Sequence record: OR924452
Direction: 5' to 3' (one strand)
DNA: 64,000 bases
DNA from: Escherichia phage 241
Part shown: piece by piece, positions 1 to 64,000 of the stretch
How the letters are laid out: every line of letters begins with the position of its first letter
How positions within the stretch are numbered: position 1 is the first letter of the stretch
The notes under the pieces: generated by a model
What the model saw: the letters and a program-made list of their open reading frames with translations, nothing else
Databases searched by the model: none
What the model was told of the DNA's origin: nothing
Position numbers and translations under genes: made by a program

Positions 1-74
1 AGTCTATGCTATCCAGAAAGCGTACATTGAAAACATTCTGGTGTTGTTAGAGGCAGCATAATCTCGATTGAATT

Positions 75-100
75 AAGGGGGTGTAACCCCCTTTCAATAA
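75..100. terminator. GC-rich hairpin (AAGGGGG-tgta-CCCCCTT) followed by TTTCAATAAA; terminator-like
   Basis: Perfect 7-bp stem read directly; upstream gene lies outside window so strand is unassigned. Confidence 0.3.
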
Positions 101-145
101 ATCTATGGCAGTATAATTCCAACAAATCATCACAACGGTATTGTT

Positions 146-409
146 ATGAAACTTGTTGACAAACAACCAAGAAAGAATAATGACTCATTACATCTCTTAA
201 CCATTATGCGGGAGTTGGGAGTTTCTGAATTGCAAATGATGAAGTTGATGAATTGTTCTGACGTTGTCTATAATTGGACAAACGGTTATCGTCTTATCCC
301 AAAATCATTCCGTCGTTTTATTTTGGCATTGGTGTTTATTCATCGCCAAGGAAAAACAGAAGAGTTTCAACGTTTCGTTAAATCAGAGGAGAGATCACGT
401 GGTTGGTAA
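146..409 (+). CDS. hypothetical small protein (87 aa)
   Basis: ORF preceding a gp59-like gene; no recognisable motif. Confidence 0.3.
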   Translation: MKLVDKQPRKNNDSLHLLTIMRELGVSELQMMKLMNCSDVVYNWTNGYRLIPKSFRRFILALVFIHRQGKTEEFQRFVKSEERSRGW

Positions 410-563
410 AAATCCGCCGTCATATGTCAAAATCGGGATCGCTTTCCGGAACGCCATGCTTTTCATTAAAGAGAAAGGCTTGATGTCGGAGTTCAATCAG
501 TTCTGTTCTGAACGCCACAGATTACAGAAACAGAAAAGCAGGGAGAAACGCCATGATAACTGA
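399..563 (+). CDS. hypothetical small basic protein, GTG start
   Basis: Strong SD (GAGGAGAG) 6 nt upstream of GTG at 399; overlaps stop of upstream ORF; the longer 264..563 ORF has no SD. Confidence 0.25.
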   Translation: MVGKNPPSYVKIGIAFRNAMLFIKEKGLMSEFNQFCSERHRLQKQKSREKRHDN

Positions 564-573
564 GTGGGAGAAA

Positions 574-1215
574 ATGCAATATGAACGTGCATTTAACGTT
601 TATTGCATATATATGGCGATCAAGTTGCATTTCACCACCAAAGATTTTGATTATGGTCTATATGGGCCGATGAACAATTACAAGTTTGAAACATTCTATT
701 CTAAACAGGGCGTGGCCAAACAATTTGCTAAACTTGCTCGTCGGTTTGAATCTTCCCAGGGTGAAGTGGTGGAAAATTATATCATCGCCAACTTTGTTAA
801 ATCACCAAAAACATGGGTGACAACATTACTCACCCGTCAGGCTCAAGAAAATTATAATGAATATCGCCGCCTGTACGATAACTTTTCATATAATTTTCTT
901 GACCATTTTGAACGTTATATGATTCCGGAAATAAAAGAAAGAGGTGTGAACTTTATCCAGTACATCAAAGGAAATGGGAATGGTCACCCACCGTTGCTGA
1001 CAGACATTATCATCAAACGTTATCCGATTTGGTTTTTGGTTGGATTGAATAAAGTGGTGGGATTTATTCATTTATATGATACAATACTCAAGGAAGATAT
1101 TTATTGGAATTCTGAGTCGTTCTTATTGAAAAAGACTAATTCTGTGGTTCCGGATGAAAATACAGAATACACGAAAGGAAAACTCCGTGAGCTAATCCTT
1201 GCCCACGGAATTTGA
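574..1215 (+). CDS. possible helicase-loader (T4 gp59-like) protein
   Basis: N-terminal region resembles my recollection of T4 gp59; GGGAG SD before ATG at 574; weak call. Confidence 0.3.
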   Translation: MQYERAFNVYCIYMAIKLHFTTKDFDYGLYGPMNNYKFETFYSKQGVAKQFAKLARRFESSQGEVVENYIIANFVKSPKTWVTTLLTRQAQENYNEYRRLYDNFSYNFLDHFERYMIPEIKERGVNFIQYIKGNGNGHPPLLTDIIIKRYPIWFLVGLNKVVGFIHLYDTILKEDIYWNSESFLLKKTNSVVPDENTEYTKGKLRELILAHGI

Positions 1216-3156
1216 TTACCAATCCCAAAGAATACGACCTGCGTCAGTACGGTTGGACGGCTCCAGTTGTGAACTGTTGAAGTTGTTTGTCGTACTGACT
1301 TTCTTCGAGTTATCAACATTTTGTTGTACAGGCATTACCACACTGGCTGGTGGGTTGGCGTAGGAAGATTTAACTTCTTCAATGTTGTTAGCCGCTCTCC
1401 CCTGAACCGGATATGCCCCACCCAGAGTACCTCCCCCGATCCCAGCATATGCATCTTTCAATTGAGAAGTGCGATCTGTTACGTTCACAGCATCCGAAGA
1501 AACCCCAGAAGGCATTGGAGTCAGCGTGCTGATATCTGCATTAGGTTGTGCTGGCGATTGACTGTTCGGTGGTACAGAGGCATTCTCAGGAGCCTTATCG
1601 TCTTGGCTTATCAGCATAGACTGTCTTGCTTCCGCCATCTTATTCCTGGCCGCTTCACCACCCAACGCATCGGGGATAATGCTGACAAACTTATCCACGA
1701 TATCAAACATCGCATTGGTGATAGCATTCAACATGTTGAAGAAAGGTTTCTTCACGTTTTCTGCAAATCCTTTCTTCATGTCTTCAACGACTTTGTTTGC
1801 AGCCGCCATGCCGTCATCTATCAGGCCAGTTATTCCACCCGTTACCCAATCAACCAATTTTATCAATTGGCCTTGCAAGTTATCTGCAAGTTTACCAGGT
1901 ATTTCGGTCAGTGATGTACTCTTCCCAATACCCGCAAACAAATCGTTGGTGACCCAATCAACAATCGAGTTCAACCAACGCACGGGCGCTTCGGTCATTT
2001 TCAGCACTTGTTCACGGAACGCCTTTCCAAACCCAGCATTGTTCCATCCGAATATTTCAGCAACCCAATCAGCGAGATCCCCGAAACTACCGACCAGCTC
2101 TGTTATCCCTGCCTGAACCCGATCAACGATCGATACTTGCGCTTTACCAAGGATTTCTTTAGCATTAAAGAACCCTTTACCGAATTCAAATACAGATGTT
2201 ATTAATGCCAGAGGTCCAACTCGAAGCATCTTGGTTGCTGCTTTCAGGGGCGCAAGCAACCCGCCGATCCCAGCACCAAACCCCATGAATAATTTAATGA
2301 AGCCACCAACAAGTTTTAATGGGGACATCAGGAGTTTTAACGCGCCCAGTCCAAGGAGTGCCCCCAGCGCCGCGCCTAACCCAGAAGATTGACCATCTTG
2401 TTTAGGCTCAGACGGAGGGATAGAACCAGCCTCTGGATTGTTCTTGTTTTCTTTACCTTCTTCACCACGACGGAATTTCTCTTCTTCTCTATATTTTTGA
2501 TCACTTTCATAGATACGTGTCAGAGTATCATTAAGATCTTCGTTCATGTATCCCAATTTGTCATCAATGCTGTCGAGGCGGGTAACAGTTTCGTTACTGG
2601 CATCTTTATTGAAATCCAGCGTGTCCTTATGCGTTTGAAGCATTATGTCAGTCAGGTTTACGATCTCCCCTCCGACCAACGCCAGCTTATCCTTTAATCC
2701 ATCAAGGCGTTCAAGACTATCTTCGTTGGCCGCGCCCAATTGATCTGATATCATGTCAAGATATTCAACTGACATGTCGTCAACCGGACCATTCGCTGCT
2801 TCACCAAATTTTTCGATCTTGGTGGCGATACGCATCAGTTCTTCATTGCCGTCCTTTGTTAGACTGACGGTGTCTTTCATCCAAGTGCTGTAATCCCTTG
2901 TGAAAATGGGACTGACACGGACGAACCCACCAACAATATCATTCACCGATGGGAATTTAATTGGCGGTACTTTCTGCTCCTGATTAGACGCCTGTCGTGT
3001 CTTCAGAGATTGCAGTTGTTTGTTGACATCGGCGAGCTGTTTATTCGTCTCGGATTGGGCGCGCAATTGCTTGCGCTCCATCATTTCTTTTTTGATTTTA
3101 TCCAAAACCTTGACGATGTCTTGCTGCCCTGGTGTCGGTTGATTGTTATCTGCCAT
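1216..3156 (-). CDS. tail tape-measure-like protein (T4 gp29-like), 646 aa
   Basis: N-terminal coiled-coil, central Gly/Ala/Leu-rich hydrophobic segment (GLGAALGALLGLGAL...), typical of tape measure proteins; sits in a baseplate/tail block. Confidence 0.45.
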   Translation of the reverse strand: MADNNQPTPGQQDIVKVLDKIKKEMMERKQLRAQSETNKQLADVNKQLQSLKTRQASNQEQKVPPIKFPSVNDIVGGFVRVSPIFTRDYSTWMKDTVSLTKDGNEELMRIATKIEKFGEAANGPVDDMSVEYLDMISDQLGAANEDSLERLDGLKDKLALVGGEIVNLTDIMLQTHKDTLDFNKDASNETVTRLDSIDDKLGYMNEDLNDTLTRIYESDQKYREEEKFRRGEEGKENKNNPEAGSIPPSEPKQDGQSSGLGAALGALLGLGALKLLMSPLKLVGGFIKLFMGFGAGIGGLLAPLKAATKMLRVGPLALITSVFEFGKGFFNAKEILGKAQVSIVDRVQAGITELVGSFGDLADWVAEIFGWNNAGFGKAFREQVLKMTEAPVRWLNSIVDWVTNDLFAGIGKSTSLTEIPGKLADNLQGQLIKLVDWVTGGITGLIDDGMAAANKVVEDMKKGFAENVKKPFFNMLNAITNAMFDIVDKFVSIIPDALGGEAARNKMAEARQSMLISQDDKAPENASVPPNSQSPAQPNADISTLTPMPSGVSSDAVNVTDRTSQLKDAYAGIGGGTLGGAYPVQGRAANNIEEVKSSYANPPASVVMPVQQNVDNSKKVSTTNNFNSSQLEPSNRTDAGRILWDW

Positions 3157-3166
3157 TTGTCACCTC

Positions 3167-4555
3167 TCAGACCTTCTGGGCTTGTCCTTTCTCTATTGGC
3201 GTCGGGGTTGGTGTAGAAGCCACAGTTTGACCAGTCTGAGGTGGTAAGACCTTCTGGATCATACTATCTTTGGCAATCTCAGCGACGCATTGATAATCAT
3301 TTGTCAGGCGTGAAATCTTGTGGCGTATCTTTGTGACGATATAATGGCCTGTTGATAACTTACTTAACTCGGCAATGTTTTCATTAGATTTCGGGCGGTT
3401 CGACAAATCTTCAATATAATAAACCTGCCCAACATTTAGACGGTTATCCCCCACGACCAGCAAACGCATAACCGTTGATGCGAGGCTGAATTCTATAACG
3501 CGTCGTGCGTAATCTATTTGTTCGGCACCATCCGGTTGCGCTTCAATGTACCTAACGTTCTCGCGGTCGAATTGATCAGAGAACAAAGGGAACGGATCAA
3601 GGTGAGCAGTGCTGTCAAACCATTCTGAATAAATGCGTTGGGTCGCTGTCGTGGATTTTGTACTAAAGTCATACACGCGCTCGTTCACTGCCAAGATATC
3701 CCGATAATTCGCCATGTACTGATCACGCGCCAGTTTCTTTTCAGCCTTGATGATCGTCCGCATAAAACGTTCGGAGTTGAAGTTGTTGTCTTGCATCAAC
3801 GGGGCATCTTGAGGATCACGGAAGAATTTCTTTTCCGCGCTTGCCTCTTGTTTCTCTTCAGCAGTCATGGACTGATTGCCCTGGTTGAACAATGTCGTCA
3901 TGCTCTTGAAGTGATAGCCTGTGAAGTCTTCATAGAAAACAAATGGCATAAACAATTCGTCGTATGCGCGGCTGGCCATATAATCGATGGAACGGAGTAC
4001 AGGCCAAAGAGGAGTTGCGAATCGTTCTTGCACACCATACGACGGATCTATGTCTTCAAATTTGGTTCGAGAATTTAACTGCTCAAAAATCTTGGCCGCC
4101 ATTTCTGAATAAGAACCGCTCAGACCGATAGACTTACGCAGCATGCTGTCACGGTACGCATCTGTTGTCACCAAGTGCAGCCAAAATGCTTTTTTAGATG
4201 ATGAATTGGATTCATCCGCAACTCTGCCCACCCGACTCACGCGCAATGAGAGAGTAGTGTAATCAGAAGCCGCTGGTGATTTGAATGACACCACTACTTC
4301 TTCACCGCCAAGTATCGGCATTGTGTCCAATATATCCCAACCTTCTTTTATCAAGATATTGGCTGTCAGTGAAGGAGAAGCATTACCTTCCAAACCAAGA
4401 TCTTGGTAGACGTTGAATTCTTGAAATAAAGAAGACAGGTCATATGGTCTTGGCGTACCACCTTCTGGAGTATGTGGTAGGATCGCCATATACTTCAAAT
4501 CAAATGTGGTGGACGGTGTTAAAATACCGTCTTGAGATTCTTTATTTTCGATCAT
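3167..4555 (-). CDS. virion structural protein, possible baseplate hub component (462 aa)
   Basis: Operon position between tape-measure-like and tail-tube-like genes; no motif verified. Confidence 0.35.
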   Translation of the reverse strand: MIENKESQDGILTPSTTFDLKYMAILPHTPEGGTPRPYDLSSLFQEFNVYQDLGLEGNASPSLTANILIKEGWDILDTMPILGGEEVVVSFKSPAASDYTTLSLRVSRVGRVADESNSSSKKAFWLHLVTTDAYRDSMLRKSIGLSGSYSEMAAKIFEQLNSRTKFEDIDPSYGVQERFATPLWPVLRSIDYMASRAYDELFMPFVFYEDFTGYHFKSMTTLFNQGNQSMTAEEKQEASAEKKFFRDPQDAPLMQDNNFNSERFMRTIIKAEKKLARDQYMANYRDILAVNERVYDFSTKSTTATQRIYSEWFDSTAHLDPFPLFSDQFDRENVRYIEAQPDGAEQIDYARRVIEFSLASTVMRLLVVGDNRLNVGQVYYIEDLSNRPKSNENIAELSKLSTGHYIVTKIRHKISRLTNDYQCVAEIAKDSMIQKVLPPQTGQTVASTPTPTPIEKGQAQKV

Positions 4556-5109
4556 TTGGTCAGCTCCTGTTCCAGCTGATTAACAAAGGAAGAAACATAA
4601 TCTGGATCGAGCACTTGGATGTTACGTTTGGCTTCGTTTTTGTTTATTGCATCATCGTGATATGTAATGCCAGTCAGCCCGTAATTCGCGATGATTGTCG
4701 CGTCGTCCATAGCGCCAAGGCCATATGCCAAACGGATAGCGCGGGGATCTGTTTCATTCCCAAATTCGTCAACGTAGTATTTTACGTCCCACATCCCATC
4801 GAGACCATAACGAGCAGTTAGCTCTTCAATGATTCTGCGTTCTGGTTTTGGCCAGTCTTCTGTGATATCCATGATACCATTGATAAGACATGGTATCCAG
4901 AACAACTCGAAGGAACCATAGACCCGTTCCGCAAAAGACCTTGGGGTTTCCCCATCGAAAACAGTATAAGGCAGGAGAAGCCCTTCTATGTCCCGAATTT
5001 TCTTAACAACCATAACCCGTCGTGTCAAGTTTTGCAACAGGACTTGGTCATTTTCTTTGACACCAATTAGTTGATGCCATACGAGTGGAAATTTCTCAAA
5101 ATATTTCAT
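4552..5109 (-). CDS. hypothetical structural protein (185 aa)
   Basis: 4-nt overlap with downstream gene indicates same operon. Confidence 0.35.
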   Translation of the reverse strand: MKYFEKFPLVWHQLIGVKENDQVLLQNLTRRVMVVKKIRDIEGLLLPYTVFDGETPRSFAERVYGSFELFWIPCLINGIMDITEDWPKPERRIIEELTARYGLDGMWDVKYYVDEFGNETDPRAIRLAYGLGAMDDATIIANYGLTGITYHDDAINKNEAKRNIQVLDPDYVSSFVNQLEQELTK

Positions 5110-5121
5110 GGCATCTTCCCC

Positions 5122-6090
5122 TTAGAAGCTGTCGCCTTCGGTATCAAAGCGGCCTTTGTGCAACGGTTCCAGTTCAATAAATGTCATGTCAATCTGGGTT
5201 GACACGATGCTATCATCTTTGTGGACAGCATATGAAGAATCCGGCGTCTCGTTGACAAACATGTTTGACAAAACACAAGTCGATATTCGATGTAACCATT
5301 TATTGCGTTCCCCCTGCACCATGAACGTGATGTCAAATGTGGAAGGGTGTAGGTAGAATGCACTGGAATTCTTGTTGTATTTGTATTCGGGGTACATATG
5401 CATCTTGAACAGACGAATGATTTCCCTCACCATTTTCGCCTCTTTTTGAGATCGAGGAGTGAATTTAAAGGTGAATGGAATTTCGCGATTGCGCACCCCT
5501 TGGAATATCATTTCTACATATGGGTTTGTCATTGTGCCCGTGAACAACTCTAATGTATCGTGAGCATTAATTGTTGGTAAGAATGGAATTGCTTCCGAAG
5601 CAGATTGAATCGCCTTTGTGGCAGCAAATCGCCCCATTTCTTTTCCCACGTTTAATGCATCGCCAAGTTTGAATTGGCTCATATCTTGGGCAGCGCGGGA
5701 TAAGAATTGGGCACCCATACCAGCTAATCCTAGCTCAGAGCCGTTCCAACCAACGCCATAGTTGGTTGTAATAGATTCAGGCATGCATAACACTATGGAC
5801 TCGTTAGAGCGGACATGACGCGCCCAAGCATATTTGCTGATAGAACCTGATTTAGAACCATAAACCACAGGAGTTTTTCCCAGTGGGTTTTGAATAGGGT
5901 TCTCAACGGTTTGAGTCGTTGTGTCGCCGTATGACGATCCTGATATGCGGTTAATATTGAATAAAACATAATGACCGAGGGTTTTACCCCCCGTTATATC
6001 CAACGGATAGACCAATTGCTTCTGAGACTTGGCCAAGCCTTTTGTGTTCAGAACTTTGATCTTATCGATGGTCGACTTGAAATTCGCCAT
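5122..6090 (-). CDS. baseplate/tail-tube-associated protein (T4 gp48/gp54-sized), 322 aa
   Basis: First gene of minus-strand structural operon; CTAAATA late-promoter-like motif ~37 nt upstream; divergent from gp4-like gene as in T4. Confidence 0.4.
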   Translation of the reverse strand: MANFKSTIDKIKVLNTKGLAKSQKQLVYPLDITGGKTLGHYVLFNINRISGSSYGDTTTQTVENPIQNPLGKTPVVYGSKSGSISKYAWARHVRSNESIVLCMPESITTNYGVGWNGSELGLAGMGAQFLSRAAQDMSQFKLGDALNVGKEMGRFAATKAIQSASEAIPFLPTINAHDTLELFTGTMTNPYVEMIFQGVRNREIPFTFKFTPRSQKEAKMVREIIRLFKMHMYPEYKYNKNSSAFYLHPSTFDITFMVQGERNKWLHRISTCVLSNMFVNETPDSSYAVHKDDSIVSTQIDMTFIELEPLHKGRFDTEGDSF

Positions 6091-6126
6091 GGTCTGAAGC
6101 CCTTAATTAGAATAGAGTAATGACAC

Positions 6127-6133
6127 TATTTAG
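6127..6133 (-). promoter_or_regulatory. late-promoter-like CTAAATA motif (minus strand)
   Basis: One-mismatch variant of T4 late consensus TATAAATA, positioned upstream of ATG at 6090. Confidence 0.3.
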
Positions 6134-6142
6134 GACTAGAAT

Positions 6143-6763
6143 ATGGCTATGTATTTGCAGGGGAAGTATGTTCCCGTAAATCCCAAGAAATATAAAGGCG
6201 ATGTGAACAAAATAGTTTTTCGTTCATCACTAGAACTTGTCGCCTTCAAATTCTGTGATATGAATCCTGCTATTGTTTATTGGTCATCCGAAGAAACCGT
6301 AATCCCATATATCTCTCCAGTTGATGGTCGCGCCCACCGCTATTTTATGGATTTGAAAGTATGGACTCGTCGACAAGACTCTGAAGAGTTACAGATAACC
6401 CTTATTGAAATAAAACCCAAAGACCAAATTAAAGAACCCCGAAAAACAAAAACAATGAAGGAATCAACGTTCAATAATTCGATGCGTACATGGCTGGTGA
6501 ACCAAGCGAAGTGGACCGCCACCAAAGAGCATTGTGCTAAAGTTGGTTGGAAATTCATTATTTGGACGGAAGAGCATTTGGTACCAGGAGAAGATCCTGA
6601 AGTTAAAAAACAATTTGCGCTACGTTCTAAGAAAAAGCGCGAGGTCGAAATGGAAGATCGACGCCGCGCTCAAAGAATTAATGCGTTGAAAGAGCAGATG
6701 AAAAAGGAAACTTCCAACAAACAAACGACAAACCCTGAAGATGACGGTTTGTTGTTACCCTGA
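6143..6763 (+). CDS. 4: head completion protein (T4 gp4-like)
   Basis: N-terminal ~100 aa align with T4 gp4 pattern (GKYVPxNxxKYxGD...IVYWSSEETVIPY...RYFMD). Confidence 0.6.
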   Translation: MAMYLQGKYVPVNPKKYKGDVNKIVFRSSLELVAFKFCDMNPAIVYWSSEETVIPYISPVDGRAHRYFMDLKVWTRRQDSEELQITLIEIKPKDQIKEPRKTKTMKESTFNNSMRTWLVNQAKWTATKEHCAKVGWKFIIWTEEHLVPGEDPEVKKQFALRSKKKREVEMEDRRRAQRINALKEQMKKETSNKQTTNPEDDGLLLP

Positions 6764-6973
6764 TTTCCTTGGATGTCCAGGGGCAAAACAAGTTTGTTTG
6801 TCCCTGCATATCACCCATCCTTCCGAACGGGCTTGTCTAGCACAATCAGCCCAAGTTTCACCAGCATAAGACTTCATACCGCATCTTGGGTGGTGCTCTT
6901 GCCAAGCCCAATCACAAGATTTGCATTCCACGCATTCACAATACAAATCTAATGTGTATCCTGCGGTAATCAT
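6755..6973 (-). CDS. Cys-rich small protein (72 aa), possible zinc-binding
   Basis: CxCxxCxxC cluster plus additional Cys/His. Confidence 0.35.
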   Translation of the reverse strand: MITAGYTLDLYCECVECKSCDWAWQEHHPRCGMKSYAGETWADCARQARSEGWVICRDKQTCFAPGHPRKSG

Positions 6974-7381
6974 TTAATCCACCAGGCGTTCGTAAATTTT
7001 TTGACGGAACTCATTCCCTTTTGCACAACCTGTGGCCAGCAAACGAGTACCGCCTGTCCCGATGACACTGATCGTTGAAAATCTTAAAATACGGCCTGTG
7101 ATGGACTGATCCACTTTGATGGTCTCAACTTTACCCAGGCGAAGTTCATCAGCATCACGGTGGATAAACCCTCGTTTTACGATAACCCGTTTGTTGGTGA
7201 CTGCGAATTCTGTGGTCATCACATTCAAGATAGTTGGGATCAGGAATAACAAACTGAAACCAAATGTTGGAATAATCGTTAAAGCGACGAGAACATAAAT
7301 CCAGAATCCACTCCACCAAGTCGGACGAGTGAATGCAACCACATATTCATTTTCGCTCAGCATACGGTCGACGTAACGCAT
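6974..7381 (-). CDS. membrane protein with bacterial PH-like domain (135 aa)
   Basis: Two N-terminal hydrophobic helices followed by soluble domain. Confidence 0.4.
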   Translation of the reverse strand: MRYVDRMLSENEYVVAFTRPTWWSGFWIYVLVALTIIPTFGFSLLFLIPTILNVMTTEFAVTNKRVIVKRGFIHRDADELRLGKVETIKVDQSITGRILRFSTISVIGTGGTRLLATGCAKGNEFRQKIYERLVD

Positions 7382-7382
7382 T

Positions 7383-7904
7383 TTAATTCCTTACTTTGTC
7401 AGGATTAGATAAGATTTGTTCGTATCCGACTTCTCCTTGATAGTCGAAAACATGCTGAAGAATCGCCATATCGTCTACCATCCGATAAACTTCAATTCCA
7501 GCGTTCATCAATTTTTTGATTCCATCCATAATACGATATGGCTCACGATAATATACTTTATCGATTTTACCGCTATCTATTATCTTTTGAGTGCAATTAG
7601 GGCAAGGACTATGTGTCACAAACATAACCAACCCTGTGAAATCATCTACATTTTCGGGGATACGCATTAGAGCATTTTCCTCCGCATGAACGACACACGG
7701 GTTTGTAACAATTTGCCCGTGTTGTTCCATCTCACAAACATTCGGCATGCCAGGAGGCGTTCCGTTCCATCCTATAGCCACAGGCTGATCAGTTTCAGGG
7801 TTTACAATAACACAACCGACTTGCAGACGCCGAGCATAACTGGTTACACCATATGCTGCAGCTGATCGCATATGAGCAAACATCATACGTGGTTTGATAG
7901 CCAT
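7383..7904 (-). CDS. cd: dCMP deaminase
   Basis: HAEENAL and PCPNC zinc-ligand motifs of cytidine/dCMP deaminase family. Confidence 0.75.
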   Translation of the reverse strand: MAIKPRMMFAHMRSAAAYGVTSYARRLQVGCVIVNPETDQPVAIGWNGTPPGMPNVCEMEQHGQIVTNPCVVHAEENALMRIPENVDDFTGLVMFVTHSPCPNCTQKIIDSGKIDKVYYREPYRIMDGIKKLMNAGIEVYRMVDDMAILQHVFDYQGEVGYEQILSNPDKVRN

Positions 7905-8308
7905 TATTCACCTCTCAGAAGACGAGCGAAGCGTTCAACAATGCGATTGCGCGGCTTCTCGGGAACGATGTCTTCTACCGTAATGGTCAGTGTGTAGTTT
8001 GTAGAAAAATCGCAATCGGACTTTGTGATGATTTTCCGTTCACCAGGCAGCGGATACATCGTTAAAGCCCTATCGACGGAATCTAGAGAAGAACCGACCA
8101 AGTCCACCACCCTTTGGTGCCCGAACGATAATGGACCCACGACATCCTTTTCAAAAATTTCAATCACGTCGGTGACTAACACACCCAATGCAAGTCTTAG
8201 TCCAAGGTTCTGATTTTTATCCCCTAGTGTGTACACAAACTGCCGACGCCACAACTCTTTCCGGTCTTCAGAACGGACGAGAGAATAATTCAAATGGTAT
8301 TGTTTCAT
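7904..8308 (-). CDS. hypothetical protein (134 aa)
   Basis: ORF in operon; start overlaps upstream stop. Confidence 0.4.
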   Translation of the reverse strand: MKQYHLNYSLVRSEDRKELWRRQFVYTLGDKNQNLGLRLALGVLVTDVIEIFEKDVVGPLSFGHQRVVDLVGSSLDSVDRALTMYPLPGERKIITKSDCDFSTNYTLTITVEDIVPEKPRNRIVERFARLLRGE

Positions 8309-8637
8309 TTCACCAACACCTTTTCCAGGAAGAAGATCATGTCATCCTGGTCGGCACGGCCAAAGATCTGACCGAGGGACACCATGGAATGAACCTCTTT
8401 GACAATCAGGTCTTTGCCTGTTGCACCGCTGTTGTCCAATTCGAGAATTGTAGACATGCGCTCAACCATATGAGGTGGATGATTGATATAACGTTGAAGA
8501 TACTTTTCACGCAACGCAATTTTTTCGATAAGATCTGACATTTCTGCATTCTCTTCTGAATACAGACGTTCTTTAGATTTCAGTTCTTCGAGGCGTTCGT
8601 ACATTTCTTTTAATGAAATCATGTTTGTCTCTCCCAA
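8305..8637 (-). CDS. hypothetical protein (110 aa)
   Basis: ORF in operon. Confidence 0.4.
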   Translation of the reverse strand: MGETNMISLKEMYERLEELKSKERLYSEENAEMSDLIEKIALREKYLQRYINHPPHMVERMSTILELDNSGATGKDLIVKEVHSMVSLGQIFGRADQDDMIFFLEKVLVK

Positions 8638-8639
8638 TA

Positions 8640-8668
8640 AATTAAGGGGAAGTATACCTTCCCCTTCT
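8640..8668 (-). terminator. hairpin AAGGGGAAG-tatac-CTTCCCCTT, terminator-like
   Basis: Perfect 9-bp stem between two minus-strand genes. Confidence 0.35.
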
Positions 8669-8684
8669 TCAATAAAATAAATTA

Positions 8685-9035
8685 TTATTCAGTACAAGCT
8701 CGACCAAGTTCAGTCAGGCGGTAGAATGTTACTTCTGATTTCGGCCAATGCTTATACTCTTCAGAGTCATCATGAACCATAGTGAACGCAGGTTCGATCA
8801 GACCTTTAGATAATAATGATTGCCCTGAACGTGTATCCCACGGATCACCTTTTACAGAACGAAACCCACCAGCAATCGGAGGGGCATGGAATGTCCATAC
8901 TGTCTTGCCCTTTTCATTCGTCCAAGACTTCGGATTGAAATACCAATGACAAAGGCGTCGATCATCATGGGTTTCAAAATTCAGCATTCCCAGAAGGACA
9001 CAGAGTTGATGTCCTGTGATTCTTGGCTTTTTCAT
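8685..9035 (-). CDS. hypothetical protein (116 aa)
   Basis: ORF in operon. Confidence 0.4.
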   Translation of the reverse strand: MKKPRITGHQLCVLLGMLNFETHDDRRLCHWYFNPKSWTNEKGKTVWTFHAPPIAGGFRSVKGDPWDTRSGQSLLSKGLIEPAFTMVHDDSEEYKHWPKSEVTFYRLTELGRACTE

Positions 9036-9364
9036 AAGATCCCCAAGTCAGTAAGGTAACGATAAGACAGGACTACAGATAGAAATCCAATTAACATCCA
9101 AGACGACAGGATAGGCTTGCAATTTAGCGTAGTCTTTCCATTGGGTATGTTGGGACTTCCAGTAATAACAACCGAATCCGTTTTAGCTCTCAACGTCATG
9201 ACAGAACCCATGAGAATGATTGGGCGCACATAATGTCCGTCGCGATTGCGCTTTACAATACATGGTGAAGAAAATCGCAGGAACGGATCACCGCTTTTAT
9301 AACCGAACAACTCGACCTTTTCTATTTCTTCGGGAACCTTTTGTCCAGGAAAGAATATTCTCAT
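9032..9364 (-). CDS. hypothetical protein (110 aa)
   Basis: ORF in operon, overlapping stops/starts. Confidence 0.4.
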
Positions 9365-9921
9365 AATATGATTCCTAAATTTGTGTATAACAATTCAGCT
9401 AGAGTAACAGGTCGTTTGAATTGTTCCCAGCTGCAGTTCAGATATTCACGTTCTTCGCGGATCTTTTCGTGAAGATGTCCATGGATATTATACGCCCAAC
9501 GATCTAATTGATACGGAACGTGTGTAGTCAGAATCCGACCGACAGAAGTATCCCGCTCATACATGGCACCAAAGGATGTAATCCAGCCCTCCAGATACAA
9601 CCGCATTAACATTTTGAAACTGTCGTGGTTGCCCTGTGCCACCCTGATGATAAAGTTCGGACGCCATTCATCGGGAACGGGGCGGCGCTTGAACTCATCA
9701 ATGTTCCGCTTGGCTCCTTCGCGCATCAGGCGTATGAACCCCTCAGCGCCGATAAAGCAGATGTCCCCCGCCAGTTCAAGGACATCCCGAGATTTCAGCC
9801 CTTGGAATATGCTGTCTATAACCGCAGCATCATGGGATTCTTGAGTATCGAATCCACGAGGTTTAAAGACTTTTTTATGCCCGAGGTGAGTGTCACCAAG
9901 GTACTTGACAATTCCTGCCAT
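9361..9921 (-). CDS. calcineurin-like metallophosphoesterase (Ser/Thr phosphatase family)
   Basis: GDTHLGH ... GDI ... GNHD motifs. Confidence 0.6.
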
Positions 9922-10388
9922 CAGATTCTTTCCTTCTCGGAGATACGGTCATGTGCGTTCTTTAACATTGCGTCCGACCAGTTAGACCAATCGAATACAT
10001 TAATAGAACTCACACCGTTATACAAATCCAATATAGTGGGAGAGAGCTGAATATTTAGAGCGCAAGGATCATCACTTTCAACGACCTTCAACCAAAATAA
10101 TTTTTTGTCTAGTAATTCGCGGGAGATACGTCTATACTTGGTAGCAGCTTCTTCACACCACCTTTCTAAGATCATCATCAATTCCCTTTCGATCCCAAAC
10201 CGAAACTCTGGTGTATTGGGTAAGCCGTGATAAGCAGACTTGAATCGATATTCCGTGACTTCATTTAATCGTGATATTAAGGGAACGACGAAACACGTTT
10301 GGAACTCATATTTCCAAGCTCTTTCGAGAACACTAATAATCTCATCACGTTCACATTGACTTAATTTCATTATGGCCTCCTCATCCAT
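9921..10388 (-). CDS. hypothetical protein (155 aa)
   Basis: ORF in operon. Confidence 0.4.
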
Positions 10389-10711
10389 TCTAATATTGGG
10401 ATGCTTACAAACCCTTTATGCCAGCGGTGAGGTTTATGGCCTCTGTTGTGCTCCAACAAACAAGTATCTGGAGGAACACTGAAATGGATACCATCGATAT
10501 CGTAATAATTCCCGTCGATAAGAGTGTACACATGCCCTTCAATCTGGCTGTAATGAATCTCCGCTTGCGGATAAACGTGTTTGAGAACCAGGGCGACTTG
10601 ATAGCACTTCCCGTTCTTTCCCACATACTCAACATCCACCTGTTGTGGGAAAATGTCCTTGATCAGATTTATCAATATGGTGATATCATTCACCACGACA
10701 GATGGTTTCAT
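10370..10711 (-). CDS. hypothetical protein (113 aa)
   Basis: ORF in operon. Confidence 0.4.
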   Translation of the reverse strand: MKPSVVVNDITILINLIKDIFPQQVDVEYVGKNGKCYQVALVLKHVYPQAEIHYSQIEGHVYTLIDGNYYDIDGIHFSVPPDTCLLEHNRGHKPHRWHKGFVSIPILEWMRRP

Positions 10712-10724
10712 CTTCTCATCTCAC

Positions 10725-11387
10725 CTATGATAACTCATAGCGATGGCGGGTACATGCAGGGCAATTACAGTCTTTTCTCAAAATTGGCATTTCACACCAC
10801 GTCATCAAACCATGTATTGGAGACATGTGGTGATAAAACCATGATTTTTTGAGACTAATCAAAGGATATAAAATTTCAATTGGCCTTTCCCCGTCTCTTG
10901 TCATCATATTGTATCCTTCGATGACCTTATTGAAAGCTGGGATCCAGTGGATCGCGTCGTCCCCGTTGACATATGCCAATATGTATGTGGGAGGCAAACT
11001 CCGGCCTTTAAATTGTGTGTTTAATAACCATATCGGGGCTTGTGCTAAACACGCACGAAACCCGCCGTCCGGCACGTGAATGCTACTAATCGGTTCTTGG
11101 TGATGAGTCCAACGATGCATAAGAAGCGGAGCATTCTTGTTGATCCAATTATAAATTTTATTTCGCGCCCAATTCTCACGTTTGGATTTGAAATTATTAT
11201 TTTCAAGATGGCAATACACAGTATGAACCGAATAACCTTTCGATAATAACCAAACCAACATGTATGTGCTATCCACGCCGCCTGACCAAAACAATGTCAC
11301 TTCTTGATTATTTTCCGGCAAAGGTGCATCCCCTTGAAGGACACGGTACACAAATTCACAATCAGATACAGAGACAACGATTTCCAT
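10725..11387 (-). CDS. PP-loop ATP pyrophosphatase, QueC-like (7-cyano-7-deazaguanine synthase family)
   Basis: SGGVDST PP-loop motif and C-terminal Cys cluster (C..CxCxxC..R) as in QueC; 30-aa N-terminal extension. Confidence 0.5.
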   Translation of the reverse strand: MEIVVSVSDCEFVYRVLQGDAPLPENNQEVTLFWSGGVDSTYMLVWLLSKGYSVHTVYCHLENNNFKSKRENWARNKIYNWINKNAPLLMHRWTHHQEPISSIHVPDGGFRACLAQAPIWLLNTQFKGRSLPPTYILAYVNGDDAIHWIPAFNKVIEGYNMMTRDGERPIEILYPLISLKKSWFYHHMSPIHGLMTWCEMPILRKDCNCPACTRHRYELS

Positions 11388-11710
11388 TAAATTATTCCCC
11401 TCAAAGAGTCATTGATTCTACGCAATTCGTTTTCCACCTTTATCTTCATATTTTTGTCGTCGTTCACGAAAATCATTTTATCTAAATCTTCGCCATTAAT
11501 CTTTGTATAAAAATAAATGTCATGCTCAAAGAAAATCGTTTTTCCAACAGAACGCATGGCAAAGAATGTCGCAATAGTTCTCGATAATGGCTTGAACTTA
11601 ATAGCATTAAAACGCAAAGCCTGATATAGGGGTTTTAATGTTCCCAGTCTGATACAGTGCTGAATGATTTCTTGTTCTTTCATCCCATTGTCCGAGTGAC
11701 GGGGTTTCAT
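11387..11710 (-). CDS. hypothetical protein (107 aa)
   Basis: First gene of operon; stop overlaps QueC-like start. Confidence 0.4.
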   Translation of the reverse strand: MKPRHSDNGMKEQEIIQHCIRLGTLKPLYQALRFNAIKFKPLSRTIATFFAMRSVGKTIFFEHDIYFYTKINGEDLDKMIFVNDDKNMKIKVENELRRINDSLRGII

Positions 11711-11760
11711 CGGAAACCCCCTATGTTTGTTGGTTAAACAATGATACTTTAGTCAAGATA

Positions 11761-11784
11761 TAGAAAAGCCCCTTTCGGGGCTTA
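11761..11784 (-). terminator. rho-independent terminator (AGCCCC-gaaa-GGGGCU + U-run on minus strand)
   Basis: Stem-loop plus U-tract immediately after stop of 11782..12072. Confidence 0.45.
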
Positions 11785-12072
11785 TTCTTCATCAGATTTG
11801 AAAAGGTTCCATCGGCCTATTCCATACCATTCTCCAATATTGTTGGAGTAGCGGGTTGTCCTAACTCCACCGATTTCGTACCCCCATTTGAAGAAACTCC
11901 ATCTTTCCTTTAGGGTGGGTGGTTTATTTCCGGTTGCCAAGGAGCAAGCTGTAAGCCAACGTGCGATACTAATGGCTTGAAAAATTGGATGAATAAACGA
12001 ATAATACACAACACTCAGAGTTATAATGACGAAGACGCATGTTGTAATCACCCCGACAATTTCAAAGAACAT
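11782..12072 (-). CDS. small membrane protein (96 aa)
   Basis: N-terminal hydrophobic helix. Confidence 0.4.
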   Translation of the reverse strand: MFFEIVGVITTCVFVIITLSVVYYSFIHPIFQAISIARWLTACSLATGNKPPTLKERWSFFKWGYEIGGVRTTRYSNNIGEWYGIGRWNLFKSDEE

Positions 12073-12146
12073 TTATAACCCCCAATATTGAACACACACT
12101 ATGATGAACGTTGTGATCGTGAATACCCAGGAGAAGATAGAAAGTT

Positions 12147-12779
12147 TCATTCTTCTACCTTTAGCCCCATCAGGTCTTCCATGGTCTTCTGAATACGAAG
12201 CCAATCAAGAGCAGCGTCATAACGAGGATCATGATAGACCATGCCTTCCAGTTCCCAAGCCTTGATACCAGCATAACGATCCTGTTGCCCAACGCCTTTC
12301 AGCCAGCTCACGATGTCGAAGGTGTGATGGTAATCCCAAGGCTCGTTGGAGTCCTGCTTACATGTCACCTCAATGATATGTTGGGCCTTGCGGAGATCAA
12401 ACAAGTTTCGGTCACACCAGTCAACCGAGCGCGGGTCTATCCCAAGACGATGACAACCCTTGCGGATTTCATCGGCCAGCTGGAAGATAGAGGTGTCCTG
12501 ATCGGTCGGGTACAGGCTGACAGCGCGAGCAGCATCACACGGGTTTCGCTTACCCGTACCCAACCACCATTCAACAGTCCCCTGATCCTTGACGCGGCCA
12601 AGTTTAGTCTGCTCTTTGACATCCAACTTTATGAACGTCGTTCGCTCTTCAACGAGTTGCTGAAGAGTGTAGCGTTTGGTCAGGTCGGCGATAGTATGCG
12701 CCCAGGATAACATAATAGCATCGTCCCAGCGCCCCAGAGTCTCGCTATCGGCGACAGCCAAGAAATTAGATTTATACAT
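12147..12779 (-). CDS. dexA: DnaQ-like 3'-5' exonuclease (T4 DexA-like)
   Basis: Exo I motif VADSETLG and Exo III motif YHDPRYDA; size matches DexA. Confidence 0.55.
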   Translation of the reverse strand: MYKSNFLAVADSETLGRWDDAIMLSWAHTIADLTKRYTLQQLVEERTTFIKLDVKEQTKLGRVKDQGTVEWWLGTGKRNPCDAARAVSLYPTDQDTSIFQLADEIRKGCHRLGIDPRSVDWCDRNLFDLRKAQHIIEVTCKQDSNEPWDYHHTFDIVSWLKGVGQQDRYAGIKAWELEGMVYHDPRYDAALDWLRIQKTMEDLMGLKVEE

Positions 12780-13116
12780 CGGTTTCCCCCGCTTTCTCTA
12801 AAAGAAGTTTCAAAGGATATGTCCCACAAGCGGTGGCATATTCAACTCTGAAATATGAATTATCGTTCATGGCGAAATTGCGATGAGGAAAATATTCACC
12901 ATCATCAAAACCACCCATCCCTCCACCGACGCGATATTGTTTCAATTCTACTTCGCCACCGTAACGCAGTTGGGCGTAGAGACCGATAGGAGCGCGAACA
13001 TAATGCTCCAGCCACACCCAATTACCGTCATGTAGACGAGTGGGCAAAAATGCAAACCGTACCTTGGGATGAAGAACGGCTTTAGCCAACATTTCTTCCG
13101 TCACTTCAGATTTCAT
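12772..13116 (-). CDS. hypothetical protein (114 aa)
   Basis: ORF in operon. Confidence 0.4.
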   Translation of the reverse strand: MKSEVTEEMLAKAVLHPKVRFAFLPTRLHDGNWVWLEHYVRAPIGLYAQLRYGGEVELKQYRVGGGMGGFDDGEYFPHRNFAMNDNSYFRVEYATACGTYPLKLLLEKAGETDV

Positions 13117-13718
13117 CCGATGCTTTCCTCTTCGATGACGTCTTCTTCATTAGGAACAACAGAGATCCCAAAGTCGATCATTTGAGAGAGTTCTTGTAAA
13201 TCCTTTTCGAATCCATCCCCTTCCCGAATATAGAATACTGGGACCACGCGGCGGCGAGTATCTTCAAAGATGGTTTCGGCGATTTTGTTAATCTGGCCTA
13301 CCACATGTGTGAGATTCAAGCCACCAATACCACAACCGATGGCGGGCAAACCGACATAGACAGTTTCATCAGCTTTGGCTTCAACGATATCATGAATTTG
13401 TTCAAACATGATCTGGACTGAGCTAATGATAGATGGCATGCGAGCATTGGGACCTGGGTAAAATTGAGTATACAAATTGAATCCCCAGACACCAGTGTCA
13501 TGATCAAACGCATAGGACATGTTCCCCAAGCGCTGTTCCGGACCACGTTCATCTAATTGGTCGGCGCGGTAAATCTCTGGGAAATTCAATCGAACGTGAT
13601 TGGCGATACCCGCGCCCATTACAGACCAACAATTTGCGCCGTGAGCAAAGGCATTGATAAGATTGAAACTCGTGGCGGCTTTTAATAAATCGCCATTTGT
13701 GATAATATAAGTGGTCAT
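13113..13718 (-). CDS. macro-domain protein (ADP-ribose binding/processing)
   Basis: NAFAHGANCWSVMGAGIA and later GLPAIGCGIGG match macro-domain motifs; start set at ATG 13718 with GGAG SD. Confidence 0.5.
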   Translation of the reverse strand: MTTYIITNGDLLKAATSFNLINAFAHGANCWSVMGAGIANHVRLNFPEIYRADQLDERGPEQRLGNMSYAFDHDTGVWGFNLYTQFYPGPNARMPSIISSVQIMFEQIHDIVEAKADETVYVGLPAIGCGIGGLNLTHVVGQINKIAETIFEDTRRRVVPVFYIREGDGFEKDLQELSQMIDFGISVVPNEEDVIEEESIG

Positions 13719-13951
13719 GCGTAACGTCTCCATTGTATAATTTCGTTGTCGACACAACTGACCTGAATGATACACATATTCTGGCGATGGTCGGTGAGTG
13801 TAATAATAAAACTGTCTGGTTGTGACATGACACGATTAACAGATATCCCGCGCGACATCAAACGAAAGCAAATTTCTTGATACAAACGTTGCATATATCC
13901 TGAAACAGAAGCCGATTCATATGCGCGTTCAAATTCGTATAATTCGTTCAT
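13715..13951 (-). CDS. hypothetical protein (78 aa)
   Basis: Stop overlaps macro gene start (ATGA). Confidence 0.35.
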   Translation of the reverse strand: MNELYEFERAYESASVSGYMQRLYQEICFRLMSRGISVNRVMSQPDSFIITLTDHRQNMCIIQVSCVDNEIIQWRRYA

Positions 13952-14172
13952 TTATTCAGACCATTAATAGCATTTTCAGAGATGTATTCGACGAATTGAT
14001 TGTCAGCCGCCATTTTTAAAAGTTCAAACAATTCAGTTCCAACTGTACTCCCAAACATTCCTTCCAATACTCCTTGGACATCTTCATCTATTTCTTCGAT
14101 GATGAGTCCATAAGATTTCAGGCGTCGCGAAATAGCACGGAACTGGGCAATATCTCCAATTTCATTTGCCAT
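13948..14172 (-). CDS. hypothetical protein (74 aa)
   Basis: ORF in operon. Confidence 0.35.
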   Translation of the reverse strand: MANEIGDIAQFRAISRRLKSYGLIIEEIDEDVQGVLEGMFGSTVGTELFELLKMAADNQFVEYISENAINGLNK

Positions 14173-14220
14173 GGTATTATCTCAATATGGGGTTAGGCGG
14201 CAATTATACCGCCATTTTCT

Positions 14221-14634
14221 TCAATAGAGGTCTTCGGAAAAGAGTTCACGGAAAGGAGTGTTCTTCAAACGAACTTGATTGGTTTGTCCAGCTTCACGGG
14301 CTACAATAGCCGCCTCTTCCCTAGACATCCATTGCCCATAGTTATCGATAAACCCTTGTTCACGCGTGCGGGTGTTTTCGATAACACCTGCTTCCTTCAA
14401 TCGTTTCAGTTGCGCATTCATTAATTTGTCGTGGTGACGGGCGCTTACAACGATGACATCACCATATCTGTTGGCAGCGGCCACTACGCGGCGGTCAAAT
14501 TTAGTTGGGTCTGGTATATCCCGAGCATATAGGGCGATATGGGTGTCGTCAACATCCCCTTTGACTTCAGAATATAACTGGCCACCATTAGGAGATCCAG
14601 TGGGTAAAGAACGAAAATAACCGAGTAATTTCAT
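14221..14634 (-). CDS. hypothetical protein (137 aa)
   Basis: ORF, no recognised motif. Confidence 0.4.
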   Translation of the reverse strand: MKLLGYFRSLPTGSPNGGQLYSEVKGDVDDTHIALYARDIPDPTKFDRRVVAAANRYGDVIVVSARHHDKLMNAQLKRLKEAGVIENTRTREQGFIDNYGQWMSREEAAIVAREAGQTNQVRLKNTPFRELFSEDLY

Positions 14635-14689
14635 AATCTAGTCTATCCATATTTCAGGTTCGGGGATATCAACCATCTCCATTGACATA

Positions 14690-15001
14690 TTACGCCTCCA
14701 CTTCTTCATCAGGAAAATAAGGGCGTAAATCCCCAATTAATTTAGGGAAGAGGGCAAACCCGAACAGATTAAAAGAACGCATGGTCCCAACCATACCAAC
14801 ATCATCCAATTCGGTAACGTCAGAAAGGGCACACAACGGTATCCACACGTCTTCTTGTCCTTCGTAATTTACGAAGGCAACTTCCTCTTTGATGAATCGA
14901 GGACAAAGAATATCAAACAGCCAATAGGCGTATGCCAGTAATGAGAGACTGCGGAAATATACAAACATGGTGAACCCCTCACAGGTTTGGAGGGAATTCA
15001 C
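14690..15001 (-). CDS. hypothetical protein (103 aa)
   Basis: ORF downstream of topoisomerase genes. Confidence 0.35.
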   Translation of the reverse strand: MNSLQTCEGFTMFVYFRSLSLLAYAYWLFDILCPRFIKEEVAFVNYEGQEDVWIPLCALSDVTELDDVGMVGTMRSFNLFGFALFPKLIGDLRPYFPDEEVEA

Positions 15002-15010
15002 CCTCCAGAT

Positions 15011-16342
15011 TTATAGGCTTAATGCCTTTTCAAGATCATCTAAATCATCATTGTAGAGATCAATGTCTTGTTTGTTATTTAATTCTTCTCTTTGTTCTTC
15101 CAGATTCTTTATCTGATTCAACAATCGTTCACGTGCGTCTAACGTGATTGATGATAAAGACATCTTGAATAATTCATCAAGATCACCATCAAAATCTGGA
15201 TAATCCGTTTGAAACAACGCTTTCAGTTCTGTAATGCTGCGACGCATATCCGTAACCACGGCCCAACTGATGAATAATGCACGGTTGTTCAGGCGATGAA
15301 TTTTATCAGTCATCTCCTTTAACAGGTATTGACGACGGTCTTCATAACGGATCAAACGATAGTTGAAGAAGGAAAGCAGCATCTCCTTCCACCCAGAATA
15401 ACGTCGGATGACACCATCTTCATCCCATGCCGTCCAGACGGGTTTGTTCGCAGAGTACAGTTTGAACATCTGCTCGATTTGTGCATCATCCAGCTTAGAC
15501 AATTCACCACGTTTGAACACGACAGTAATGTCCCAGCCGTCTTCGGTCGTGTCATTGGCGTATTCAGTGAGCAAACCCGCCTTATACAACGGCAACAGAA
15601 CTTTGGTCTCATACGATTTAGCGAACCAACCAATTGGGACCTCGGTGATGTGAAGGGTTGTAGCATTGATGCGTTTGAAGATGCCGCGACTGTATGCTCT
15701 TCCTTCCTCAGTATAGCCTGTCTCTCCTTTATATCCATTCCAGTACGGTTTTAAGTCCGTAGGGTCTTCGCCACGGAGAAGTGCTCTCAGAGCGCCGAGG
15801 ACTGATTTAACGCAATGGCATGGGGTGTCCGTTGAGTACCCAGATCCGATACCATTAATTCCGTTCACCAAGAACATGGGAATAACAGGCAAAAAGAACT
15901 TTGGTTCCAATTGTTCTTCACCCAAGTAGTTGTAATCCAAAATCCCCTCATCTTCCTTACGGAATATTTTACGGATAACATCGGATACAGAAACAGAGAT
16001 GTAACGAGCAGACGATGCGTCACGTCCCATGATAGAACCAAATTGACCATCACGGTCAAAGTATGGAATATTGTTCGTACCAGGAAACGCCTGAGCCATG
16101 TTCACAATCGTATTGCCCATGTTCTCACCACCGGACTTGTAGTTGGTACGAGCGGCGGCGAACATACCCAGGCGATCAACAATCTCTTCCTTGCCATATT
16201 CCAATGCAGTGAAAAGAATTTTGCGCTGACTTGGTTTCAAACTGTCAATCAACTGAGGTATTTGACGGATGCTGTTGAACACAGAAAATGCCTTGTGATC
16301 ATTATTGACATAATCCGTGACATTGATACTTTGAGCGACCAT
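15011..16342 (-). CDS. 52: DNA topoisomerase II medium subunit (GyrA-like, T4 gp52-like)
   Basis: Follows large subunit; start set at ATG 16342 (MVAQSINV...) with GAGGGAG SD, 1 nt after large-subunit stop. Confidence 0.75.
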   Translation of the reverse strand: MVAQSINVTDYVNNDHKAFSVFNSIRQIPQLIDSLKPSQRKILFTALEYGKEEIVDRLGMFAAARTNYKSGGENMGNTIVNMAQAFPGTNNIPYFDRDGQFGSIMGRDASSARYISVSVSDVIRKIFRKEDEGILDYNYLGEEQLEPKFFLPVIPMFLVNGINGIGSGYSTDTPCHCVKSVLGALRALLRGEDPTDLKPYWNGYKGETGYTEEGRAYSRGIFKRINATTLHITEVPIGWFAKSYETKVLLPLYKAGLLTEYANDTTEDGWDITVVFKRGELSKLDDAQIEQMFKLYSANKPVWTAWDEDGVIRRYSGWKEMLLSFFNYRLIRYEDRRQYLLKEMTDKIHRLNNRALFISWAVVTDMRRSITELKALFQTDYPDFDGDLDELFKMSLSSITLDARERLLNQIKNLEEQREELNNKQDIDLYNDDLDDLEKALSL

Positions 16343-16343
16343 C

Positions 16344-18254
16344 TTATTCTCCCTCTGTTTCAAACAAACAAACATCACTAAACCAGGTTTTGCGGTAATC
16401 GGCGGTCTCATCACCGAAGCCGTTCTTCAGTGATTCTTTGTAGTTGTCATCCAACGTGACCGTCGTAGTATACGCATCCAGATTGTTTAGAATACGTTTG
16501 AAGTCTTCAGTGCTGTTACCACCAAGACCTTTCAGATATTTCTTCTTCGTAATCTTCTTGGCGTCAGGGGTTTTTAAAAATTCTTCATATTCCGTATTGC
16601 TCATAAACTCATACATCGTTTTACCACACCAAATACGCATGTATGGTGTGCGCAGGAGTTTCAGCCTACCCTGACGGACGTACTCCGGCCAATATGTGCA
16701 ATACAGAGTAATCAACAAACCACGGATGTGAATGCCATCATCGTCCGCATCGGTGGCTACAACAGTCTGTGGGTAGCGGGTGATATCAATCGGCTGACCT
16801 GGGACTGCGCCTCCATGAATCGTGCAAAGATTCTTGAACTCCTCATTATTCATTACCTTTGATCGCGGATTGTTTAAACAATTGATGAATTTACCACGCA
16901 AAGGGAATAATCCGATCTTTTTAGTATCACGGGCGTTCAGGATAGGATTGGACGCGCTGTCACCTTCAGTCAATAACAGAGAGCACCCACTGCGATCACC
17001 ACGGGCGGTCGCCGGATAATACTTCTCTATCTCACGATAATCCCGTTTGCTAATATCCTTCTTGGCCTTTTCAAATTCAGCATCATCTTGGTCGTTACGC
17101 AAGGCGGCCAATTCTTTGCTCAGGCCAGCTGTGACAAACTCCAGAGCCTTCCGGATTAGTTTATCGCTGGGCTTATAGGTCGTACCAAACTGGCTAACAG
17201 GAGTCGTCATACGCTCCTTGGTTTGGCTATCAAAACGAGGGTTGTTGATATCAGCCGAGATGAAAAGCATCATATGGTTTTTAATCATAGAAGGCTTCAG
17301 ATCAGTCTTAAACTTTTTCACCAATTGTGGGCGAATCGCATTCACGATCTGGTCAGCAACGTAATCCACATGAGGACCACCGATATGGGTGGCAATGCTG
17401 TTCACATATGATGCATGAATAAACGTCCCTTGTGAAGGAGCAACAGCAACAGACCACTCCTCTGTTTCATCAACAGAAGAACCTTGGCAAAAGTAATCCA
17501 CAAAATGGCCAAATCGGTCGATACGGATTTGTTTCCCGTTCAGAATGACTTTCAGGCGCGGGTTACAAGCAGCCACTTCAAATGCTCGGCGATAGATCAT
17601 CAACAAGTTATTTTGATCAAGACCTTTGACACCCAGACGCGCATAATCAGGTATCCATGCGATAGACGTCCCAGGGGCATTCAAATTACTGATCACCGGA
17701 TTAGAACGTTTGCTCAAATTGTCTTCAAATGTTTGAGTGTAAGACTTCTTCCCGTCATTTGTCGTGACACGGAACCATTTTGAAAATACGTTGACCAGTG
17801 AAGCCCCTTCACCGTTCTGCCCACCTGATTTTTTGTTATTGTATTCTTCATCGTCGTCGTTGAAGTTGCTACCCGCATAGAGGGAGCCAAATAACATCTC
17901 AGGGAGCCATTCCTTTGTCTCCCCGTGTTTAACAACCGGAATACCCCCATTGTCAGCCACGATGATCTGACCATTCATAGGAGAAACGGTAATGGTGATT
18001 TCTGTGAGGCTTTTACCTTCTGGCGTTTTGCTATGATCTACAGAGTTGGTGATAATTTCATCAAACTGTTTAATCAATGCAGGAGAATATTCAAAATTAT
18101 CCTTGAATATAACTTGATCTTTTATTGGATCATATATCCAAGTCGTTCCAACGGCTGAACGGATACTGCCCAGATGACGCTCTGGGCGAAGAAGGATATG
18201 CTCTATGTGAGTGAGCTTTTTGTATTTTCGTTCAATATCAATCATATTAGACAT
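16344..18254 (-). CDS. 39: DNA topoisomerase II large subunit (GyrB-like ATPase; fused gp39+gp60-type), 636 aa
   Basis: GHKL ATPase and Toprim-type motifs; 636-aa length matches fused gp39/gp60 forms. Confidence 0.8.
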   Translation of the reverse strand: MSNMIDIERKYKKLTHIEHILLRPERHLGSIRSAVGTTWIYDPIKDQVIFKDNFEYSPALIKQFDEIITNSVDHSKTPEGKSLTEITITVSPMNGQIIVADNGGIPVVKHGETKEWLPEMLFGSLYAGSNFNDDDEEYNNKKSGGQNGEGASLVNVFSKWFRVTTNDGKKSYTQTFEDNLSKRSNPVISNLNAPGTSIAWIPDYARLGVKGLDQNNLLMIYRRAFEVAACNPRLKVILNGKQIRIDRFGHFVDYFCQGSSVDETEEWSVAVAPSQGTFIHASYVNSIATHIGGPHVDYVADQIVNAIRPQLVKKFKTDLKPSMIKNHMMLFISADINNPRFDSQTKERMTTPVSQFGTTYKPSDKLIRKALEFVTAGLSKELAALRNDQDDAEFEKAKKDISKRDYREIEKYYPATARGDRSGCSLLLTEGDSASNPILNARDTKKIGLFPLRGKFINCLNNPRSKVMNNEEFKNLCTIHGGAVPGQPIDITRYPQTVVATDADDDGIHIRGLLITLYCTYWPEYVRQGRLKLLRTPYMRIWCGKTMYEFMSNTEYEEFLKTPDAKKITKKKYLKGLGGNSTEDFKRILNNLDAYTTTVTLDDNYKESLKNGFGDETADYRKTWFSDVCLFETEGE

Positions 18255-18301
18255 CGGCCTATCCCGTCAATGGTAAACACAAGATTATGTATGGGGTCGG
18301 C

Positions 18302-18880
18302 TTATAGACCAAATTTACCGCGCCATTTCTGTACTTTGTGTTCAATGGCATGCTCAACTTTGACTATGGTGCTTTTTAGGTTATGGTTGTGATCACAAGC
18401 CAGTTTGGCAGTGTGTCGGATGACACCATTTACCAAATCGGCCAGATTATCATCTGTTCTTTGTGGTTGGTTGAGTAATCTGGTAATGCGACCTTTGTAG
18501 TGGTTGATCATCGCTAGTTGCTCGTCCAAACTATCAACCCCACCACAGAACCAATAATCTTCTAATGTGTGTTGTGTGAGGTCACTTGTACCGTTGGCCC
18601 GAGACAGAGAGAACACGATCGAATCAAATATCTCGTCTTTGTTCATAGAGCCATATTGTTGAATATGCTGATATTCACAAACATACAACAAGTCCAGTGC
18701 TGAAATAATAACGTCTGCCACTTCACCATTCAGAGGTTCTGAAGCAGAAATTTCATATAACACGTCAGACAATTCGCAAGTTTCTTCAACAAGTTTACAG
18801 AACACAAATACAGATGGGCGATTCGGTTCTTTCTGGCTGAGTTCATAAGATGTTTCTAAGATGCGACGAATAAATTTCAT
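18302..18880 (-). CDS. possible all-alpha NTP pyrophosphohydrolase (MazG/dUTPase-like)
   Basis: Acidic EExxEL...E..D helix pattern; weak. Confidence 0.3.
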   Translation of the reverse strand: MKFIRRILETSYELSQKEPNRPSVFVFCKLVEETCELSDVLYEISASEPLNGEVADVIISALDLLYVCEYQHIQQYGSMNKDEIFDSIVFSLSRANGTSDLTQHTLEDYWFCGGVDSLDEQLAMINHYKGRITRLLNQPQRTDDNLADLVNGVIRHTAKLACDHNHNLKSTIVKVEHAIEHKVQKWRGKFGL

Positions 18881-19377
18881 TTCAAATATCCTTCTAAGCG
18901 AAAGCGGTTGATATGTTGTATGATAAAGTCCATAGAGTTTTGAAAACTATATTTCCCCTGATGCTCATATGCATGAATAAGGGGAAGTCGGCTGTGAGCC
19001 AATTGGAATCGCAGTCTTGGTGGCATAGACAACAACTTGGCTGATGTCGCCGCGATAATACGAGAACGCAATATGGGGGAATCTGAATCAACGAGAGGGA
19101 TTTGCGTTTTACCCAAATCCAATCCATACATCTTGGCTTCATAACCACTCAGATGCCGAAGAGCATCATCGCGATATTTTATCCAGTACCAATAACCCTC
19201 GATAGAATCGAAGTGTCCGTCCAGGGTTTCAATCGGATGATGGGTAAAATGCGATAGGAATTTTCCCAGATCAGTCCGGCTTTGGCTGTATATGTTATAA
19301 TGATTGACACCCTCAGTTATAGGCGTCATCGCTTTCTTTGAAACATTCAGTAATATAAGCATGATATAGAGTCTCAA
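18877..19377 (-). CDS. hypothetical protein (166 aa; true start may be internal)
   Basis: ORF. Confidence 0.35.
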   Translation of the reverse strand: MRLYIMLILLNVSKKAMTPITEGVNHYNIYSQSRTDLGKFLSHFTHHPIETLDGHFDSIEGYWYWIKYRDDALRHLSGYEAKMYGLDLGKTQIPLVDSDSPILRSRIIAATSAKLLSMPPRLRFQLAHSRLPLIHAYEHQGKYSFQNSMDFIIQHINRFRLEGYLK

Positions 19378-19402
19378 ATCAAAATTGCTGTGTGTAATCA
19401 GG

Positions 19403-19594
19403 TCAAATCTTTTTATATGCTTTCAGGGTACAGATAATAGAGACGCCGCCAAATAGAACGAGCAATATGAATCGTTCCATCCTAAAATCAGGAAGGGAAA
19501 GCAGTCCCACAAGGCTGTCTAAAGCAATCATGAACGTTACTCCAGTCAGCATGCCCAACTTAAAGGAGTTGGAACCTCTTTTGCAACGTAGCAT
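19403..19594 (-). CDS. small membrane protein (63 aa)
   Basis: Two hydrophobic helices. Confidence 0.3.
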   Translation of the reverse strand: MLRCKRGSNSFKLGMLTGVTFMIALDSLVGLLSLPDFRMERFILLVLFGGVSIICTLKAYKKI

Positions 19595-19641
19595 AAATCA
19601 CCTCCGATTCAAATGGGGAGTTTCCTCCCCATACAAATTAT

Positions 19642-20145
19642 CTAGCCCAGAAACACTACTAAAGTCAAATTTGTAAAGCAGCTGCGATTATCTTTTAACA
19701 TTTGATGGGCAGCGGAAAGGCGCTTAGCATCATGCAGAGTATCTGAAAACACGATGATATTGGCCTTGTCGATTTTGGTTCCCATAAAATTGGCCATGGT
19801 CGACGTTTTCTCTTTTCGATCAAATTTTTCATACTGCTCCCCTGTGGTTACATTTTTCGATTGAGTGAAAAACGTATCACGTTCACGAGCAGTGTGAAAT
19901 ACACCGAATACGTCGATTTCATTTTCAATTTGGAATTTTTCAGAAAGGAGTTTCTTTAACGCCGCAGTGTGACCAGTCTGGCGAAGCATTCGATAGTAGA
20001 GCATGCTCCCACTGTCTGCGGGATCAAGGTCGTGACGAATCCGGCGATCTTTTTGAATTTCATACGCATCTAGAACCAATTGTTGGATCATTTCAATATG
20101 CGCATTAAGAGATACTTCTACTTTTCGTTTAACTAGAGATTTCAT
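19642..20145 (-). CDS. hypothetical protein (167 aa)
   Basis: ORF. Confidence 0.4.
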   Translation of the reverse strand: MKSLVKRKVEVSLNAHIEMIQQLVLDAYEIQKDRRIRHDLDPADSGSMLYYRMLRQTGHTAALKKLLSEKFQIENEIDVFGVFHTARERDTFFTQSKNVTTGEQYEKFDRKEKTSTMANFMGTKIDKANIIVFSDTLHDAKRLSAAHQMLKDNRSCFTNLTLVVFLG

Positions 20146-20210
20146 TGTTGGAGCCTCGAATTTACGTTCCGCTCATGGGGAACATAAAAATTATACCCTT
20201 AGACACAACA

Positions 20211-20234
20211 ATGAAAAAGAGGCCGAAGCCTCTT
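20211..20234 (-). terminator. rho-independent terminator (AGAGGC-uucg-GCCUCU + UUUUU on minus strand)
   Basis: Stem-loop with U-run directly after stop of 20234..20455. Confidence 0.45.
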
Positions 20235-20455
20235 TAATCGTCATATTTGCCTGTCCTGAAATTCCATTTCCTGGCCTTGGATAGGTCAAGATCTTTGAAT
20301 ATATTACCGAAGATCTTTTTAAACCCTGACTCTTCTTCAAGATCTTTCGGTCTCTTGACAGGTTCTTGAACCATACCGCCTTCGGGTTTCCCCACATCAG
20401 CGGTAGTGGTGGCCGGAGCCGAAGAGTCTTCTAGGTAATCCTGGAAGCTCTTCAT
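20234..20455 (-). CDS. hypothetical protein (73 aa)
   Basis: ORF. Confidence 0.35.
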   Translation of the reverse strand: MKSFQDYLEDSSAPATTTADVGKPEGGMVQEPVKRPKDLEEESGFKKIFGNIFKDLDLSKARKWNFRTGKYDD

Positions 20456-20458
20456 AGA

Positions 20459-21268
20459 TTACACCACAGCCAGTTCACAACGGGCGGAAGTTACAGAATG
20501 GCCGTCCGCGTCTTCTACAACACACCAGTACTCACCCTCAGAAGCAGCGGTGACAGCGTGGTTGACCAGAGACGCAGTCGCTGCTGTTGGGTTAACACCA
20601 GCATCAATCACCACACCTTCGCCGCCAGGGGTGTCAGAGTAATACCACACATAAGAGTACGGCGCGGTGCCGCCAGCAGCAACGATAGTGAATGTCGCAT
20701 CAGCGCCGTCGGCCACGTCCTGAGAAGCAGCCAGATCGGTTGTCAACGACAACAACCCTGCGACGGTAATGACGGTGGAATCGGTGTGATTTCCTTCTAC
20801 AGTAACACCATAAACTGTAACAGAACCAGACTGAAGCAGTTTGAATTTACCACCGCCGATATGAATCGCCTTCGTCAGGTCGCCAGAATACCAGTTAACC
20901 CCTTGATATGTTGCGTTCGCAGGGGCAACAGTGGCCAGCAATTCAACGATTTGGCCTATTTCCCCGCTGGCAGTAGCCGGAGTAATGGCCAGACCCGTGG
21001 TCAGAACAGCAGTCGGATCATGGATTTCATAAGAAACCTGGAAACCTACTGGCTTGGTCGGATCAACTTTGGTGACACCGTCCGCTTGCAGATTGCTTTT
21101 GGTCAGCAATGCATCAAGACCTTTACATTCGGTCAAGATTTCATCAGGATCTTGATTTAGGCTGGTTTTTTGCCAACCCTTTGCAACACCCGTCACGACA
21201 TGATTGCGTTCGGTTTCCGGTTTGTTGCGGACAACTTCCGGCGCGACTAATACTGTGATTGTTGGCAT
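20459..21268 (-). CDS. Ig-like (Big_2-type) domain protein, possible capsid decoration/Hoc-like
   Basis: Thr/Ala/Val-rich beta-strand repeats typical of Ig-like domains; start set at ATG 21268 with GGAGG SD. Confidence 0.5.
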   Translation of the reverse strand: MPTITVLVAPEVVRNKPETERNHVVTGVAKGWQKTSLNQDPDEILTECKGLDALLTKSNLQADGVTKVDPTKPVGFQVSYEIHDPTAVLTTGLAITPATASGEIGQIVELLATVAPANATYQGVNWYSGDLTKAIHIGGGKFKLLQSGSVTVYGVTVEGNHTDSTVITVAGLLSLTTDLAASQDVADGADATFTIVAAGGTAPYSYVWYYSDTPGGEGVVIDAGVNPTAATASLVNHAVTAASEGEYWCVVEDADGHSVTSARCELAVV

Positions 21269-21639
21269 GGTTTCCTCCACTCATCCAAATCGTTGTTCAG
21301 AGCCATCATCAGCTCGTTATCTGGTTCGTATGAACCGGAACATAAATCATCTCTCCAAACTCCTAACGTCAACAGCGCTGCCTTTAGACGAGGATGTTGG
21401 TTCTTATCCGTTTTCAACACCAGCATTCGACACACAGCTTCAGTTTCGAAAGTATTGAAAAGAATAATCAATTGATTGATAAGCACACGAGGACTTTTCC
21501 CTGGCACAAATCTCTTCAATGATTGATTAATTAGCGAAATTCGCTGAATGTCTACCATCAAATCATCCCGTGAGACACCAGCAGTGATATAGTGTCTCAG
21601 GGCATATTCCATCAAATTGCTTTCGTCAACGATAGCCAT
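21247..21639 (-). CDS. hypothetical protein (130 aa)
   Basis: ORF. Confidence 0.4.
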   Translation of the reverse strand: MAIVDESNLMEYALRHYITAGVSRDDLMVDIQRISLINQSLKRFVPGKSPRVLINQLIILFNTFETEAVCRMLVLKTDKNQHPRLKAALLTLGVWRDDLCSGSYEPDNELMMALNNDLDEWRKPCQQSQY

Positions 21640-21671
21640 ATTGAATTATAATCAGCAGTTATACACTGGGA

Positions 21672-22082
21672 TTATTTAATCTGGAGTTTTTCAGTCAATT
21701 GAGCAATAATTTCATTCCGGTCGGTAGAAACAATTCCCAAAGGTTCGGCCAATGTTTTAAGATCATTGATGTCAAGCAAGAGAAGGACTTCAACCGTAAT
21801 ATCGGTGGATACCACAGTGCCTGGTTTCATAGGCTTACCGAACTTGTCTAGCCCATATCGACGTAAAGTACCCGCCAGCCCCGTAAGTTCCGCGAGAAGC
21901 TCCTTCGTGCCGTCTTTGTATTCACAGACCCAACCGTAGTCACCAGCATAAACGACGCCACCGTCGCCCCCCTGAGGGATGTTATCCACCACACGCTGGA
22001 GATAACTTGGGAGTTTGTTTTCTTCCTGGGCGGTGATTTCCTGGGAAGTTTGGGTATTTTCAATTTTCTTTGGTGTCTTCGC
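21672..22082 (-). CDS. hypothetical protein (136 aa)
   Basis: Start set at ATG 22082 (MAKTPKK) with AGGAGAA SD. Confidence 0.4.
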   Translation of the reverse strand, partial: AKTPKKIENTQTSQEITAQEENKLPSYLQRVVDNIPQGGDGGVVYAGDYGWVCEYKDGTKELLAELTGLAGTLRRYGLDKFGKPMKPGTVVSTDITVEVLLLLDINDLKTLAEPLGIVSTDRNEIIAQLTEKLQIK

Positions 22083-22359
22083 CATGATCAGTTCTCCTAT
22101 AGACTGTAATGTATTTACCACAGCAATTGCAGCAATAAACGTGCATGGAATATCCGTCGTCATTGAAATCACACCCACCACAACGACAGAACAATTTCAC
22201 AAACTGGTCACCACTGACTTCTCTTGGAGGAAAATTCTTAAACGAGTATTCTCTGAGTTCACCCTCAAATTGGAATGAATCAACAAGGAACTTTGTTTTT
22301 CGGCGCAGTGATCCAAATGCCTGTTGCTCATACACGAAGTAAACATCTCTGGTTTCCAT
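22060..22359 (-). CDS. Cys-rich small protein (99 aa), possible zinc ribbon
   Basis: CRCGGC and CCNCCGK clusters. Confidence 0.35.
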   Translation of the reverse strand: METRDVYFVYEQQAFGSLRRKTKFLVDSFQFEGELREYSFKNFPPREVSGDQFVKLFCRCGGCDFNDDGYSMHVYCCNCCGKYITVYRRTDHGEDTKEN

Positions 22360-22374
22360 ATCAACCTCAAAGAA

Positions 22375-22400
22375 AAGGAGGCCGAAGCCCCCTCTTTTAT
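22375..22400 (-). terminator. terminator-like GC hairpin with U-run after rIIB-like gene
   Basis: GGAGGCCGAAGCCCCCCTC followed by T-tract. Confidence 0.35.
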
Positions 22401-22412
22401 GTCAGTTCGCGG

Positions 22413-23996
22413 TTACTTGTACAGACCGTCAACGTCAATAGATTTATGTTGGCGGTTGTATTCCGTGGTGTAGTCATCCAACACGAGGTATTCACAGCAG
22501 CGGATTTTACTAGAACCGTAATCATCAGTGATAGACACGATGTCTTTCGGGTTCAGCTTACAACGCACAACCCGCTGGCCCAGGCTACCGAAACATTGTT
22601 TCAGATACGCCAGAGAACAAACGTGAAGACCATAGGAGCACAGGTCTTTGTTGTTATCGTTCACGAATGAGCGAGCCATCCGGACGATAGTGCCAGGTGC
22701 GTTGCTGACTTTACCTGTGCGCTTATCCATATAATTTCCGCGAACGGATTTGTATAGAATAATGTCGCCGTCTTCATGAATCTCAATGTCTGAGTATGCC
22801 ATGAATTCATAGATCCGACCAGACTGAACCAGCGCGGCGCTCGGGTTTTGGAACATCTTGTCAAGGAAACGGCCCAAGCGTTCCAAGTTCGGATAATCGC
22901 CTTTTAATGCCAAAGCCAAAATGCGTTTGGCAACGGAAGTTCCGGTGATATCATAGCCACCCCAGCGAACACGGTTGTCTGAAAGATCAACCATGCCTGT
23001 AGTGAATTGTTTGATGGCTTCACGCGGTTTCATCAGAGTGTAAGCTGTTTTGACGTCACGATTTTTAATCGCTTCAACAATACGGTCATACGCCTGGTGG
23101 CTCGTTGTGATCGTTTCCGGTTTACCATCGACCACAATCACGATACTTTCCGGCAAAATCATGATCTGGTGTTCGTTCAGGAACACAGACAGTTCTTTTT
23201 CATTAAATGAATTCTGAGTTTGCTTGTCGCCTGTTTCTTCAACAACTGCAACCGTCTTGACCACGAATAATACGGATGACAATGCCAGACGAAGTGTACG
23301 GCCTAAAATTGCATCAAAGTAACCCACGCGCCGACGGGCATCAAGGGAACCGCGCATCGGATATGTTTCACCGTCATGCTGTACGCTGATTTTCACACCA
23401 TCATTGACTTTAACCACGCCATCAACCAATGCAGTAGCCAGTTCTGCTAACGGCGAAATATTTTCTTCATTGAAGCGGCTTGACCGAGTTTCTAACGGTT
23501 TCAGTTCTTCGCTTCTGAAAAGTTTGGCCTGAATAGCAGCAGAGCTATCATAACGCATACAGATAAACACTGTTTGGTTTTCCAGGAAACGGCCAACATA
23601 CCATTCTTCGCCTTCAGAATCGACAGACACCGAACCTTCCAGAACTTCATAGGTGTCGGGGATTTTGCCTTCTTCAGTCAATTCTTTAATTGGCGAAATC
23701 ACGACCACGTTATTAGATTCTTTGATGATACGAACCATCAGGGCGCGGGCAATTGTTTTGGCACTGACACCATAAACTGATGCCAGAGAAGAATTGCTTT
23801 CACCTTTGCTGCTCTTGGTTTGTATTTCTTGAATCTGTTCGGTGGTCAGAGACTTAATCGAAGCCGGATCCACTCCCAGTTCTTTATCCGACACGCGTTG
23901 TATCATTGAGCGCGGTACGCCCAATTCACTGGCTATTGAACTTTGACTTCTGTTCTCATTCAACAGCTTGAGAATACGTTTTTCTATAGCATTCAT
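22413..23996 (-). CDS. rIIB: rIIB-like protein (527 aa)
   Basis: Immediately downstream of rIIA-like gene as in T4; N-terminal HTH-like segment; assignment by synteny. Confidence 0.4.
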   Translation of the reverse strand: MNAIEKRILKLLNENRSQSSIASELGVPRSMIQRVSDKELGVDPASIKSLTTEQIQEIQTKSSKGESNSSLASVYGVSAKTIARALMVRIIKESNNVVVISPIKELTEEGKIPDTYEVLEGSVSVDSEGEEWYVGRFLENQTVFICMRYDSSAAIQAKLFRSEELKPLETRSSRFNEENISPLAELATALVDGVVKVNDGVKISVQHDGETYPMRGSLDARRRVGYFDAILGRTLRLALSSVLFVVKTVAVVEETGDKQTQNSFNEKELSVFLNEHQIMILPESIVIVVDGKPETITTSHQAYDRIVEAIKNRDVKTAYTLMKPREAIKQFTTGMVDLSDNRVRWGGYDITGTSVAKRILALALKGDYPNLERLGRFLDKMFQNPSAALVQSGRIYEFMAYSDIEIHEDGDIILYKSVRGNYMDKRTGKVSNAPGTIVRMARSFVNDNNKDLCSYGLHVCSLAYLKQCFGSLGQRVVRCKLNPKDIVSITDDYGSSKIRCCEYLVLDDYTTEYNRQHKSIDVDGLYK

Positions 23997-24028
23997 CTTG
24001 TAGTTCTCACTGTGGGGTAATGGGGCTA

Positions 24029-26770
24029 TTATGCCCCGAGAATACGTTTTGAAATAGCCTTCACAAATCTAGTGGCATCTTCAATCGCATTATGCGCCGT
24101 TGGCTGATATTTTGACATCATGAATTTCACCAAACGATGACATTCAACTCGGTATCGGTTTTTGGCCTTTTGCTTTTGAGATATAGTGCTAGTGACCTTT
24201 ATCTCATCAAATCCTTCAGCAGTTAATTTTTCATTCAATAAATCAACAACTTGAGTTAACTGGTTACAGGCGCGGAAAAATCTCGTAGTTGAGAAAGGCA
24301 TTTCTATACGATAATGTAATTCCTCAACAGCCTTGCGGAAATAACCATACCCCGATCCAGACGGGTTTCGTTTGGCCAGCATACGAACAACCTTCCATTC
24401 TTCTTCAGTGATTTGTTGTTTCGCATAACCGATGATTGCTTTTGCCCTGTGTTGATGATGAGCATAGCCATCCGTAACTTCTCCATGGGAATCAATCAAC
24501 AGCTTGGCACCATAATCAATGCGATGAGACATGATGTTTATGCCCTTGCGAAGTTTCAGGAGTTTCTTAGATTCAAGCGCCTGAAATTCATCTTTATAAT
24601 GCTCAAGCAACATATCAAACACTGCGTCAATGGGGATGAATACTTCTGGGAATTTCTTCATCATCGGAACAGATTTACGACGCGCAAGAACGATTGTTGG
24701 ATGCGCTCCCAGCAAATCAAACATGTTTTCGTTTCCATTCTCGCCGAACTTCGTTCTTTCCATCGCTTCACGCAAATGTCCAGCCGTGGATTGTCGTAAG
24801 GTATTACCATGAATTTTATGGATACCTTCTCGGCCAGATACTTCGATATATACGATCTTTTTGCCTGAATCAATAATATCTGAAACGGTTTTTCCATCTA
24901 ATTCATAAACGCTGTCGAAGTTAAATGAATTGTAATAGAAACTAAACATCCCAGGATCTTTTTCAACGGTCGGACGAACATATTCCATTTCGTGCATGAA
25001 ATAGACTTCATCCGGATTGAATAAATCGCCAAAAACCTCGATCAGTTTATCGGCAAAGACCAGGTAGTCCGGCGTTGTTTCTTGTACACCGATCCATGAT
25101 TCAAAATAAGACTTCAATTCCTCATGGTTGGTAAATGATTCTTTATGTGCCGCCAGCTGATTCCGATTACTGAAATAATTTTCATTTGGTTTGACGACGA
25201 TAACGACATTGAAGTTATTGCGTGCTGTTTGTATCTTCAGGTTTCGAGCACGATTCGAGTTATCAATAATAACAGCAATTTTTGATTTAGATTTCAACCA
25301 ATTTCCGACAGAGTTCACATAAATGCTGTCGTGTACTACACCGTCGTCGTGTACTTCAATTTCGTAAGGACTACCAATAGACCGGAAAGGTGCATCCACA
25401 GAGTAATCGCGCACGACGTCCGGCGCTCCGATATAACGGAACGTGCCTTTGTAGAAACGGTTATCTGCAGGAAATTCTCGCTCCACTAATTTACGGAAAC
25501 CACTACCGAACATATCGGTCAATTGAGCCTTCTTCATATAAAGCATAAGAGGACCCATAGATTCGGCCTGGCGAAGTTCATACATCTTCGCCTGCATAAT
25601 ATTGTCAGCCACATATTTGAACACTCGGTTCAGGCTTTCACGGGTGAACTCGTCATATGACAAGTCTTCACGCGATGGAGGAACATTCAATTCTCCAAGT
25701 TCAAAGAATGTATAAGAACTCGGGAATTTCTCCAGCACCGAACGTATTTCAGAATCCAATTGCTCAAGATCTATCGGATAAGAAACCCCGCCCATAACAG
25801 CATAGTGGGTATTATCAGAATCAGACTTCGGCTGAATATACGTGTTGCCCACACGGTTTTCAAAATTGATGTCCTGCCAGCGGAAAGAATAACTGGCATT
25901 TTCAACCTTCGGGCGCATTGATGGGCGCATAACTCGACCCAGACGGACCAGTTCTTGTTCAAATGCGGTAAATCGCTGATTCTTTACAGGCACTTTAACA
26001 GTCAGACCATTGAACTCATCAGTGTCTTCTGGTTTCGGATCACGGGTATCCAAATCCTTGGTGATCAGGTCCACAGTAGGAATCCTGTCCGCATTCAGAT
26101 ACATAAGAAAGCGATACAGTTTACCTTCATAACGACTTTCTACAGTAAATGAGTCCGACACTGCAAACGGGGATTTGGAACCCAGACCAAACGCGCCGAT
26201 CTGTCCGTCGTCGTCCTCTTTGGTGCTATGGAAGAGTGTGGTGTACAAACCAGGTCCACGGATGATCTCGCCATCCTCAGCGCGGAATACCAACACCCCA
26301 TTGTAATAACCAGGCGTCCCAATAACAGCAGTGCTGTCAGGGATTTCATCTTCCTTCACAACAATGTTGCCTTCGACAAGCACTTCATCTTCCCGCGCTG
26401 CGATAGGTTCCCCGATAATCATTTCTAACGGAAGGCCAATCCCATAATCCTTGATTTCCAACCATGGTTCCATAACATCAGGTAAATGGACCACAACGGG
26501 CGTCCCTTTGGGAGCAAGATGCTTGCTGTATCTTTGGGGCATAGGGGTAAGAGGGGCATAATGGGACGGCAACCAACGCTGTTGGCGATCACGCATATTA
26601 TGCGAGTCTATACCGTTACATAACGTCTCACGCAAAGATGCGGCCTCTTTATATTTGTAGAGACTTGAGAACAATGTTTCAAATAATTTATCCGTCATCT
26701 TGACATTAAATGTCTGTCCGACGATAGTGGAAGAAGAGCGCACGAAATGCTCGGACTTGCGCATTTTCAT
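24029..26770 (-). CDS. rIIA: rIIA-like protein with GHKL-type ATPase domain (913 aa)
   Basis: N-terminal GHKL motifs (DYGIGLP ... GAFGLGSKSPF); size and position next to topoisomerase genes. Confidence 0.55.
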   Translation of the reverse strand: MKMRKSEHFVRSSSTIVGQTFNVKMTDKLFETLFSSLYKYKEAASLRETLCNGIDSHNMRDRQQRWLPSHYAPLTPMPQRYSKHLAPKGTPVVVHLPDVMEPWLEIKDYGIGLPLEMIIGEPIAAREDEVLVEGNIVVKEDEIPDSTAVIGTPGYYNGVLVFRAEDGEIIRGPGLYTTLFHSTKEDDDGQIGAFGLGSKSPFAVSDSFTVESRYEGKLYRFLMYLNADRIPTVDLITKDLDTRDPKPEDTDEFNGLTVKVPVKNQRFTAFEQELVRLGRVMRPSMRPKVENASYSFRWQDINFENRVGNTYIQPKSDSDNTHYAVMGGVSYPIDLEQLDSEIRSVLEKFPSSYTFFELGELNVPPSREDLSYDEFTRESLNRVFKYVADNIMQAKMYELRQAESMGPLMLYMKKAQLTDMFGSGFRKLVEREFPADNRFYKGTFRYIGAPDVVRDYSVDAPFRSIGSPYEIEVHDDGVVHDSIYVNSVGNWLKSKSKIAVIIDNSNRARNLKIQTARNNFNVVIVVKPNENYFSNRNQLAAHKESFTNHEELKSYFESWIGVQETTPDYLVFADKLIEVFGDLFNPDEVYFMHEMEYVRPTVEKDPGMFSFYYNSFNFDSVYELDGKTVSDIIDSGKKIVYIEVSGREGIHKIHGNTLRQSTAGHLREAMERTKFGENGNENMFDLLGAHPTIVLARRKSVPMMKKFPEVFIPIDAVFDMLLEHYKDEFQALESKKLLKLRKGINIMSHRIDYGAKLLIDSHGEVTDGYAHHQHRAKAIIGYAKQQITEEEWKVVRMLAKRNPSGSGYGYFRKAVEELHYRIEMPFSTTRFFRACNQLTQVVDLLNEKLTAEGFDEIKVTSTISQKQKAKNRYRVECHRLVKFMMSKYQPTAHNAIEDATRFVKAISKRILGA

Positions 26771-26844
26771 AGTATAGAATTCCTATTCAGTTTCAAAGGG
26801 AAACACATTATTGGGTAATGGGTATGATACTGGTGGGAGACTCA

Positions 26845-26870
26845 ATAGAAAAAGCCTCCAAAAGGAGGCT
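26845..26870 (-). terminator. rho-independent terminator (AGCCUCC-uuuu-GGAGGCU + U-run)
   Basis: Perfect 7-bp stem after stop of 26881..27234. Confidence 0.45.
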
Positions 26871-26880
26871 TTAATCAGGT

Positions 26881-27234
26881 TTAATTCTGGATGACATTTA
26901 CAACAGCGGCGTTAAAGTTGAATATCGGATGTGTAGCGCCTGGTTCTAACGTTTCTTCCAGATAACCCGCGATATTCCGCACCACAGTTTTAGGCTCAGA
27001 ACGTGAAGGCTTCGTTGCGCCAAGTTCAATGATACTGGAAGTAACCTGTTCGACTTGGGTGTGAGTCACAACAAAATGGTAACGGCTACCAAATGCCGCA
27101 ACTTCAACTTCTGTAATTTCCAAATCACTCAATTCAGAGCTGTTCAACTGCTTCACATTCAATTGTGAACGAAGGTGTTCCACAATGTTGCTATAAACAT
27201 ATTGTGGTGTGATCAGCTGTTCAATAGAACTCAT
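26881..27234 (-). CDS. hypothetical protein (117 aa)
   Basis: ORF. Confidence 0.4.
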   Translation of the reverse strand: MSSIEQLITPQYVYSNIVEHLRSQLNVKQLNSSELSDLEITEVEVAAFGSRYHFVVTHTQVEQVTSSIIELGATKPSRSEPKTVVRNIAGYLEETLEPGATHPIFNFNAAVVNVIQN

Positions 27235-27521
27235 GACATATCCTCATTTCTTTGGGGGTTATTGTTACTTAACCGGACGACCTCTGCTCGAAGGAAAATG
27301 ATTTCATCGGCCATTATCTTTCCCTCTTCAAACATCACATGGCAACGTGATAATCTGGGTTCGCCTTCAGATAATGCGTGAAGACGATATTCAGGGATGA
27401 CATCATTTACGGCGTTTCTTTTTGTTCTTTCCATGCGTCTTGGCCTTTTTAGGACGGCTAACGGAAGGACGGGCATGCCCAGGCTCCCCAGGGGTACAAC
27501 CTTGGGCGTAACGTTGGTCAT
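27231..27521 (-). CDS. hypothetical protein (96 aa)
   Basis: ATGA overlap with downstream gene. Confidence 0.3.
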   Translation of the reverse strand: MTNVTPKVVPLGSLGMPVLPLAVLKRPRRMERTKRNAVNDVIPEYRLHALSEGEPRLSRCHVMFEEGKIMADEIIFLRAEVVRLSNNNPQRNEDMS

Positions 27522-27601
27522 CCCAGAGGCGTCCTTTGTGAGACATATCTTCAGCCATCGCGGACAAGGCGAGGGTTGCTACAGCTGCAGCAGATAATGG
27601 T

Positions 27602-28048
27602 TTAGACATCTGTTTCTCCTTTTGCTGCATATGCCAGTGCTTTTACGATCATCACGGCCAGTCCGATTGGATCGTACATGTTATCGAATTCTTGTTCTAC
27701 AATCTGACGTATTTCATCAGAAGATTGTACTTCGGAGCAGTTCTTGCTCTGTCTACGTTGTTCTTGCTCAACGAGGTCTTTGAACAGAAGGTCTTTGAAA
27801 GAATACTCATCGAAGTTTTCCAGATACTGCTGGATACTTGGTTGTTTCGCATCCATCGTTCTACGCAGATTGCTGATAGTTGAACTCGCCTGTTCGCGGT
27901 GTTTGTTCATAACGGAAAAGTTCACGGGTTGTCCCCAAGCGTTCGTCACTGTGTTGGAACACACTTGTCCGAAGAGATCTTGGAAGGCGTCATCCAGATG
28001 AATCAGCGCGGCGGCCAGTTCATCATAAGTTGGTTTTTGAGCAGTCAT
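27602..28048 (-). CDS. hypothetical protein (148 aa)
   Basis: ORF. Confidence 0.4.
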   Translation of the reverse strand: MTAQKPTYDELAAALIHLDDAFQDLFGQVCSNTVTNAWGQPVNFSVMNKHREQASSTISNLRRTMDAKQPSIQQYLENFDEYSFKDLLFKDLVEQEQRRQSKNCSEVQSSDEIRQIVEQEFDNMYDPIGLAVMIVKALAYAAKGETDV

Positions 28049-28428
28049 TTTCGTTTATTCCTATTTTTAGATTTCTTGGCTTGACGTTTATGCTGGGCGG
28101 CTCCATACAAGCGCGGAGGCTTTTGATAACGCTGTGAGGCAATTATATCCCTGTAGTCGGCTTCGGCTTCACAGCAAGAAACATCCGTTCTTCGTAATTG
28201 TGCGACCGCTTGTGACACCAGCATTTTACGTTCGCTTTCTACCAGGTCATCACAAATTATCATGCGCTCGCCTGGTTCACAACGACGTTTGGGAATGTCG
28301 TCAACACTGATGCATTCCACCTCAACGCCTTTCAATTTTTCTTGAAGGATGATGGCCATAGTACGAGCGCCCACCCCTCCTCCAATAATTGCAATCTTTC
28401 TTGGCTTGTCAGACATAATACATTCCAT
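28045..28428 (-). CDS. hypothetical protein (127 aa) with IAIIGGGVGA glycine-rich motif and Lys/Arg-rich tail
   Basis: ORF; motif read from translation. Confidence 0.4.
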   Translation of the reverse strand: MECIMSDKPRKIAIIGGGVGARTMAIILQEKLKGVEVECISVDDIPKRRCEPGERMIICDDLVESERKMLVSQAVAQLRRTDVSCCEAEADYRDIIASQRYQKPPRLYGAAQHKRQAKKSKNRNKRK

Positions 28429-28430
28429 AA

Positions 28431-28476
28431 AAAAGAGGATAGAGCAATAATACCCTATCCCCCTTTATTGAAGAAC
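28431..28476 (-). terminator. rho-independent terminator preceded by conserved CGTTCTTCAATAAAGGGG motif
   Basis: Hairpin GGATAG...CTATCC then UCUUUUUU on minus strand, directly after stop at 28479. Confidence 0.45.
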
Positions 28477-28478
28477 GA

Positions 28479-28904
28479 TTAGTCTTTGGATTCTACTTTA
28501 TCACCGCGCAGATCCTGGACGGGTTTGCCATCCGGCGACATGATGTATATGGTGTTAATTGTCTCAAACCAAGACAATTCATCAACTCCTTCAGTGTATG
28601 GAGTTACCGGAACTGAAGTTTTGATATGATCACCATCGTTATTTGGGGCACCATCAGACTTCAGCACTGGCTCCAGGAAGGCGAAACGGCCATTTGGATA
28701 AATCACCCCGCCTTTGAACATGCGAATCTTCTTACGAGGATTATTCGCCTCGCCAAGGCACACCACCAGATGATGGATCATCTCAGGACGGGTAAGCAAC
28801 GTGTCGTCACGGATGATCCCCTGTTTGATAGCAGAGATCACCACTTCATCCAACAAAGCCTGTTGCTGTTCCAGAGTCAAAGATTCAGTAAGTTTCACGC
28901 TCAT
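28479..28904 (-). CDS. hypothetical protein (141 aa)
   Basis: ORF. Confidence 0.4.
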   Translation of the reverse strand: MSVKLTESLTLEQQQALLDEVVISAIKQGIIRDDTLLTRPEMIHHLVVCLGEANNPRKKIRMFKGGVIYPNGRFAFLEPVLKSDGAPNNDGDHIKTSVPVTPYTEGVDELSWFETINTIYIMSPDGKPVQDLRGDKVESKD

Positions 28905-28907
28905 GGT

Positions 28908-29477
28908 CTAACCTTTGAAATTAATTGGGTTCTGAACCCCAGAGTCAAACGCGGCCTGGGTACGGGTATCGCTCACCACCTGACAGGTCTTGTCAAGATC
29001 GATGCGAGGGTATCCAAAGATGCCAGCAATGACAGATCCAGGGAACTGGCCGAGTTTGGTTTCATAGATAGCACACGCGTCCAATTTCTTTGTCTGGCTG
29101 ATACGGAATTCATCACGTCCTGAACTGATGACCACCTGAATTTCTTTGTACAGGCTTGAATCAAACTGGATGTTCTGTTCCTGGATCCATTGCATAACCG
29201 CCTTTGAACCATCAGCACCATAACGACCCTGGAAAGTATCTTTGATCACTTCTTTCAGACCGTCTTTGTACAGGCCAGGTATCTGAGCCGTCTCTTGTAC
29301 TTTGTTTGTATAGTTGCTCAGATGGTTTTCAGAATCTTTATTGAACTTTTTGACTTGCTGTTCAATACGATTGAAATCATTGAAATAACTGACGAAACTA
29401 CCAACACCGATTACAACAAAAGCCAGAATCGCCAAACCGATGATCCAACCAATTGAAATACCTTTACGCTGCGACAT
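28908..29477 (-). CDS. membrane-anchored protein (189 aa)
   Basis: N-terminal transmembrane helix. Confidence 0.4.
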   Translation of the reverse strand: MSQRKGISIGWIIGLAILAFVVIGVGSFVSYFNDFNRIEQQVKKFNKDSENHLSNYTNKVQETAQIPGLYKDGLKEVIKDTFQGRYGADGSKAVMQWIQEQNIQFDSSLYKEIQVVISSGRDEFRISQTKKLDACAIYETKLGQFPGSVIAGIFGYPRIDLDKTCQVVSDTRTQAAFDSGVQNPINFKG

Positions 29478-29492
29478 CTTTACTTCCTCTTG

Positions 29493-30602
29493 TTAAAACA
29501 AACGTTTGTAAGTGCGACCATTGTACTGCATATGGCCTAATATGAAAATTGCGGTAAACGGAACACAACCTAATAAAACGACGATAATCACTTCCCATGT
29601 CTTGAGGTCACGCCATTTCAGATACTCCATTTCCTTCATTTCAACGCGGTTATATCCTTTGCTGATATTGACTGCAACTTCTTGGAATACTGATATCCCC
29701 ATGGGTTTGCCAGTCAATGAAAGACCGTTTCGGGAATGAAGTTCCATGTTATTCATCCCATCAGCAAATGACGTGGATTTACCCCAATTGATTTTCATAT
29801 CCTTCGATATGTCAGTAACCACAATGACATCGTTCTTTTTACCACCAGACCATGCATATAGCAGCCCCTGAAAATATTCCACAGGCTGGCCAGAAGTCAC
29901 TACCCACACGATATTGACCTGACGTGATGCCCCCAATGTTTTCAAAGTGTTGTTCAGATAATCATTCCAATAATCAACGGGAATATCCATCCCTGACATA
30001 TTCAGAACACGAGTCACCCGATAATAATCATACACCCTTGGATATGACGGGATATGGTCTTTGAACTTCTCAGCGAATTGTTGGTCAGATTTGGAGAATA
30101 ATGAATCTCTGTTCCCTAGCACATAGTTCATATATGCATGTTCGCGCGCTGCAGGTTCTCCGATTTTAACTTGTGTCCAACGTGGAGGCTCTGCAGTACC
30201 CTGGCGATTAATACGGTCAATGCTCAGATCACCGACGGTTGTTAATACGTCCCAATCAACGTCATAAGAGTGCTCATAGCACGTGCTGCAATGACGCGTT
30301 TGTGTACAAGATCGGTTATTTCCTGAACCAGAGCAAGAAGTTGTGTAATAGCACATACATTCATAAGAATGACTACAGCTTACCTTGTTTCGTTGCTTGT
30401 CAGTAACGTATCCATTCAAAATTTCAACATCTCCCGAACTACCCAGGGAAAATGCAGCGTATGCTCCCGCCTGGATAAGACAGGATAATACAACCACTAT
30501 CGCAGTAGCAATTAGCGTTTCTTTTGGTTCATGGGTTTTGCGATGGTAAACCACGAACAATATGGCTAAAATAATAGGGACCACAAACAGAAGGTAAATC
30601 AT
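29493..30602 (-). CDS. membrane protein with Cys-rich ectodomain (369 aa)
   Basis: N- and C-terminal hydrophobic helices; Cys-rich segment CSHSYECMCYY...CSTCYEH. Confidence 0.4.
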   Translation of the reverse strand: MIYLLFVVPIILAILFVVYHRKTHEPKETLIATAIVVVLSCLIQAGAYAAFSLGSSGDVEILNGYVTDKQRNKVSCSHSYECMCYYTTSCSGSGNNRSCTQTRHCSTCYEHSYDVDWDVLTTVGDLSIDRINRQGTAEPPRWTQVKIGEPAAREHAYMNYVLGNRDSLFSKSDQQFAEKFKDHIPSYPRVYDYYRVTRVLNMSGMDIPVDYWNDYLNNTLKTLGASRQVNIVWVVTSGQPVEYFQGLLYAWSGGKKNDVIVVTDISKDMKINWGKSTSFADGMNNMELHSRNGLSLTGKPMGISVFQEVAVNISKGYNRVEMKEMEYLKWRDLKTWEVIIVVLLGCVPFTAIFILGHMQYNGRTYKRLF

Positions 30603-30985
30603 AACACACCATCCACGAGTTGTTCCTTCGTCATACCAAGAAGTTGATTTTTATGACCTGATTCAGCTCCATTTTTCAACAACAGATCCCAACGTTCTTC
30701 ATGATACCGTGGAGTCATTGCATCGTCAAAAGAAACATGGTGGCGATGCATAATTGTTGCAACGGTATGAAGAACGATTGCTGTCGCTCTTTTTAAAGCA
30801 CGTGTATCAGTGATATGGTCTTCATATTCGATACCCATCAAATCGAGTTCTTTCCGAATATATGCAATAGACAAATCACCTTCAGAATGCAATTTAACAA
30901 TAGTCGCTTTCTTAGGATGTAACACGCCGTCTGTTTCTTTCATGAACAGATCGTACAAATATTGTTTGTATTCGGGGCGCATCAT
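30599..30985 (-). CDS. hypothetical protein (128 aa)
   Basis: ORF. Confidence 0.4.
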   Translation of the reverse strand: MMRPEYKQYLYDLFMKETDGVLHPKKATIVKLHSEGDLSIAYIRKELDLMGIEYEDHITDTRALKRATAIVLHTVATIMHRHHVSFDDAMTPRYHEERWDLLLKNGAESGHKNQLLGMTKEQLVDGVL

Positions 30986-31221
30986 CTCGTAATCCCTCCG
31001 GCACAGATAATATTCAGTTCACCGCGACGGAAACCGCCTTGCCCATCGTCCAACTTAGTCAGAAGTGTATGTGCATCTCGAACTTTCTGAGCGAACTCTT
31101 CCGACACCACCAGATGACCCATCAGAGGAGTCTTTTCTTGTTTTGGGGTGGATTCAAAATAGTCACCAAACGTCGCTTCCATATCCAGCACAGACATATC
31201 TTCAATTCGTTGCATTGCCAT
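30982..31221 (-). CDS. hypothetical protein (79 aa)
   Basis: ORF. Confidence 0.35.
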   Translation of the reverse strand: MAMQRIEDMSVLDMEATFGDYFESTPKQEKTPLMGHLVVSEEFAQKVRDAHTLLTKLDDGQGGFRRGELNIICAGGITR

Positions 31222-31240
31222 GATGTATTTCCTTGTAAAA

Positions 31241-31290
31241 GAAAGGGGAACGGGCTAATAATAACCCATTCCCCTTTATTGAAGAACGCA
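31241..31290 (-). terminator. rho-independent terminator preceded by conserved CGTTCTTCAATAAAGGGG motif
   Basis: Hairpin AAAGGGGAA...TTCCCCTTT then CUUUU; second copy of the 28431 element. Confidence 0.4.
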
Positions 31291-31302
31291 ATCGCAGTCA
31301 GA

Positions 31303-31470
31303 TTACTTTTTCTTCAGCTCTTCCAGCTTGGCTTCAATTTGGTCCAGGATTTCTTTACCTTTCTGGACGATGGCTTCACCGTCTTGCGCGTGTTTACGAA
31401 AAACCAGAGCGCCAGCAATGAAACCAACAACCACGCCTGGGAGCGCATACACCAACAGATCTTGTAACAT
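31303..31470 (-). CDS. small membrane protein (55 aa), absent from supplied ORF track
   Basis: Translated by hand: MLQDLLVYALPGVVVGFIAGALVFRKHAQDGEAIVQKGKEILDQIEAKLEELKKK; GAGGA SD 9 nt upstream. Confidence 0.35.
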   Translation of the reverse strand: MLQDLLVYALPGVVVGFIAGALVFRKHAQDGEAIVQKGKEILDQIEAKLEELKKK

Positions 31471-31508
31471 GATTTATATCCTCACTTTTATAAGCAAGGA
31501 TATTTATA

Positions 31509-32744
31509 TCATCGTTTCAACAAAGACATGAGGTTTACACTGGTCGACTTCGGATTGTCCTCTATCTTCCGGACGGGCATTTTCAGATTAGTGTAAACCT
31601 CAGATGGTTCCCAACGCGTACCCTGCTGCAGGTGCCATATATGTAGAGGAACACCCGTCTCAAAGAACACAGGCATCTTCCACTTCTGGACGCCAGGAAC
31701 GTGCCCTGCAGGAGCTTTTTCGCATAACAGGGTATCTGGTAGCCAGAGGGAACGGGCTTCCCATAATGCCTTACAGGAGTACTCAGGCCAGATGCGTTCC
31801 ATGTAGTCGATCTCATCCCAAGTACGCTCGGCATCCCACCCGATGTAACGAGTGTTTTTCAGACGGAAGAATTTCTTAAGCCAACAAGCGCCGGAAGTCT
31901 CAAAGTTCAAACGATTGATGAACGTGATGTGACCAAACTCGGCGACACAATCTTTGAATGCCTGTTCAAGATCAGCCTCAAGGATGTCGCATTCTTCATC
32001 GGTGATAGGACAGCCGTTGATCTTTTTCTTTCCGTGCTTGGTCACCCAGTCGTCACGGTTTGACAAGAATGCCGCGCCGTTGCGGTTGGACTCACTACCA
32101 TCACGGTCACGCAACATGAACCCAGGGACGTCGATCTGATACATGTTGCCGAATACCATGTTCAGGGCTTCCAGGAAGTTCCAGGCGCTCAGGCGACCGA
32201 AGTATTTCCACCCCATAGCCGTGTCCCATAGCTTAACGAATTGATCACTTTGCAGTTTAGTCTCCAACAACGGACGGAAAGCATCCATCTGAGTACGACC
32301 AGCCAGCCAATCAATGTAGGACTGAACACACGGGATCATCTTCGATTTGCGATAGCGGCAATCTGTATCGAATCGCATACGATCGAAGTTCAGGTTATAC
32401 CAATCACAGAATCGCTTGAACTCTTGTGGTGACTGAGGCGGTACAGGAAACTCACTATAAATCGTCCATGGGCCAATCCCATTATAACAACAGCCCCAAA
32501 GGAACGCCATCCAGATCTTGCGCTCGATCTTCTCAAGCTGCGTAATGCCTTCAGTGACTTCAATCGCATAATCCATCAGACGAACTTGTTGGTTGTGTTC
32601 TTCCGTATACGACAGCGCCTCCACCCATGCTTTGAGCAGATACATCCGATTCTCTGGCTTACGATAATCGATTGACAAATCAATTGGGTACTTCCATTCA
32701 GCCGGAGGCGTATAACCTGTCGGCATTTTAGATAGATGCGTCAT
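31509..32744 (-). CDS. hypothetical protein (411 aa); candidate DNA-base-modification enzyme
   Basis: Large Trp/Cys-rich ORF adjacent to P-loop kinase; no motif I can verify. Confidence 0.45.
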   Translation of the reverse strand: MTHLSKMPTGYTPPAEWKYPIDLSIDYRKPENRMYLLKAWVEALSYTEEHNQQVRLMDYAIEVTEGITQLEKIERKIWMAFLWGCCYNGIGPWTIYSEFPVPPQSPQEFKRFCDWYNLNFDRMRFDTDCRYRKSKMIPCVQSYIDWLAGRTQMDAFRPLLETKLQSDQFVKLWDTAMGWKYFGRLSAWNFLEALNMVFGNMYQIDVPGFMLRDRDGSESNRNGAAFLSNRDDWVTKHGKKKINGCPITDEECDILEADLEQAFKDCVAEFGHITFINRLNFETSGACWLKKFFRLKNTRYIGWDAERTWDEIDYMERIWPEYSCKALWEARSLWLPDTLLCEKAPAGHVPGVQKWKMPVFFETGVPLHIWHLQQGTRWEPSEVYTNLKMPVRKIEDNPKSTSVNLMSLLKR

Positions 32745-33102
32745 CCTTCACCTCGGCTTCGAGTTGGATATCTTCAGGGTTTAAAACGGGCTGGCCCAAA
32801 GACCAAATTGGAAGGAACCGACGGTCATTGGATACTACCCAGATTTGCTTGGCGGTTTTCGTTTTTTCAGAAATATAATGCTGGGCATTAACCTGAGTCC
32901 GTGCCAGCCCAATTTGCCGCCATGCACCGAAATCTTTAGAAGATGGATTGGTGTTCAGCTGGAATTGGGGAATGATTTTATTCTGTTCCGGATAATATCG
33001 GACAGCGTTAATCATATTGGCATCGCCACGATAGTCAACAGCAATAGCAATGGCATTGCGTGGAATAAGAATTTTCATTTTAATTCCTTTTGAAACTTTC
33101 AA
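32728..33102 (-). CDS. hypothetical protein (124 aa)
   Basis: ORF. Confidence 0.35.
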   Translation of the reverse strand: MKVSKGIKMKILIPRNAIAIAVDYRGDANMINAVRYYPEQNKIIPQFQLNTNPSSKDFGAWRQIGLARTQVNAQHYISEKTKTAKQIWVVSNDRRFLPIWSLGQPVLNPEDIQLEAEVKDDASI

Positions 33103-33283
33103 TTATGTTGTAAACGAACGGCGTTAATAAAGCAACACCGCCCGAATAATATAACGCGTAAACATTCAATATTTCGGTTGAGTCTAATTCAACGATGCCC
33201 AAATATTTCATAACACCGACAAGCATAGCTGAAAAGCACATCACCAGACCGACGAACACAAAATATTTAGACATCTTTTTCAT
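33080..33283 (-). CDS. small membrane protein (67 aa)
   Basis: Two hydrophobic helices. Confidence 0.35.
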   Translation of the reverse strand: MKKMSKYFVFVGLVMCFSAMLVGVMKYLGIVELDSTEILNVYALYYSGGVALLTPFVYNIIESFKRN

Positions 33284-33286
33284 TAT

Positions 33287-34201
33287 CTACACCTTACGCA
33301 TTAGCCCCAGAAGGGACACGGATGAGGTCTTTGGTTCTTCCTTGGCGACGGCCTTGTTTTTAGTTTTGGATGCCTTCTGCGGCTTCTCAGGCACTCTGTG
33401 AGCCAAAGGATCCTGACCGCCGACTTCACGCGTCATCGGATTGGTTTCGCAATAGCCGTAGAAATCTTTCGACATCAGATTGTTAGCGCGGCAAACTGTG
33501 CCAAGCTGATGATAGATAGCATTACCCACCACCCACAACGGGGCGTCGAACGGCAACATAGCCAATTCGCTATCATTCCCAGTCTTGAATTCTTGGGTGT
33601 TCGTAACCGTTTGGTGGTACAAAACGTCTTGCCCACTGTAATCATCCACGGCAACATTCCAGCCCAGCGCCAGCATTTCAGATTTCGACTTCTCGAACTC
33701 CTTGGAGTAAGATTCGTTGCGTGACCAGCCGGAATCCCCCGCTTCTTTACCAGAGCGTCCACGGATGCGGGCATCGTACTGATAGCGATCAGGATATGCA
33801 AAGTACAGCAGCGCCAAAGAATCAATCGGATAGTTCTTGAACATCCATTCAGGACGCCACTTGTCCGACAGCATCAGGGGTTCGCCCTCACACACCAGGG
33901 TATATCCCTGAGCCAGCCAACCCTTGACGAGGTCGCGAGCAATATCCCCAGAGCCTGTGGCAGCATGAATGGCGTCCATAGAGGTCCAAGACGCCAGGCC
34001 GGATTTATTGGACACTGTGTATTGGCCGACGAAGATTAACTTCAGCTCTTCAAATTTCAGGCCGAAGGGGCGCGTCTTATCCCCAACAGTGTACGACAAT
34101 TCAGTCGGCTTCAGCTTAGTGCGGAGCCACTCGATGAACTGTACGACACGAGTGCCTTTACCCGTGCCGCTGGTTCCTTTGATTACAATGATCTTTGCCA
34201 T
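33287..34201 (-). CDS. P-loop kinase (candidate 5-hydroxymethyl-dU DNA kinase)
   Basis: Walker A motif GTSGTGKGT at N-terminus; specific substrate is inference. Confidence 0.5.
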   Translation of the reverse strand: MAKIIVIKGTSGTGKGTRVVQFIEWLRTKLKPTELSYTVGDKTRPFGLKFEELKLIFVGQYTVSNKSGLASWTSMDAIHAATGSGDIARDLVKGWLAQGYTLVCEGEPLMLSDKWRPEWMFKNYPIDSLALLYFAYPDRYQYDARIRGRSGKEAGDSGWSRNESYSKEFEKSKSEMLALGWNVAVDDYSGQDVLYHQTVTNTQEFKTGNDSELAMLPFDAPLWVVGNAIYHQLGTVCRANNLMSKDFYGYCETNPMTREVGGQDPLAHRVPEKPQKASKTKNKAVAKEEPKTSSVSLLGLMRKV

Positions 34202-34506
34202 TATGCAGCATCCTCAATGCGCCAACTCACTCCACCCAACCAAGGTGCCCAAAACACGGCAACTTGCGGATGACCATTCTCAACAAACTTCACTTTATAC
34301 TGGTCATCAAAGTTATAGAAAATTTCGTCGTCATCAGGTGCCATACCGTTTTCGATCAGAACTCGTTTTAATTCCAACGCTGCGCCAACGGAAGTTGGTG
34401 GATTCTGATTACGGATGAAGTTGTTTACATGGATAATGATACCATCCATATCACTGTCACCGGAACGCTTGTCAGGGCTTTCTACAACTTTATTTTGTTC
34501 TTGCAC
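34201..34506 (-). CDS. hypothetical protein (101 aa)
   Basis: ORF. Confidence 0.35.
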   Translation of the reverse strand: MQEQNKVVESPDKRSGDSDMDGIIIHVNNFIRNQNPPTSVGAALELKRVLIENGMAPDDDEIFYNFDDQYKVKFVENGHPQVAVFWAPWLGGVSWRIEDAA

Positions 34507-34515
34507 GATGTGCTC

Positions 34516-35358
34516 CTATCGGACATATTGATAATGAGAAACCAGGCGATTCACCACTTCATCGAGGTTACGATTCAAGAAGTCAAAGTGGTTTTGGCCT
34601 TCTACATGCTTAATATAAAGCATATCCTCGCAATTCGAAAGATCCAGTTTTTCATAATTGCCCTGAGGGACGAAGATGACGAAGATGTTATTCAGGGCAC
34701 ACGGCTCAACATACTTCGGATTGTCGTCGATCAGGACATCGCCAGCAAGCAGATGCTTTTCATCCGTGCTCACGAACCCATTAATCAACGATTCAAAGTG
34801 ATGGTATATGAACTGACGCTTGCTGCGTTCGTGTTCCGGTTCGCATTTTGTAACTGCCACCATTTCCACTTGCTCAAACTTCTGAAGGAGAGCGGCCTTT
34901 AAATTCGTAAGGAATTCAACAGCCCCTGGCAGTGGTGACATTCTGGAATACAGATCAGGCATACGCCACCAATCCATCGGATCACGTCCTGTTGGCGAAT
35001 CCATCCACTGACCAGCAACGAATACACGGCGCGTTAACCAGGCCGGATGCGCGCGTTCACGCATGAGGATCGCCAGATCACCAGCGTGTGACATATAACA
35101 CTCTTTGGTGATTGGTTGAAATTCAGATGGGTAGTCGTGACATCCCATATTTTCCGCAGCGGCTTTAGAATTAGAAATATTGAACCATTCAACCCACGGC
35201 GATAGGGAATCAACCAGAGTCAAATCCACATCCACCAGAACGCGATATAACCCGCCAATTTTAGAACATGCGTCATACACACCAACGTGATTATTCATCA
35301 GATTTCTCCACATTGTCATAACCCGTTGCGGTGCATTGTTCTTCGGTGCAATCGGCAT
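34516..35358 (-). CDS. HAD-superfamily phosphatase, possible 5'(3')-deoxyribonucleotidase
   Basis: HAD motif I VDVDLT and motif IV GDVLIDD. Confidence 0.45.
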   Translation of the reverse strand: MPIAPKNNAPQRVMTMWRNLMNNHVGVYDACSKIGGLYRVLVDVDLTLVDSLSPWVEWFNISNSKAAAENMGCHDYPSEFQPITKECYMSHAGDLAILMRERAHPAWLTRRVFVAGQWMDSPTGRDPMDWWRMPDLYSRMSPLPGAVEFLTNLKAALLQKFEQVEMVAVTKCEPEHERSKRQFIYHHFESLINGFVSTDEKHLLAGDVLIDDNPKYVEPCALNNIFVIFVPQGNYEKLDLSNCEDMLYIKHVEGQNHFDFLNRNLDEVVNRLVSHYQYVR

Positions 35359-35635
35359 ACAGAACCACAGAAGATTCCTTCACGTAAGTGGTGCAGTGAT
35401 AGGTTTCATCTTCCTGGATGGAATCATCATAATTGCAAACAGTTTGCAACGGACCAGGAGTCGTGTTGTCCAAAGCTGCATGTGCCTTGATGGTGTCTTC
35501 CATCTTATTCACCGCTTGCTGATTGGTGAACGTCGGCGCATCGAGGTCAACAGTAGACGCAACGTCCAGAAGGGTAGAGCATGCAGTGGTAGAGAAAGCC
35601 AGAGCACACACCAGAAGAATCTTATTGAGTTTCAT
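35291..35635 (-). CDS. putative lipoprotein (signal peptide with lipobox-like Cys)
   Basis: MKLNKILLVCALAFSTTAC N-terminus; start set at ATG 35635. Confidence 0.35.
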   Translation of the reverse strand: MKLNKILLVCALAFSTTACSTLLDVASTVDLDAPTFTNQQAVNKMEDTIKAHAALDNTTPGPLQTVCNYDDSIQEDETYHCTTYVKESSVVLYADCTEEQCTATGYDNVEKSDE

Positions 35636-35695
35636 AACAATACCTGTTGTCAAAGGGATAACAGGGGGAATTATATCCCCCTTTGTTTTATTGAA

Positions 35696-38692
35696 TCAAC
35701 CTTTCTTGCCCATCATGGACAACAGATTAACTCGACGTTTGTGAGACCAACCAACCACGTCTAGAATAGACTGAATCGGCTCTATGAAGGTCTTTTCAAA
35801 CGTGGTGTGGTAATCTACCCACTTATCCAGCCCCAACTCCGGAGGGAGGAAGTCAGGGAAGGCTATGCGGTCGTTCCCCACAGGGTTCCCAGGTTTCAGG
35901 TTAATGATTTTAACCTTATCGCCAGATTCTATCGGCGGGAGACCGAGGTCTTCATGCTTGTCTATCAGCTTGTTGTACATAATACAAGCCTTGGCAGCAA
36001 AGTGTGTGCCACTGATATAATTTCCGTTGCCGTCTAACCACTTCTCAATATCACTAACGCCAGAGGCTTGAGCAATATCATCCACGGTTAATTCCATATA
36101 TTCCTTCTTATAACCCGCGATCAATTCCTGAACTTCAGCCTCCGTCCCCAGAAGAACTTTCTCATAGCATTTAACCAGACGCTCACGACACCATTCCGGC
36201 GTTGTAGATTTACGCGCTTCCAGACCTTTGAATTTTATCTTTGGCTTCTCATACTTGATGCCTTCGCTATCGTATACCGCCATGCAATACATCTTCTTGG
36301 CTCGCCATACAGCAGACGATGCGATGACCTCACGTTCCCAGACCATGCGCTGCTCAAACCCGTTCATGGTATTACATAACAACTGCGCCCATTCGCTGGT
36401 TTTTGGCTGGTAATTCTCTTTGATCCATTGGTCAATGTTATCAACGAGTTTGTGATGGTCCTTTTCTTCAGGCCACAATTGCTTGACCAGGCGTTCAATG
36501 CAAATGTAGTTGGAGTCAGTATCACCCGCGATAACAAAATCCTGACCAGTAGTGCCGCAAAGTTTGTTCAGATAATCATCGGTGTGGCGTTTGTTCCATT
36601 TGTTGATCAGCTGGCCGGAAGTGGTGATTGCTTCAGCGATGTTGATGTTGAAGTATTCTTTAAACCAGACGTTGGAGATTGCGCCATAACCTGCGTTCAT
36701 CAAGATCTTCAGACCTTGTTGTAACGTGTCTTGAGCAACCCCCAGATCTTCCCACTTGTGCATGACTTCAGTCAGGTGATCAAGATCGATGTGCTTGTGT
36801 TCTTCATACCATTCAGGATCGTAGAAACGAGACTTCATGGCGGACTCAAGGTGGAAATCACCTTTAGACATTTCCTTACACCAACCAGCCCATTGCTCAT
36901 ACTTCAGGCCAGTTGCTTTCTCTCCTTTACGGTCAGCGTATATGCCTCGCATAATTTCGGAAAGGAAGGACATCTTCTCATTACTGAAGAACTGAACGTT
37001 CGGGGTAAACGAAACGTTATATCGGCGTAGTGTTTCAAAATGGAATTCGCCCAGCGCGACCAATTCATCAACAACTTGTATGCGTTCATCAATAGCACGC
37101 TGCAACTTGTCGTGAAGATTTTTGAGATGACGACGTTTATTCATCGGCGTTGTCATATCATTCATCGCTTTGGTCAATTCCTCACACATAGCCTCAATAA
37201 TATCACGGCGTGTGTGCTTATCAGAAACGATAGTCTCTGGACCAAGGTTGTATTGCTGTATGATGTGGGGATACAGGGAGTTTAAGTCCTCAGAGAAGAC
37301 CCAGAAATATATCCCTGGTGCAACCTCCATGACATATGCGCCTTCAAAATCTGTTGGTCCATCATAGACGCGCTGGATTTTCGGGACAATCCCCTTCTCA
37401 TAAAGACGATAATAGCACATCGCCAGCCACGGTGCTACAGTGCCGAGACCGTCTTCATAGTTGGATTTAGTGCGATAAGCCAATACAAACATCAGCTGTA
37501 TCAAACGCAGTTTTTGTTCTAAGCGCCACACCAGCTTGACGTCTTTGATACCATATCGCGTATGCTTGCAATAATCATTGAAATAAAGGTCATACAATGA
37601 TTTGCTTTCACTATAATCCAACTTCTTCTCACCGAGTTCACAATAAGCGATCCAGTCCAGTGAGTATTTTTCGCGGGTGGTGTAAGTGTGTTTCTTGTAC
37701 ACTTGCATGTAGTCCATCATTGGACAACCCACAAACTGATAAGACGTGACGTCGCCTTTACGGTCTTTGATGAAACGTTTCTTCAGTTTACCCCAAGGAC
37801 TGAGACGCTGGGCTTCGGATTCACCAAGAACCTGCGTAATTCGTTCAACCAAATAGGGACTATCGAACGTTTCAATGTTCCACCCCGTCCAACCGTCAAA
37901 TTGACGCTGCGACCAGTAGTTAAGGAATGAACGCAACAGATCCTGCTCGGTGACGAACTCCATATACTCAACCTGAAGCCCACCGATTTCAGGATCGTTC
38001 TCATCATACCTGAACTTCGCGCGATCCTTGGAACACGGCATGCCCCAGACATAGAATTTATTGGTATTCATATCTTGGAGCTGTATCAGCGTAATAGGGA
38101 ACGCCGCATTCATGTTCTGTGTGATTTTACCGTTACTGTCAATTATAGGGAATTGGTCAGTCACGTTGTTGGAAATAAAGGAACCAGGGAAATGCTCCCG
38201 AACGAAATCATGGTTGGCCAGTACTTGCTTATGGAAACGACGAACCCGCGCCTCGCTGCCTTTAAACGTGTGAGATTCAATCGTTGCGTGCGGGAATGGA
38301 CCTTTAGTCATTTCTCCGTCACGCCAACCAGCCGAGAACACTTCGATATCCACGTTGGCGATGTGGATATTTGAATAATCAGGTGTGATCATCCCAGGAA
38401 AACTATGGGCGATGAATTGATATGCATAATCCGTTTGTCCATACACCGCAGCCCCTTCGACCTCCTTGTACTCCTCAAGATAGTTGTCAGCGTCGCGCAT
38501 TGATGCAAACTTTTTAGACACCAACGGTTCGTTGAGGAGGCCAATCTTTTCAACTTTGGAATAATCAGCTGTGGGTAAATACAAGGTGGGTTCGAATTTC
38601 TTACGCAACATGCGGCGATTGCCGTTGTCGTCTGCGATACGAATCAGAAGGTCGTTACCCTGTCGGGCAACGTTCGTATAGAAAACAGTCAT
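35696..38692 (-). CDS. 43: DNA polymerase, family B (T4 gp43-like)
   Basis: N-terminus MTVFYTNVARQG parallels T4 gp43; B-family pol and exonuclease motifs (e.g. YGDTDS); start set at ATG 38692 with GGAG SD. Confidence 0.85.
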   Translation of the reverse strand: MTVFYTNVARQGNDLLIRIADDNGNRRMLRKKFEPTLYLPTADYSKVEKIGLLNEPLVSKKFASMRDADNYLEEYKEVEGAAVYGQTDYAYQFIAHSFPGMITPDYSNIHIANVDIEVFSAGWRDGEMTKGPFPHATIESHTFKGSEARVRRFHKQVLANHDFVREHFPGSFISNNVTDQFPIIDSNGKITQNMNAAFPITLIQLQDMNTNKFYVWGMPCSKDRAKFRYDENDPEIGGLQVEYMEFVTEQDLLRSFLNYWSQRQFDGWTGWNIETFDSPYLVERITQVLGESEAQRLSPWGKLKKRFIKDRKGDVTSYQFVGCPMMDYMQVYKKHTYTTREKYSLDWIAYCELGEKKLDYSESKSLYDLYFNDYCKHTRYGIKDVKLVWRLEQKLRLIQLMFVLAYRTKSNYEDGLGTVAPWLAMCYYRLYEKGIVPKIQRVYDGPTDFEGAYVMEVAPGIYFWVFSEDLNSLYPHIIQQYNLGPETIVSDKHTRRDIIEAMCEELTKAMNDMTTPMNKRRHLKNLHDKLQRAIDERIQVVDELVALGEFHFETLRRYNVSFTPNVQFFSNEKMSFLSEIMRGIYADRKGEKATGLKYEQWAGWCKEMSKGDFHLESAMKSRFYDPEWYEEHKHIDLDHLTEVMHKWEDLGVAQDTLQQGLKILMNAGYGAISNVWFKEYFNINIAEAITTSGQLINKWNKRHTDDYLNKLCGTTGQDFVIAGDTDSNYICIERLVKQLWPEEKDHHKLVDNIDQWIKENYQPKTSEWAQLLCNTMNGFEQRMVWEREVIASSAVWRAKKMYCMAVYDSEGIKYEKPKIKFKGLEARKSTTPEWCRERLVKCYEKVLLGTEAEVQELIAGYKKEYMELTVDDIAQASGVSDIEKWLDGNGNYISGTHFAAKACIMYNKLIDKHEDLGLPPIESGDKVKIINLKPGNPVGNDRIAFPDFLPPELGLDKWVDYHTTFEKTFIEPIQSILDVVGWSHKRRVNLLSMMGKKG

Positions 38693-38699
38693 TGTTTGT

Positions 38700-38740
38700 C
38701 TCCGGTTAACCGTGCCGTCAGCACGTCCCCGTAATTTAAC
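38700..38740 (-). promoter_or_regulatory. 5' leader hairpins (CGUGC-ugacg-GCACG and palindrome CGGUUAACCG) next to polymerase SD; candidate translational operator
   Basis: Hairpin lies just 5' of SD in polymerase leader, analogous to the T4 gene 43 autoregulatory operator. Confidence 0.3.
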
Positions 38741-38771
38741 CGAGGAACGTTCAATGACCAAGGAGTTTAAA

Positions 38772-39344
38772 ATGGCAATCCCCTTTGTGAGCATGATTCC
38801 AGGGGCGCTAAAGCAACTCTGGAATCTTGGGACTGATTTGGTGCAATATAAGCGGGAAATTGTTCAGGCTAAACACGATGTTAAACTGGAGGCAATAAAG
38901 TCTTCTTCAGAATGGGAACTTTCTAAGATTACCGAAGTCGGCGGATCTTGGAAAGATGAATTCTGGACAATCGTTTTGGCTGTTCCCGCTATCCTTGTTA
39001 TGATCGCTCCGGTTGTGGAACTTCTAATGTTCCCCACCGAGTATCATAAAGGGGATTTCATCAAAGCAGTAATTGATGGTATGCAAGCCCTTGAAACAGC
39101 GCCTGATTGGTATACTGCTTCGCTATTGACAGCAATTAGTGCATCATTCGGTATCAAGGGGTACAACCATTACAAAAGCAATAGCCGGAAGGCGCAAGCT
39201 GTGGATGCTCTCAAACAGTTTGGGGTCAAAGTGGTTAACAAAGATCCCACTGTTGTTACTCAGTCGGGTTCTCCCGATCTTGAGTCTGCTCCCCCAGCTG
39301 GGTCTACTGCGACCTCTGGTGCGTGGCCTGATCTGAAGAAATAA
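38772..39344 (+). CDS. membrane protein (190 aa)
   Basis: AAGGAG SD 7 nt before ATG 38772; central transmembrane helix. Confidence 0.4.
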   Translation: MAIPFVSMIPGALKQLWNLGTDLVQYKREIVQAKHDVKLEAIKSSSEWELSKITEVGGSWKDEFWTIVLAVPAILVMIAPVVELLMFPTEYHKGDFIKAVIDGMQALETAPDWYTASLLTAISASFGIKGYNHYKSNSRKAQAVDALKQFGVKVVNKDPTVVTQSGSPDLESAPPAGSTATSGAWPDLKK

Positions 39345-39348
39345 GTTC

Positions 39349-39376
39349 AAGGGGAGGAAACTCCCCTTTCTTTTGG
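39349..39376 (+). terminator. rho-independent terminator (GGGGAG-gaaa-CTCCCC + TTTCTTTT)
   Basis: Hairpin and T-run directly after stop at 39344. Confidence 0.45.
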
Positions 39377-39385
39377 TGTTAGGGA

Positions 39386-39598
39386 ATGAAAGTGGTAAAC
39401 AAGAGATTGCTCGTCACCCAAGGCGGGGCGACGATAGTACGTGGACGGATATATGAACAAACCAAGCTGGGTGATCATAAGACTCGTCTGACGGTTAAAG
39501 CACCCGACGGTGGTTGGCCAACAAAGGTGATTGTCCCAGACGGCCTCATAGAACGAGGGACGGCGACGTATAAGGGTGCAGAGTTCAAAATTTATTAA
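39386..39598 (+). CDS. hypothetical protein (70 aa)
   Basis: ORF; start uncertain. Confidence 0.3.
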   Translation: MKVVNKRLLVTQGGATIVRGRIYEQTKLGDHKTRLTVKAPDGGWPTKVIVPDGLIERGTATYKGAEFKIY

Positions 39599-39693
39599 AA
39601 TATTTATTGAATAAAGTTTACTTCTTCAATAACTGGCGTATACTTCTAATTGTAGTACGAACAAACAACAATCTGAAGAGAAGGAAATACATC

Positions 39694-40251
39694 ATGGCAA
39701 TCGAAATTATCGCTCAATCAAAATCAGGCAAGACTGTAATGTACGGCACTGAAGAAGGCCGCTGCATCATCAACTACGGCACTATCACTGGCGAGTCTCC
39801 AGAGAAAGGTGGTCGCTATCTGGTTGAGTACGGTTCACGCCTCCTGATGGTAAGCAAAGTCGATGGTCGTGAAATCATGATTCCTCGTAAAGAATACTTT
39901 GACTCACGCTCTGCCGCGATGACTTTCTTCCTCTTCCAGAAACGCCACGAACTCTTCGTTGAAGCGAAAGACGCAGGTCTGGACGACGCGACGGCTGAGC
40001 TGATTGCCGAAGGTAAAATGACTCTCGAAGCTGCTCTGGGAGACATGGATTGCGAAGCCGAAGCACATTATATTGAATATTCCGCATATCAGAACGAATG
40101 TGAAGATGATCCGGAAGACGACGGATTCGACCCTGACCTCCACGGCGGCGAAGACGATAACACCCCTTCCTTAGAAGTTCTGATGGCTGGCGGCCAGGCC
40201 GCTTGGGAATGGCAGAACGAGAAGAACGCCTGGCTGGATTCCCGTATCTAA
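39694..40251 (+). CDS. hypothetical protein with highly acidic C-terminus (185 aa)
   Basis: Start set at ATG 39694 (MAIEIIAQSK) with GAAGAGAAGGA SD. Confidence 0.4.
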   Translation: MAIEIIAQSKSGKTVMYGTEEGRCIINYGTITGESPEKGGRYLVEYGSRLLMVSKVDGREIMIPRKEYFDSRSAAMTFFLFQKRHELFVEAKDAGLDDATAELIAEGKMTLEAALGDMDCEAEAHYIEYSAYQNECEDDPEDDGFDPDLHGGEDDNTPSLEVLMAGGQAAWEWQNEKNAWLDSRI

Positions 40252-40256
40252 TTGAC

Positions 40257-40285
40257 TGAAGCCCCTTCGGGGGCTTACTTTGAAC
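40257..40285 (+). terminator. terminator-like hairpin AGCCCC-ttcg-GGGGCT
   Basis: Stem-loop after stop at 40251. Confidence 0.4.
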
Positions 40286-40299
40286 TGAAGGACTATATC

Positions 40300-40452
40300 A
40301 TGATTTTAATCTTATGGTTTGTATTCACATTTCTGGCCATGGCCGACATCGGCAAATATCACGTTCTCCCAAGCGACCTGACCGTCCTACTATACGGCAT
40401 AGTTTCGTTTGTGCTGGGTTCCTTGCGCGCCCATATGAGGACTATATCATGA
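40300..40452 (+). CDS. small membrane protein (50 aa)
   Basis: Start at ATG 40300; hydrophobic helix ILILWFVFTFLAMA; initiation region AGGACTATATCATG duplicated at 40435. Confidence 0.3.
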   Translation: MILILWFVFTFLAMADIGKYHVLPSDLTVLLYGIVSFVLGSLRAHMRTIS

Positions 40453-40994
40453 GCAACCCAAAAACTCCTGTCCGTATCGCTGTTGAGCCTCTGCTGGTTG
40501 ATGCTGAGAATGCTGCTGAGCAGTACGCGAACAAAGTCATCAAGAACATAATGGACGATCTGGCCTCCAACGGCTGGGACGTCGAGAAGTGCGCTCCGTG
40601 GCCGTCTTCGGTTGGCGTCAAGTTTGGTGATCCAGATTACCAACGAATGAAATCAAAACACGCGCTCTACCGTTCTTTAACCCAGGCAGTGAATCCTTCT
40701 TACACACCTGGGAAGCCGGATATTGTCAAAGCTGATCCTGAGCGCCATGCTCTGTTTGTCAAGGAAGCACGTCGAAACGCCGCGATGCAGTATGAGTCTT
40801 TCATTTGTAAACTGGAAAACAAAATTGGTGGTCACAGCGCGGCTGTACTGAATGGTTCCCATGTATGGGGTTATTCAATCCTGACCGTGACTACACCAGA
40901 GGGTATCGAGCGCTGGAAGACTCAGACGATCATCAATGTGTCCAAGCTGGGCAAACTCTTTAACCAATATCCAACGAGGAAGGTGAAGGAGTAA
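40449..40994 (+). CDS. hypothetical protein (181 aa)
   Basis: Start at ATG 40449 overlapping upstream stop (ATGA). Confidence 0.4.
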   Translation: MSNPKTPVRIAVEPLLVDAENAAEQYANKVIKNIMDDLASNGWDVEKCAPWPSSVGVKFGDPDYQRMKSKHALYRSLTQAVNPSYTPGKPDIVKADPERHALFVKEARRNAAMQYESFICKLENKIGGHSAAVLNGSHVWGYSILTVTTPEGIERWKTQTIINVSKLGKLFNQYPTRKVKE

Positions 40995-41029
40995 AATTAG
41001 AACAACAAAGGGGCTTAATGCCCCTTTGT

Positions 41030-41488
41030 TTATTTCCCATCCCAAAAGTCGTCTTCATCGTCTACTTCATCAAACGCAGAATCCAATTCTGCGTCAGAGT
41101 ACTCTGGTAGACGACCATTCTGTTTCAGATATTCAATCTCGTCATCTTCCAATTGAAGATCCGTTGCTATAAACAGTGCTCCGGTCTCTTCATCATGTTC
41201 AATGCTATAAGACGTATATTCAGAACCTTGAACTGTAATGATGATAGATGTTGGATCTTCTGGATCCACGTGAGCTTCAAACGGGATACCGTCAATTGGG
41301 GCGTCTTCTAAGAATGTTGCAAGGGCTACGGCAGCGCGGACAACATCCGTGCCCTGTACCGATGCATAAATTTCTTCTGCACCCGTTTCCCCGCGCTCAA
41401 AGAATTCAATCGTAGTTCCGTCTTGAACCCCAGTCCAGATAGGCATATCTGCTGGTGTATCGGCTTCAAATAATTTTGAAATTGGCAT
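41030..41488 (-). CDS. hypothetical acidic protein (152 aa)
   Basis: ORF, Asp/Glu-rich. Confidence 0.4.
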   Translation of the reverse strand: MPISKLFEADTPADMPIWTGVQDGTTIEFFERGETGAEEIYASVQGTDVVRAAVALATFLEDAPIDGIPFEAHVDPEDPTSIIITVQGSEYTSYSIEHDEETGALFIATDLQLEDDEIEYLKQNGRLPEYSDAELDSAFDEVDDEDDFWDGK

Positions 41489-41523
41489 GTTCGTTTCCTC
41501 TATGGATAAACCTTATGGGATAT

Positions 41524-41973
41524 TTAGGCTTCTCTCTTCGCCAGCCCTGGTTTGAATACCACCATTTCTTCTACGTTATTGGCACTCATAGAGGCTATAG
41601 AATCGAACCCTTTGTTGACAAGTTCTTTCACATTATCATGTATCTTACCAGGCTTTATCCCCAACTCTCGCATTTTATTTTCCCACACCGAAACGTTATT
41701 AGAATCTATCACCAGAGTCTTCTTGGCCTTAACACGAAATGCCATGACAACAGGTTCACCAGATTGACGATAGCGAACGGCGTTTTCCGCGTAGATCTGC
41801 GCTTTTTCTGGATCCCCTGTCAGGTAAAATCCAGCACCCATCGTACCAGAGTCAGTCTGGCCAAATTTTTCAAAATCAAAGACGTCGAATTCAACATTCG
41901 ACCCATGATATAAAACAATATCCGTAAAATCGGGCAATGTTGATTCACGATAGAATTCTAGGAAGGTTTTCAT
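41524..41973 (-). CDS. hypothetical protein (149 aa); possible H-Y-E class ADP-ribosyltransferase-like fold
   Basis: YHGS ... GAGFY ... EEMVVF pattern resembles PARP/Tpt1/DarT-type motifs; preceded by the conserved late leader element. Confidence 0.4.
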   Translation of the reverse strand: MKTFLEFYRESTLPDFTDIVLYHGSNVEFDVFDFEKFGQTDSGTMGAGFYLTGDPEKAQIYAENAVRYRQSGEPVVMAFRVKAKKTLVIDSNNVSVWENKMRELGIKPGKIHDNVKELVNKGFDSIASMSANNVEEMVVFKPGLAKREA

Positions 41974-42007
41974 AGATACCCCACACTTGCTGTATGGGGT
42001 ATTTAGG
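41974..42007 (-). promoter_or_regulatory. conserved late leader element: CTAAATA + hairpin ATACCCCA...TGGGGTAT, then ATG
   Basis: Fourth copy (minus strand) of the element found upstream of three tail spike genes. Confidence 0.45.
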
Positions 42008-42012
42008 AGGGA

Positions 42013-43206
42013 TCAATCAGGGGTAAACTCGTTCACAGGAACTTGTTCCGGCATAGACAATTCGGGGCATGCTGCCTTCATTGGCTCAATATACGGCTTG
42101 CTACCAACAATCCAGAACAGAGCGTTTTCGTTGAGCAGTTCTGGCTTATGCTGTTGGATCCAGGTCATGACCTTGCCTTCATAGCGAGGATGCAACTCAA
42201 TATCGCCCCACTGGTAATCCATCAGGTCATTATAGCGAACCCAATTCGTTGTATGCAAATCCCAATGGTGTACTGCAAAGCGTGGGAGCGTTATCTCCGG
42301 CTCTCCCTTCTCGCGGATACCCATCAGGAGGCCAGCCAGCGAAACGCTCTTAGAGGCATGCTGAAGATCCTTCTTGCCGTACACATAATCTGGGTTGTCA
42401 TGATAGCAACGAGTAAAATCCGTTATGTGTGGAAGATTAGCTTGTTTTCCAATAATACGCAAACGGCTTTCAATAAAGTCCAGACGGTTGGGACCAATCC
42501 CGATCAGATATACATTTTTCAGATTCGGTTTCGGGTGCATAGCCAGCCCTGTCAAAATGCTGGTACAAGAATTACATGAACCAGCAGGAATGATCAGATC
42601 TGTGATATGGTCCGGAATGTTAGCAACCTGCTCGCCGCCCAGCATATGAAATCCTGCAATCCTCTCCGGAGAATGCAACGTATGATCCAGAGTGATCCCA
42701 TACTCTAGATAATATGCTTTTGGATTCTGCTGCTCAATCAATTTCTTGCAGCGCGGCTGGATAGTGCTGTTGTAACCCGAACCGACAAAGTTGAATTCGC
42801 TGCCGAACCATGCACTCATCTTAACCATATCGTGGTTCATACAGGTGGTTGGTTTGGTCGCGCCCAGGACTGTAGTTGTCTTGCCGCCGAAATGCCGTGA
42901 GACTGCTGTCGCCATAGGGGACTGCGGACTACCAACGACAGTACCATGGATAAGGTCTGGGGAGCCTCCGGCCTTGAGATGCTCAACCATGAGCCAGATG
43001 GCCTGACGAAGTTTACTGCCGTTGATGCCCTGCTTGCCATCTGTATAGTTGGACAGCGGCGCGAAGTAATCTTCACGCTTGAACCAGACCTGTTGATTGG
43101 TTTCAGGGTTGGCAACGAGTTCGCACGGGGTGTGCTTGTAGAGGTAGTCTTCCCAGTGGACCAGGTTGCGGTCGAGGGAAAGTGTATCGAAGATGGACTT
43201 GTTCAT
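42013..43206 (-). CDS. PLP-dependent enzyme, fold type II (Trp synthase beta / ACC deaminase-like)
   Basis: FKREDY...GSKLRQ (PLP-lysine region) and GTVVGSPQSP...TAVSRHFGG glycine loop match ACC deaminase/D-Cys desulfhydrase family. Confidence 0.55.
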   Translation of the reverse strand: MNKSIFDTLSLDRNLVHWEDYLYKHTPCELVANPETNQQVWFKREDYFAPLSNYTDGKQGINGSKLRQAIWLMVEHLKAGGSPDLIHGTVVGSPQSPMATAVSRHFGGKTTTVLGATKPTTCMNHDMVKMSAWFGSEFNFVGSGYNSTIQPRCKKLIEQQNPKAYYLEYGITLDHTLHSPERIAGFHMLGGEQVANIPDHITDLIIPAGSCNSCTSILTGLAMHPKPNLKNVYLIGIGPNRLDFIESRLRIIGKQANLPHITDFTRCYHDNPDYVYGKKDLQHASKSVSLAGLLMGIREKGEPEITLPRFAVHHWDLHTTNWVRYNDLMDYQWGDIELHPRYEGKVMTWIQQHKPELLNENALFWIVGSKPYIEPMKAACPELSMPEQVPVNEFTPD

Positions 43207-43275
43207 TCTATTTCTCCTGTAGACATTGGCTTATCATAGCGTATCTACAGGAGTATAGAAAAGGAGAATCTCGGG

Positions 43276-43944
43276 TTACTTGGTCAGAAAATCCATCAGG
43301 CGGCGGAAAAACGATTTGCGTTCTACTGGTTTCTTAGATTCAGGGACCGGAATAGAACTATCATATTTAACAACCGGAGCACCCTGATCGTTCAGAACAC
43401 GACTGGCTGGTGGAGTCGGCTTCAAAGATTTGATCGCCTGATTCAGATCGGAATTGTCCACAACACTCGCTTCTTCAGCCACAGAAACACACGGCTTGAT
43501 TAAAACAGATTTCTTAGACTGCTCATACTGATGAGCGATATCTAGATATTTCTTGCGCTCAGCGTAGAAATCGACGTTCTTAACTTTACGGCGGCGAGCA
43601 GTAGAACTCTCTTCACCATAAAAGTCATATCCATTTTTGAACATCCAATTCACTGCTTGCTCAAATGAATTGAATACCATATACAGGCCGCGCCGCCCGT
43701 TGACCATATCGTCTTCGCTGGAATAACCGATGAACACCGCTTGGCCTTTCTTGTTCAGATCAAATGGGGTGCAGACGCCCGTATCATCTAGGGAACGCGG
43801 TGCGAGGTGCCCGTCTCTGTAAATGTAAGCCGGATACAAGAACTCATTCAGAGTGCGCTTGTTGCCTTTATATGTGTACAGACGAGCAAATGGAGGCAGA
43901 TCACAAACAACATCATTGTAATCCCAGATTGTTACATTGCGCAT
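43276..43944 (-). CDS. hypothetical protein (222 aa)
   Basis: ORF. Confidence 0.4.
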   Translation of the reverse strand: MRNVTIWDYNDVVCDLPPFARLYTYKGNKRTLNEFLYPAYIYRDGHLAPRSLDDTGVCTPFDLNKKGQAVFIGYSSEDDMVNGRRGLYMVFNSFEQAVNWMFKNGYDFYGEESSTARRRKVKNVDFYAERKKYLDIAHQYEQSKKSVLIKPCVSVAEEASVVDNSDLNQAIKSLKPTPPASRVLNDQGAPVVKYDSSIPVPESKKPVERKSFFRRLMDFLTK

Positions 43945-44015
43945 GGTGTTTCCTCAAATCAATGAAGGGGTTTATAAACGGTTAAATTTTAAACCCCTTA
44001 TTGTCATTGAACAAA

Positions 44016-44534
44016 TCAAATACTGGTCATATAGAGTGGGACAACCTGCTCGGCAATCAACACGACCTCAGTAATAGTGAAGTCACCGCCATAAGAGTAC
44101 AGTTTGATTTGCGCCCCGTTTGTCGCCAGATTCCCATCCTTGTCAACACTGAAGAACGTAATGAAAGACAGGGTGTCCGGCGGCGGCACGCTAGCATCAC
44201 GACTTCTTGATAACTGGTTCCCAACAGAGCCAACAAAGTCAACAATCATGGTTCTGTTTGAAGTGGATCCAGACCATGAACCGACGATATTGACCTTCAC
44301 CGGAAGAATAGAATCATAAGGAAACGCGTGAAATTTGTGATCTGATAATTTAAAGAACGGAGCCAAACCAGTAGGAGAAGAAGGGTTCGGAGTCTTCCCA
44401 TCCAACACAGTTAACAAATCTATTCCAGTTGCCCCAGAAGTTAGAAGTTGTGACAAACCGGAAAATCTGACTTCTGTTTTGATGCGATGGGTCTGAAGCA
44501 TATTCCCCAAATAGGGAGATGTCAAAATGGCCAT
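44016..44534 (-). CDS. hypothetical protein (172 aa)
   Basis: ORF. Confidence 0.4.
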   Translation of the reverse strand: MAILTSPYLGNMLQTHRIKTEVRFSGLSQLLTSGATGIDLLTVLDGKTPNPSSPTGLAPFFKLSDHKFHAFPYDSILPVKVNIVGSWSGSTSNRTMIVDFVGSVGNQLSRSRDASVPPPDTLSFITFFSVDKDGNLATNGAQIKLYSYGGDFTITEVVLIAEQVVPLYMTSI

Positions 44535-44543
44535 ACTCCCTCC

Positions 44544-44777
44544 TTAAGAAACGATAACCGTCGCATCAGAATTAATTGCCTTAACCCATCCCACCGTCGG
44601 CGGGGTTAAAACGACCATATTTCCTTGATATATGATATGCGCGTTGTTACCCGTTGGAGTGCTGGGGCTATCACACAGATACACAGAACCGTGAGTCACT
44701 TGAAGAGTTTTCAAAGATGTGCCGTCTGAGACTTGCGTCCATGTACTTGCGTTTGGTGTGATCTTAGCAGTTGCCAT
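44544..44777 (-). CDS. hypothetical protein (77 aa)
   Basis: AAGGAGG SD; AATAAATA late-promoter-like motif ~26 nt upstream. Confidence 0.4.
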   Translation of the reverse strand: MATAKITPNASTWTQVSDGTSLKTLQVTHGSVYLCDSPSTPTGNNAHIIYQGNMVVLTPPTVGWVKAINSDATVIVS

Positions 44778-44814
44778 AATAGACCTCCTTTACAAGTCAG
44801 ATCTATTTATTACA

Positions 44815-44846
44815 GACAAAAAGAAACCCGATCATCCTGATCGGGC
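44815..44846 (-). terminator. rho-independent terminator (CCCGAUCA-gga-UGAUCGGG + UUUCUUUUU)
   Basis: 8-bp stem and U-run on minus strand between tRNA island and downstream operon. Confidence 0.45.
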
Positions 44847-44895
44847 TATGTTAAACCATCGTGGGGATGGAAAGACTACTCACAGCAATTTCTGA

Positions 44896-44990
44896 TAATG
44901 GGCGTTGGGAGAGTGCGTCGGGAATCGAACCCGAAACCGTCAGGACAATGAAAAGCTATTGCATTTCACCTTGCATATCCTCCGGCTTTC
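44896..44990 (-). ncRNA. tRNA-like element (T-arm UCGGG-UUCGAUU-CCCGA); no cloverleaf resolved
   Basis: Canonical T-arm on minus strand but no complementary 5' acceptor or 7-nt anticodon loop found by hand. Confidence 0.2.
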
Positions 44991-45071
44991 TTAACTTCCT
45001 TAACCCCAGATTGTTATGAAGTCGGCATGCACACCTTCTTCATCTTCAGGAAGTCACACTCATTGTTCTGG

Positions 45072-45144
45072 TTGCTTCAACTGGATTCGAACCAGTGACC
45101 TCTCCCTTATCAGGGGAACGCTCTACCTACTGAGCTATGAAGCA
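45072..45144 (-). tRNA. tRNA-Ile (anticodon GAU)
   Basis: Hand-folded cloverleaf: 7-bp acceptor, D-arm GCUC/GAGC, anticodon loop CUGAUAA, T-arm ACUGG-UUCGAAU-CCAGU; 73 nt. Confidence 0.7.
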
Positions 45145-45210
45145 ATTTGGTGCCCGTTAGAGGAGTTGAACCTCAGCACTCTGGTGATCAACCCAGAGAG
45201 TCGCGCCTCA
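45145..45210 (-). ncRNA. tRNA-like 3' module (T-arm-like + acceptor-like + CCA) abutting tRNA-Ile
   Basis: Sequence ...GAGGUUCAACUCCUCUAACGGGCACCA ends 3 nt before tRNA-Ile 5' end; only distant 5' partner (GCCCGUC, ~145 nt upstream). Confidence 0.2.
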
Positions 45211-45498
45211 TCTATTTGATGGTCAATTTGGGTCTTGCAAAACCTTTACTGACCGTCTACAAACAGACTGCTTGACCGAGCGTAATTTGGACGGGCTTCA
45301 CACCCGATTGTGCATTTGATCTGCCGTAGCCCAACTCCCCGCGCCGAAGCGCCGATTGGTTAACTGGCACCAGTGCCTTCTGGTTCGATCTCCTGTAACT
45401 TTACAGGCTTTGCGCCCGACCATTTCTGGAAGTTGAGGCATCGTTTCCGATGTGGAGTCCCCTCATTTTACACAGCTGGCTGCAACGCTTACCGTGTT

Positions 45499-45582
45499 TG
45501 GTGTGAGTGGATGGATTCGAACCACCGCGCTGTTACGGGGAGATTTACAGTCTCCTGCATTCGACCGCTCTGCCACACTCAC
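45499..45582 (-). tRNA. tRNA-Tyr (anticodon GUA), type II with long variable arm, encoded CCA
   Basis: Hand-folded: acceptor GUGAGUG/CACUCAC, 3-bp D-stem, anticodon loop CUGUAAA, 12-nt variable region, T-arm GGUGG-UUCGAAU-CCAUC. Confidence 0.65.
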
Positions 45583-45589
45583 ATTTAGT

Positions 45590-45659
45590 CTACCGCCGCG
45601 TGCTGGGCCACGCTCGAGGACATCGGCCATCCTTCCTCAGCTAATCCACGCGGCGGTAG
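45590..45659. repeat. 13-bp perfect inverted repeat (CTACCGCCGCGTG / CACGCGGCGGTAG), 44-nt spacer
   Basis: Read directly; lies immediately 5' of tRNA-Tyr on the transcribed strand. Confidence 0.5.
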
Positions 45660-45826
45660 ATTTGGATCAGAGTGTACGGTGTAGCATTCCGCAGGGGTGC
45701 ACCTACTGTAGCCCTTCCACTCTGAAATTGGTGGGTGTTACTTCCGTCGGGTTCAGATTCCGTTCGGCTATTGGACTTCGCTTCAAGAGCTTGTCGTTCG
45801 CGTACTTCGTGCTTACTTGCTTTCGT

Positions 45827-46261
45827 TCACACCCATTGTCTGGTACGTATTTCTTGAATAACTTCGTCAAACAAGAAATCCTTTAACCATTTTACTCCCA
45901 CCACCTGATTATTCTTAGGCGGCGTTACCCTCAATCTAACATTCTTTGGATATTGTTTAGGATCCACCAAGACTTCTGTGCAAGTCTCAGGATGATAGCC
46001 ATAATACAAGTCAACAACATCCGAATGGTAAACCGATTTACATTTACCATTGTAATAATTCGTGGAACTGGCATCAAGAATAAAGGATGCCTTATCTTGT
46101 AAAAGGGTTTTGCATTGTACTTTGTACAAGCGCCCTTCTATATCCAAAACAAAATCATACGGCGCATTATCACCGAAAGGTTGAGAAACTGTTAGCCCCT
46201 GCTCAGTGCATTTGAACAAGAACCTAGTCTCACCTATCATACCCCGTTGTTTCGAATTCAA
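45827..46261 (-). CDS. hypothetical protein (144 aa) within tRNA island; possible nuclease-like
   Basis: ORF between tRNA-Tyr and tRNA-Met; PYDFVLD...E.RLYKVQCK loosely resembles a PD-(D/E)xK motif. Confidence 0.35.
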   Translation of the reverse strand: MNSKQRGMIGETRFLFKCTEQGLTVSQPFGDNAPYDFVLDIEGRLYKVQCKTLLQDKASFILDASSTNYYNGKCKSVYHSDVVDLYYGYHPETCTEVLVDPKQYPKNVRLRVTPPKNNQVVGVKWLKDFLFDEVIQEIRTRQWV

Positions 46262-46273
46262 ATTATTCCGCCT

Positions 46274-46498
46274 TTATCCGTGCTTGTTCGCTTCAATTGC
46301 CCTTAATTGAGCATCAGCGTCAGCTTTGGTGTCATGTGTCCCAAGAACCTTCGTCTTGGTGTGGTCAAGGACAACCCACTTGTCGCCTCGCTTTTCAACA
46401 AACTCAACAATCTCTTTGTTGTCAGTAGCGAGGCCATCCCACTCAGCAAGAAACTCACCGAACGTTTTCATCATACTCACCAATCGTTTATTGAACAA
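46274..46498 (-). CDS. hypothetical protein (74 aa)
   Basis: ORF within tRNA island. Confidence 0.35.
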   Translation of the reverse strand: MFNKRLVSMMKTFGEFLAEWDGLATDNKEIVEFVEKRGDKWVVLDHTKTKVLGTHDTKADADAQLRAIEANKHG

Positions 46499-46591
46499 CT
46501 GGTTTATTTAGGTGCTCCCGAGGCGGTATTTTAATCCCGCGATCCCATCTCGCCTGTCGTAGACCGGAGCATGCTGACAGTCCAACATATT

Positions 46592-46667
46592 TGGTGACCC
46601 TGGCTGGACTTGAACCAGCGACCAATCGATTATGAGTCGACTGCTCTAACCACTGAGCTACGGGGCC
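46592..46667 (-). tRNA. tRNA-Met (anticodon CAU), encoded CCA
   Basis: Hand-folded: acceptor GGCCCCG (one C-A mismatch), D-arm GCUC-AGUGGUUA-GAGC, anticodon loop CUCAUAA, T-arm GCUGG-UUCAAGU-CCAGC. Confidence 0.7.
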
Positions 46668-46781
46668 AAAATTGGCGGGGTCTGAGGCTTTTCACCTCAC
46701 CTGCTGGATTGGCCTCCAGCTGTTTGTTCTCTCTGGGGACTCGCTGTCCGGACAGCTGTCCCTTAAACTATCGCCCCTTAA

Positions 46782-46892
46782 TTCATATTGCTGTGGGTAG
46801 TACCAAAGCGGAGATTTGGAATCTCTCACCCTATAGCGACCTTTAAACCGTTTGATCAGTCCGATCCAAAGGACTACCCACAGCAATATGAA
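46782..46892. repeat. 20-bp inverted repeat (TTCATATTGCTGTGGGTAGT / ACTACCCACAGCAATATGAA), 71-nt spacer
   Basis: Read directly from sequence. Confidence 0.55.
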
Positions 46893-47091
46893 TTTGTTGT
46901 GTCCAATCAAGGACTGTCAACCTTTTATCCCGTTTGTGCATGATCAGTTCATGCAGGCCTCTTTGTGCGCCTCACAGCAACGCGCTTCTGTAGGTCATTG
47001 ACTTGCACCGTAGTCTCACCACAGGCGTTTATTTTTCCAGGGCTTTCCACTTACAAGTCTTAACCAGATCGGGATACGGGCTTGTAAGATC

Positions 47092-47169
47092 GGATTGGAC
47101 ACAACTTTGATGGCTCTAGGACTAAAGATCCCGCGTCACCCATAGACTTGGTTTATAAAATCTAGAGCC
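47092..47169. repeat. 18-bp perfect inverted repeat (CAACTTTGATGGCTCTAG / CTAGAGCCATCAAAGTTG), 42-nt spacer
   Basis: Read directly from sequence. Confidence 0.55.
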
Positions 47170-47560
47170 ATCAAAGTTGCAACCAATGTCGCAACTCGCA
47201 CTTCAGCGTCTTCGTCTCGCTTCAGCACTTGTCCTCTACGTTCGGACCAAACGAGGCTGGCCGACAGAAACATAACACCACTCATCACTAGAGCGAGGAT
47301 GTGGTTGATAGCCACGATGTTACGTCTCTGTCGTAGAGTGATCACACTTGTCAGGATGATCACTGTTTTGCGAACTTGAAAATACTGCGCCTGTCTCGGG
47401 TTTCCCCTTAGTTCGGCCTCTCATTGTTCGTCTGGTCAGGGAGCTACCCTTGATGACCAGCTTATTTTGAGATCTTCGCCAGCACCCACTAGTGTCTAGA
47501 ATATGTAGGTGTCGAGGTCTGCAAGGCATTGCCCTATTTCATACAACGCTCTCTCAAGTG

Positions 47561-47694
47561 CGCAAATCGAAGTTCTCTGGGCTTAACAGGTTCGACCCAA
47601 CATGTTGTATATCGCCTAACTTGCTCATGGGACGGACACATCTGTGTACAGACCTTGAGGGTTAAAAGATATACCCAGAGAACTTCGATTTGCG
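47561..47694. repeat. 21-bp perfect inverted repeat (CGCAAATCGAAGTTCTCTGGG / CCCAGAGAACTTCGATTTGCG), 92-nt spacer
   Basis: Read directly from sequence. Confidence 0.55.
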
Positions 47695-47840
47695 TTGTGG
47701 GGGCAAACCCCCACACGGCCACTTCTTTGACAGGGATTGCCAGCCCTGGGGATTCCACTGTTTAAGGCTTTATCCCATAACGCCTGAGGCGCGTTTTAAC
47801 TTATTGAGCTTGCATAACTGCAAACTGATGCGCTGTGAGA

Positions 47841-47973
47841 CACATCTTTGAGGGCACTCAGTGTACAACAGGCTCCGATATTTCATAGGGCATTACTGCC
47901 TCGGATTTAAGTTGCCTTTCTCCTGAAACTCCATGCAGTCTCGCGTCTGACGCGGAATGCCCTCAAAGATGTG
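47841..47973. repeat. 16-bp perfect inverted repeat (CACATCTTTGAGGGCA / TGCCCTCAAAGATGTG), 101-nt spacer
   Basis: Read directly from sequence. Confidence 0.55.
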
Positions 47974-47975
47974 GA

Positions 47976-48096
47976 GCCGTTTTAGGGAGTCGAACCCAAA
48001 TGCTTGGCCAGCGCTGACCTTACATCCCATCTGACTTAGGCAACCCACCTCTGCTACTCAGGAGCTTATCCCCTTTGGACAGTCAGATATAACGGC
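47976..48096 (-). ncRNA. tRNA-like module: T-arm-like (GGG-UUCGACU-CCC) + acceptor-like pairing GCCGUU/AACGGC enclosing ~120 nt, CCA-like 3' end
   Basis: T-loop and 3' ...AAACGGCUCCA read directly; 5' partner GCCGUUA found 127 nt upstream; no anticodon arm. Confidence 0.2.
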
Positions 48097-48100
48097 TTTG

Positions 48101-48190
48101 GGATTGGAGGAAGGACTCGAACCTTCTCATGTACGCTCCTGATTTCTCAGAAGTAGCCTGCTCCCATCGACCTATTAAGTACACGCTCCG
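48101..48190 (-). ncRNA. tRNA-like module with perfect T-arm (GAAGG-UUCGAGU-CCUUC), acceptor 3' strand and CCA; no cloverleaf
   Basis: 3' end ...CCUUC-CUCCAAU-C-CCA is tRNA-like; only a 1-mismatch 5' partner too close for a full tRNA. Confidence 0.25.
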
Positions 48191-48395
48191 CTCATTGTTC
48201 GGCGGGAGCTTATTAATCACACCCTCCCACCTATTGTTAGTGCGCCGAATTTTGTTATGAGGAATCGGAAGACCTCACTGACTTATAGGCTATTACGCCG
48301 CCATCAGAACTTCGGAATCATTAGCAGTTATTTGCTTGGTCAGTTTCTAAAAACCCGCAAAGTCACGCACAACGAAAACGAAAACCTGTTTGAGT

Positions 48396-48451
48396 CCTAA
48401 ACCTACCTGTCTTGGTCTCACATCGATATGAGTGGCCAGGACTCAAACAGC
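48396..48451. repeat. 12-bp perfect inverted repeat (CTGTTTGAGTCC / GGACTCAAACAG), 32-nt spacer
   Basis: Read directly from sequence. Confidence 0.45.
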
Positions 48452-48513
48452 TTGCCGTTCAGTGAGTTAACTATACTTTGTAACCCGTTATTGATAAAAC
48501 CTTTTATTTTGTT

Positions 48514-48607
48514 GGCGAGGGTGTGGAATCGAACCACACTTCTGAGCGCTACCCCGTGTCACCACCTCACCATCGATTTGCCGGAACTTACGCATCCGGC
48601 CTCGCCT
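48514..48607 (-). ncRNA. tRNA-like module: acceptor GGCGAGG/CCUCGCC + T-arm GUGUGG-UUCGAUU-CCACAC, CCGG-hairpin in place of D-arm, no anticodon arm
   Basis: All 5-bp/7-nt-loop combinations in the central 42 nt tested by hand; none pair. Confidence 0.25.
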
Positions 48608-49215
48608 GTTGGCGCTCCTAAAATCCGGGAAGACAGTAGGAACAATTATGTTACCAACAGGAACCTTGTTGCCCTTTGACGCAACATTATGAACCCTCTG
48701 TGGAAGACTCATAATGTTGTCGGCGTAATGGAGATTAGCGCCCCCGACCTCCCCTTATATGTTGGTGTCGACTTGCCAACAGGGTGCTCTCTGATTCTGA
48801 GCTAATCACGCTACAACAGGGAGTTTCGTTCTCCGACGGTCAAGTGCGTCCACTGACACCAGCGAGGTGGATATTGACTTATGGAGCCGGAGTCCTCGTC
48901 CTAGGACTGTGCTTGGCCTCAGCCTTTACACCGCTGGTCGCCCGACTCTTTACACCATAAAATTTACTATACTACAGCCCAGCTAATTTGAAAAGTCCTC
49001 TCCCCTTTGAGCTACACTGCCCACAGCAGTGCGGACGAACCTTCACTCAAAACCGGATGCGCCGAAGTGGGCAACTGTTTACCGGACTGATCGGGTAGAC
49101 CCAGGAGAGAGCAGGTAATCCCGATCAGGAGGATGAGGAGTAACATCATGTAAAACATAGTGTTCCCTCCCTTCCATGCAACTAACTTTACTGCATTTAT
49201 TTATTGAATAAAGCG

Positions 49216-49785
49216 TTATTTTATCAATTCTAACTTCACAACGCGGCGCAGAAGATAAACATATTCATTAGATGCTTCATGCGACATATAATGCGTAGAA
49301 GGGGTGGAATGGTTGTTCTGGGTTTCTTTTAACCCAACGCGTTCAGCCCAACCATTAATGGAGTTCCCATAAAACCCGATAATCGCGCCGAAATAAATGC
49401 GCTGGCTCTCTGGTTCTAAAATATAGTTGACAGTGAAACAGATGTCAGAACGAATAGATTCTAATTTTATACCGACCCGACCTTCAGAGAATTCGTTGCG
49501 AACATACAAATGACGAAAACGATCGCGTCGCGCTTGTGATGACTCTTCCAATTCTTGGCGAAGTGAGGATGTTGCATCGATATTAAATGAAAATGTCGGG
49601 TTTTGCAAATCGGTACGGGCTAACTCTAATGCTGATTCAACAACACGGCGGAAATTAATATTTTTGCCAGTCAGACGTTTCACTTCTTCTGTAATTGTTC
49701 CGAAAGGGATTTTTACAACACGTTCCCCTTCGTATTTTGCTAACAAAGGGATGATGTGTTTCATTATTGCTGTATTAATGTGCAT
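49216..49785 (-). CDS. hypothetical protein (189 aa), first gene of the minus-strand block
   Basis: ORF. Confidence 0.4.
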   Translation of the reverse strand: MHINTAIMKHIIPLLAKYEGERVVKIPFGTITEEVKRLTGKNINFRRVVESALELARTDLQNPTFSFNIDATSSLRQELEESSQARRDRFRHLYVRNEFSEGRVGIKLESIRSDICFTVNYILEPESQRIYFGAIIGFYGNSINGWAERVGLKETQNNHSTPSTHYMSHEASNEYVYLLRRVVKLELIK

Positions 49786-50101
49786 TTCCTGAGCCTCGTC
49801 AAATTAATTAAATGTCCCCACTATTATATTGGGAATATGTTTATTGAATATAACTCCAAGAAAGGCCAATAAAATAATGACAGCGATTATTAATAGGTAA
49901 AAACTACTTTTCTACAACATCAAGAAACTGTATCTTAACGCGGTGCCCTTCGAGTTGTGAGTGTTAACGAACAACGAGAAGCAGCCTCCATGGCTGCGGA
50001 ATGGGACTGCCTGTCAAGGCGGTGTTACGAGCGAGGGCGTCAGCCCCCTCGCGAGTATATTCGAATAAATTAACGCGCGAGAGCGTTTTGATTCCCTTTG
50101 G

Positions 50102-50108
50102 CTAAATA
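50102..50108 (+). promoter_or_regulatory. late-promoter-like CTAAATA motif ~40 nt upstream of gp6-like gene
   Basis: Same heptamer as in the tail spike leaders. Confidence 0.3.
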
Positions 50109-50148
50109 TCTTCAACACCATATTCAAACTCAGGTGATGGAGATTATC

Positions 50149-51930
50149 ATGGCCACGCAAACAGTTCCTTCACTCGACGTCAGAGCCTTTGAGTACATTA
50201 TCAAACAGCGAATGAAAGCTGATCCCACCTTTAAAGATTATGACTTTGAAGGTTCCGGTCTTAGTGCTATTATTCGTTTGTTGGCATCTGATGCGAACGC
50301 CATAGCCTTTATGCAGAACATGCTTAATGGTGAAGGCCATTTAAAAACAGCAAATCAACGTTCTAATGTTGGTTTGTCTGCTGCTTTTCTTTCTTATACC
50401 CCCGACAACTATCGGGCGGCATACATGTATGCCAACATCAAAGTAACGCCGTATGACGCCAGTACAGCTCCTAATGAGATCATTATGGACCGCCGTGTGA
50501 TGTTCGTTGGGGCGAAGGATGGGAGTTCCTACAACTTTACTGTTGAAAAACCCGTGTCTGCCACGTTGACAACAGACGGTTATTACATGTTCAACAACGT
50601 GAAACTGATTCAGGGTAACTGGTTGTACAAGACATATGATGTTGAAGGAAGCGCGATTTCGACTTATACGATACCTTCGGAAAATGTTGATATCAATCAT
50701 CTGGTCGTACAGGTACAGGAATCAGAGTCCTCTGATGTTTCAACGACATACCAGAGATACAACAGTCCGTTCGACCTGAATCAATATGCATATCTCTATT
50801 TTGTGGAATTAGGGATAGATGGCCTGTATGTGTTTGAGTTCGGAGATGGTTATCTGTCTCGCCGAGTAGAAGATGGCAACGTTATTTTCCTCCAGTATTT
50901 AGAAACTTCTGGTGCTGAAGGTAATGACATCACTAGTTTATCTTCCGCATCTTCGATAGGCGGGTTTAACCAGGTTGATATAGAATTGGTTTCCGAACGC
51001 AGTGCGGGTGGGGGAGATCCGGAATCTATTGAAGATACGAAGCGTCTGGCACCTTTGGCTTATCAGGCTGATGGCGCTGCCGTTACGGAAACCGATTACG
51101 GTGTTTTAACTGAACGCTTGTTTTCTAACGTCGCCCGTGCTAAATCATATGGCGGCGATACGCTTTCCCCTCCGGATTCTGGTTACGTTTATATCGCTGT
51201 GATACCATCTGTTGGAGAGACTCTTTCAGACGCAGAGAAGGCTGATATCGTTGCCGCGTTGGACAAATACAACGTTGGGTCCATCACCCCCAAAGTGGTA
51301 GATTCTGAGATCACATATATCCAAGTCGCCACGACTATATTTTGGGATCCGACTTCAACGGTTTATGTTGAAGAACAAATGAAAGTGGTGGTGGGCAATA
51401 GTATCACCAAATGGGGTGAAAACAATCTCGGTGGTTTTGATCAGTTATTCGACAAAGAGATATTGCAGGAAGCAATTACGAAAATGGAACGTTCCATTAA
51501 CTCAAATATCACGTCTGTCGGTTATAAACGTCATTTCAAACCTGATTATGGTGTGTTGGATAGCTTTACTTTCAGTTATGGGAGAAGCATTAAACCTGGT
51601 TCTGTGAAAATAACAGGGTTTAAACCGCTTCCGGCCGAAGTTGATTTCACTTATTATATGCGCGATGACAATGGCGATTTGAACATGTATAAAGTGAACA
51701 ACAACGACACCACTAAAGAATTTTTGGTTCAAAAGACTGGTGTTGTGGATTACGCCAACGGCGTCGTAGATCTTCAGCAGATTACGGTTTCAAACTATAA
51801 TACTGAAGGAGTAACGATCGTTGTGCTACCAGATGGCCTGAATCAGAATATACAGGCTTCACAAAACCAGGTATTCAAAATCGGTGATGTGGTTGTTACG
51901 CCAGAGGTGCGCTATGTCCAAAGATCTTAA
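50149..51930 (+). CDS. 6: baseplate wedge protein (T4 gp6-like)
   Basis: DYDFEGS and GGGDPE motifs conserved with T4 gp6; start at ATG 50149 with GGAG SD (track start 50098 is TTG). Confidence 0.7.
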   Translation: MATQTVPSLDVRAFEYIIKQRMKADPTFKDYDFEGSGLSAIIRLLASDANAIAFMQNMLNGEGHLKTANQRSNVGLSAAFLSYTPDNYRAAYMYANIKVTPYDASTAPNEIIMDRRVMFVGAKDGSSYNFTVEKPVSATLTTDGYYMFNNVKLIQGNWLYKTYDVEGSAISTYTIPSENVDINHLVVQVQESESSDVSTTYQRYNSPFDLNQYAYLYFVELGIDGLYVFEFGDGYLSRRVEDGNVIFLQYLETSGAEGNDITSLSSASSIGGFNQVDIELVSERSAGGGDPESIEDTKRLAPLAYQADGAAVTETDYGVLTERLFSNVARAKSYGGDTLSPPDSGYVYIAVIPSVGETLSDAEKADIVAALDKYNVGSITPKVVDSEITYIQVATTIFWDPTSTVYVEEQMKVVVGNSITKWGENNLGGFDQLFDKEILQEAITKMERSINSNITSVGYKRHFKPDYGVLDSFTFSYGRSIKPGSVKITGFKPLPAEVDFTYYMRDDNGDLNMYKVNNNDTTKEFLVQKTGVVDYANGVVDLQQITVSNYNTEGVTIVVLPDGLNQNIQASQNQVFKIGDVVVTPEVRYVQRS

Positions 51931-52768
51931 TAATGGTCACAATGGGGTTAAGTATGAAACCCCGTTGTTTTACCAAAACGATTTTCCTCTGTTCATCGAG
52001 TTCATGGACACGTTCTTTAATTGGCTGTATCGGCAGCAGGGCTTCACTCAAGAAGAAATTTTGGCATATCTGGCAGACACTTCGAGTTGGATGAATCCTG
52101 AGAGTGAAGATTCTCCTGTTAAACAACTCATAGATTTAAAGGCCGACAAAACGCCAGGCTCTGAAGCCAAAGATTATTTGTCAGATAAATTTTTGGTCAG
52201 AACATTTGAGAACATGATGGCTCTTGATGCCGAGACGCTGCTAGACGCTGATGGAAGGCCGTTGCTTTCTATTGAAGACAAGAACAAGCAGATAGACGAC
52301 TGGTATAATGATTTTGGGTTTCAACGAACTGTCGATAAATCATTTCAAGAATTTGGACATTTTATCCCAGTCGGTTCGGATTCTTTATTGACGGCCACGG
52401 GCGATACGTTCTCTGTTTATATTGAAGGAACTAAACGAAGAACTCTGGATCATCCGCGTTGGCTGAAATTGTTGAAACACATCTATAAAATACGTGGAAC
52501 AAAGAAAGCGATTGAATTGTTCTTTTGGATATATTTCGGTTGTCCAGTCAGCGTCTATTTTACGAAAGAAGACATAGGCGGTCTGGACGGAAATTTTGAA
52601 TGTGACGGCACGACAGGGATGCGTGATGATTACTATTATGATGAATACACTTATGTTATAGGAGTCCCAGGCGACGTATCTGATTTTGAAGGTGTGTTTG
52701 AGCGCGTCTTCCGTCAGCATTTCCATCCTGCTGGATTTACTGTATTCCTAGAAAGCACAAGGAGCTAA
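51914..52768 (+). CDS. virion structural protein, baseplate-associated (284 aa)
   Basis: Start at ATG 51914 (MSKDLNNG) with GAGGTG SD, overlapping gp6 stop. Confidence 0.4.
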   Translation: MSKDLNNGHNGVKYETPLFYQNDFPLFIEFMDTFFNWLYRQQGFTQEEILAYLADTSSWMNPESEDSPVKQLIDLKADKTPGSEAKDYLSDKFLVRTFENMMALDAETLLDADGRPLLSIEDKNKQIDDWYNDFGFQRTVDKSFQEFGHFIPVGSDSLLTATGDTFSVYIEGTKRRTLDHPRWLKLLKHIYKIRGTKKAIELFFWIYFGCPVSVYFTKEDIGGLDGNFECDGTTGMRDDYYYDEYTYVIGVPGDVSDFEGVFERVFRQHFHPAGFTVFLESTRS

Positions 52769-52770
52769 AA

Positions 52771-53961
52771 ATGGCCGATTTCCTGAGTCAATATACAGGT
52801 CAGCAGATAGATCAGATATTGGGTTCTGTTGACGACAAAGTAAGTAAAAACGACGTCATTGATGATTTTGAAGTCAGTGACCCATTGTTTCCGCCTTCTG
52901 CTCGCCTGACTTATGAGTTGAAAAGGTCTGTGGATACGATTAATGACACTCTGACCAACAAAGTTATAAGAACGGATAGTGGTGAACAGACAATCAACGG
53001 TAAGAAGACATTTAATGCGCTGTTGGTTACTAACGGGGGAATCCAAGTCCCCACTGGGAAATCTGTTTCAATCGCGGACGAACCAACCAACTCAACAGAC
53101 GGTGTCAACCTGAGTATGTTGAGGAAACATGGTGTCAGTGAAGACACCGCGCCAGATGGGTCTGGTTTGGCTGGGGAATTATTGACTTCCGGATATTACA
53201 AATTCAAACTGGATTTTAACAGATTGGCTGCGTATACGGAATTAACTCTCCCAACATCAGTTCCCGTGCAAACAGATTCTGGAGTTCGCACATGGTCAAT
53301 GACTGCATTTTTTAATGCGTTATTTGCCGACAACCGTTTTAACGGTTATGTAACGACGACCACGTATGATGCCGACATGTTGAGTCTGGAGTCTCAGCTT
53401 AACAATATCAACACGACGTTGAACGGAAAAGTCAACACGTCAACTTACAACACAAAAATGGCTTCGTTGGATTTGAGTATATCCAACATTAACACATCTT
53501 TGAGCAACAAGGTTGAGGTCAGCACATATAATACGAAGATGACTTCCTTGGACGGCAGTATCAGTTCTCTCACGACTGGTAAGGTCGATGTATCAACGTA
53601 TAATGCCAAAATGACCACAATTGATAACAGTTTGGGGAACGCTGTTTATCGCACCAAAACAAACTTGTCATCACTGACGGTATCGGCTTCTGGAACAACA
53701 GCTCTGCCAGACTTTGATTTGGTGAAACTTTGCCAGATATTGGTAACAGCACAATGGGGTACAGGAGATGTCGTAGACACATATCGAGTCACCATAACTC
53801 GAGATGGGACGATTAAGTCTGAGCTGCTGATCCAGAAAAGTACGAGCGGAACTGTGACGTTTACGGGTTCTGTAGTTGGTGGGAAACTGAGGATTTCTGT
53901 TGTCAATGCCAATACGACAACACCTTGCTCAGTCGATTATTCTATTACAGCATCTTTCTAA
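52771..53961 (+). CDS. tail fiber-like protein with internal tandem peptide repeats
   Basis: Three to four ~24-aa repeats (V.[TV]STYN.KM.S.D.S.S...) in central region; operon position between baseplate and tail spikes. Confidence 0.5.
   Translation: MADFLSQYTGQQIDQILGSVDDKVSKNDVIDDFEVSDPLFPPSARLTYELKRSVDTINDTLTNKVIRTDSGEQTINGKKTFNALLVTNGGIQVPTGKSVSIADEPTNSTDGVNLSMLRKHGVSEDTAPDGSGLAGELLTSGYYKFKLDFNRLAAYTELTLPTSVPVQTDSGVRTWSMTAFFNALFADNRFNGYVTTTTYDADMLSLESQLNNINTTLNGKVNTSTYNTKMASLDLSISNINTSLSNKVEVSTYNTKMTSLDGSISSLTTGKVDVSTYNAKMTTIDNSLGNAVYRTKTNLSSLTVSASGTTALPDFDLVKLCQILVTAQWGTGDVVDTYRVTITRDGTIKSELLIQKSTSGTVTFTGSVVGGKLRISVVNANTTTPCSVDYSITASF
53380..53650 (+). repeat. in-frame tandem repeats (~70-80 nt units) within fiber gene
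   Basis: Protein-level repeats read from the translation. Confidence 0.4.
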
Positions 53962-53963
53962 AA

Positions 53964-54007
53964 CTAAATACCCCTAGATGACATGAATACATTTAGGGGT
54001 ATTACAA
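53964..54007 (+). promoter_or_regulatory. conserved late leader element: CTAAATA + hairpin AATACCCCTA...TAGGGGTATT, then ATG
   Basis: One of four copies; 10-bp stem; ATG 4 nt after hairpin. Confidence 0.5.
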
Positions 54008-57000
54008 ATGGCCAACAAACCAACACAGCCTCTTTTCCCTTTGGGTTTAGAAACTTCGGAGTCTTCTAACATAAAAGGCTTCAACAACTCCGGCACCATA
54101 GAGCATTCCCCTGGTGCAATATTGACGTTCCCTGAAGATACTGATGTTGCGGGTCTTCCATCTTCTGTGCGTTACAATCCTGTTAGTGATGAATTCGAAG
54201 GTTATTACGAAAATGGCGGGTGGCTGTCTTTGGGCGGCGGTGGAATACGCTGGGAAACGCTCCCATACGCTCCCTCTAGCAATTTGTTAGAAGGGCGCGG
54301 CTATCTCATTAATAACTCCACTGGGACTTCTACGGTGGTTCTTCCTTCCCCTACGCGCGTTGGTGACTCGGTTACAATTTGTGATGCCTATGGTAAATTC
54401 GCGACGTACCCATTGACTGTATCTCCAGCGGGAAATAACCTGTACGGCTCCACCGAAGATATGACGATATCCACCGATAACGTGTCGGCGACTTTCACTT
54501 GGTCTGGTGCTGAGCAGGGTTGGGTTGTTACATCTGGTGTTGGCCTAGGTCAAGGTCGTGTGTACAGTCGAGAGATTTTCACTCAAATTTTAGCATCTGA
54601 TACAAATGAAGTGACTCTCAACATCCCTCCGACAATTGTGGACGTGTACACTGATGGGAAACGCCTTACAGAATCCAAATATTCTTTAAATGGAAACGTA
54701 ATCACTTTCGACCCTTCTTTACCTGCTGGCACTGAATTGCAGGTAATAGAATATACTCCGATTCAGTTAGGTACTGGCGGCGGGGGTTCGGGCGCTTCTG
54801 CAATCACCTGGATTTACAATGGCGGATCCGCTATCGGCGGCGAAACCGAAATAACGCTAGACATCGTTGTAGATGATGTTCCGGCTATTGATATAAACGG
54901 GTCTCGTCAGTACAAAAATCTTGGATTCACGTTCGACCCATTGACGAGTAAAATCACTCTGACGCAAGAACTGGAACCAGAAGATGAAGTTGTTGTGGTT
55001 ATAAATGGGACACCAAACATTTATAACCAGATCGATCGTTCTTTACAGGAAGTTGCTCGCGCCTACAATTTTACAAATGCTCAAGTTATTTTGAGCAACG
55101 ATTATACTTCTGCGCTGGATAATAAAGTCGTTATTTATGATACAACATCCCAACGTTCTTGGGGGATTCCATCTGGAATTCCAGCAGGTTCTACAGTGGT
55201 TTCCGTCAATGGGGATCAACTGAAATACAAAAATGGATCAACTGAAACCACTGTTACATTGGTGAGTGTACCAGGTAGTGCAGAGAAGTTGAAGAACGAT
55301 CTGGCGTCGAACTCTGGCGCGGGCATGTTGAAAACTTCTAGAGGTGATACCGTAGAAGAAGAATTGACTTTTATTAATCAGAATATGGTCGTTCAAATTT
55401 CAGATTTCGCGAGCCTTAGAACTTTAGTGCCAGCCACAGCGGGCATCCGAGTCAAATTGAAAGGTTATTATTCTGGTTCTGAAATTGGTGGCGGAGAATT
55501 CATTTCCGTCGCTGGTGATGCTGTTGATGATGCTGGGATGATTGCTCGAGTGTCAAGCAGCTTCTATTGGAAGAGAATTATCGACAAACATATTACTCCT
55601 GGTATGTATGGCATCAAAGGGAATCTTCCAGAAGATCCGGCAGTGAAACTGAACGCTATGTTTACGGCTGCGGCTGCGGCTAACGCTTATGTCTTACTGA
55701 ACGATGTCGATACTCTGGTCTGTAAAAGCCCTGTCGTGATCCCAGCACATTCATTAGTGTACGGCAACAAGCGGACCATATTGAAACGTGATGCATCGTT
55801 GTCATATGCTAATGATTTCTTGACAATTATGAATGATTCATATGTCAAGGGGATCTATGTTGATGGTAGCCGTTTAGATTCTCAGACTCCGCTAGAAGCA
55901 GTTTTGGTGCGCATCGCTGGGAATGTGACTATCCATAAGAGCGAGATCCGAAACAATGCTGGCTATGGCGTTGTTGGTAACGCAGTCCCTGGCATTCGTA
56001 TCACCAAGAACATTTTTTCCAACTTCGCCAAAGGTTGTGTGGCTATGTTTGGCGACGGAACGGCGACGAGTGATGATCTGCAAATTAATGATAACAGATT
56101 CTTTAACCTGGGCGCGGGAACCATTTATGTTGGCGGTTACTCAAACTTCCTTGTCGACAAAAACGTCGGAAGAGGCACTTACGTGGGTTCTCCAGGAAAC
56201 CGTCTGTATGTTGTGACCAATACCAACGGGACTATCACCCAAAGCGCTGGGCCAGATTTTGGGGCGCTGAAAACGGGTATGTTCTTTGTATTGCCTGGTG
56301 GTTCTGAACATATGATAACGGCAGTCAACAGCCTTACAAGTGTGACAGTAACCCCAGCGCCTCCGTCGAATGCAACGGTTCGTGCAATTGCTGGGACAGG
56401 GGATCTTCTGGGCATCCAATCATGCTCCTACGGCACCATCAGCCGTAACAACCTGACCGATTGTGTGACTTACGGAACTGGTGGAGGCACGATGGAGGGG
56501 AGCACTCTGGGGTGCAATTATGTCACTTGGGAAGACAACTTCATCCGCAACACAGGTAAGAACGGAATCAACGTCGGGCAATCAGGCGCTGGGGTCGCCA
56601 CGTGTTCAATCCTGAGGAACACTCTGATACAGGTTGGTAACGGCGGTCAGGGCGTCGGCCCAGCGTATCTTCTGCCTTGGTTCGATACGGTAGGTATTGC
56701 TCTGTATCAGGGAAATCCAGGTTATATGGCGAATATGGACGTCAGTGATAACAACGTCTCTACATGGTCTGGCGATCTGAATGACGGCGCTGCTTGGTTT
56801 GGTATGAGCGGTTGTACGGAAGCCACTGTGACTTGTACAGGCAACAAATCTTCTGGTTATTCCGACGGCTATGTTCGTGGAGATATATTAGAAGTCACGT
56901 TGACAGGTTATGGTACAGGGGCGGCTGCGACTTCATTCGTTAGTGATGGTGAGTCTATACAGATAACCGTTCAAACAGGTACTTCACCAACAGCTTCTCC

Positions 57001-57181
57001 TTATTTTTCAGTGCGGAAGGCGATCCGCACCCGCCATCAACCGATGATAACGGCGCAGATCGTCACCACAACTGGGAACATGTCTCATTGTTGGGGCATG
57101 CAATCTAGTACAGCAGGAAACTGGATGGTGGGACAGAATACAACTCCTTCAGGGGTCACGACGTATTACGCAAAAGGGTAA
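54008..57181 (+). CDS. tail spike protein with gp10-like N-terminal anchor domains and beta-helix domain (1057 aa)
   Basis: Beta-helix repeat signatures (NNAGYGVVGN..., IRNT...); N-terminal region shared with the 59448 gene. Confidence 0.6.
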   Translation: MANKPTQPLFPLGLETSESSNIKGFNNSGTIEHSPGAILTFPEDTDVAGLPSSVRYNPVSDEFEGYYENGGWLSLGGGGIRWETLPYAPSSNLLEGRGYLINNSTGTSTVVLPSPTRVGDSVTICDAYGKFATYPLTVSPAGNNLYGSTEDMTISTDNVSATFTWSGAEQGWVVTSGVGLGQGRVYSREIFTQILASDTNEVTLNIPPTIVDVYTDGKRLTESKYSLNGNVITFDPSLPAGTELQVIEYTPIQLGTGGGGSGASAITWIYNGGSAIGGETEITLDIVVDDVPAIDINGSRQYKNLGFTFDPLTSKITLTQELEPEDEVVVVINGTPNIYNQIDRSLQEVARAYNFTNAQVILSNDYTSALDNKVVIYDTTSQRSWGIPSGIPAGSTVVSVNGDQLKYKNGSTETTVTLVSVPGSAEKLKNDLASNSGAGMLKTSRGDTVEEELTFINQNMVVQISDFASLRTLVPATAGIRVKLKGYYSGSEIGGGEFISVAGDAVDDAGMIARVSSSFYWKRIIDKHITPGMYGIKGNLPEDPAVKLNAMFTAAAAANAYVLLNDVDTLVCKSPVVIPAHSLVYGNKRTILKRDASLSYANDFLTIMNDSYVKGIYVDGSRLDSQTPLEAVLVRIAGNVTIHKSEIRNNAGYGVVGNAVPGIRITKNIFSNFAKGCVAMFGDGTATSDDLQINDNRFFNLGAGTIYVGGYSNFLVDKNVGRGTYVGSPGNRLYVVTNTNGTITQSAGPDFGALKTGMFFVLPGGSEHMITAVNSLTSVTVTPAPPSNATVRAIAGTGDLLGIQSCSYGTISRNNLTDCVTYGTGGGTMEGSTLGCNYVTWEDNFIRNTGKNGINVGQSGAGVATCSILRNTLIQVGNGGQGVGPAYLLPWFDTVGIALYQGNPGYMANMDVSDNNVSTWSGDLNDGAAWFGMSGCTEATVTCTGNKSSGYSDGYVRGDILEVTLTGYGTGAAATSFVSDGESIQITVQTGTSPTASPYFSVRKAIRTRHQPMITAQIVTTTGNMSHCWGMQSSTAGNWMVGQNTTPSGVTTYYAKG

Positions 57182-57191
57182 TATTGAATGC

Positions 57192-57231
57192 CTAAATACC
57201 CCATATTGGACATCCTTTATGGGGTATTATC
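57192..57231 (+). promoter_or_regulatory. conserved late leader element: CTAAATA + hairpin ATACCCCATA...TATGGGGTAT, then ATG
   Basis: Near-identical to the 59405 copy. Confidence 0.5.
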
Positions 57232-59235
57232 ATGATTTCTCAATTCAATCAGCCACACGGCTCCACTTCAATATTTGTTAACAAACAATCTATCGCTCTG
57301 AATTTCGGTGTCACCAAAGACGAAGTTGTTTATTTCGCTGCTGGCATTGACCTTAGCGGATACAAAGTAATCTATGATGAATCGACTCAACGGGCTTATT
57401 CTCTTCCAGCTGGGATTGTTTCAGGAACTACTGCCATCAGTCTGGACGAAAAAGCCATTTTGACCCATTCGGCTGGCTCTGTTGATCTTGGAGAACTGGC
57501 TGTGCAACGCGGAGAGTTTGTTACTGTACCTGGTTCTTTTAATTTCGGCCATACCATTAATGTGAAAAATGAACTTCTTGTTCACGATGATGAAAAATAT
57601 CGATGGGATGGTTCTTTGCCAAAGGTAGTTGCCGCTGGTTCTACACCCGATAACTCAGGCGGTGTTGGCACAGGCGCGTGGGTTAGCGTTGGGGATGCGT
57701 CATTAAGGAATGAGTTAGCAAGTCCTTCAGGATCATCACTTTCAGGTCATTCAAATGGCCTTTCGGTAGCTGAAAACCTGAATAACCTCTTAGCAAAAGC
57801 ACAATTCATCACACCAGAGCAATTTTACAGCAATCATCCTGGTGAAACTGACTGGGCTGTGATGATTAACGAGGCATATTCCTATGCTCGCGATCATAAT
57901 AGTTCTGTGTTGCTTGCTAATGACTACCACACTGCGTCAACAATTGTTCACTTAGACGGTGTTACTGTTATTTGTACCGGGCGTATTATTGCATCGCCAA
58001 CAGGAACATATTCATACACCACCGCATTAGGTAATGAAGAGGAGGCTGCTTATGTAATTACTACTGAAAATGGTGTGTTTAACAATGCAAAATCTTCATC
58101 TCTTTACGGTCTAACATTGACATATACAGACAATAGAGAACCATCAGGATATACCGACCCTCACATACTAGCTAAAGGCGTTGTCATTACTGATACGGCT
58201 AATGTTTACATAAACAACCTGCAAACATTTGGGTTCTTAAATGGCGGTGTCGATGTTGGTGGAATTTCTGGTAATGGGTTTGAGATTGTAATAAATAAAT
58301 GTTTAGCCTGGATTTACGCATGGACGGATTCGGAGAAGATAGGATTCCGATGCAACGTTACAGACTCTACATTCTATGATGTCGTAACTGTAGCATATGG
58401 AATTGGAATTCATAATGTTAAAGGTGGTGGAAACGTCTATTTTAACGCGCACCCATGGGGGTATCCTTTAACCGCCGCTAATCTATACCCAAACAGACAG
58501 TGTAAAATTCAATTTCTGTTAACAGGGGGTGGCACAACTTTCTTCAGGCCGTATGCCGATACAATCACAAAATTAGACAGCAGTCAAAACGCTAGTCGGG
58601 CCAATGGTGGTGTTGGGTTTTACATCGACAACTGGAGAAATAAAATTATCGCAGCAGAGGTGGCGATACATAATGATGAGATTAGCACTGGAATGTCATT
58701 AGCTTACCTGGTAGGCGATGCCTCGCGTAATGAAATTGAATTCACAAACATAAACAACACATCGAAACTTGGGAATGAAAGAGTTTCATATGATTCAGGA
58801 TATCAAACCGCTTTATTTACAAACATTGTCAGAATTCCTGAGTATAACGCAGGTAATTTAAGCAACCTTACAGGAAGCATATCATTCAATGGTACAGGAG
58901 TTACTTCTTCTGGCACGTACAGTTTACGCAGAAGTGGTGAGTATATAGACATTCTTTTAACTATAGGAGTGACTTCAATATCAAGCCCATCCGGACCATT
59001 ATCAATCACGCTACCACGTGGTCTTGTGTGTAGATTTGGGCCATCAGCAGAGCCTGAGCAGACTTCGTGCTTTGGTAACATCAGTTCAATCAATATAGGT
59101 GTAATTGCAGTTCTAAACGGAAGCTCTATAGAGTTCTATTACAAGACAGCAAATGGGGCAAGGGTCCTTATTAATGCAGCTGGAGTATCAGTCGGGACTC
59201 TTGAGTTATTTTTAAGAGGTAAAATTTCGAATTAA
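57232..59235 (+). CDS. tail spike protein (667 aa) with conserved N-terminal head-binding module
   Basis: N-terminal ~170 aa parallel the 61724 gene (GSTS...SGYKVIYD...RAY[SA]LP...GAW[VI]S[VA]G.ASLRN.LA). Confidence 0.6.
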   Translation: MISQFNQPHGSTSIFVNKQSIALNFGVTKDEVVYFAAGIDLSGYKVIYDESTQRAYSLPAGIVSGTTAISLDEKAILTHSAGSVDLGELAVQRGEFVTVPGSFNFGHTINVKNELLVHDDEKYRWDGSLPKVVAAGSTPDNSGGVGTGAWVSVGDASLRNELASPSGSSLSGHSNGLSVAENLNNLLAKAQFITPEQFYSNHPGETDWAVMINEAYSYARDHNSSVLLANDYHTASTIVHLDGVTVICTGRIIASPTGTYSYTTALGNEEEAAYVITTENGVFNNAKSSSLYGLTLTYTDNREPSGYTDPHILAKGVVITDTANVYINNLQTFGFLNGGVDVGGISGNGFEIVINKCLAWIYAWTDSEKIGFRCNVTDSTFYDVVTVAYGIGIHNVKGGGNVYFNAHPWGYPLTAANLYPNRQCKIQFLLTGGGTTFFRPYADTITKLDSSQNASRANGGVGFYIDNWRNKIIAAEVAIHNDEISTGMSLAYLVGDASRNEIEFTNINNTSKLGNERVSYDSGYQTALFTNIVRIPEYNAGNLSNLTGSISFNGTGVTSSGTYSLRRSGEYIDILLTIGVTSISSPSGPLSITLPRGLVCRFGPSAEPEQTSCFGNISSINIGVIAVLNGSSIEFYYKTANGARVLINAAGVSVGTLELFLRGKISN

Positions 59236-59238
59236 AAT

Positions 59239-59268
59239 AACCCCGCTTCGGCGGGGTTTTGTTATTTT
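59239..59268 (+). terminator. rho-independent terminator (AACCCCGC-ttcg-GCGGGGTT + TTGTTATTTT)
   Basis: Hairpin and T-run 4 nt after stop. Confidence 0.5.
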
Positions 59269-59404
59269 CTCTTATCGTGGCATATAATTTGTTTATTCAA
59301 AGATTCTTCTAATTCAGGATGAAACCCATTTCATAAATTTTGTTGTGTAGACTATGTTAAGAGGAAGAGTATAAACATAGATAAACTCAACATATTGATA
59401 CTCA

Positions 59405-59447
59405 CTAAATACCCCATATTGGCAAATCCTTTATGGGGTATTTTCAA
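59405..59447 (+). promoter_or_regulatory. conserved late leader element: CTAAATA + hairpin ATACCCCATA...TATGGGGTAT, then ATG
   Basis: Near-identical to the 57192 copy. Confidence 0.5.
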
Positions 59448-61676
59448 ATGACCAGAAATGTAGAAGAATTATTCGGCGGCGTAGTCACAGCTCCCCACCA
59501 GATTCCTTTCACTTATAAATCAAGTGTCGGTGGAGAAACTTTCATTTCTCTACCTTTCTATCCTGTCACTGGTGTTGTCACAATTAACGGCGGCATGCAA
59601 GTTCCGTTAGACAACTTCGAGATAGACGGGAATACGTTAAACCTCGGGCGCGCATTGTCTAAAGATGACGTGGTTTATTGCCTGTTCGACAAAATCCTTT
59701 CACCAGAAGATACTTCTAAAGGCATTCGAATATACAAATTTCAAGCCGTGGGTGGGGAAACTGAATTCACGCCTGACTTTACTTCTTATGGTGTACAGTC
59801 TCTTTATATCGGTGGCGAGTACAAAACCCCAGATATAGAATATTCATACAACAGTACGACTGGGAAAGTTTCCCTACAAACTGCTCTGACTGCAGGGGTG
59901 TGGGTTGTTGCGGAGATGTCTGTTAAACAACCGAATATCAGTCCGGCGTTCGATCGCAGTATCCAAGAAATTGCCCGTTCGGCTAACGTAAAAGACTCTG
60001 AAGTCATTGTCAGCACTGATACCATATCTTTACTCGACGACAAGAAAGTTGTTTATGATTCAGCAGCGCAGGTTATTTATGGTTTACCAACTATTCCTGA
60101 TGGTTCAGTGATTTCTTCTGTATCTGATGGAAAATTGACTTATAATCCAGGTGATGTGCAGGTTGATCTGTTACCATTACCAGATTCTGCCCAGGCAGTT
60201 AAATTATTCTATTTGCAACCAAGTGGCGCAGAAAATATTAAAGTTTCCAGTGGCGACACAGTACAAGATATTCTGAATAATATCAATAAACACCGTGTTG
60301 TAAGCAGCATTTCAGAACTTTTGAATATATCTCCAACAGAAACGTCAGTTGTATTCGTGGCATCTTTCCATCCATCAACCAATTACGGGGGTGGATTCTT
60401 CCGTTGGGATCCGTCTGGAAACAAGGCAACCCACAATGGTGGTACGATTATTGATCCTGATAAAACGTTTCCGACTTGGGACAGCGCAGGTAAAACTTCT
60501 TGGTTTACCGCAAGCGGGACGGGTACTGGTGTTTGGCGTCGGCAAGACGTGATGGGTCATTACCGTGCTGAAGATTTCGGTGCACTCCCTTGGAACGTCG
60601 GGGACGCGCATGACAGTACCAAAGAATTCCAACAAGTGGCTAATGTGGCTTATCGGGGCGGTTGCTGGAGATGGACAGGTCGCCATCGCATTACGAGTTA
60701 TATCGATATCCCCAATAAACAGACTTTTGGTTCATACGCCCAAATGACTTCTGTTTATTCTGAATTATTCCAGCCTAGCAATTTCCAGGGGGTGCACGTT
60801 ATTTCTGATCCTTCTTTAGCGCGTTCTGTGCAAAATGCAGTCTTCTTTGATGCTGCGACCGGAGAAGCATTCCGTTGTGGGGAAGGTGCATCCCCGACCG
60901 ATTTTTTGGTGTACGGAAGAGGGTTTACAACTACTGGGATGGATTTGGCAACATCATTACCTTCGGCGGCGTCGTATTGTGACACCCAAGCATTCCGTCA
61001 TGGGAAGGCTATTAACGTGCGAAATGTTACTGTTGCGCTTATGAAGTACGCATTGGATTCTAATCCATGGGATGCCAGCAAAGGTGATTATTATTCCACA
61101 ACGGATCATATGACGATTTTGTATTGTTATTGCATTAGTCGTGTACCAACTGGCCAGGATATAACATTTAACACCAAGCATATCAATATGCGTGCATATG
61201 TAAACCAGATTGGCGATTATGGATTGGCAGTCCGAAATGTGGTGTTTATCGGTGGATCCATAGAAGGATATAACACTTCAACATTCTTACGATCCAGTAC
61301 TCAACTTTCTTTCAAAGGCACATATTTTGAAACGGGTGACACGTCATTCAATGGTACAGTATTCAGCCTTGTTGGTTGGTGTACTCTTAACTTTGAAGAA
61401 TGTCTTGTTTATTTGAACAACACCACAAACTTCGTGTCTTCTGGTGGTTCTGGGCAATCTGCTGGCGTCTTGGGTCTAACGATTAAATCTCAAGGTAACG
61501 TGTGGCGTAAAACTGACGCGGGGACAACCACAGTGTTTGCAGTTGACCCAGTCACTAATAAACAAGCCTTAGTTGGATCCGAAATATTGAATGCTGCGAG
61601 TGGGGCAACTATCGCATATTGGGCTGGTGCCGTCCCACCTGGCACATACACGGCTCCAATCAGTGTTGCATTTTAA
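59448..61676 (+). CDS. tail spike protein with gp10-like N-terminal anchor domains (742 aa)
   Basis: Start moved to ATG 59448 (after the leader hairpin, by analogy with 57232); N-terminal region parallels the 54008 gene. Confidence 0.6.
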   Translation: MTRNVEELFGGVVTAPHQIPFTYKSSVGGETFISLPFYPVTGVVTINGGMQVPLDNFEIDGNTLNLGRALSKDDVVYCLFDKILSPEDTSKGIRIYKFQAVGGETEFTPDFTSYGVQSLYIGGEYKTPDIEYSYNSTTGKVSLQTALTAGVWVVAEMSVKQPNISPAFDRSIQEIARSANVKDSEVIVSTDTISLLDDKKVVYDSAAQVIYGLPTIPDGSVISSVSDGKLTYNPGDVQVDLLPLPDSAQAVKLFYLQPSGAENIKVSSGDTVQDILNNINKHRVVSSISELLNISPTETSVVFVASFHPSTNYGGGFFRWDPSGNKATHNGGTIIDPDKTFPTWDSAGKTSWFTASGTGTGVWRRQDVMGHYRAEDFGALPWNVGDAHDSTKEFQQVANVAYRGGCWRWTGRHRITSYIDIPNKQTFGSYAQMTSVYSELFQPSNFQGVHVISDPSLARSVQNAVFFDAATGEAFRCGEGASPTDFLVYGRGFTTTGMDLATSLPSAASYCDTQAFRHGKAINVRNVTVALMKYALDSNPWDASKGDYYSTTDHMTILYCYCISRVPTGQDITFNTKHINMRAYVNQIGDYGLAVRNVVFIGGSIEGYNTSTFLRSSTQLSFKGTYFETGDTSFNGTVFSLVGWCTLNFEECLVYLNNTTNFVSSGGSGQSAGVLGLTIKSQGNVWRKTDAGTTTVFAVDPVTNKQALVGSEILNAASGATIAYWAGAVPPGTYTAPISVAF

Positions 61677-61679
61677 TTT

Positions 61680-61703
61680 CCCCCTCCTTCGGGAGGGTTT
61701 ATT
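61680..61703 (+). terminator. rho-independent terminator (CCCTCC-ttcg-GGAGGG + TTTATT)
   Basis: Hairpin and T-run after stop at 61676. Confidence 0.5.
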
Positions 61704-61723
61704 AGAAAAACAGGAGATTCATC

Positions 61724-64000
61724 ATGAATCCGCAATTTGCTCAACCGAAAGGTTCTACTTCAAAAGAAACGAACAAAGATAGCATCGCCCGTAAATTTGG
61801 GTGCAAAAAGTCGGAAGTCGTTTATGCCAAAGCGGGACAGTCTTTGTCTGGTTATAAAGTGATCTACGATAAGGTGTCTCAACGTGCCTACGCTCTCCCT
61901 TCTAACATTGGTGCTGTAACGGTCACCAGTTTAGTTGACGGCATCCTCACGCACTCTGGAGGCACTGTAGATTTGGGTGCGCTGGCGGTGTTGCGTGAGG
62001 AATACGTCATTCTGATAGAAAATTTCACTTCCGGATTTACGATTCGTGTCAAGAACGAAGTCGTGAGCGATGGAGTGAATTTATACCGCTGGGGTGGTGG
62101 TTTACCAAAGACTGTCAATGCTGGTGAAGATCTAGACTCCACTGGAGGGATTAGCGTGGGGGCGTGGATTAGCGCGGGCGTTGCTTCATTGAGGAACGAT
62201 CTTGCTGCTAATGATGGGTTTAAATTTATTGGGCAATGTCCAGATATAGCAACATTAAGGACAATTGAACCTGGCGTCAATGGTCAAAGAATTATATTAC
62301 GGCAACATACGGCTGGAACTGGTCTTGGCGGCGGTTCATTTAGGGCTGTAGTTGATGGCACCGGATATGAAGACGATAACGGAGTGGTTATTAAAACAAC
62401 TGGCGGTGCCGCCTGGCTACGCCTCAACGCAGATAGAGTTAATCCGTTTATGTTTGGGGCAACAGGTGGTGTGGACGACACTGTGGCTGTTCAGGCCAGC
62501 GTAGATAGTGGTCGAGCCACCGAACTAACTGCGCCATTCAACGTCACTTCCATTAAGCTGAAGAAAAAATCTGCAAGTATCTACGGGTCAGGTATGCACA
62601 TCTCAAGGCTAGTGCAAAAACCAGGGGTGGCTGGTGACTGTGTGGTTATTGAAGATACCTGCTCGCTTATTAAATTGGATAATTTCGGTATTTACGGAAC
62701 TGGTGCACAGCAAGATACTGCATTCACTGCGGGAACGCGTGGATTAGTTGTTCCAACCCCCACCGGACTTTCTACAAACTACCCATTTAACACATCAGCA
62801 GACCCACGAAGGGATTTGTGTATCAACAACGTGCATATTGCTGGGTTTGATGAGTATGGACTTAAAATCGAAAATGGAAACTTTTCAGTATCAACGACAA
62901 ACCTTCTTATTAACCACATTAATCAAGTTGGTGCGTATTGCGCAACAACAGACTGGACTTGGACAAATATCCAGATAAATACCTGTGGTAAGGAGTGTCT
63001 TGTCTTAGATGGCGCTGGCAACGCCCGTATTATTGGTGCTAAACTTATTTGGGCTAACTGGCAACCATATGCTGCTTCAGGTAGTTACCCTGGATTGAAG
63101 ATAAACAATTGTCAAAACATTACTATGAGTGCTACAGAGGTTCAGGACTGCGGTTCTGATGGCATAATCTTTAAAGACAGTTATTCTATTTCAATTTCAG
63201 GACTAAACACGAACAGAAACAGCATAAACAGCAACTACTCATATAACAACTGCGTATTTGATAGTTGCGACGTTACAATTGATGGGTTCGTTGGTCTTAA
63301 CTATTCTTCAAACTCAGGTTCGGGGATACCTTCCAGTGCCGCTAATTTTAGATTCCTGTCTTCAGATTGTACCGTAGTCGTAAACGGAAATGTAGAGTCA
63401 GAGTATCTCGGTATCTTGTTCCGTGGTGATAACAATATTATTCAGCCAACGAATTCAGACCTTAAAATAAATGGATTGATTAATTACGATAAAACAAGCA
63501 TTACATTTCAAAATGTAATGCCTTCATTCGATGGTGTTAGTACCACTCCTGTATTCGTTCCCGCCCCATCAATTATAGGCCAGGCAAACGGACTTCGTTT
63601 GTCACAAGGAAATAAAGACAAAATCAGGTATACAACATCCAGAGTTCCAGCTGGTGGCGTGTCACTATCTGCAATTCTAATACCAACAATAACTGGCGCT
63701 GAAACGTTTAATATTATTGTTCTGGGTACTGGATTTGGCTCTACCAACAATAGCCTCTACTTTCAGTTAAATGTCGACTCATCAGGAAATCAAAGCGTTG
63801 CATTACTTATCAGTGGCGATGGTCAAACACAAGTTCTTTCTGGGGTGATTCCGGATGAATTTAAGATACAAAGTGGAGTTCCGTACCATTTTGCATTGGG
63901 TGCTGCTCCTGGGAGATTCTGGTGGAGTATATTAAATATTCAAACAGGTTCACGTATAAGAAGGGCATTTAGACGTGATTACTTAAGCGCTCCATTTAAC
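61724..64000 (+). CDS. tail spike protein, 5' partial (runs off window end), beta-helix domain
   Basis: Frame open from ATG 61724 to window end; GGAG SD; N-terminus parallels the 57232 gene; absent from ORF track because no stop in window. Confidence 0.55.
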   Translation, partial: MNPQFAQPKGSTSKETNKDSIARKFGCKKSEVVYAKAGQSLSGYKVIYDKVSQRAYALPSNIGAVTVTSLVDGILTHSGGTVDLGALAVLREEYVILIENFTSGFTIRVKNEVVSDGVNLYRWGGGLPKTVNAGEDLDSTGGISVGAWISAGVASLRNDLAANDGFKFIGQCPDIATLRTIEPGVNGQRIILRQHTAGTGLGGGSFRAVVDGTGYEDDNGVVIKTTGGAAWLRLNADRVNPFMFGATGGVDDTVAVQASVDSGRATELTAPFNVTSIKLKKKSASIYGSGMHISRLVQKPGVAGDCVVIEDTCSLIKLDNFGIYGTGAQQDTAFTAGTRGLVVPTPTGLSTNYPFNTSADPRRDLCINNVHIAGFDEYGLKIENGNFSVSTTNLLINHINQVGAYCATTDWTWTNIQINTCGKECLVLDGAGNARIIGAKLIWANWQPYAASGSYPGLKINNCQNITMSATEVQDCGSDGIIFKDSYSISISGLNTNRNSINSNYSYNNCVFDSCDVTIDGFVGLNYSSNSGSGIPSSAANFRFLSSDCTVVVNGNVESEYLGILFRGDNNIIQPTNSDLKINGLINYDKTSITFQNVMPSFDGVSTTPVFVPAPSIIGQANGLRLSQGNKDKIRYTTSRVPAGGVSLSAILIPTITGAETFNIIVLGTGFGSTNNSLYFQLNVDSSGNQSVALLISGDGQTQVLSGVIPDEFKIQSGVPYHFALGAAPGRFWWSILNIQTGSRIRRAFRRDYLSAPFN

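What the first reader, a model, noticed from the sequence alone, without database searches (positions are those of the whole stretch)
38693..38771. Candidate translational operator hairpin in the DNA polymerase leader
In the 79-nt divergent intergenic region, the polymerase mRNA leader forms CGUGC-UGACG-GCACG next to a perfect palindrome CGGUUAACCG, immediately 5' of the GGAG Shine-Dalgarno. T4 gp43 represses its own translation by binding a hairpin operator in this position, so autoregulation may be conserved.
Basis: partly seen in the sequence, partly recalled or inferred. Interest (0 to 1): 0.45.

Follow-up and report, generated by a model that had tools for sequence, protein, structure and literature searches.

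The report
Conserved hairpin leading the phage polymerase mRNA
A 23-base element with a small hairpin sits just upstream of the DNA polymerase gene of this Vi01-like Salmonella phage and is almost unchanged across seven related phage lineages, so it is probably a control site like the one phage T4 polymerase uses to limit its own synthesis, though no binding has been tested.

Summary
The window is a Kuttervirus (Vi01-like, Ackermannviridae) genome.

**In one sequence it is not beyond chance.**
- The fold z-score is about -1.3.
- 29% of shuffled 79-mers hold a perfect 5-bp hairpin.

**Comparison with relatives makes it real.**
- ACGUGCU[A/G]ACGG[C/U]ACGG plus GG[A/U]UAA is invariant at 15 of 17 positions across seven lineages.
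- Fourfold-degenerate sites in the same lineages are saturated (1 of 49 invariant).
- The motif occurs once per genome, always upstream of the polymerase gene.
- The only stem change, in two Erwinia phages, gives G·U in the polymerase-sense RNA.
- The palindrome CGGUUAACCG is confined to Kuttervirus.

**Anatomy.**
- A conserved sigma-70-like promoter places the transcription start at the A one base before the stem. This is inferred, not mapped.
- The layout matches the known gene 43 operators of T4, RB69 and RB49. It has a 5-bp stem and sits 18-21 nt from the AUG. The loop is UAACG in most relatives and UGACG here.

**Verdict.** The best reading is a T4-type autogenous translational operator (confidence about 0.45). 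There is no covariation and no binding data. A DNA operator, or a hairpin bound by another factor, remains possible.

The parts
38711..38725 (-). RNA hairpin CGUGC-UGACG-GCACG. It has a 5-bp stem. ViennaRNA adds a U·G closing pair, giving a 6-bp stem with a GAC triloop.
   Evidence: Read. It is the minimum-free-energy structure. It is the only consensus structure of the aligned leaders. All 5 pairs are kept in 11 distinct leaders: 4 never vary and 1 shows G-C to G·U.
38704..38726 (-). Conserved 23-nt block ACGUGCUGACGGCACGGUUAACC. It comprises the predicted +1 A, the hairpin and the linker GG[A/U]UAA(AA)[C/U]C.
   Evidence: Alignment A2. Columns are invariant from the A before the stem through GG-T-AA. 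The 5' flank (GGGG, GCCC, CACC, CGCC, CGGG) is variable. By comparison, only 1 of 49 fourfold-degenerate sites is invariant.
38700..38703 (-). Shine-Dalgarno GGAG of the polymerase gene, 7 nt before the AUG.
   Evidence: Annotated as a ribosome binding site in phage Matapan.
38690..38692 (-). Polymerase start codon AUG, 18 nt after the 3' end of the hairpin.
   Evidence: The N-terminus MTVFYTNV is conserved in all relatives.
38733..38738 (-). -10-like hexamer TAAATT. The conserved A at 38726 is the 7th base downstream, so it is the inferred transcription start.
   Evidence: The relatives carry TAAATA, TATTAT or TATAAT at the same place, 6-8 nt before the conserved A. LIMEstone1 annotates this hexamer as a -10 signal. 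The start site is not mapped.
38755..38760 (-). -35-like hexamer TGGTCA (TTGTCA in Serratia and Erwinia phages, L034 and Vibrio phage D506), 16 nt upstream of the -10-like hexamer. It overlaps the complement of the divergent gene's SD by one base.
   Evidence: The block ACTCCTT[G/T]GTCA[A/T]TGA is invariant. More distant relatives all have TTGACA/TATAAT promoters directly upstream of the polymerase gene.
38703..38712 (.). Perfect palindrome CGGTTAACCG. It is not conserved and is probably incidental.
   Evidence: 1 match against 1.08 expected. Only Kuttervirus has it.
38681..38703 (-). Second, weaker predicted hairpin. SD GGAGACA pairs with UGUUUUC of codons 3-5, with the AUG in the loop.
   Evidence: It is predicted in the Kuttervirus, Limestonevirus and Taipei-like leaders, more weakly in MAM1, and not in Bue1. 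Both arms are constrained for other reasons, so no covariation test is possible.
35696..38692 (-). Family B (gp43-type) DNA polymerase gene, 998 aa. It is the gene the element precedes.
   Evidence: Pfam DNA_pol_B_exo1 and DNA_pol_B. RB69 gp43 structures match at E = 2.7e-114. N-terminal identity to T4 is 26%.
38772..39344 (+). Divergent gene (190 aa, phrog_2524, unknown function) with a hydrophobic helix. Its SD AAGGAG lies at 38760-38765.
   Evidence: It does not look like a DNA-binding regulator. One record calls it a putative holin.

Best explanation
The element is a cis-acting RNA operator forming the 5' end of the polymerase mRNA.

**Proposed mechanism:**
1. Host RNA polymerase starts at a sigma-70-like promoter (TGGTCA, 16 nt, TAAATT), at or next to the A at 38726 (inferred).
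2. The roughly 35-nt leader is therefore the hairpin ACGUGC-UGACG-GCACGG, the linker UUAACC, the SD GGAG, and 7 nt to the AUG.
3. When free polymerase accumulates, that is, polymerase not engaged on primer-template DNA, it binds the hairpin loop and the 3' linker sequence-specifically.
4. Binding occludes the adjacent SD and blocks 30S binding. Polymerase synthesis is then autogenously limited, as shown for gp43 of T4, RB69 and RB49 (inferred by analogy).

**Shown here:**
- the structure;
- its extreme sequence conservation;
- its uniqueness in the genome;
- its position;
- the homology of the polymerase.

**Inferred:**
- the transcription start;
- action at the RNA level;
- the identity of the binding protein.
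For: 1. **Purifying selection.** 15 of 17 positions of ACGTGCTNACGGNACGG are invariant in 11 distinct leaders. They come from Kuttervirus, Limestonevirus, the Taipei/Agtre-like group, Miltonvirus, Nezavisimistyvirus and the metagenomic lineage L034. Fourfold-degenerate site identity between these lineages is 0.22-0.47, and only 1 of 49 such sites is invariant.
2. **Single copy, specific to the polymerase gene.**
   - All 23 Ackermannviridae contigs that match the motif in IMG/VR carry it once, always upstream of the polymerase gene. The other hits lie in unrelated contexts.
   - No second copy with up to 3 mismatches exists in the 64-kb window.
3. **Asymmetric conservation, as expected for an RNA.**
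   - Conservation starts at the A that lies 6-8 nt after the -10-like hexamer.
   - It includes 4 of 5 bases of the non-palindromic loop.
   - It continues 3' into GG[A/U]UAA up to the SD.
   - The 5' flank is free to vary.
4. **The one stem substitution is RNA-compatible.** GCACG to GUACG is fixed in both Erwinia phages. It keeps a G·U pair in the polymerase-sense RNA but would give C·A on the other strand.
5. **Anatomy within the range of the three studied operators, read from their records.**
   - T4: AGCCU-AAUAACUC-GGGCU, 18 nt to the AUG.
   - RB69: AGAC-AAUAACUC-GUCU, 12 nt.
   - RB49: CUUUC-GUAAAU-GAAGG, lying 7 nt after an annotated TTGACA/TATAAT promoter.
   - Here: a 5-bp stem, 18-21 nt to the AUG, and a linker (G)AUAAC compared with AUAAAC in T4.
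6. **Loop sequence.** The loop is UAACG in most relatives. Review PMC3014915 reports UAAC as the T4/RB69 and SELEX loop core, with the 3' AC or AA bases most important. The window's UGACG keeps the AC.
7. **Polymerase homology.** The polymerase is a gp43 homologue.
8. **No nearby DNA-binding regulator.** The divergent gene encodes a membrane protein.
Against: - No compensatory base-pair change exists, so pairing itself is not proven. Invariance fits a DNA site equally well.
- The arms form a perfect inverted repeat with half-site centres 10 bp apart, at +2 to +16 of the inferred promoter. That is a classical repressor position.
- The transcription start is inferred only. No transcriptome for this phage family was found in the held literature.
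- The loop has 5 nt, against 6-8 nt in the known operators. The window's variant is UGAC, not UAAC.
- Beyond UAAC and the linker, nothing aligns with the T4 or RB69 operators.
- Vibrio Ackermannviridae (polymerase about 46% identical) lack the element.
- The review states that some T4-related polymerases do not autoregulate.
- The hairpin does not itself sequester the SD, so the model depends wholly on an untested protein.
Confidence: 0.45

Rival explanations
1. The element is an RNA hairpin at the 5' end of the early leftward transcript, recognised by a factor other than the polymerase or acting on its own. Three versions are possible:
- a sequence-specific phage or host RNA-binding protein that controls mRNA stability or translation;
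- a 5'-terminal stem-loop that shields the mRNA from 5'-end-dependent RNase E/RppH decay;
- a nut/boxB-like site that loads an antitermination factor for the long early gene array downstream of the polymerase gene.
For: - The RNA-level arguments are the same as for the best explanation: asymmetric conservation, the G·U variant, and a start at the inferred +1.
- A 5-bp stem with a pentaloop has the same format as lambda boxB (own knowledge).
- The polymerase gene heads a long run of - strand early genes reaching rIIA/rIIB and topoisomerase.
- Terminator-like hairpins lie within that run, at 26872-26851 and 20235-20216. Another hairpin follows the polymerase stop codon.
- The CBA120 paper states that no early or middle regulators are known in ViI-like phages and mentions antitermination as a possibility (PMC3184105).
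- Only one unpaired base precedes the stem, which fits the requirements of a 5' stabiliser (own knowledge).
Against: - A pure stabiliser would drift by compensatory changes, but the stem and loop are invariant.
- A general antitermination or regulatory signal should recur at other early promoters, but there is one copy per genome.
- No boxA-like sequence is in the leader, and the loop is not GNRA-like.
- The conserved block abuts the SD and stays 18-21 nt from the AUG, which points to translation.
Confidence: 0.25
2. The element is a DNA operator. The inverted repeat CGTGC-N5-GCACG, lying over the start of the polymerase promoter, would bind a dimeric phage or host transcription factor. That factor would shut off or time transcription of the polymerase gene, and perhaps of the divergent gene.
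For: - The repeat is a perfect 5+5 inverted repeat with half-site centres 10 bp apart, at about +2 to +16 of the inferred promoter.
- Strict sequence invariance without covariation is what a protein-DNA site would show.
- It sits in a divergent promoter region whose promoters the CBA120 authors could not identify.
Against: - Conservation is not symmetric. The central non-palindromic TAACG is conserved and so is the 3' flank GG[A/T]TAA, but the 5' flank is not. The bases outside the arms (A...G) are not complementary.
- The Erwinia-phage variant breaks the dyad while keeping RNA pairing.
- No regulator is encoded alongside. The divergent gene product is a membrane protein with no Pfam domain.
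- A dedicated DNA-binding protein for one site per genome is less economical than autoregulation.
Confidence: 0.17
3. The element is a chance hairpin with no function, and the conservation is only a by-product of the neighbouring promoter or SD.
For: - In one sequence the hairpin and palindrome are unremarkable.
- The repeat finder lists 8 other inverted repeats within 600 nt.
Against: - 15 of 17 positions are invariant while the -10 element, the discriminator and the spacing to the SD all vary, and neutral sites are saturated.
- Vibrio relatives keep the promoter and SD without the block, so neither of those explains it.
Confidence: 0.02

Closest known systems
Phage T4 gene 43 translational operator (autogenous repression by gp43 DNA polymerase)
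   Same: - It lies in the leader of an orthologous family B polymerase gene.
- It has a 5-bp stem.
- The 3' end of the hairpin is 18 nt from the AUG.
- The SD follows 7 nt after the hairpin.
- The linker is A-rich: AUAAAC in T4, (G)AUAAC or (G)UUAAC here.
- UAAC is in the loop of most Ackermannviridae relatives.
   Different: - The loop has 5 nt (UAACG or UGACG) against 8 nt (AAUAACUC).
- The stem sequence is unrelated and G+C-rich.
- The window itself has UGAC.
- T4 gene 43 follows regA on the same strand, whereas here the polymerase gene heads a divergent unit.
- Binding and repression are not demonstrated here.
RB69 and RB49 gene 43 operators
   Same: - They show how far proven operators diverge. 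RB69 has a 4-bp stem 12 nt from the AUG. RB49 has a 6-nt loop GUAAAU and its 3' arm is the SD.
- In RB49 an annotated TTGACA/TATAAT promoter ends 7 nt before the hairpin, so the hairpin sits at the 5' end of the mRNA, as inferred here.
   Different: - In RB49 the hairpin contains the SD and in RB69 it abuts it. Here a conserved linker of 7-10 nt intervenes.
- There is no sequence similarity beyond the UAA(C/A) loop core.
Lambda/P22 nut boxB hairpins (N-dependent antitermination)
   Same: It is a 15-nt hairpin with a 5-bp stem and a pentaloop, close to an early promoter, at the head of a long early gene array (own knowledge).
   Different: - The loop is not purine-rich or GNRA-like.
- There is no boxA.
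- There is one copy per genome rather than one per early operon.
- It lies directly next to an SD.
- No N-like protein is known in this family.
5'-terminal stabilising stem-loops (E. coli ompA type)
   Same: The hairpin begins one base after the inferred 5' end, which is the geometry that protects against 5'-end-dependent decay (own knowledge).
   Different: Such stabilisers work through structure, not sequence. Here the stem and loop sequences are invariant, which implies sequence-specific recognition.

Membership tests
T4-type gp43 autogenous translational operator | Located in the 5' leader of a gp43-type (family B) phage DNA polymerase gene, within about 40 nt of the AUG | tested here: met
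   The hairpin spans -33 to -19 relative to the AUG. The polymerase matches Pfam DNA_pol_B and RB69 gp43 at E = 2.7e-114.
T4-type gp43 autogenous translational operator | Short hairpin with a 4-5 bp stem upstream of the SD | tested here: met
   The 5-bp stem is the minimum-free-energy structure and the alignment consensus. T4 has 5 bp, RB69 4 bp and RB49 5 bp.
T4-type gp43 autogenous translational operator | Loop carrying UAAC or UAAA, with the 3' AC or AA bases important for binding (PMC3014915) | tested here: inconclusive
   The loop is UAACG in Limestone, Taipei/Agtre-like, Milton, Nezavisimisty, L034 and part of Kuttervirus. The window and its subgroup have UGACG, which keeps the AC. The loop has 5 nt rather than 6-8 nt.
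T4-type gp43 autogenous translational operator | Operator extends from the hairpin into or up to the ribosome binding site | tested here: met
   The conserved block runs from the hairpin through GG[A/U]UAA(AA)[C/U]C and ends at the SD. A protein footprint is not testable here.
T4-type gp43 autogenous translational operator | The polymerase binds the RNA specifically and represses its own translation | not testable with these tools
   This needs a gel shift or filter binding, toeprinting, and reporter fusions with polymerase supplied in trans.
T4-type gp43 autogenous translational operator | Base pairing, rather than sequence alone, maintained in evolution | tested here: inconclusive
   There are 0 compensatory changes. 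4 of 5 pairs never vary and 1 pair shows G-C to G·U.
Palindromic DNA operator of a dimeric transcription factor | Inverted-repeat half-sites about one helical turn apart, overlapping a promoter | tested here: met
   In CGTGC-N5-GCACG the half-site centres are 10 bp apart, at +2 to +16 of the inferred promoter.
Palindromic DNA operator of a dimeric transcription factor | Conservation symmetric about the dyad, with a free central spacer | tested here: not met
   The central TAACG is conserved at 4 of 5 positions. The 3' flank is conserved and the 5' flank is not. The Erwinia-phage variant breaks the dyad.
Lambda-type nut site (boxA + boxB) | BoxA element plus a GNRA-like pentaloop hairpin, present at each early operon | tested here: not met
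   No boxA-like sequence is in the leader and the loop is UGACG/UAACG. There is one copy per genome.
Intrinsic terminator | G+C-rich hairpin followed by a run of U | tested here: not met
   The hairpin is followed by GUUAACCGGAG on the - strand and by TCCCCGTAA on the + strand. The scan did not report it.

The most novel reading that the evidence does not exclude
The invariant 5'-terminal hairpin may not be a polymerase operator. It may instead be the recognition site of a so far unknown phage factor that controls the leftward early transcription unit, for example by antitermination, or by RNA stabilisation or processing. That would give the first handle on early or middle gene regulation in Ackermannviridae. 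This family has no homologues of MotA, AsiA, Alt/ModA or RegA/RegB and no identified early promoters (PMC3184105).
Probability: 0.15. Interest if true: 0.65.

Novelty: new member of a known kind. Interest (0 to 1): 0.45.

Why it matters
- **Reach of the mechanism.** Autogenous translational control of a replicative polymerase is known only from T4, RB69 and RB49 (Straboviridae). The T4 case is the RNA-protein pair used in the first SELEX experiment. If the Ackermannviridae element is such an operator, the mechanism extends to a second phage family whose polymerase is only about 26% identical to T4 gp43 in the N-terminal 300 residues.
- **A useful natural variant.** It offers a pentaloop with a UAAC or UGAC core, which could help work out how gp43-type polymerases recognise RNA. 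No polymerase-RNA complex structure existed as of the 2010 review (PMC3014915).
- **Value regardless of mechanism.** The analysis identifies one of the first well-supported early promoters in Vi01-like phages. It also identifies a strikingly conserved non-coding element next to the polymerase gene. Several of these phages are used for biocontrol and their gene regulation is essentially unknown.

Tried and rejected
- **Thermodynamic significance.** Not significant for the single sequence. It was dropped as a criterion after the proven T4, RB69 and RB49 operators scored no better.
- **The palindrome CGGUUAACCG as a functional part.** Rejected. It is expected by chance and absent outside Kuttervirus.
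- **Covariation test.** It has no power, because the stem is invariant.
- **Search for more divergent carriers of the element.**
  - A polymerase-profile scan of IMG/VR and a metagenome scan found no intermediate lineages.
  - Vibrio and more distant relatives have the promoter but no such hairpin.
- **Rfam.** No family matches.
- **Terminator.** No U-run follows the hairpin.
- **Replication origin.** GC skew follows gene orientation, with its minimum near 50 kb, not at 38.7 kb.
- **Long-range pairing GGUCAUUG/CAAUGACU.**
  - It appears in the 92-nt fold.
  - It lies upstream of the inferred start and is not conserved in MAM1, so it was rejected.
- **ATG 38754 as the start of the divergent gene.** Rejected.
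- **Divergent gene as a DNA-binding regulator.** Rejected, because it encodes a membrane protein with no known domain.
- **LIMEstone1 'putative late promoter' label for the -10 element.** I read it instead as the -10 of a sigma-70-type promoter, because a conserved TTGTCA/TGGTCA lies 16-17 nt upstream.
- **Literature.**
  - No transcriptome, mapped start site or described polymerase operator for Ackermannviridae was found in the held library.
  - Petrov & Karam 2002 was not available.
  - Two searches were too loose and returned nothing useful.

Full report
**Identity of the window**

- The region is 99.6-99.7% identical to Salmonella phages of the genus Kuttervirus (Vi01, Mooltan, Matapan; Ackermannviridae).
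- The long - strand ORF is a 998-aa family B polymerase starting at AUG 38692-38690.
  - Its closest solved relatives are RB69 and T4 gp43, at E = 2.7e-114.
  - Its first 300 residues are about 26% identical to T4 gp43.
- The polymerase gene heads a long run of - strand genes (thymidine-modification enzyme, rIIA/rIIB, topoisomerase).
- It is transcribed divergently from a short + strand cluster.

**The observation**

On the polymerase-sense strand the leader reads as follows:

...UUAAAUUACGGGG-A-CGUGC-UGACG-GCACG-GUUAACC-GGAG-ACAAACA-AUG

- The palindrome CGGUUAACCG (38712-38703) overlaps the 3' arm and the SD.
- The 79-nt spacer is correct, because the divergent gene starts at 38772.
  - The upstream in-frame ATG at 38754, used in several GenBank records, runs into a stop codon in the metagenomic relative L034.
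  - That ATG is missing in Limestonevirus.
- As a single sequence the feature is not beyond chance.
  - Fold z-scores are -1.3 to -1.4.
  - 29% of shuffled 79-mers hold a perfect 5-bp hairpin, and 4.4% hold one with at least 4 G-C pairs.
  - The window holds 505 such hairpins and 55 perfect 10-nt palindromes.

**Comparative evidence**

I collected polymerase-upstream regions from three sources:
- IMG/VR;
- a metagenome scan;
- GenBank phages: LIMEstone1, Bue1, phiEa2809, phiMAM1 and Vibrio phage D506.

Eleven distinct leaders from seven lineages align into two conserved blocks separated by variable sequence.

- **Block 1** is ACTCCTT[G/T]GTCA[A/T]TGA.
- **Block 2** is ACGTGCT[A/G]ACGG[C/T]ACGG[A/T]TAA(AA)[C/T]C, which ends at the SD.
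- Within the 17-mer that holds the hairpin, 15 positions are invariant.
- The same lineages are saturated at neutral sites.
  - Fourfold-degenerate site identity in the adjacent polymerase codons is 0.22-0.47 between genera.
  - Only 1 of 49 such sites is invariant across eight lineages.
- The two variable positions are:
  - the second loop base, A or G, polymorphic within Kuttervirus (the window has G);
  - one stem base, C to U, in both Erwinia phages. This turns a G-C pair into G·U in the polymerase-sense RNA, and would be a C·A mismatch on the other strand.
- There are no compensatory double changes, so structure is neither proven nor contradicted.

**Uniqueness**

- An exact scan of IMG/VR for ACGTGCTNACGGNACGG found 79 stretches.
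  - 23 are Ackermannviridae contigs, each with one copy, always just upstream of ...AUG-(M)(T/S)VFYTNV.
  - The others lie in unrelated sequence contexts and are presumably chance matches.
- In the 64-kb window no second copy exists with up to 3 mismatches.
- The element is therefore specific to the polymerase gene. It is not a general promoter, terminator or repeat.

**Promoter and likely 5' end (inference)**

- Block 1 contains the complement of the divergent gene's SD (AAGGAG) and, next to it, a -35-like hexamer.
  - It is TTGTCA in the Serratia and Erwinia phages, L034 and Vibrio D506.
  - It is TGGTCA in the Kuttervirus, Limestone and Taipei-like groups.
- Sixteen to 17 nt downstream lies an A/T-rich -10-like hexamer: TAAATT here, TAAATA, TATTAT, or TATAAT in D506.
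- The conserved A that opens block 2 follows 6-8 nt later.
- More distant T4-like relatives from metagenomes all carry textbook TTGACA-N17-TATAAT promoters directly upstream of the polymerase gene, with short leaders.
- The window's version scores 8 of 12 against the consensus and so was missed by the scan.
- The LIMEstone1 record labels the same hexamer a 'putative late promoter'.
- The CBA120 paper says early promoters could not be identified in these phages. [quoted passage not shown]
- If the inference is right, the mRNA begins pppA-CGUGC..., with the hairpin one base from the 5' end and a leader of 35-38 nt.
- The abrupt onset of conservation at that A is what an element acting in the transcript would show.

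**Comparison with known operators**

I read the three experimentally studied gene 43 leaders from their records.

| Phage | Hairpin | Distance to AUG | Note |
|---|---|---|---|
| T4 | AGCCU-AAUAACUC-GGGCU | 18 nt | SD 7 nt after the stem |
| RB69 | AGAC-AAUAACUC-GUCU | 12 nt | |
| RB49 | CUUUC-GUAAAU-GAAGG | 10 nt | 3' arm is the SD; starts 7 nt after an annotated TTGACA/TATAAT promoter |

- Review PMC3014915 makes three relevant statements.
  - UAAC is the loop core of T4 and RB69 and of the SELEX winners.
  - RB49 has UAAA, and the 3' AC or AA loop bases matter most.
  - Some T4-related polymerases do not autoregulate.
- The Ackermannviridae element falls inside this range.
  - It has a 5-bp stem.
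  - It lies 18-21 nt from the AUG.
  - A 7-10 nt A-rich linker ((G)AUAAC, against AUAAAC in T4) leads into the SD.
  - The loop is UAACG in most lineages, and the window's UGACG keeps the AC.
- The known operators are no more stable than chance either (z -0.5, 0.05 and -0.98). The weak z-score here is therefore not an argument against function.

**Weighing the mechanisms**

*For an RNA element rather than a DNA site:*
- Conservation is asymmetric. The non-palindromic loop and the 3' linker are fixed, while the 5' flank is free.
- The variant fixed in the Erwinia phages is compatible with RNA pairing but breaks the dyad.
- The neighbouring divergent gene encodes a membrane protein, not a DNA-binding regulator.

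*For the polymerase as the ligand:*
- The element is single-copy and specific to the polymerase gene.
- The polymerase is orthologous to proven autoregulators.
- The position and loop motif match.

*Against:*
- There is no covariation.
- The arms have a perfect 10-bp-spaced dyad over the inferred start, which would suit a repressor.
- The pentaloop is shorter than any known operator loop.
- Vibrio relatives lack the element.
- Nothing has been tested biochemically.

*Confidence in each reading:*

| Explanation | Confidence |
|---|---|
| T4-type autogenous operator | about 0.45 |
| 5' hairpin bound by another factor or acting on stability or antitermination | about 0.25 |
| DNA operator | about 0.17 |
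| No function | about 0.02 |

**Other checks**

- No Rfam family matches.
- There is no terminator signature.
- GC skew follows gene orientation, with its minimum near 50 kb, so it gives no origin signal here.
- The held literature contains no description of this element and no Ackermannviridae transcriptome.

**Verdict**

  - The hairpin is one of the most constrained non-coding sequences around the polymerase gene.
  - It has the anatomy of a gp43 operator.
  - The palindrome is incidental.
  - The decisive binding and repression tests remain to be done.
- I file it as a probable new member of a known kind, of moderate interest.

Noticed in passing
window 38754-38771 (+ strand): Several GenBank relatives (for example Matapan and Sa157lw) start the divergent gene at the ATG equivalent to 38754. 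That ATG is followed by a stop codon in L034 and is absent in Limestonevirus. The conserved start is ATG 38772, with SD AAGGAG at 38760-38765. The conserved TGAC[A/C]AAGGAG is better explained as the SD plus the -35 element of the opposite-strand polymerase promoter.
   Followed up: yes
window 38681-38703 (- strand): A second predicted hairpin pairs the polymerase SD (GGAGACA) with UGUUUUC of codons 3-5, leaving the AUG in the loop. It is predicted in the Kuttervirus, Limestone and Taipei-like leaders (whole-leader z -1.8 to -3.3) and is weaker or absent in MAM1 and Bue1. It could add intrinsic damping of translation, but both arms are constrained for other reasons.
   Followed up: partly
window 35663-35699 (- strand): Directly after the polymerase stop codon (35698-35696) lies the hairpin AGGGGG-AUAUAAUU-CCCCCU. 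TATAAT sits in its loop and TTGATT lies 18 nt upstream, so it is a terminator-like hairpin overlapping a promoter-like site. It recalls the hairpin-plus-TTGACA arrangement upstream of the polymerase gene in distant T4-like metagenomic relatives.
   Followed up: partly
L022 (Dickeya phage LIMEstone1) 1-1793: In LIMEstone1 the polymerase gene is interrupted. A 1434-nt polymerase CDS is followed by an HNH homing endonuclease gene (I-LimII), and two Dickeya phage records note that the coding spans could not be determined. The leader element is nevertheless intact.
   Followed up: no
window 38772-39344 (+ strand): The divergent 190-aa protein (phrog_2524, no Pfam hit) has an amphipathic N-terminus and a central hydrophobic helix (FWTIVLAVPAILVMIAPVVELLMF). 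One Dickeya phage record calls it a putative holin. The CBA120 paper says no holin had been identified for ViI-like phages.
   Followed up: partly
L025 (Vibrio phage D506) 1483-1540: The annotated polymerase start in D506 (ATG at 1540) appears to be too far downstream. GTG at 1483, preceded by AAGAGGG, restores the conserved N-terminus (...VFYTNV) shared with all relatives.
   Followed up: partly
window 26851-26872 and 20216-20235 (- strand): Two strong intrinsic-terminator-like hairpins with U-tails (AAAGCCUCC-UUUU-GGAGGCUUU and AAAGAGGC-UUCG-GCCUCUUU) lie inside the long - strand early gene array downstream of the polymerase gene. They are relevant to whether read-through or antitermination operates there.
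   Followed up: no

What the first reader, a model, noticed from the sequence alone, without database searches (positions are those of the whole stretch)
40286..40452. Duplicated translation-initiation cassette AGGACTATATCATG
The 15-nt sequence preceding the start codons at 40300 and 40449 is identical in 14 positions, suggesting duplication of an initiation region or coupled translation of two small adjacent genes.
Basis: seen in the sequence. Interest (0 to 1): 0.2.

Follow-up and report, generated by a model that had tools for sequence, protein, structure and literature searches.

The report
Repeated start signal brackets removable gene
Two neighbouring phage genes start with the same 15-base ribosome-binding/start sequence, and related phages show that this repeat marks the exact edges of a small optional membrane-protein gene that has been cleanly lost, swapped or transferred several times; it is a tidy but unsurprising example of how phages shuffle accessory genes.

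Summary
The repeat is real. AGGACTATATCATGA (15 nt, exact) lies at 40289-40303 and 40438-40452, 149 bp apart. It is the only direct repeat of 14 nt or more within 400 nt in the window.

The window is a Kuttervirus (Ackermannviridae, Vi01-like) genome. Each copy is a Shine-Dalgarno + 7-nt spacer + ATG. Copy 1 heads a 50-aa two-helix membrane ORF (phrog_12990, dN/dS about 0.2). Copy 2 heads a 181-aa gene (phrog_4687). The stop and start overlap as ATGA.

Related phages show what the repeat marks:
- In three separate clades, close relatives lack exactly one repeat copy plus the small ORF (149 or 161 bp).
- Two Agtrevirus phages carry an unrelated 54-aa gene between the same two copies.
- The hairpin-TIR-ORF-TIR block is 99% identical between an Agtrevirus and a Kuttervirus whose flanks are 76-89% identical.

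So the duplicated initiation region works as two ribosome-binding sites and also bounds a small gene slot. The boundary is the likely substrate for precise deletion, replacement and transfer.

The closest analogue is PeSL-mediated shuffling in T4-like phages, but no promoter is present, so it is not a PeSL. Translational coupling is possible but not required. The finding is of modest interest, and the recombination mechanism is inferred, not shown.

The parts
39682..39701 (+). Related initiation region (AGGAAATACATCATGGCAAT) of the upstream 185-aa gene. It belongs to the same family of initiation regions. An identical 20-mer heads another gene at 31214-31233 (-).
39694..40251 (+). 185-aa gene (phrog_4823, function unknown), the upstream neighbour. 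It was used as the anchor to collect related loci.
40259..40276 (+). Stable hairpin AAGCCCC-UUCG-GGGGCUU directly after the stop of the 185-aa gene. It is followed by TACTTTGAACTGA, which has a weak U tract. It is conserved across genera. It is the left border of the near-identical transferred block.
   Evidence: The simple terminator scan did not call it.
40289..40303 (+). Copy 1 of the repeat AGGACTATATCATGA: Shine-Dalgarno AAGGA, 7-nt spacer CTATATC, and the ATG of the small ORF.
40300..40452 (+). 50-aa ORF MILILWFVFTFLAMADIGKYHVLPSDLTVLLYGIVSFVLGSLRAHMRTIS. It has two hydrophobic helices and belongs to phrog_12990. It is under purifying selection. Its last five codons (RTIS, stop) are read from repeat copy 2.
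40304..40452 (+). The 149-bp unit (small-ORF body plus one repeat copy) that is exactly absent in SS3, Mooltan and other relatives. The register is ambiguous within the repeat; 40289-40437 is equivalent.
40438..40452 (+). Copy 2 of the repeat: Shine-Dalgarno GAGGA, spacer, and the ATG of the 181-aa gene. The stop of the small ORF overlaps it as ATGA. The surrounding RNA is predicted to be unstructured.
40449..40994 (+). 181-aa gene (phrog_4687, function unknown). Its N-terminus, M-x-x-PKT(P/A)VR(I/L)AVEPLL, begins at this ATG in all lineages examined.
41004..41030 (.). Bidirectional terminator-like hairpin that closes the + strand gene row against the converging - strand genes. It is the right end of the variable locus.

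Best explanation
The 15-nt repeat is a complete translation-initiation region (Shine-Dalgarno, 7-nt spacer, ATG). It is used twice in a row, once by a 50-aa membrane-protein gene and once by the 181-aa gene behind it, in a variable accessory-gene locus of an Ackermannviridae (Kuttervirus) phage.

It has two roles. First, each copy serves as its own ribosome-binding site, so either gene can be translated with or without the other. Second, together with the conserved hairpin just upstream, the two copies are short islands of identical sequence bracketing a 'slot' for a small gene.

Misalignment or recombination between the two copies removes the small gene precisely. One intact initiation region is then left fused in frame to the 181-aa gene. 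Recombination between the same islands in co-infecting relatives replaces or transfers the slot's content.

Shown here: the repeat; the precise one-copy junctions in three clades; an unrelated gene in the same slot; and a nearly identical cassette inside diverged flanks.

Inferred: the molecular route (replication slippage versus phage recombination machinery); that both ATGs are used in vivo; and how the duplication first arose.
For: Both copies head real genes.
- The small ORF matches phrog_12990 (E = 1e-33). It has diverged alleles with dN/dS of 0.19-0.28.
- The 181-aa gene matches phrog_4687, and its N-terminus starts at copy 2 in every lineage.

Precise loss.
- SS3 and Mooltan lack exactly 149 bp and keep one repeat copy. 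The two BLAST pieces overlap by the 15-nt repeat.

Loss recurs.
- In neighbour-joining trees of both flanks, genomes with and without the ORF are interleaved.
- There are three sister pairs, each with its own small-ORF allele: UTK0005/Mooltan, PM10/L018 and XDRKpn-1/L022. Flanks are 97-99% identical, with one-copy junctions and piece overlaps of 15 or 23 nt.

Both copies are old.
- They are present in Kuttervirus, in Agtrevirus and in a Klebsiella phage as TGAAGGACTATAT[C/T]ATGA.

Replacement.
- Agtrevirus SKML-39 and MK-13 hold an unrelated 54-aa gene between the same two copies.
- Flanks are 94-98% identical to Agtrevirus P46FS4, which holds the membrane ORF instead.

Transfer.
- Between P46FS4 and Kuttervirus PM10, the hairpin + copy 1 + ORF + copy 2 block has 2 mismatches in about 210 nt.
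- The left flank is 76-89% identical. The right flank drops to 76% starting 5 nt after the ATG of copy 2.

Support from neighbouring junctions.
- L092 lost the 185-aa gene through the AGGA shared by two initiation regions.
- The same hairpin + initiation module heads a different gene at a second locus in Klebsiella phages.

Frequency.
- In an evenly spaced sample of 60 of 215 records, about 23 have a cassette and about 31 do not.
- 74-78 records hold the membrane ORF, and 7 hold a close copy (>90% identity) of the other cassette.
Against: - No experiment or read-level data shows deletion or circle formation. The mechanism rests on comparative junctions only.
- The window holds only two copies of this initiation region, so it is not a dispersed element in this genome.
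- Ordinary homologous recombination in the long, conserved flanking genes could move either allele between phages without any role for the 15-nt repeat.
- In the CBA120/window comparison the identity break lies inside the 185-aa gene, not at the repeat. The SS3/Marshall identity shift is also about 370 nt upstream of the repeat.
- Another indel at the same locus, a 375-nt gene after the 181-aa gene, has no flanking repeat. Repeats are therefore not needed for gene turnover here.
- Initiation regions in this operon are conserved in general. Part of the 'island' signal at the borders is plain constraint.
Confidence: 0.7

Rival explanations
1. Shared translational operator. The identical region is the binding site of a phage translational repressor or small RNA that co-regulates both genes, as T4 RegA binds initiation regions. 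The repeat exists because of that regulation, and the indel borders are incidental.
For: The 7-nt spacer, not only the Shine-Dalgarno and ATG, is invariant apart from one C/T. This holds in both copies across lineages whose small ORFs differ by dS of 0.5-1.2. A near-identical module heads another gene in Klebsiella phages.
Against: The initiation region of the neighbouring 185-aa gene is just as invariant, so spacer conservation is not special to this motif. tblastn with a T4 RegA sequence recalled from memory found nothing in the window; this is a weak test covering 64 kb only. No structure or partner sequence was found. This rival does not explain the precise one-copy junctions. It is not exclusive of the main explanation.
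Confidence: 0.12
2. Single historical insertion with a target duplication. The small gene was inserted once by a mobile element or illegitimate event that duplicated the target. The repeat is only a scar with no continuing role.
For: A direct repeat flanks an optional segment, and the short form has one copy. This is the formal signature of a target-site duplication.
Against: The insert has no terminal inverted repeats and there is no transposase or homing endonuclease nearby. The duplicated stretch is 15-23 nt, longer than usual target duplications. Three diverged alleles and an unrelated gene occupy the same slot with the same borders. Presence and absence are interleaved on the flank trees.
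Confidence: 0.06
3. Tandem duplication of the 5' end of the 181-aa gene. The upstream copy then diverged into a new small ORF and only the selected initiation region stayed identical.
For: The period (149 bp) begins and ends at the same point of the initiation region.
Against: There is no residual similarity between the small-ORF body and the first 134 nt of the 181-aa gene. In-register identity is 26% against a null of 25%. The local alignment score is 14.0 against a shuffle mean of 14.6 (sd 2.2), and 69% of shuffles score at least as high. In CRW-SP2 the small ORF stands alone without the 181-aa gene.
Confidence: 0.04
4. Chance resemblance of two strong ribosome-binding sites, with no further meaning.
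For: 14-mers repeated somewhere in the window are common (55 repeated 14-mers on one strand). One search's shuffle test with 2 mismatches is not significant. GAAGGACTATAT[CT]ATG also heads genes in unrelated viral contigs.
Against: A close 15-mer repeat arises in under 2% of simulated windows. Both copies are in register with start codons. The repeat is conserved in both positions across genera and coincides exactly with indel and replacement borders.
Confidence: 0.03

Closest known systems
PeSL (promoter-early stem-loop) cassettes of T4-type phages (Arbiol et al. 2010, PMC2839356; Comeau et al. 2014, PMC4122927)
   Same: Both are short conserved regulatory sequences ending in a Shine-Dalgarno and ATG. 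Both flank small genes of unknown function in variable regions. A gene flanked by two copies in one phage is replaced by a single copy in a close relative, and unrelated genes are swapped at the same site. In both cases the proposed mechanism is homologous recombination between the short copies. Here, as there, a G/C-rich stem-loop lies next to one copy.
   Different: PeSLs are about 100 bp, contain a strong sigma-70-like early promoter, and occur many times per genome. Here the repeated part is 15-23 nt of initiation region only. No promoter-like site adjoins either copy. The hairpin accompanies copy 1 only. There are just two copies in 64 kb. The phage family is different (Ackermannviridae). 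Excised circles were shown for PeSLs and were not tested here.
Deletion between short direct repeats by slipped mispairing or short-homology recombination (classic in E. coli lacI, T4 rII and T7; from my own knowledge, not re-read here)
   Same: The long form has two direct repeats, and the short form keeps exactly one copy with nothing else changed. The repeats are close together (149-161 bp). The loss recurs.
   Different: Here the repeat is itself a functional initiation region, so deletion yields a correctly expressed downstream gene. The same borders also serve for replacement and inter-genus transfer, which simple slippage does not explain.
Translationally coupled overlapping genes (ATGA stop/start overlap)
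   Same: In this window the small ORF's TGA overlaps the ATG of the 181-aa gene.
   Different: The downstream gene has its own full Shine-Dalgarno and is expressed from it alone in relatives without the small ORF. In other alleles the stop is 11 nt upstream of the ATG. The overlap in this window results from a 12-nt shorter 3' end of this allele.
Morons and the 'linker sequence' idea of modular phage evolution (as discussed in PMC2839356)
   Same: An optional single gene is added between two resident genes, and conserved boundary sequences sit at the module joints.
   Different: A moron brings its own promoter and terminator and needs no flanking homology. This cassette brings only an initiation region and sits inside an existing transcription unit.

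Membership tests
PeSL regulatory cassette (T4-type phages) | Contains a sigma-70-like early promoter (-35/-10 with an AT-rich upstream region) | tested here: not met
   The consensus scan of 38600-41600 found no promoter-like site between the hairpin and copy 1 or near copy 2. Only 12 nt separate the hairpin (40259-40276) from copy 1 (40289).
PeSL regulatory cassette (T4-type phages) | Contains a stable G/C-rich stem-loop acting as terminator or attenuator | tested here: inconclusive
   Copy 1 is preceded by a 7-bp GC-rich hairpin with a UUCG loop. Copy 2 has none, and its surroundings fold worse than shuffles (z = +1.7). Terminator activity was not tested, and the U tract is weak.
PeSL regulatory cassette (T4-type phages) | Ends in the Shine-Dalgarno and start codon of the downstream gene | tested here: met
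   Both copies are AGGA + 7 nt + ATG heading conserved ORFs.
PeSL regulatory cassette (T4-type phages) | Many copies dispersed through hyperplastic regions of one genome | tested here: not met
   There are only two copies in the 64-kb window, even with 2-4 mismatches allowed. A related 20-nt initiation region occurs twice. A second hairpin + initiation module exists in Klebsiella phages only.
PeSL regulatory cassette (T4-type phages) | Flanks optional genes: two copies plus the gene in one phage, a single copy in a close relative, and replacement by unrelated genes | tested here: met
PeSL regulatory cassette (T4-type phages) | Recombination between copies yields excised mini-circles | not testable with these tools
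   This needs inverse PCR on infected cells or virions.
Short-direct-repeat deletion | Direct repeats bound the segment in the long form; the short form keeps exactly one copy with no other change at the junction | tested here: met
   Alignments. BLAST pieces overlap by 15 nt or 23 nt.
Short-direct-repeat deletion | Independent recurrence at the same repeat pair | tested here: met
   There are three sister pairs with and without the ORF in different clades, each with its own ORF allele. This is inferred from small neighbour-joining trees, and spread by recombination is not fully excluded.
Translational coupling | Stop of the upstream ORF overlaps or abuts the start of the downstream ORF | tested here: met
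   ATGA at 40449-40452.
Translational coupling | Downstream initiation depends on translation of the upstream ORF | not testable with these tools
   Dependence is unlikely. The gene has its own Shine-Dalgarno in an unstructured context, and the same initiation region works alone in genomes without the small ORF.
Transposable element with target-site duplication | Terminal inverted repeats and an element-encoded or associated transposase or endonuclease | tested here: not met
   There are no inverted repeats at the insert ends. The neighbouring proteins have no such domains.

The most novel reading that the evidence does not exclude
In Ackermannviridae, initiation regions of one sequence family act as general 'linkers' for exchanging cassettes. 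The family is roughly (C)TGAAGGA-N-TAYATCATG, often just after a hairpin, sometimes with the first few codons. Genes carrying them could be excised, possibly as circles, and re-inserted at any other copy, within and between genera. This would be a promoter-less counterpart of the T4 PeSL system. It would explain why unrelated genes share identical initiation regions and first codons.
Probability: 0.25. Interest if true: 0.5.

Novelty: new variant of a known kind. Interest (0 to 1): 0.3.

Why it matters
The locus is a clean natural example of gain, loss, replacement and inter-genus transfer of a small phage gene. All events happen at the same 15-23-nt borders, and those borders are also the genes' ribosome-binding sites.

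If the borders really guide recombination, this extends the PeSL idea. That idea holds that short regulatory sequences act as linkers for modular shuffling. The extension would be to a second phage family and to a much smaller element with no promoter.

In practice, it flags the 50-aa membrane gene as dispensable and unstable, since about 60% of the relatives sampled lack any gene in the slot. This matters for Kuttervirus phages used in therapy and biocontrol. It also suggests a ready-made insertion slot for engineering.

It does not open a long-standing question. The underlying processes are well known.

Tried and rejected
- Tandem-duplication origin. The small-ORF body and the 5' end of the 181-aa gene show no similarity above shuffles.
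- Transposon-like insertion. There are no inverted repeats at the ends and no mobility genes nearby.
- PeSL membership. The promoter scan was negative, and the motif is not dispersed in the window.
- RegA-type operator. tblastn of a T4 RegA sequence written from memory gave only noise in the window. This was a lead, not a fair test, because the rest of the genome was not searched.
- Special spacer conservation. It was rejected as evidence because the neighbouring gene's initiation region is equally invariant.
- RNA structure sequestering the initiation regions. Only the upstream hairpin is robust, and copy 2 lies in unstructured RNA.
- The repeat as the breakpoint of the SS3/Marshall and CBA120/window identity shifts. 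The shifts lie inside the 185-aa gene, hundreds of nt upstream.
- A second indel at the locus (the 375-nt gene) was checked for flanking repeats. None were found.
- Function of the proteins. Pfam gave only sub-threshold noise, and PHROGs families are all 'unknown function'. The large protein search returned only two near-identical phage proteins.
- The exact-pattern scan of IMG/VR returned mostly unrelated contigs. These say little beyond the motif being a common good ribosome-binding site.
- Literature searches found no description of this locus and no Kuttervirus transcriptome or ribosome-profiling data.

Full report
**What is there.** The window matches Vi01-like phages of the genus Kuttervirus (Ackermannviridae). 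The 2.3 kb around the finding is 99.2% identical to Escherichia phage ECML-4 and Salmonella phage vB_SenM-AKM_ssTn.

The sequence AGGACTATATCATGA occurs at 40289-40303 and again at 40438-40452, both on the + strand and 149 bp apart. Only the last 11 of the 15 bases before each ATG are identical. The identity then continues through ATG and the next A, giving 15 exact bases.

There is no third copy in the window, even with 2-4 mismatches allowed. It is the only direct repeat of 14 nt or more within 400 nt in the window. Such a close 15-mer repeat arose in 1.7% of 300 simulated windows. By itself that is suggestive, not conclusive.

**Anatomy.** The + strand carries a row of genes in this order:
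- a 185-aa gene (39694-40251, phrog_4823);
- a stable hairpin with a UUCG loop (40259-40276);
- copy 1 of the repeat;
- a 50-aa ORF (40300-40452);
- copy 2 of the repeat;
- a 181-aa gene (40449-40994, phrog_4687);
- a bidirectional terminator-like hairpin (41004-41030) facing converging - strand genes.

Each repeat copy reads as a Shine-Dalgarno (AAGGA or GAGGA), a 7-nt spacer (CTATATC) and ATG.

The 50-aa product has two hydrophobic stretches separated by a conserved ADIGKYH..PSDL loop. It belongs to phrog_12990, of unknown function. Its last five codons are read from copy 2, and its TGA overlaps the next ATG as ATGA. No sigma-70-like promoter adjoins either copy. The RNA around copy 2 is predicted to be unstructured.

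**The decisive comparison.** Salmonella phages SS3 and Mooltan align base for base with the window on both sides. They lack exactly 149 bp, which is the small ORF plus one repeat copy. In them the single remaining AGGACTATATCATG is fused directly to the 181-aa gene. The two BLAST pieces overlap by the 15-nt repeat.

The small ORF is not a recent oddity. It exists as three diverged alleles:
- Vi01/CBA120 type, 50 aa;
- PM10/SFP10 type, 49 aa, 68% identical;
- Klebsiella phage XDRKpn-1 type, 62% identical.

A more distant form occurs in CRW-SP2. Pairwise dN/dS is 0.19-0.28 at dS of 0.5-1.2, so it is a real gene under purifying selection.

In the PM10 and Klebsiella alleles both repeat copies are again present, as TGAAGGACTATAT[C/T]ATGA. 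There the ORF's stop is the TGA directly in front of AGGA. The ATGA overlap in this window comes from a 12-nt shorter 3' end of its allele.

**Recurrent precise loss.** Neighbour-joining trees were built from the 400 nt upstream and from the 181-aa gene. In both, genomes with and without the small ORF are interleaved.

Three sister pairs stand out, each with its own ORF allele:
- UTK0005 / Mooltan;
- PM10 / L018;
- XDRKpn-1 / L022.

Flanks in these pairs are 97-99% identical. Each junction keeps exactly one copy, and the two BLAST pieces overlap by 15 or 23 nt. Three independent in-place deletions between the repeat copies is the simplest reading. Independent insertions of lineage-matched alleles would be far less parsimonious.

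In an evenly spaced sample of 60 of 215 matching phage records:
- about 23 carry a cassette;
- about 31 have the single-copy junction;
- 6 have other arrangements.

In total, 74-78 records hold the membrane ORF.

**Replacement and transfer.**
- *Replacement.* Agtrevirus SKML-39 and MK-13 carry an unrelated, non-membrane 54-aa gene (MAIEYTESEH...VSE) between the same two copies (TGAAGGACTATATCATG twice). It shares the last bases TCTGAATGA with the PM10-type membrane ORF. Their flanks are 94-98% identical to Agtrevirus P46FS4, which carries the membrane ORF in the slot instead. The difference begins right after the ATG of copy 1 and ends about 7 nt before copy 2.
- *Transfer.* P46FS4 (Agtrevirus) and PM10 (Kuttervirus) differ by only 2 of about 210 nt across hairpin, copy 1, ORF and copy 2. 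To the left they are 76-89% identical. To the right they drop to 76% starting 5 nt after the ATG of copy 2. The cassette has therefore moved between genera more recently than its flanks diverged, and the right breakpoint is at copy 2.

**Other arrangements at the locus.**
- The small ORF alone, without the 181-aa gene (CRW-SP2).
- Neither gene (L010, L021, L023), with a decayed relic of the initiation region in L021 and L023.
- A different 128-aa gene behind the same initiation region, sharing its first seven codons with the 181-aa gene (AG3).
- Loss of the 185-aa gene through the AGGA shared by two initiation regions (L092).

**How it most likely works.** Each copy is a self-sufficient ribosome-binding site. 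This is why either gene can stand alone behind it.

Because the two copies are identical and only about 150 bp apart, misalignment during replication or short-homology recombination removes the small gene cleanly. The downstream gene stays correctly expressed. The same conserved islands (hairpin + copy 1, and copy 2 + the first conserved codons) offer crossover points between co-infecting relatives. This explains the replacement and the transfer.

These steps are inferred from junctions and were not observed. My confidence is about 0.7.

Translational coupling through the ATGA overlap is possible in this window. It is not needed, and it is absent in the other alleles.

**Caveats.**
- Long homologous flanks could move either allele without any help from the repeat.
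- Two identity shifts I examined lie inside the 185-aa gene rather than at the repeat.
- A neighbouring 375-nt gene comes and goes without flanking repeats.
- Initiation regions of this operon are conserved in general. Their conservation alone does not imply a special recombination or operator function.

**Comparison with what is known.** The closest described system is the PeSL cassette of T4-type phages. PeSLs are short promoter + stem-loop + Shine-Dalgarno/ATG motifs. They flank optional genes, leave one copy when the gene is absent, mediate replacement by unrelated genes, and yield excised circles (PMC2839356; PMC4122927).

The behaviour here is the same, but membership fails. There is no promoter, the hairpin accompanies one copy only, there are two copies rather than many, and the repeat is 15-23 nt rather than about 100 nt.

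The loss events also fit the classic pattern of deletion between short direct repeats (my own knowledge; suitable open papers were not found). A review of Ackermannviridae mentions recombination only for tail-spike genes. I found no description of this locus.

**Verdict.** The feature is a functional initiation region used twice that also bounds a small, unstable, exchangeable gene slot. It is a new variant of a known kind of phage genome plasticity and is of modest interest (0.3).

Noticed in passing
window 31214-31233 (-) and 39682-39701 (+): A second reused initiation region. The 20-mer AGGAAATACATCATGGCAAT (Shine-Dalgarno, spacer, ATG and the first codons) heads both the 185-aa gene at 39694 and an unrelated 79-aa gene at 31221 on the other strand, which also sits just after a terminator hairpin. 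None of 100 shuffles gave any match.
   Followed up: partly
window about 31221-31300 (-); L111 (SS9) 779-970; L112 (Marshall) 781-972: A second variable slot. SS9 and Marshall carry a 63-aa gene (MTPQYKIL...) between the terminator hairpin and the 79-aa gene, and the window lacks it. In those phages the 79-aa gene is headed by GAGGTCCTATATCATG, close to the repeat studied here. The junction is not a clean direct-repeat deletion.
   Followed up: partly
window 40985-41010; L003 (UTK0005) 2189-2563: A 124-aa gene (phrog_6044) follows the 181-aa gene in UTK0005, Mooltan, PM10 and CBA120 but is absent from the window. No direct repeat flanks this indel.
   Followed up: yes
L027 (Klebsiella phage XDRKpn-1, record 83.4 kb) 1505-1548; L030 (TTM-TASP117) about 1200-1250: The same hairpin + initiation module (GAAGCCCCTYCGGGGGCTTACTTTGAAACGAAGGAACTATATYATGA) occurs at a second, unrelated locus in Klebsiella phages and heads a 140-aa gene. 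None of the six proteins tested from that locus has a homologue in the window.
   Followed up: partly
L028 (Shigella phage AG3) 1242-1628: A 128-aa gene sits behind the same initiation region and shares its first seven codons (MTMPKTP) with the 181-aa gene before diverging completely. It looks like a gene replacement with the joint just inside the coding region. Likewise, the SKML-39 cassette shares its first four codons (ATGGCAATCGAA) with the 185-aa gene.
   Followed up: no
L092 (IMG/VR 3300045988_107072) 780-870: The 185-aa gene and the hairpin are missing. The upstream part of that gene's initiation region is joined through AGGA to CTATATCATG and the 181-aa gene. This is a deletion through the microhomology of two initiation regions.
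   Followed up: partly
window 39694-40000 compared with L113 (CBA120), L002 (SS3), L009: The 5' half of the 185-aa gene is a mosaic patch. It is only about 76% identical between phages whose 3' half and downstream region are 97-100% identical.
   Followed up: no
L034, L036, L043, L046, L049 and other IMG/VR contigs: The motif GAAGGACTATATTATG heads clamp-loader-like genes (M..EKYRPK...) in many unrelated environmental viral contigs. The sequence is evidently a widely used ribosome-binding site and not something unique to this family.
   Followed up: no
L029 (Dickeya phage Kamild) 1200-1300: In this Limestonevirus the 185-aa gene, the small ORF and the 181-aa gene are all absent. The hairpin and TACTTTGAACTGAA remain, and the sequence breaks off exactly where the initiation region would begin. 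The record also notes that the adjacent DNA polymerase may contain introns.
   Followed up: no

Follow-up and report, generated by a model that had tools for sequence, protein, structure and literature searches.

The locus examined here raises the question of what a small protein that shares its leader element with the tail spikes of its phage does, and whether it does so in the producing cell or in the next host. The window, which is the whole stretch of 64,000 nucleotides analysed (Escherichia phage 241, OR924452), belongs to a Kuttervirus, a Vi01-like member of the Ackermannviridae with 98% identity to ECML-4 and Maynard. A sequence-only reading had reported a 149-aa open reading frame (ORF) with motifs of the ADP-ribosyltransferase (ART) type and had proposed that the product could be packaged and injected. 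ORF analysis of the window recovers the frame at its claimed position and adds its strand (Table 1). A plus-strand ORF that overlaps it (41455-41913) was dismissed, homology, annotation and conservation all lying in the minus-strand frame. The product is acidic (pI 5.5) with a mass of about 15-16.8 kDa, and its orthologues are Maynard_27, Vi01_183, LIMEstone1 ORF173 and Sajous1 gp116. The prediction of an ADP-ribosyltransferase is already known from UniRef, one GenBank record and a 2024 supplementary table. The reading preferred here extends it to a late-promoter, virion-packaged and injected NAD+-dependent ADP-ribosyltransferase of the His-Tyr-acid type, which as a whole explanation is considered rather probable.

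Table 1. Features of the ART locus and of the related leaders in the window
Feature	Coordinates	Strand	Remarks
ART-PolyVal protein gene	41524..41973	minus	149-aa coding sequence; ORF list and homology
Codons 1-10, MKTFLEFYRE, putative capsid-targeting sequence	41944..41973	minus	resembles T4 MKTYQEFIAE
CTAAATACCCC, Viunalikevirus regulatory motif, putative gp55-type late promoter	41996..42006	minus	23 nt before ATG
Hairpin ATACCCCATAC-AGCAA-GTGTGGGGTAT	41976..42002	minus	11 bp; 5' arm overlaps promoter; 3' arm holds ribosome-binding site (RBS)
Acidic protein gene	41030..41488	minus	152 aa, pI 4.05; downstream of ART gene; co-transcribed
Second late-promoter motif copy CTAAATATCCC	41517..41527	minus	before acidic protein gene; no hairpin; ordinary GAGGA RBS
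Terminator-like hairpin	41004..41030	both	closes ART-acidic unit and convergent plus-strand genes
Promoter-plus-hairpin leader	53964..54007	plus	before tail-spike gene 54008-57181; -19.1 kcal/mol, z -4.56
Promoter-plus-hairpin leader	57192..57231	plus	before tail-spike gene 57232-59235; -19.6 kcal/mol, z -3.28
Promoter-plus-hairpin leader	59405..59447	plus	before third tail-spike gene; -18.8 kcal/mol, z -4.24

The enzymatic part of this reading begins with the family assignment. The Pfam model ART-PolyVal (PF18760) matches residues 19-143 with an E-value of 8.4e-11 and 43.2 bits, where the gathering score is 31.2; DUF3990 reaches 32.7, its own gathering score being 32.2. Because both scores exceed their gathering thresholds, the His, Tyr and Glu motifs are more than a chance resemblance. 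Their layout is as had been claimed, with YHGS at residues 22-25, GAGFY at 46-50, 20 residues lying between the two, and EEMVVF at 135-140. The motifs common to the family and the protein are YHG[TS], GxGFY[LF]T, A..YA, G[YH]D[GS] and E.VVF. The AF2 model of the protein (pLDDT 78, pTM 0.74) has the ART fold with its split beta-sheet NAD+-binding core, and it is matched by PARPs, diphtheria toxin and other ADP-ribosyltransferases rather than by an unrelated fold. Residues H23, Y50, Y61, D124 and E136 are invariant among 21 aligned orthologues, and in 60 distant domains they are conserved at 100%, 92%, 90%, 98% and 80%, respectively. The family has diverged to 20-30% identity, yet the residues expected to bind NAD+ and to act in catalysis remain highly conserved. 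NCBIfam gave no match to the protein.

Individual residues match the sequence motifs of the fold. The His lies within the HG[ST] motif of strand 1 (H23-G24-S25), and the profile search aligns both the strand-2 Tyr (Y50) and a second aromatic residue about 11 positions on (Y61) to exotoxin A and diphtheria toxin. Searches of solved structures with the single protein and then with a profile of its orthologues gave no relevant match, and only a profile of the whole family succeeded, reaching PARP4 (E 5.7e-4), exotoxin A and diphtheria toxin and aligning E136 to the Glu of the PARP4 'DDE' motif ('DDEFVVY'). E136, with which the penultimate core strand opens, is the predicted catalytic Glu. The active-site triad given for the family is H-Y-D (Iyer et al. 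2017, PMC5512222), which makes the catalytic acid ambiguous between D124 and E136; D124, within GYDS, is placed by the PARP4 alignment one strand before the classical catalytic Glu position. A catalytically dead pseudo-enzyme that keeps the ART fold for structure or binding alone within the particle is very unlikely, since such proteins typically lose the NAD+-binding and catalytic residues, all of which are invariant in the orthologues.

Taken by its sequence, the protein is assigned to the His-Tyr-acid (PARP / diphtheria-toxin) clade as a stand-alone ART-PolyVal member and is predicted to be an NAD+-dependent enzyme. With PARPs, diphtheria toxin and exotoxin A it shares HG[ST], Y[FL][ST] with a second Tyr 11 residues on, and the GYDS strand, and with PARP4 the Glu of an E-x-V-V-[FY] strand. 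It differs from PARPs and diphtheria toxin in that the similarity is seen only by the family profile, at E-values of about 1e-3 to 1e-2, and in that its domain is much smaller, with no regulatory, helical or receptor-binding domains. The sequence-only reading had compared the motifs to those of PARP, DarT and Tpt1 alike. The PARP part of that comparison stands in both fold and profile, whereas the DarT and Tpt1 part falls, with no family-level sequence match or close fold match between the protein and DarT or Tpt1 (KptA).

ART-PolyVal domains (PF18760; Tox-ART-HYD2-related) are described from the polyvalent proteins of phages and conjugative elements (Iyer et al. 2017, PMC5512222). A word-indexed homologue search returned orthologues only, all with the same Pfam domains, and an exhaustive profile search was needed to reach the polyvalent relatives. 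The best 150 relatives in that search are mostly of 500-7,300 aa, a few of 140-160 aa standing alone, and the best 50 BFVD matches comprise polyvalent proteins together with MuF or virion RNA polymerase fusions. The protein is like its family in the Pfam match, the common motifs, a late-gene and virion context (here the promoter motif and the virion proteomes of orthologues) and a predicted role as a DNA-delivered effector. It is unlike the family in standing alone at 149 aa rather than within a multidomain protein of 1,000-7,000 aa, such embedding being a habit of the family and not a requirement of the Pfam domain. If its packaging is directed, a putative short T4-type N-terminal peptide would also take the place of the MuF, portal or virion RNA polymerase fusions. 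A literature search found no study reporting the activity of any ART-PolyVal member, and this protein would be a tractable single-domain representative, its small size easing target identification and structure determination.

Late expression is suggested by the leader of the gene. Allowing at most one mismatch, CTAAATACCCC occurs at five sites in the window against 0.75 expected, and five sites were reached in 0 of 100 shuffles. The sites precede the ART gene, the acidic protein gene after it and the three tail-spike genes. At four of them an inverted repeat comes next, ending 2-5 nt ahead of the ATG; the enrichment and the repeats uphold the earlier claim of a leader common to the ART gene and the tail spikes. 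The motif has been published for Viunalikevirus, one of the listed sites lying immediately before the EspM4VN orthologue (PMC7283392), and the LIMEstone1 record annotates a 'putative late promoter' at the sites matching the motifs of the ART and acidic protein genes. Outside these genes it also precedes one whose Sajous1 counterpart is annotated as a tail-associated lysozyme. The TATAAATA-like box in the leader reads CTAAATA and is of the T4 late-promoter type; homologues of gp55, gp33 and gp45 are encoded by ViI-like phages (Kutter et al. 2011), and Sajous1 gp22 is annotated as 'late promoter transcription factor'. By analogy with T4, a gp55-type late promoter in the 39-nt gap between the upstream PLP-enzyme gene and the ART gene would restrict expression of the latter to late infection and set its transcription start site. 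A literature search for a Kuttervirus transcriptome or for transcript mapping in the family found no relevant paper.

The promoter sequence is at the same time the 5' arm of the hairpin, and the 3' arm covers the RBS (GGGG, 41979-41982), which the Maynard record annotates at the same place. Read-through RNA of the ART leader folds at -18.1 kcal/mol (z -2.97), and RNA that starts inside the 5' arm is unstructured (-0.6 kcal/mol, computed folding). A transcript starting about 6-7 nt past the CTAAATA box, a start taken from T4 spacing, is computed to be incapable of forming the stem. Since the 3' arm covers the RBS, transcripts reading through from upstream would be translationally silent, or terminated, and late transcripts starting inside the 5' arm would free the RBS. 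In the T4 genes e, soc, 49 and I-TevI, early read-through transcripts mask the RBS, which late transcripts, beginning within the hairpin, leave accessible. The leader described here resembles these in having a TATAAATA-like box in the 5' arm and a 3' arm over the Shine-Dalgarno sequence, the late start inside the 5' arm being placed here from T4 spacing alone. It is unlike them in that some copies resemble intrinsic terminators and in that the cassette is reused at seven or more genes of the genome, as counted in a piecewise genome scan. T-runs follow several of the leader hairpins and the Menlow record annotates the ART-leader hairpin as a terminator, so the hairpin may terminate transcription instead of masking the RBS.

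Whichever of these roles it has, the structure is conserved. The stem of the ART leader is identical in the four genera sampled and in unclassified members of the family, and its loop varies. Paralogous leaders keep exact complementarity (CCC/GGG, CCCC/GGGG, CCCCC/GGGGG and CCCCTA/TAGGGG), and the last of these pairs, found in the leader at 53964-54007, differs from the arms of the ART leader by changes that compensate each other. Overall, the leader hairpins fold at -18 to -20 kcal/mol with z of -3 to -5.

The proposal that the protein is packaged in the virion finds support in its orthologues. LIMEstone1 ORF173 was found in the virion proteome by one peptide, Sajous1 gp116 was found in CsCl-purified virions with 10 spectra, and Vi01_183 is annotated 'phage associated protein' in GenBank, the virion evidence for Vi01 consisting of GenBank labels and statements in Kutter 2011 and Adriaenssens 2012. 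With orthologues present in virions, the protein probably enters the next host along with the DNA and modifies a target there. Alternatively, the enzyme could act late inside the producing cell, perhaps on host or phage proteins during assembly or lysis, and its detection in virions would then be carry-over. In keeping with this, the single LIMEstone1 peptide comes from a proteome that also lists the non-structural proteins DNA ligase, rIIB, PhoH and gp44, and the Sajous1 proteome lists low-count DNA-associated and miscellaneous proteins, its authors warning that low counts may be contamination. Carry-over is nevertheless thought unlikely, given detection in both LIMEstone1 and CsCl-purified Sajous1 particles together with the Vi01 label, and given that the relatives are, almost without exception, domains of proteins packaged in virions. 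It would also leave a conserved, unstructured N-terminal MKTF in need of explanation.

Packaging would offer an explanation of that N-terminus. The decapeptide MKTFLEFYRE and the capsid-targeting sequence of T4, MKTYQEFIAE (PMC8442874), are identical at 6 of 10 positions and similar at all 10, and at least six identities to the T4 sequence are found in only 2 of the 1,809 Met-start ORFs of the genome. A search pattern for capsid-targeting sequences, written after the sequences had been seen, occurs at four ORF starts in the genome and in none of 30 shuffled genomes. One of these four ORFs is the counterpart of Sajous1 gp215, a 189-aa virion protein (32 spectra). MKTF is invariant in the orthologues although residues 4-11 have a pLDDT below 50, and stand-alone homologues keep MKTFEQFLKE and MKTFLEYITE, one of them on a 10-kb metagenomic contig. 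Genes for a prohead protease, core and scaffold of the T4 type are present in the phage. The likeness to the T4 peptide, which is new here, suggests packaging in the head and cleavage by the prohead protease after E10; it spans 10 residues only, and MK- starts are common. At the predicted cleavage site P3 is Tyr in this phage and Leu in many orthologues, and position 10 is neither Glu nor Asp in some of them. The protein resembles T4 IPI-IPIII in its N-terminal decapeptide, its virion presence and the T4-type prohead protease, core and scaffold genes. The T4 proteins differ in being small, basic and DNA-associated, where this one is an acidic predicted enzyme, and in having Ile or Leu at P3.

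Under the preferred reading of an injected transferase, the protein would enter the virion, probably the head, by means of the T4-like decapeptide, which the prohead protease would then remove. Delivered with the DNA, it would ADP-ribosylate some macromolecule of the host as soon as infection begins, candidate targets being a defence protein or components of the transcription or translation machinery. As a tentative generalization, the Ackermannviridae may use a peptide of the T4 internal-protein type, with the form MK-x-F-x-E-F/Y-x-x-E, to direct a few cargo proteins to the head (the PARP-like transferase, the 189-aa Sajous1 gp215 and two mini-proteins), the transferase then being injected and knocking out a host function or defence system by ADP-ribosylation. 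The likeness suggests a testable packaging rule that could be reused for loading foreign cargo, as with T4. If the generalization is true, effector domains known from the giant 'polyvalent' proteins would occur in free form as well, as capsid cargo addressed by a peptide.

The target could instead be a nucleic acid or small molecule, through ADP-ribosylation of DNA or RNA (DarT, Tpt1, PARP10-type), through NAD+ breakdown as by RES toxins, or through a link to the neighbouring thymidine-hypermodification gene. This is regarded as improbable. The strongest sequence and fold matches are to the protein-modifying PARPs, diphtheria toxin and exotoxin A, and the ART gene has its own late promoter and a product found in virions. 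A role in hypermodification, considered because the PLP-enzyme gene is adjacent, was judged unlikely because 5-NeOmdU has been reconstituted with five ViI genes, none of them the ART gene. Gene order is moreover conserved throughout the phage family, so the adjacency carries little weight.

On the downstream side, the acidic protein has orthologues in Vi01_184, LIMEstone1 ORF174 and Sajous1 gp115, which are found in virions, and its residues L6-F7-E8 are invariant; a fold search with this protein was uninformative. The Maynard record annotates a terminator at the place matching the hairpin that closes the unit. Viral-contig scans with two distant stand-alone homologues of the ART protein returned one 23%-identical locus from one and nothing from the other. 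The contigs of these homologues are of 637 bp and 10 kb, and the latter has a TAAATAACCCATA box upstream of the homologue, with no acidic partner and no PLP gene.

The earlier comparison with T4 Alt is kept as an analogy of function and given up as homology, the protein being filed as a putative functional analogue of that enzyme, which has about 75 kDa against 16.8 kDa here. Both would be products of a late gene in a T4-related myovirus, present in the virion and presumably injected with the DNA to modify proteins of the host as infection begins. Alt has been placed in the R-S-E clade (PMC5512222), whereas this protein is of the His-Tyr-Glu/Asp type with no family-level homology to it. The Alt-type family is absent from the Pfam scan, and the names of the best 50 BFVD matches include no Alt, ModA or ModB. 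ViI-like phages have been described as lacking alt and modA homologues, the T4 Alt/Mod ADP-ribosyltransferases and the middle-mode regulators (Kutter et al. 2011). If the cargo generalization above is true, a phage group described in these terms has independently recruited, and injects, an ADP-ribosyltransferase of a different clade. A conserved, virion-carried enzyme of the PARP / diphtheria-toxin type would be a candidate for whatever first acts on the host once the DNA is inside, or for an injected factor against host defences. AcrF11 is a small phage ADP-ribosyltransferase that acts against the type I-F CRISPR complex; it is not known from virions. The present protein differs in having no detectable sequence relationship to AcrF11, and nothing points to CRISPR as its target. 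PADLOC gave only weak N-terminal matches, to the candidate systems PDC-M13, M42 and M10, which were given no weight as a sign of a defence role.

Phage therapy and biocontrol make wide use of Kutterviruses and their relatives (Vi01, CBA120, LIMEstone and the Klebsiella Taipeivirus phages). For the safety files of therapeutic phages, a toxin-like enzyme carried in the particle would be worth noting; nothing suggests activity on eukaryotic cells. The ART gene is frameshifted in a few Dickeya phages, which indicates that it is dispensable at least there.

The window is a genome segment of a Kuttervirus (Ackermannviridae), and its region 41000–43300 shares 98% identity with Escherichia phage ECML-4 and Salmonella phage Maynard. 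The 149-aa open reading frame that a sequence-only reading had proposed is present there, on the minus strand, with YHGS, GAGFY and EEMVVF at residues 22–25, 46–50 and 135–140 as claimed. Its product, a stand-alone ART-PolyVal protein termed ART here, is labelled 'hypothetical protein' in Maynard (Maynard_27). The gene is the fifth of six in a minus-strand block closed by a terminator-like hairpin facing convergent plus-strand genes and a DNA polymerase gene (see table). The order of PLP-dependent enzyme, ART and acidic protein is preserved in Kuttervirus, Agtrevirus, Limestonevirus, Taipeivirus and unclassified members. In the best-supported reading, ART is predicted to be a late-made, virion-carried mono-ADP-ribosyltransferase that would enter with the DNA.

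Features of the ART locus, leader cassettes and open reading frames with capsid-targeting-like starts (window positions unless ECML-4 is named)
Feature	Position	Strand	Description
Block gene 1		-	78-aa protein
Block gene 2		-	172 aa, 'tail needle knob'-like
Block gene 3	43276-43944	-	222 aa, basic, between tail-knob-like and PLP genes
Block gene 4	42013-43206	-	397 aa, PLP-dependent enzyme
Block gene 5	41524-41973	-	ART, 149 aa
Block gene 6	41030-41488	-	152 aa, very acidic
Terminator-like hairpin	41004-41030	both	closes the six-gene block
Leader cassettes outside the window	ECML-4 10355, 12684, 118199	-, +, +	lysozyme-like gene and two hypothetical genes
65-aa ORF	46274-46471	-	MKTFGEFLAE, 7/10 identical to the T4 peptide
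Pattern ORF	20234-20455	-	73 aa, MKSFQDYLED
Pattern ORF	ECML-4 154788-155360		189 aa, MKPFIEYFKE, Sajous1 gp215

ART matches the Pfam family ART-PolyVal (PF18760) with E 8.4e-11 and 43.2 bits, where 31.2 is the gathering score. A second member of the ART clan, DUF3990, passes its threshold marginally, and PHROGs assigns the protein to a family of unknown function. An AlphaFold2 model built from 21 orthologues has a pLDDT of 78 and a pTM of 0.74, with low confidence limited to residues 4–11 and 39–48. Among these orthologues (59–98% identity), H23, G24, S25, G46, G48, F49, Y50, Y61, G122, D124, S125 and E136 are invariant and E135 is variable. When 1.84 billion representatives were searched exhaustively with a profile, 1,329 relatives emerged; most of the best 150 are long (500 to 7,300 residues) and carry the domain embedded, and a few are stand-alone proteins of 140–160 aa. 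Across 60 near-full-length distant domains, the corresponding residues are retained at H23 (100%), G24 (97%), S/T25 (98%), Y50 (92%), Y61 (90%), G122 (100%), D124 (98%) and E136 (80%). That ART is a pseudo-enzyme is unlikely, because its active-site residues are conserved.

Whereas neither the single ART sequence nor the orthologue profile reached solved structures by sequence, a family profile of 38 sequences matched PARP4 (E 5.7e-4) and also reached exotoxin A (0.01–0.02), PARP12 and diphtheria toxin (0.023) and the tankyrases. The structure-prediction check proposed for ART returned ART-fold matches, the closest folds being protein modifiers (PARPs, diphtheria toxin, exotoxin A and AcrF11). 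In the PARP4 alignment, GYDS (122–125) of ART lies opposite 'GYDSV' and E136 opposite the final Glu of 'FEDDEFVVY'; 'DDE' is listed as the PARP4 catalytic-Glu motif. The H-Y-E layout read from the motifs is supported because H23, Y50 and E136 are conserved and E136 aligns to the PARP4 catalytic Glu, with the caveat that Iyer et al. 2017 (PMC5512222), who defined the ART-PolyVal family and grouped it with the Tox-ART-HYD2 clade, gave a triad of His, Tyr and Asp in strands 1, 2 and 5, respectively. D124 is the sole near-universal Asp, and either D124 or E136 is a candidate for the catalytic acid. These comparisons support the prediction that ART is an ADP-ribosyltransferase of the PARP/diphtheria-toxin type.

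This assignment is already on record and is not new: the UniRef cluster is named 'ART-PolyVal-like domain-containing protein', one GenBank record only (SeF6a) carries 'ADP-ribose transferase', and Supplementary Table S2 of a 2024 paper on a Vi01-like phage gives 'NAD+ ADP-ribosyltransferase activity' for the FrontPhageNews orthologue, on which the main text is silent. Virion presence and a late promoter were reported in 2012 with no function assigned, and no paper found to mention both Ackermannviridae and ADP-ribosylation appears to concern ART. What is new is the combination of these separate findings, the matching of E136 to a PARP catalytic Glu, the reading of the leader as a promoter inside a hairpin and the capsid-targeting hypothesis. 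ART, a stand-alone protein, is very tractable experimentally. Other records mislabel the orthologue: it is called 'GIY-YIG catalytic domain protein' in vB_SentM_sal1, 'putative N-acetyltransferase' in Gloob and 'ParB C-terminal domain' in FKP10.

The 39 nt between the PLP stop codon and the ART ATG (minus-strand sequence tccCTAAATACCCCATACagcaaGTGTGGGGTATctATG) contain the leader, a late-promoter-like box of CTAAATA type with an inverted repeat. With at most one mismatch, CTAAATACCCC has five sites in the window where 0.75 are expected, all of them preceding genes in the correct orientation (ART, the acidic gene and three tail-spike genes), so that the leader element said to be common to ART and the tail spikes is confirmed. 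It corresponds to the motif 'CTAAATAcCcc', reported to characterize Viunalikevirus genomes, and one of the positions given for EspM4VN, 53611–53621, lies directly upstream of the ART orthologue at 53100–53588 (PMC7283392). The LIMEstone1 record annotates a 'putative late promoter' just upstream of both ORF173 and ORF174, the ART and acidic orthologues, and T4 gp55, gp33 and gp45 have homologues in ViI-like phages (Kutter et al. 2011).

A whole-genome leader scan, performed piecewise on a composite of ECML-4 and the window, found the box with an exact inverted repeat before ART, the three tail-spike genes, a lysozyme-like gene (annotated as tail-associated lysozyme in Sajous1) and two further genes. 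The arms differ among copies (ACCCAT/ATGGGT, ACCCCAT/ATGGGGT, ACCCCCAA/TTGGGGGT and ACCCCTA/TAGGGGT) yet each pair is exactly self-complementary, which is compensatory evidence for pairing. Predicted folding gives -18 to -20 kcal/mol (z -3 to -5) for the ART, three tail-spike and ECML-4 12684 and 118199 copies, as well as for the ART leader in LIMEstone1 and in Menlow; the copy of the lysozyme-like gene folds weakly (-13.9 kcal/mol, z -1.3). The ART stem is conserved in 10 other phages (four genera and unclassified members), including RPN242, where one A-to-G change still permits pairing, and the 5-nt loop varies across the orthologous leaders (AGCAA, AATCC, AACCA). The acidic gene has the box without a hairpin, and an ordinary GAGGA site. 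For the third tail-spike gene, the mechanical ORF start at ATG 59433 (+) falls in the 3' arm of the hairpin; the likelier start is ATG 59448 (+), which lies 5 nt past the stem, in line with the other leaders. TTTTT follows two of the ECML-4 cassettes outside the window, which therefore resemble combined terminator–promoter modules and could aid modular swapping of tail-spike genes.

The GGGG annotated as the ribosome-binding site in Maynard falls within the 3' arm of the hairpin. Transcription from T4 late promoters starts about 6–7 nt past the box; given that spacing, a late transcript would start within the 5' arm, and an RNA starting there is predicted to be unstructured (-0.6 kcal/mol). 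Most economically, the leader would work like the arrangement of T4 genes e, soc and 49, in which case read-through RNA from the PLP gene upstream, which is presumably expressed earlier, would stay silent and translation would be confined to late transcripts. A close variant, in which the hairpin terminates upstream transcription, is favored by T-runs after several leader copies and by the Menlow record, which annotates the ART leader hairpin as a terminator. Whether through ribosome-binding-site masking or termination, ART expression would be late-only. No transcript mapping for Kuttervirus and relatives was found in the literature searched, and we infer the late timing from the promoter motif and its annotation by analogy with T4.

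ART orthologues occur in virions in published proteomes. In LIMEstone1 (2012), ESI-MS/MS detected ORF173 (17.33 kDa) and ORF174 (16.62 kDa) by one peptide each, at about 12% coverage; both are listed as 'confirmed structural proteins', and the authors report structural counterparts in ViI for 12/12 unknown structural proteins. CsCl-purified Sajous1 virions yielded 10 spectra for gp116 (the ART orthologue) and 31 for gp115 (the acidic protein), along with 16 for gp119 and 4 for gp120. Vi01_183 and Vi01_184 are labelled 'phage associated protein', as are Vi01_179/180, while most neighbors (Vi01_177-178, 181-182, 185c-189c) are 'putative uncharacterised protein'; we infer that the former label marks virion proteins. 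The orthologue name '(putative) structural protein' in several GenBank records stems from detection of orthologues in virion proteomes. The suggested packaging of ART thus agrees with LIMEstone1 and Sajous1 proteomics and the Vi01 label. In a rival account ART is a late intracellular enzyme and its detection in virions is carry-over; both proteomes also include some non-structural proteins at low counts.

For a virion-carried ART, a DNA-delivered effector role was proposed for ART-PolyVal by Iyer et al. 2017 (PMC5512222) by analogy with T4 Alt. In contrast to the protein modifiers with the closest folds, the substrates of other enzymes in its clade include RNA, DNA, antibiotics and NAD+ itself. 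In a second rival account, the target is a nucleic acid or small molecule, possibly with a link to the adjoining PLP gene. A ViI gp226-type PLP enzyme is among the five ViI genes used in 5-(2-aminoethoxy)methyl-dU (5-NeOmdU) reconstitution, but ART is absent from those five, which were sufficient. The PLP enzyme of the window appears to resemble the gp226 type; its Pfam PALP match is slightly under threshold, and some records call it threonine ammonia-lyase, threonine dehydratase or ACC deaminase. The 222-aa protein has a weak, sub-threshold match to Pfam NDUS4 (NADH dehydrogenase Fe-S protein 4 fold, E 2.9e-4), and the 2024 supplementary table gives 'NADH dehydrogenase' for the FrontPhageNews entry directly preceding the PLP gene, probably its orthologue. 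The acidic neighbor (pI 4.05; 40 acidic versus 6 basic residues), for which a predicted-fold search yielded no usable match, could be a partner, inhibitor or DNA mimic. In Dickeya phage Ds3CZ, a frameshift breaks the ART gene (1300–1765 of the stretch compared) within the GTMGPGFY region, and in Ds25CZ and Escherichia phage Sa157lw the gene matches as two pieces; these are either sequencing errors or signs that ART is dispensable in some lineages.

The N-terminus of ART may be a capsid-targeting-like peptide. MKTFLEFYRE resembles (6/10 identical, 10/10 similar) the capsid-targeting sequence MKTYQEFIAE of T4 internal proteins, which sends whatever protein it is fused to into the prohead and is cut off in a single cleavage (PMC8442874). 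MKTF (1–4) is invariant in the orthologues and L5 nearly so, the residues just after vary, and residues 4–11 are unstructured in the AlphaFold2 model. Among the 1,809 ORFs of the composite genome that start with Met, only two have at least six identities to the T4 peptide, namely ART and the 65-aa ORF, which could encode internal-protein-like head cargo. The latter, unannotated in Maynard, has a CTAAATA box upstream at 46505–46511 (-) and a GGTGAG ribosome-binding site, and its C-terminal two-thirds are homologous to proteins in many T4-like phages (phrog_3684). The pattern MK-x-[FY]-x-[EDQ]-[FY]-x-x-[ED], composed after data inspection and fitted by the T4 peptide, starts 4 ORFs versus 0 in 30 triplet-shuffled genomes (background rate 4.4e-5 per residue); one of the four is Sajous1 gp215, for which the Sajous1 virion proteome gives 32 spectra. 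The T4 prohead protease prefers L/I-x-E, in agreement with the Leu at P3 of the predicted cleavage site in many orthologues (LKE, LRE, LQE). L6-F7-E8 is invariant in the acidic neighbor, and the phage has genes for prohead protease, core and scaffold. As caveats, the peptide is short and MK- starts are common, the acid at position 10 is absent in some ART orthologues, and ART is acidic (pI 5.5) whereas T4 internal proteins are basic (PMC8442874).

Distant stand-alone ART homologues start MKTFEQFLKE, MKTFLEYITE and MLTFEAYLAE. The first, about 49% identical to ART, is encoded near 5200–5260 on the 10-kb metagenomic contig SRR5431744_6453, which has neither a PLP gene nor an acidic-protein neighbor; upstream lie a terminator and TAAATAACCCATATAAC, closely like the Ackermannviridae box, in a leader whose small hairpin carries GGAG in its loop.
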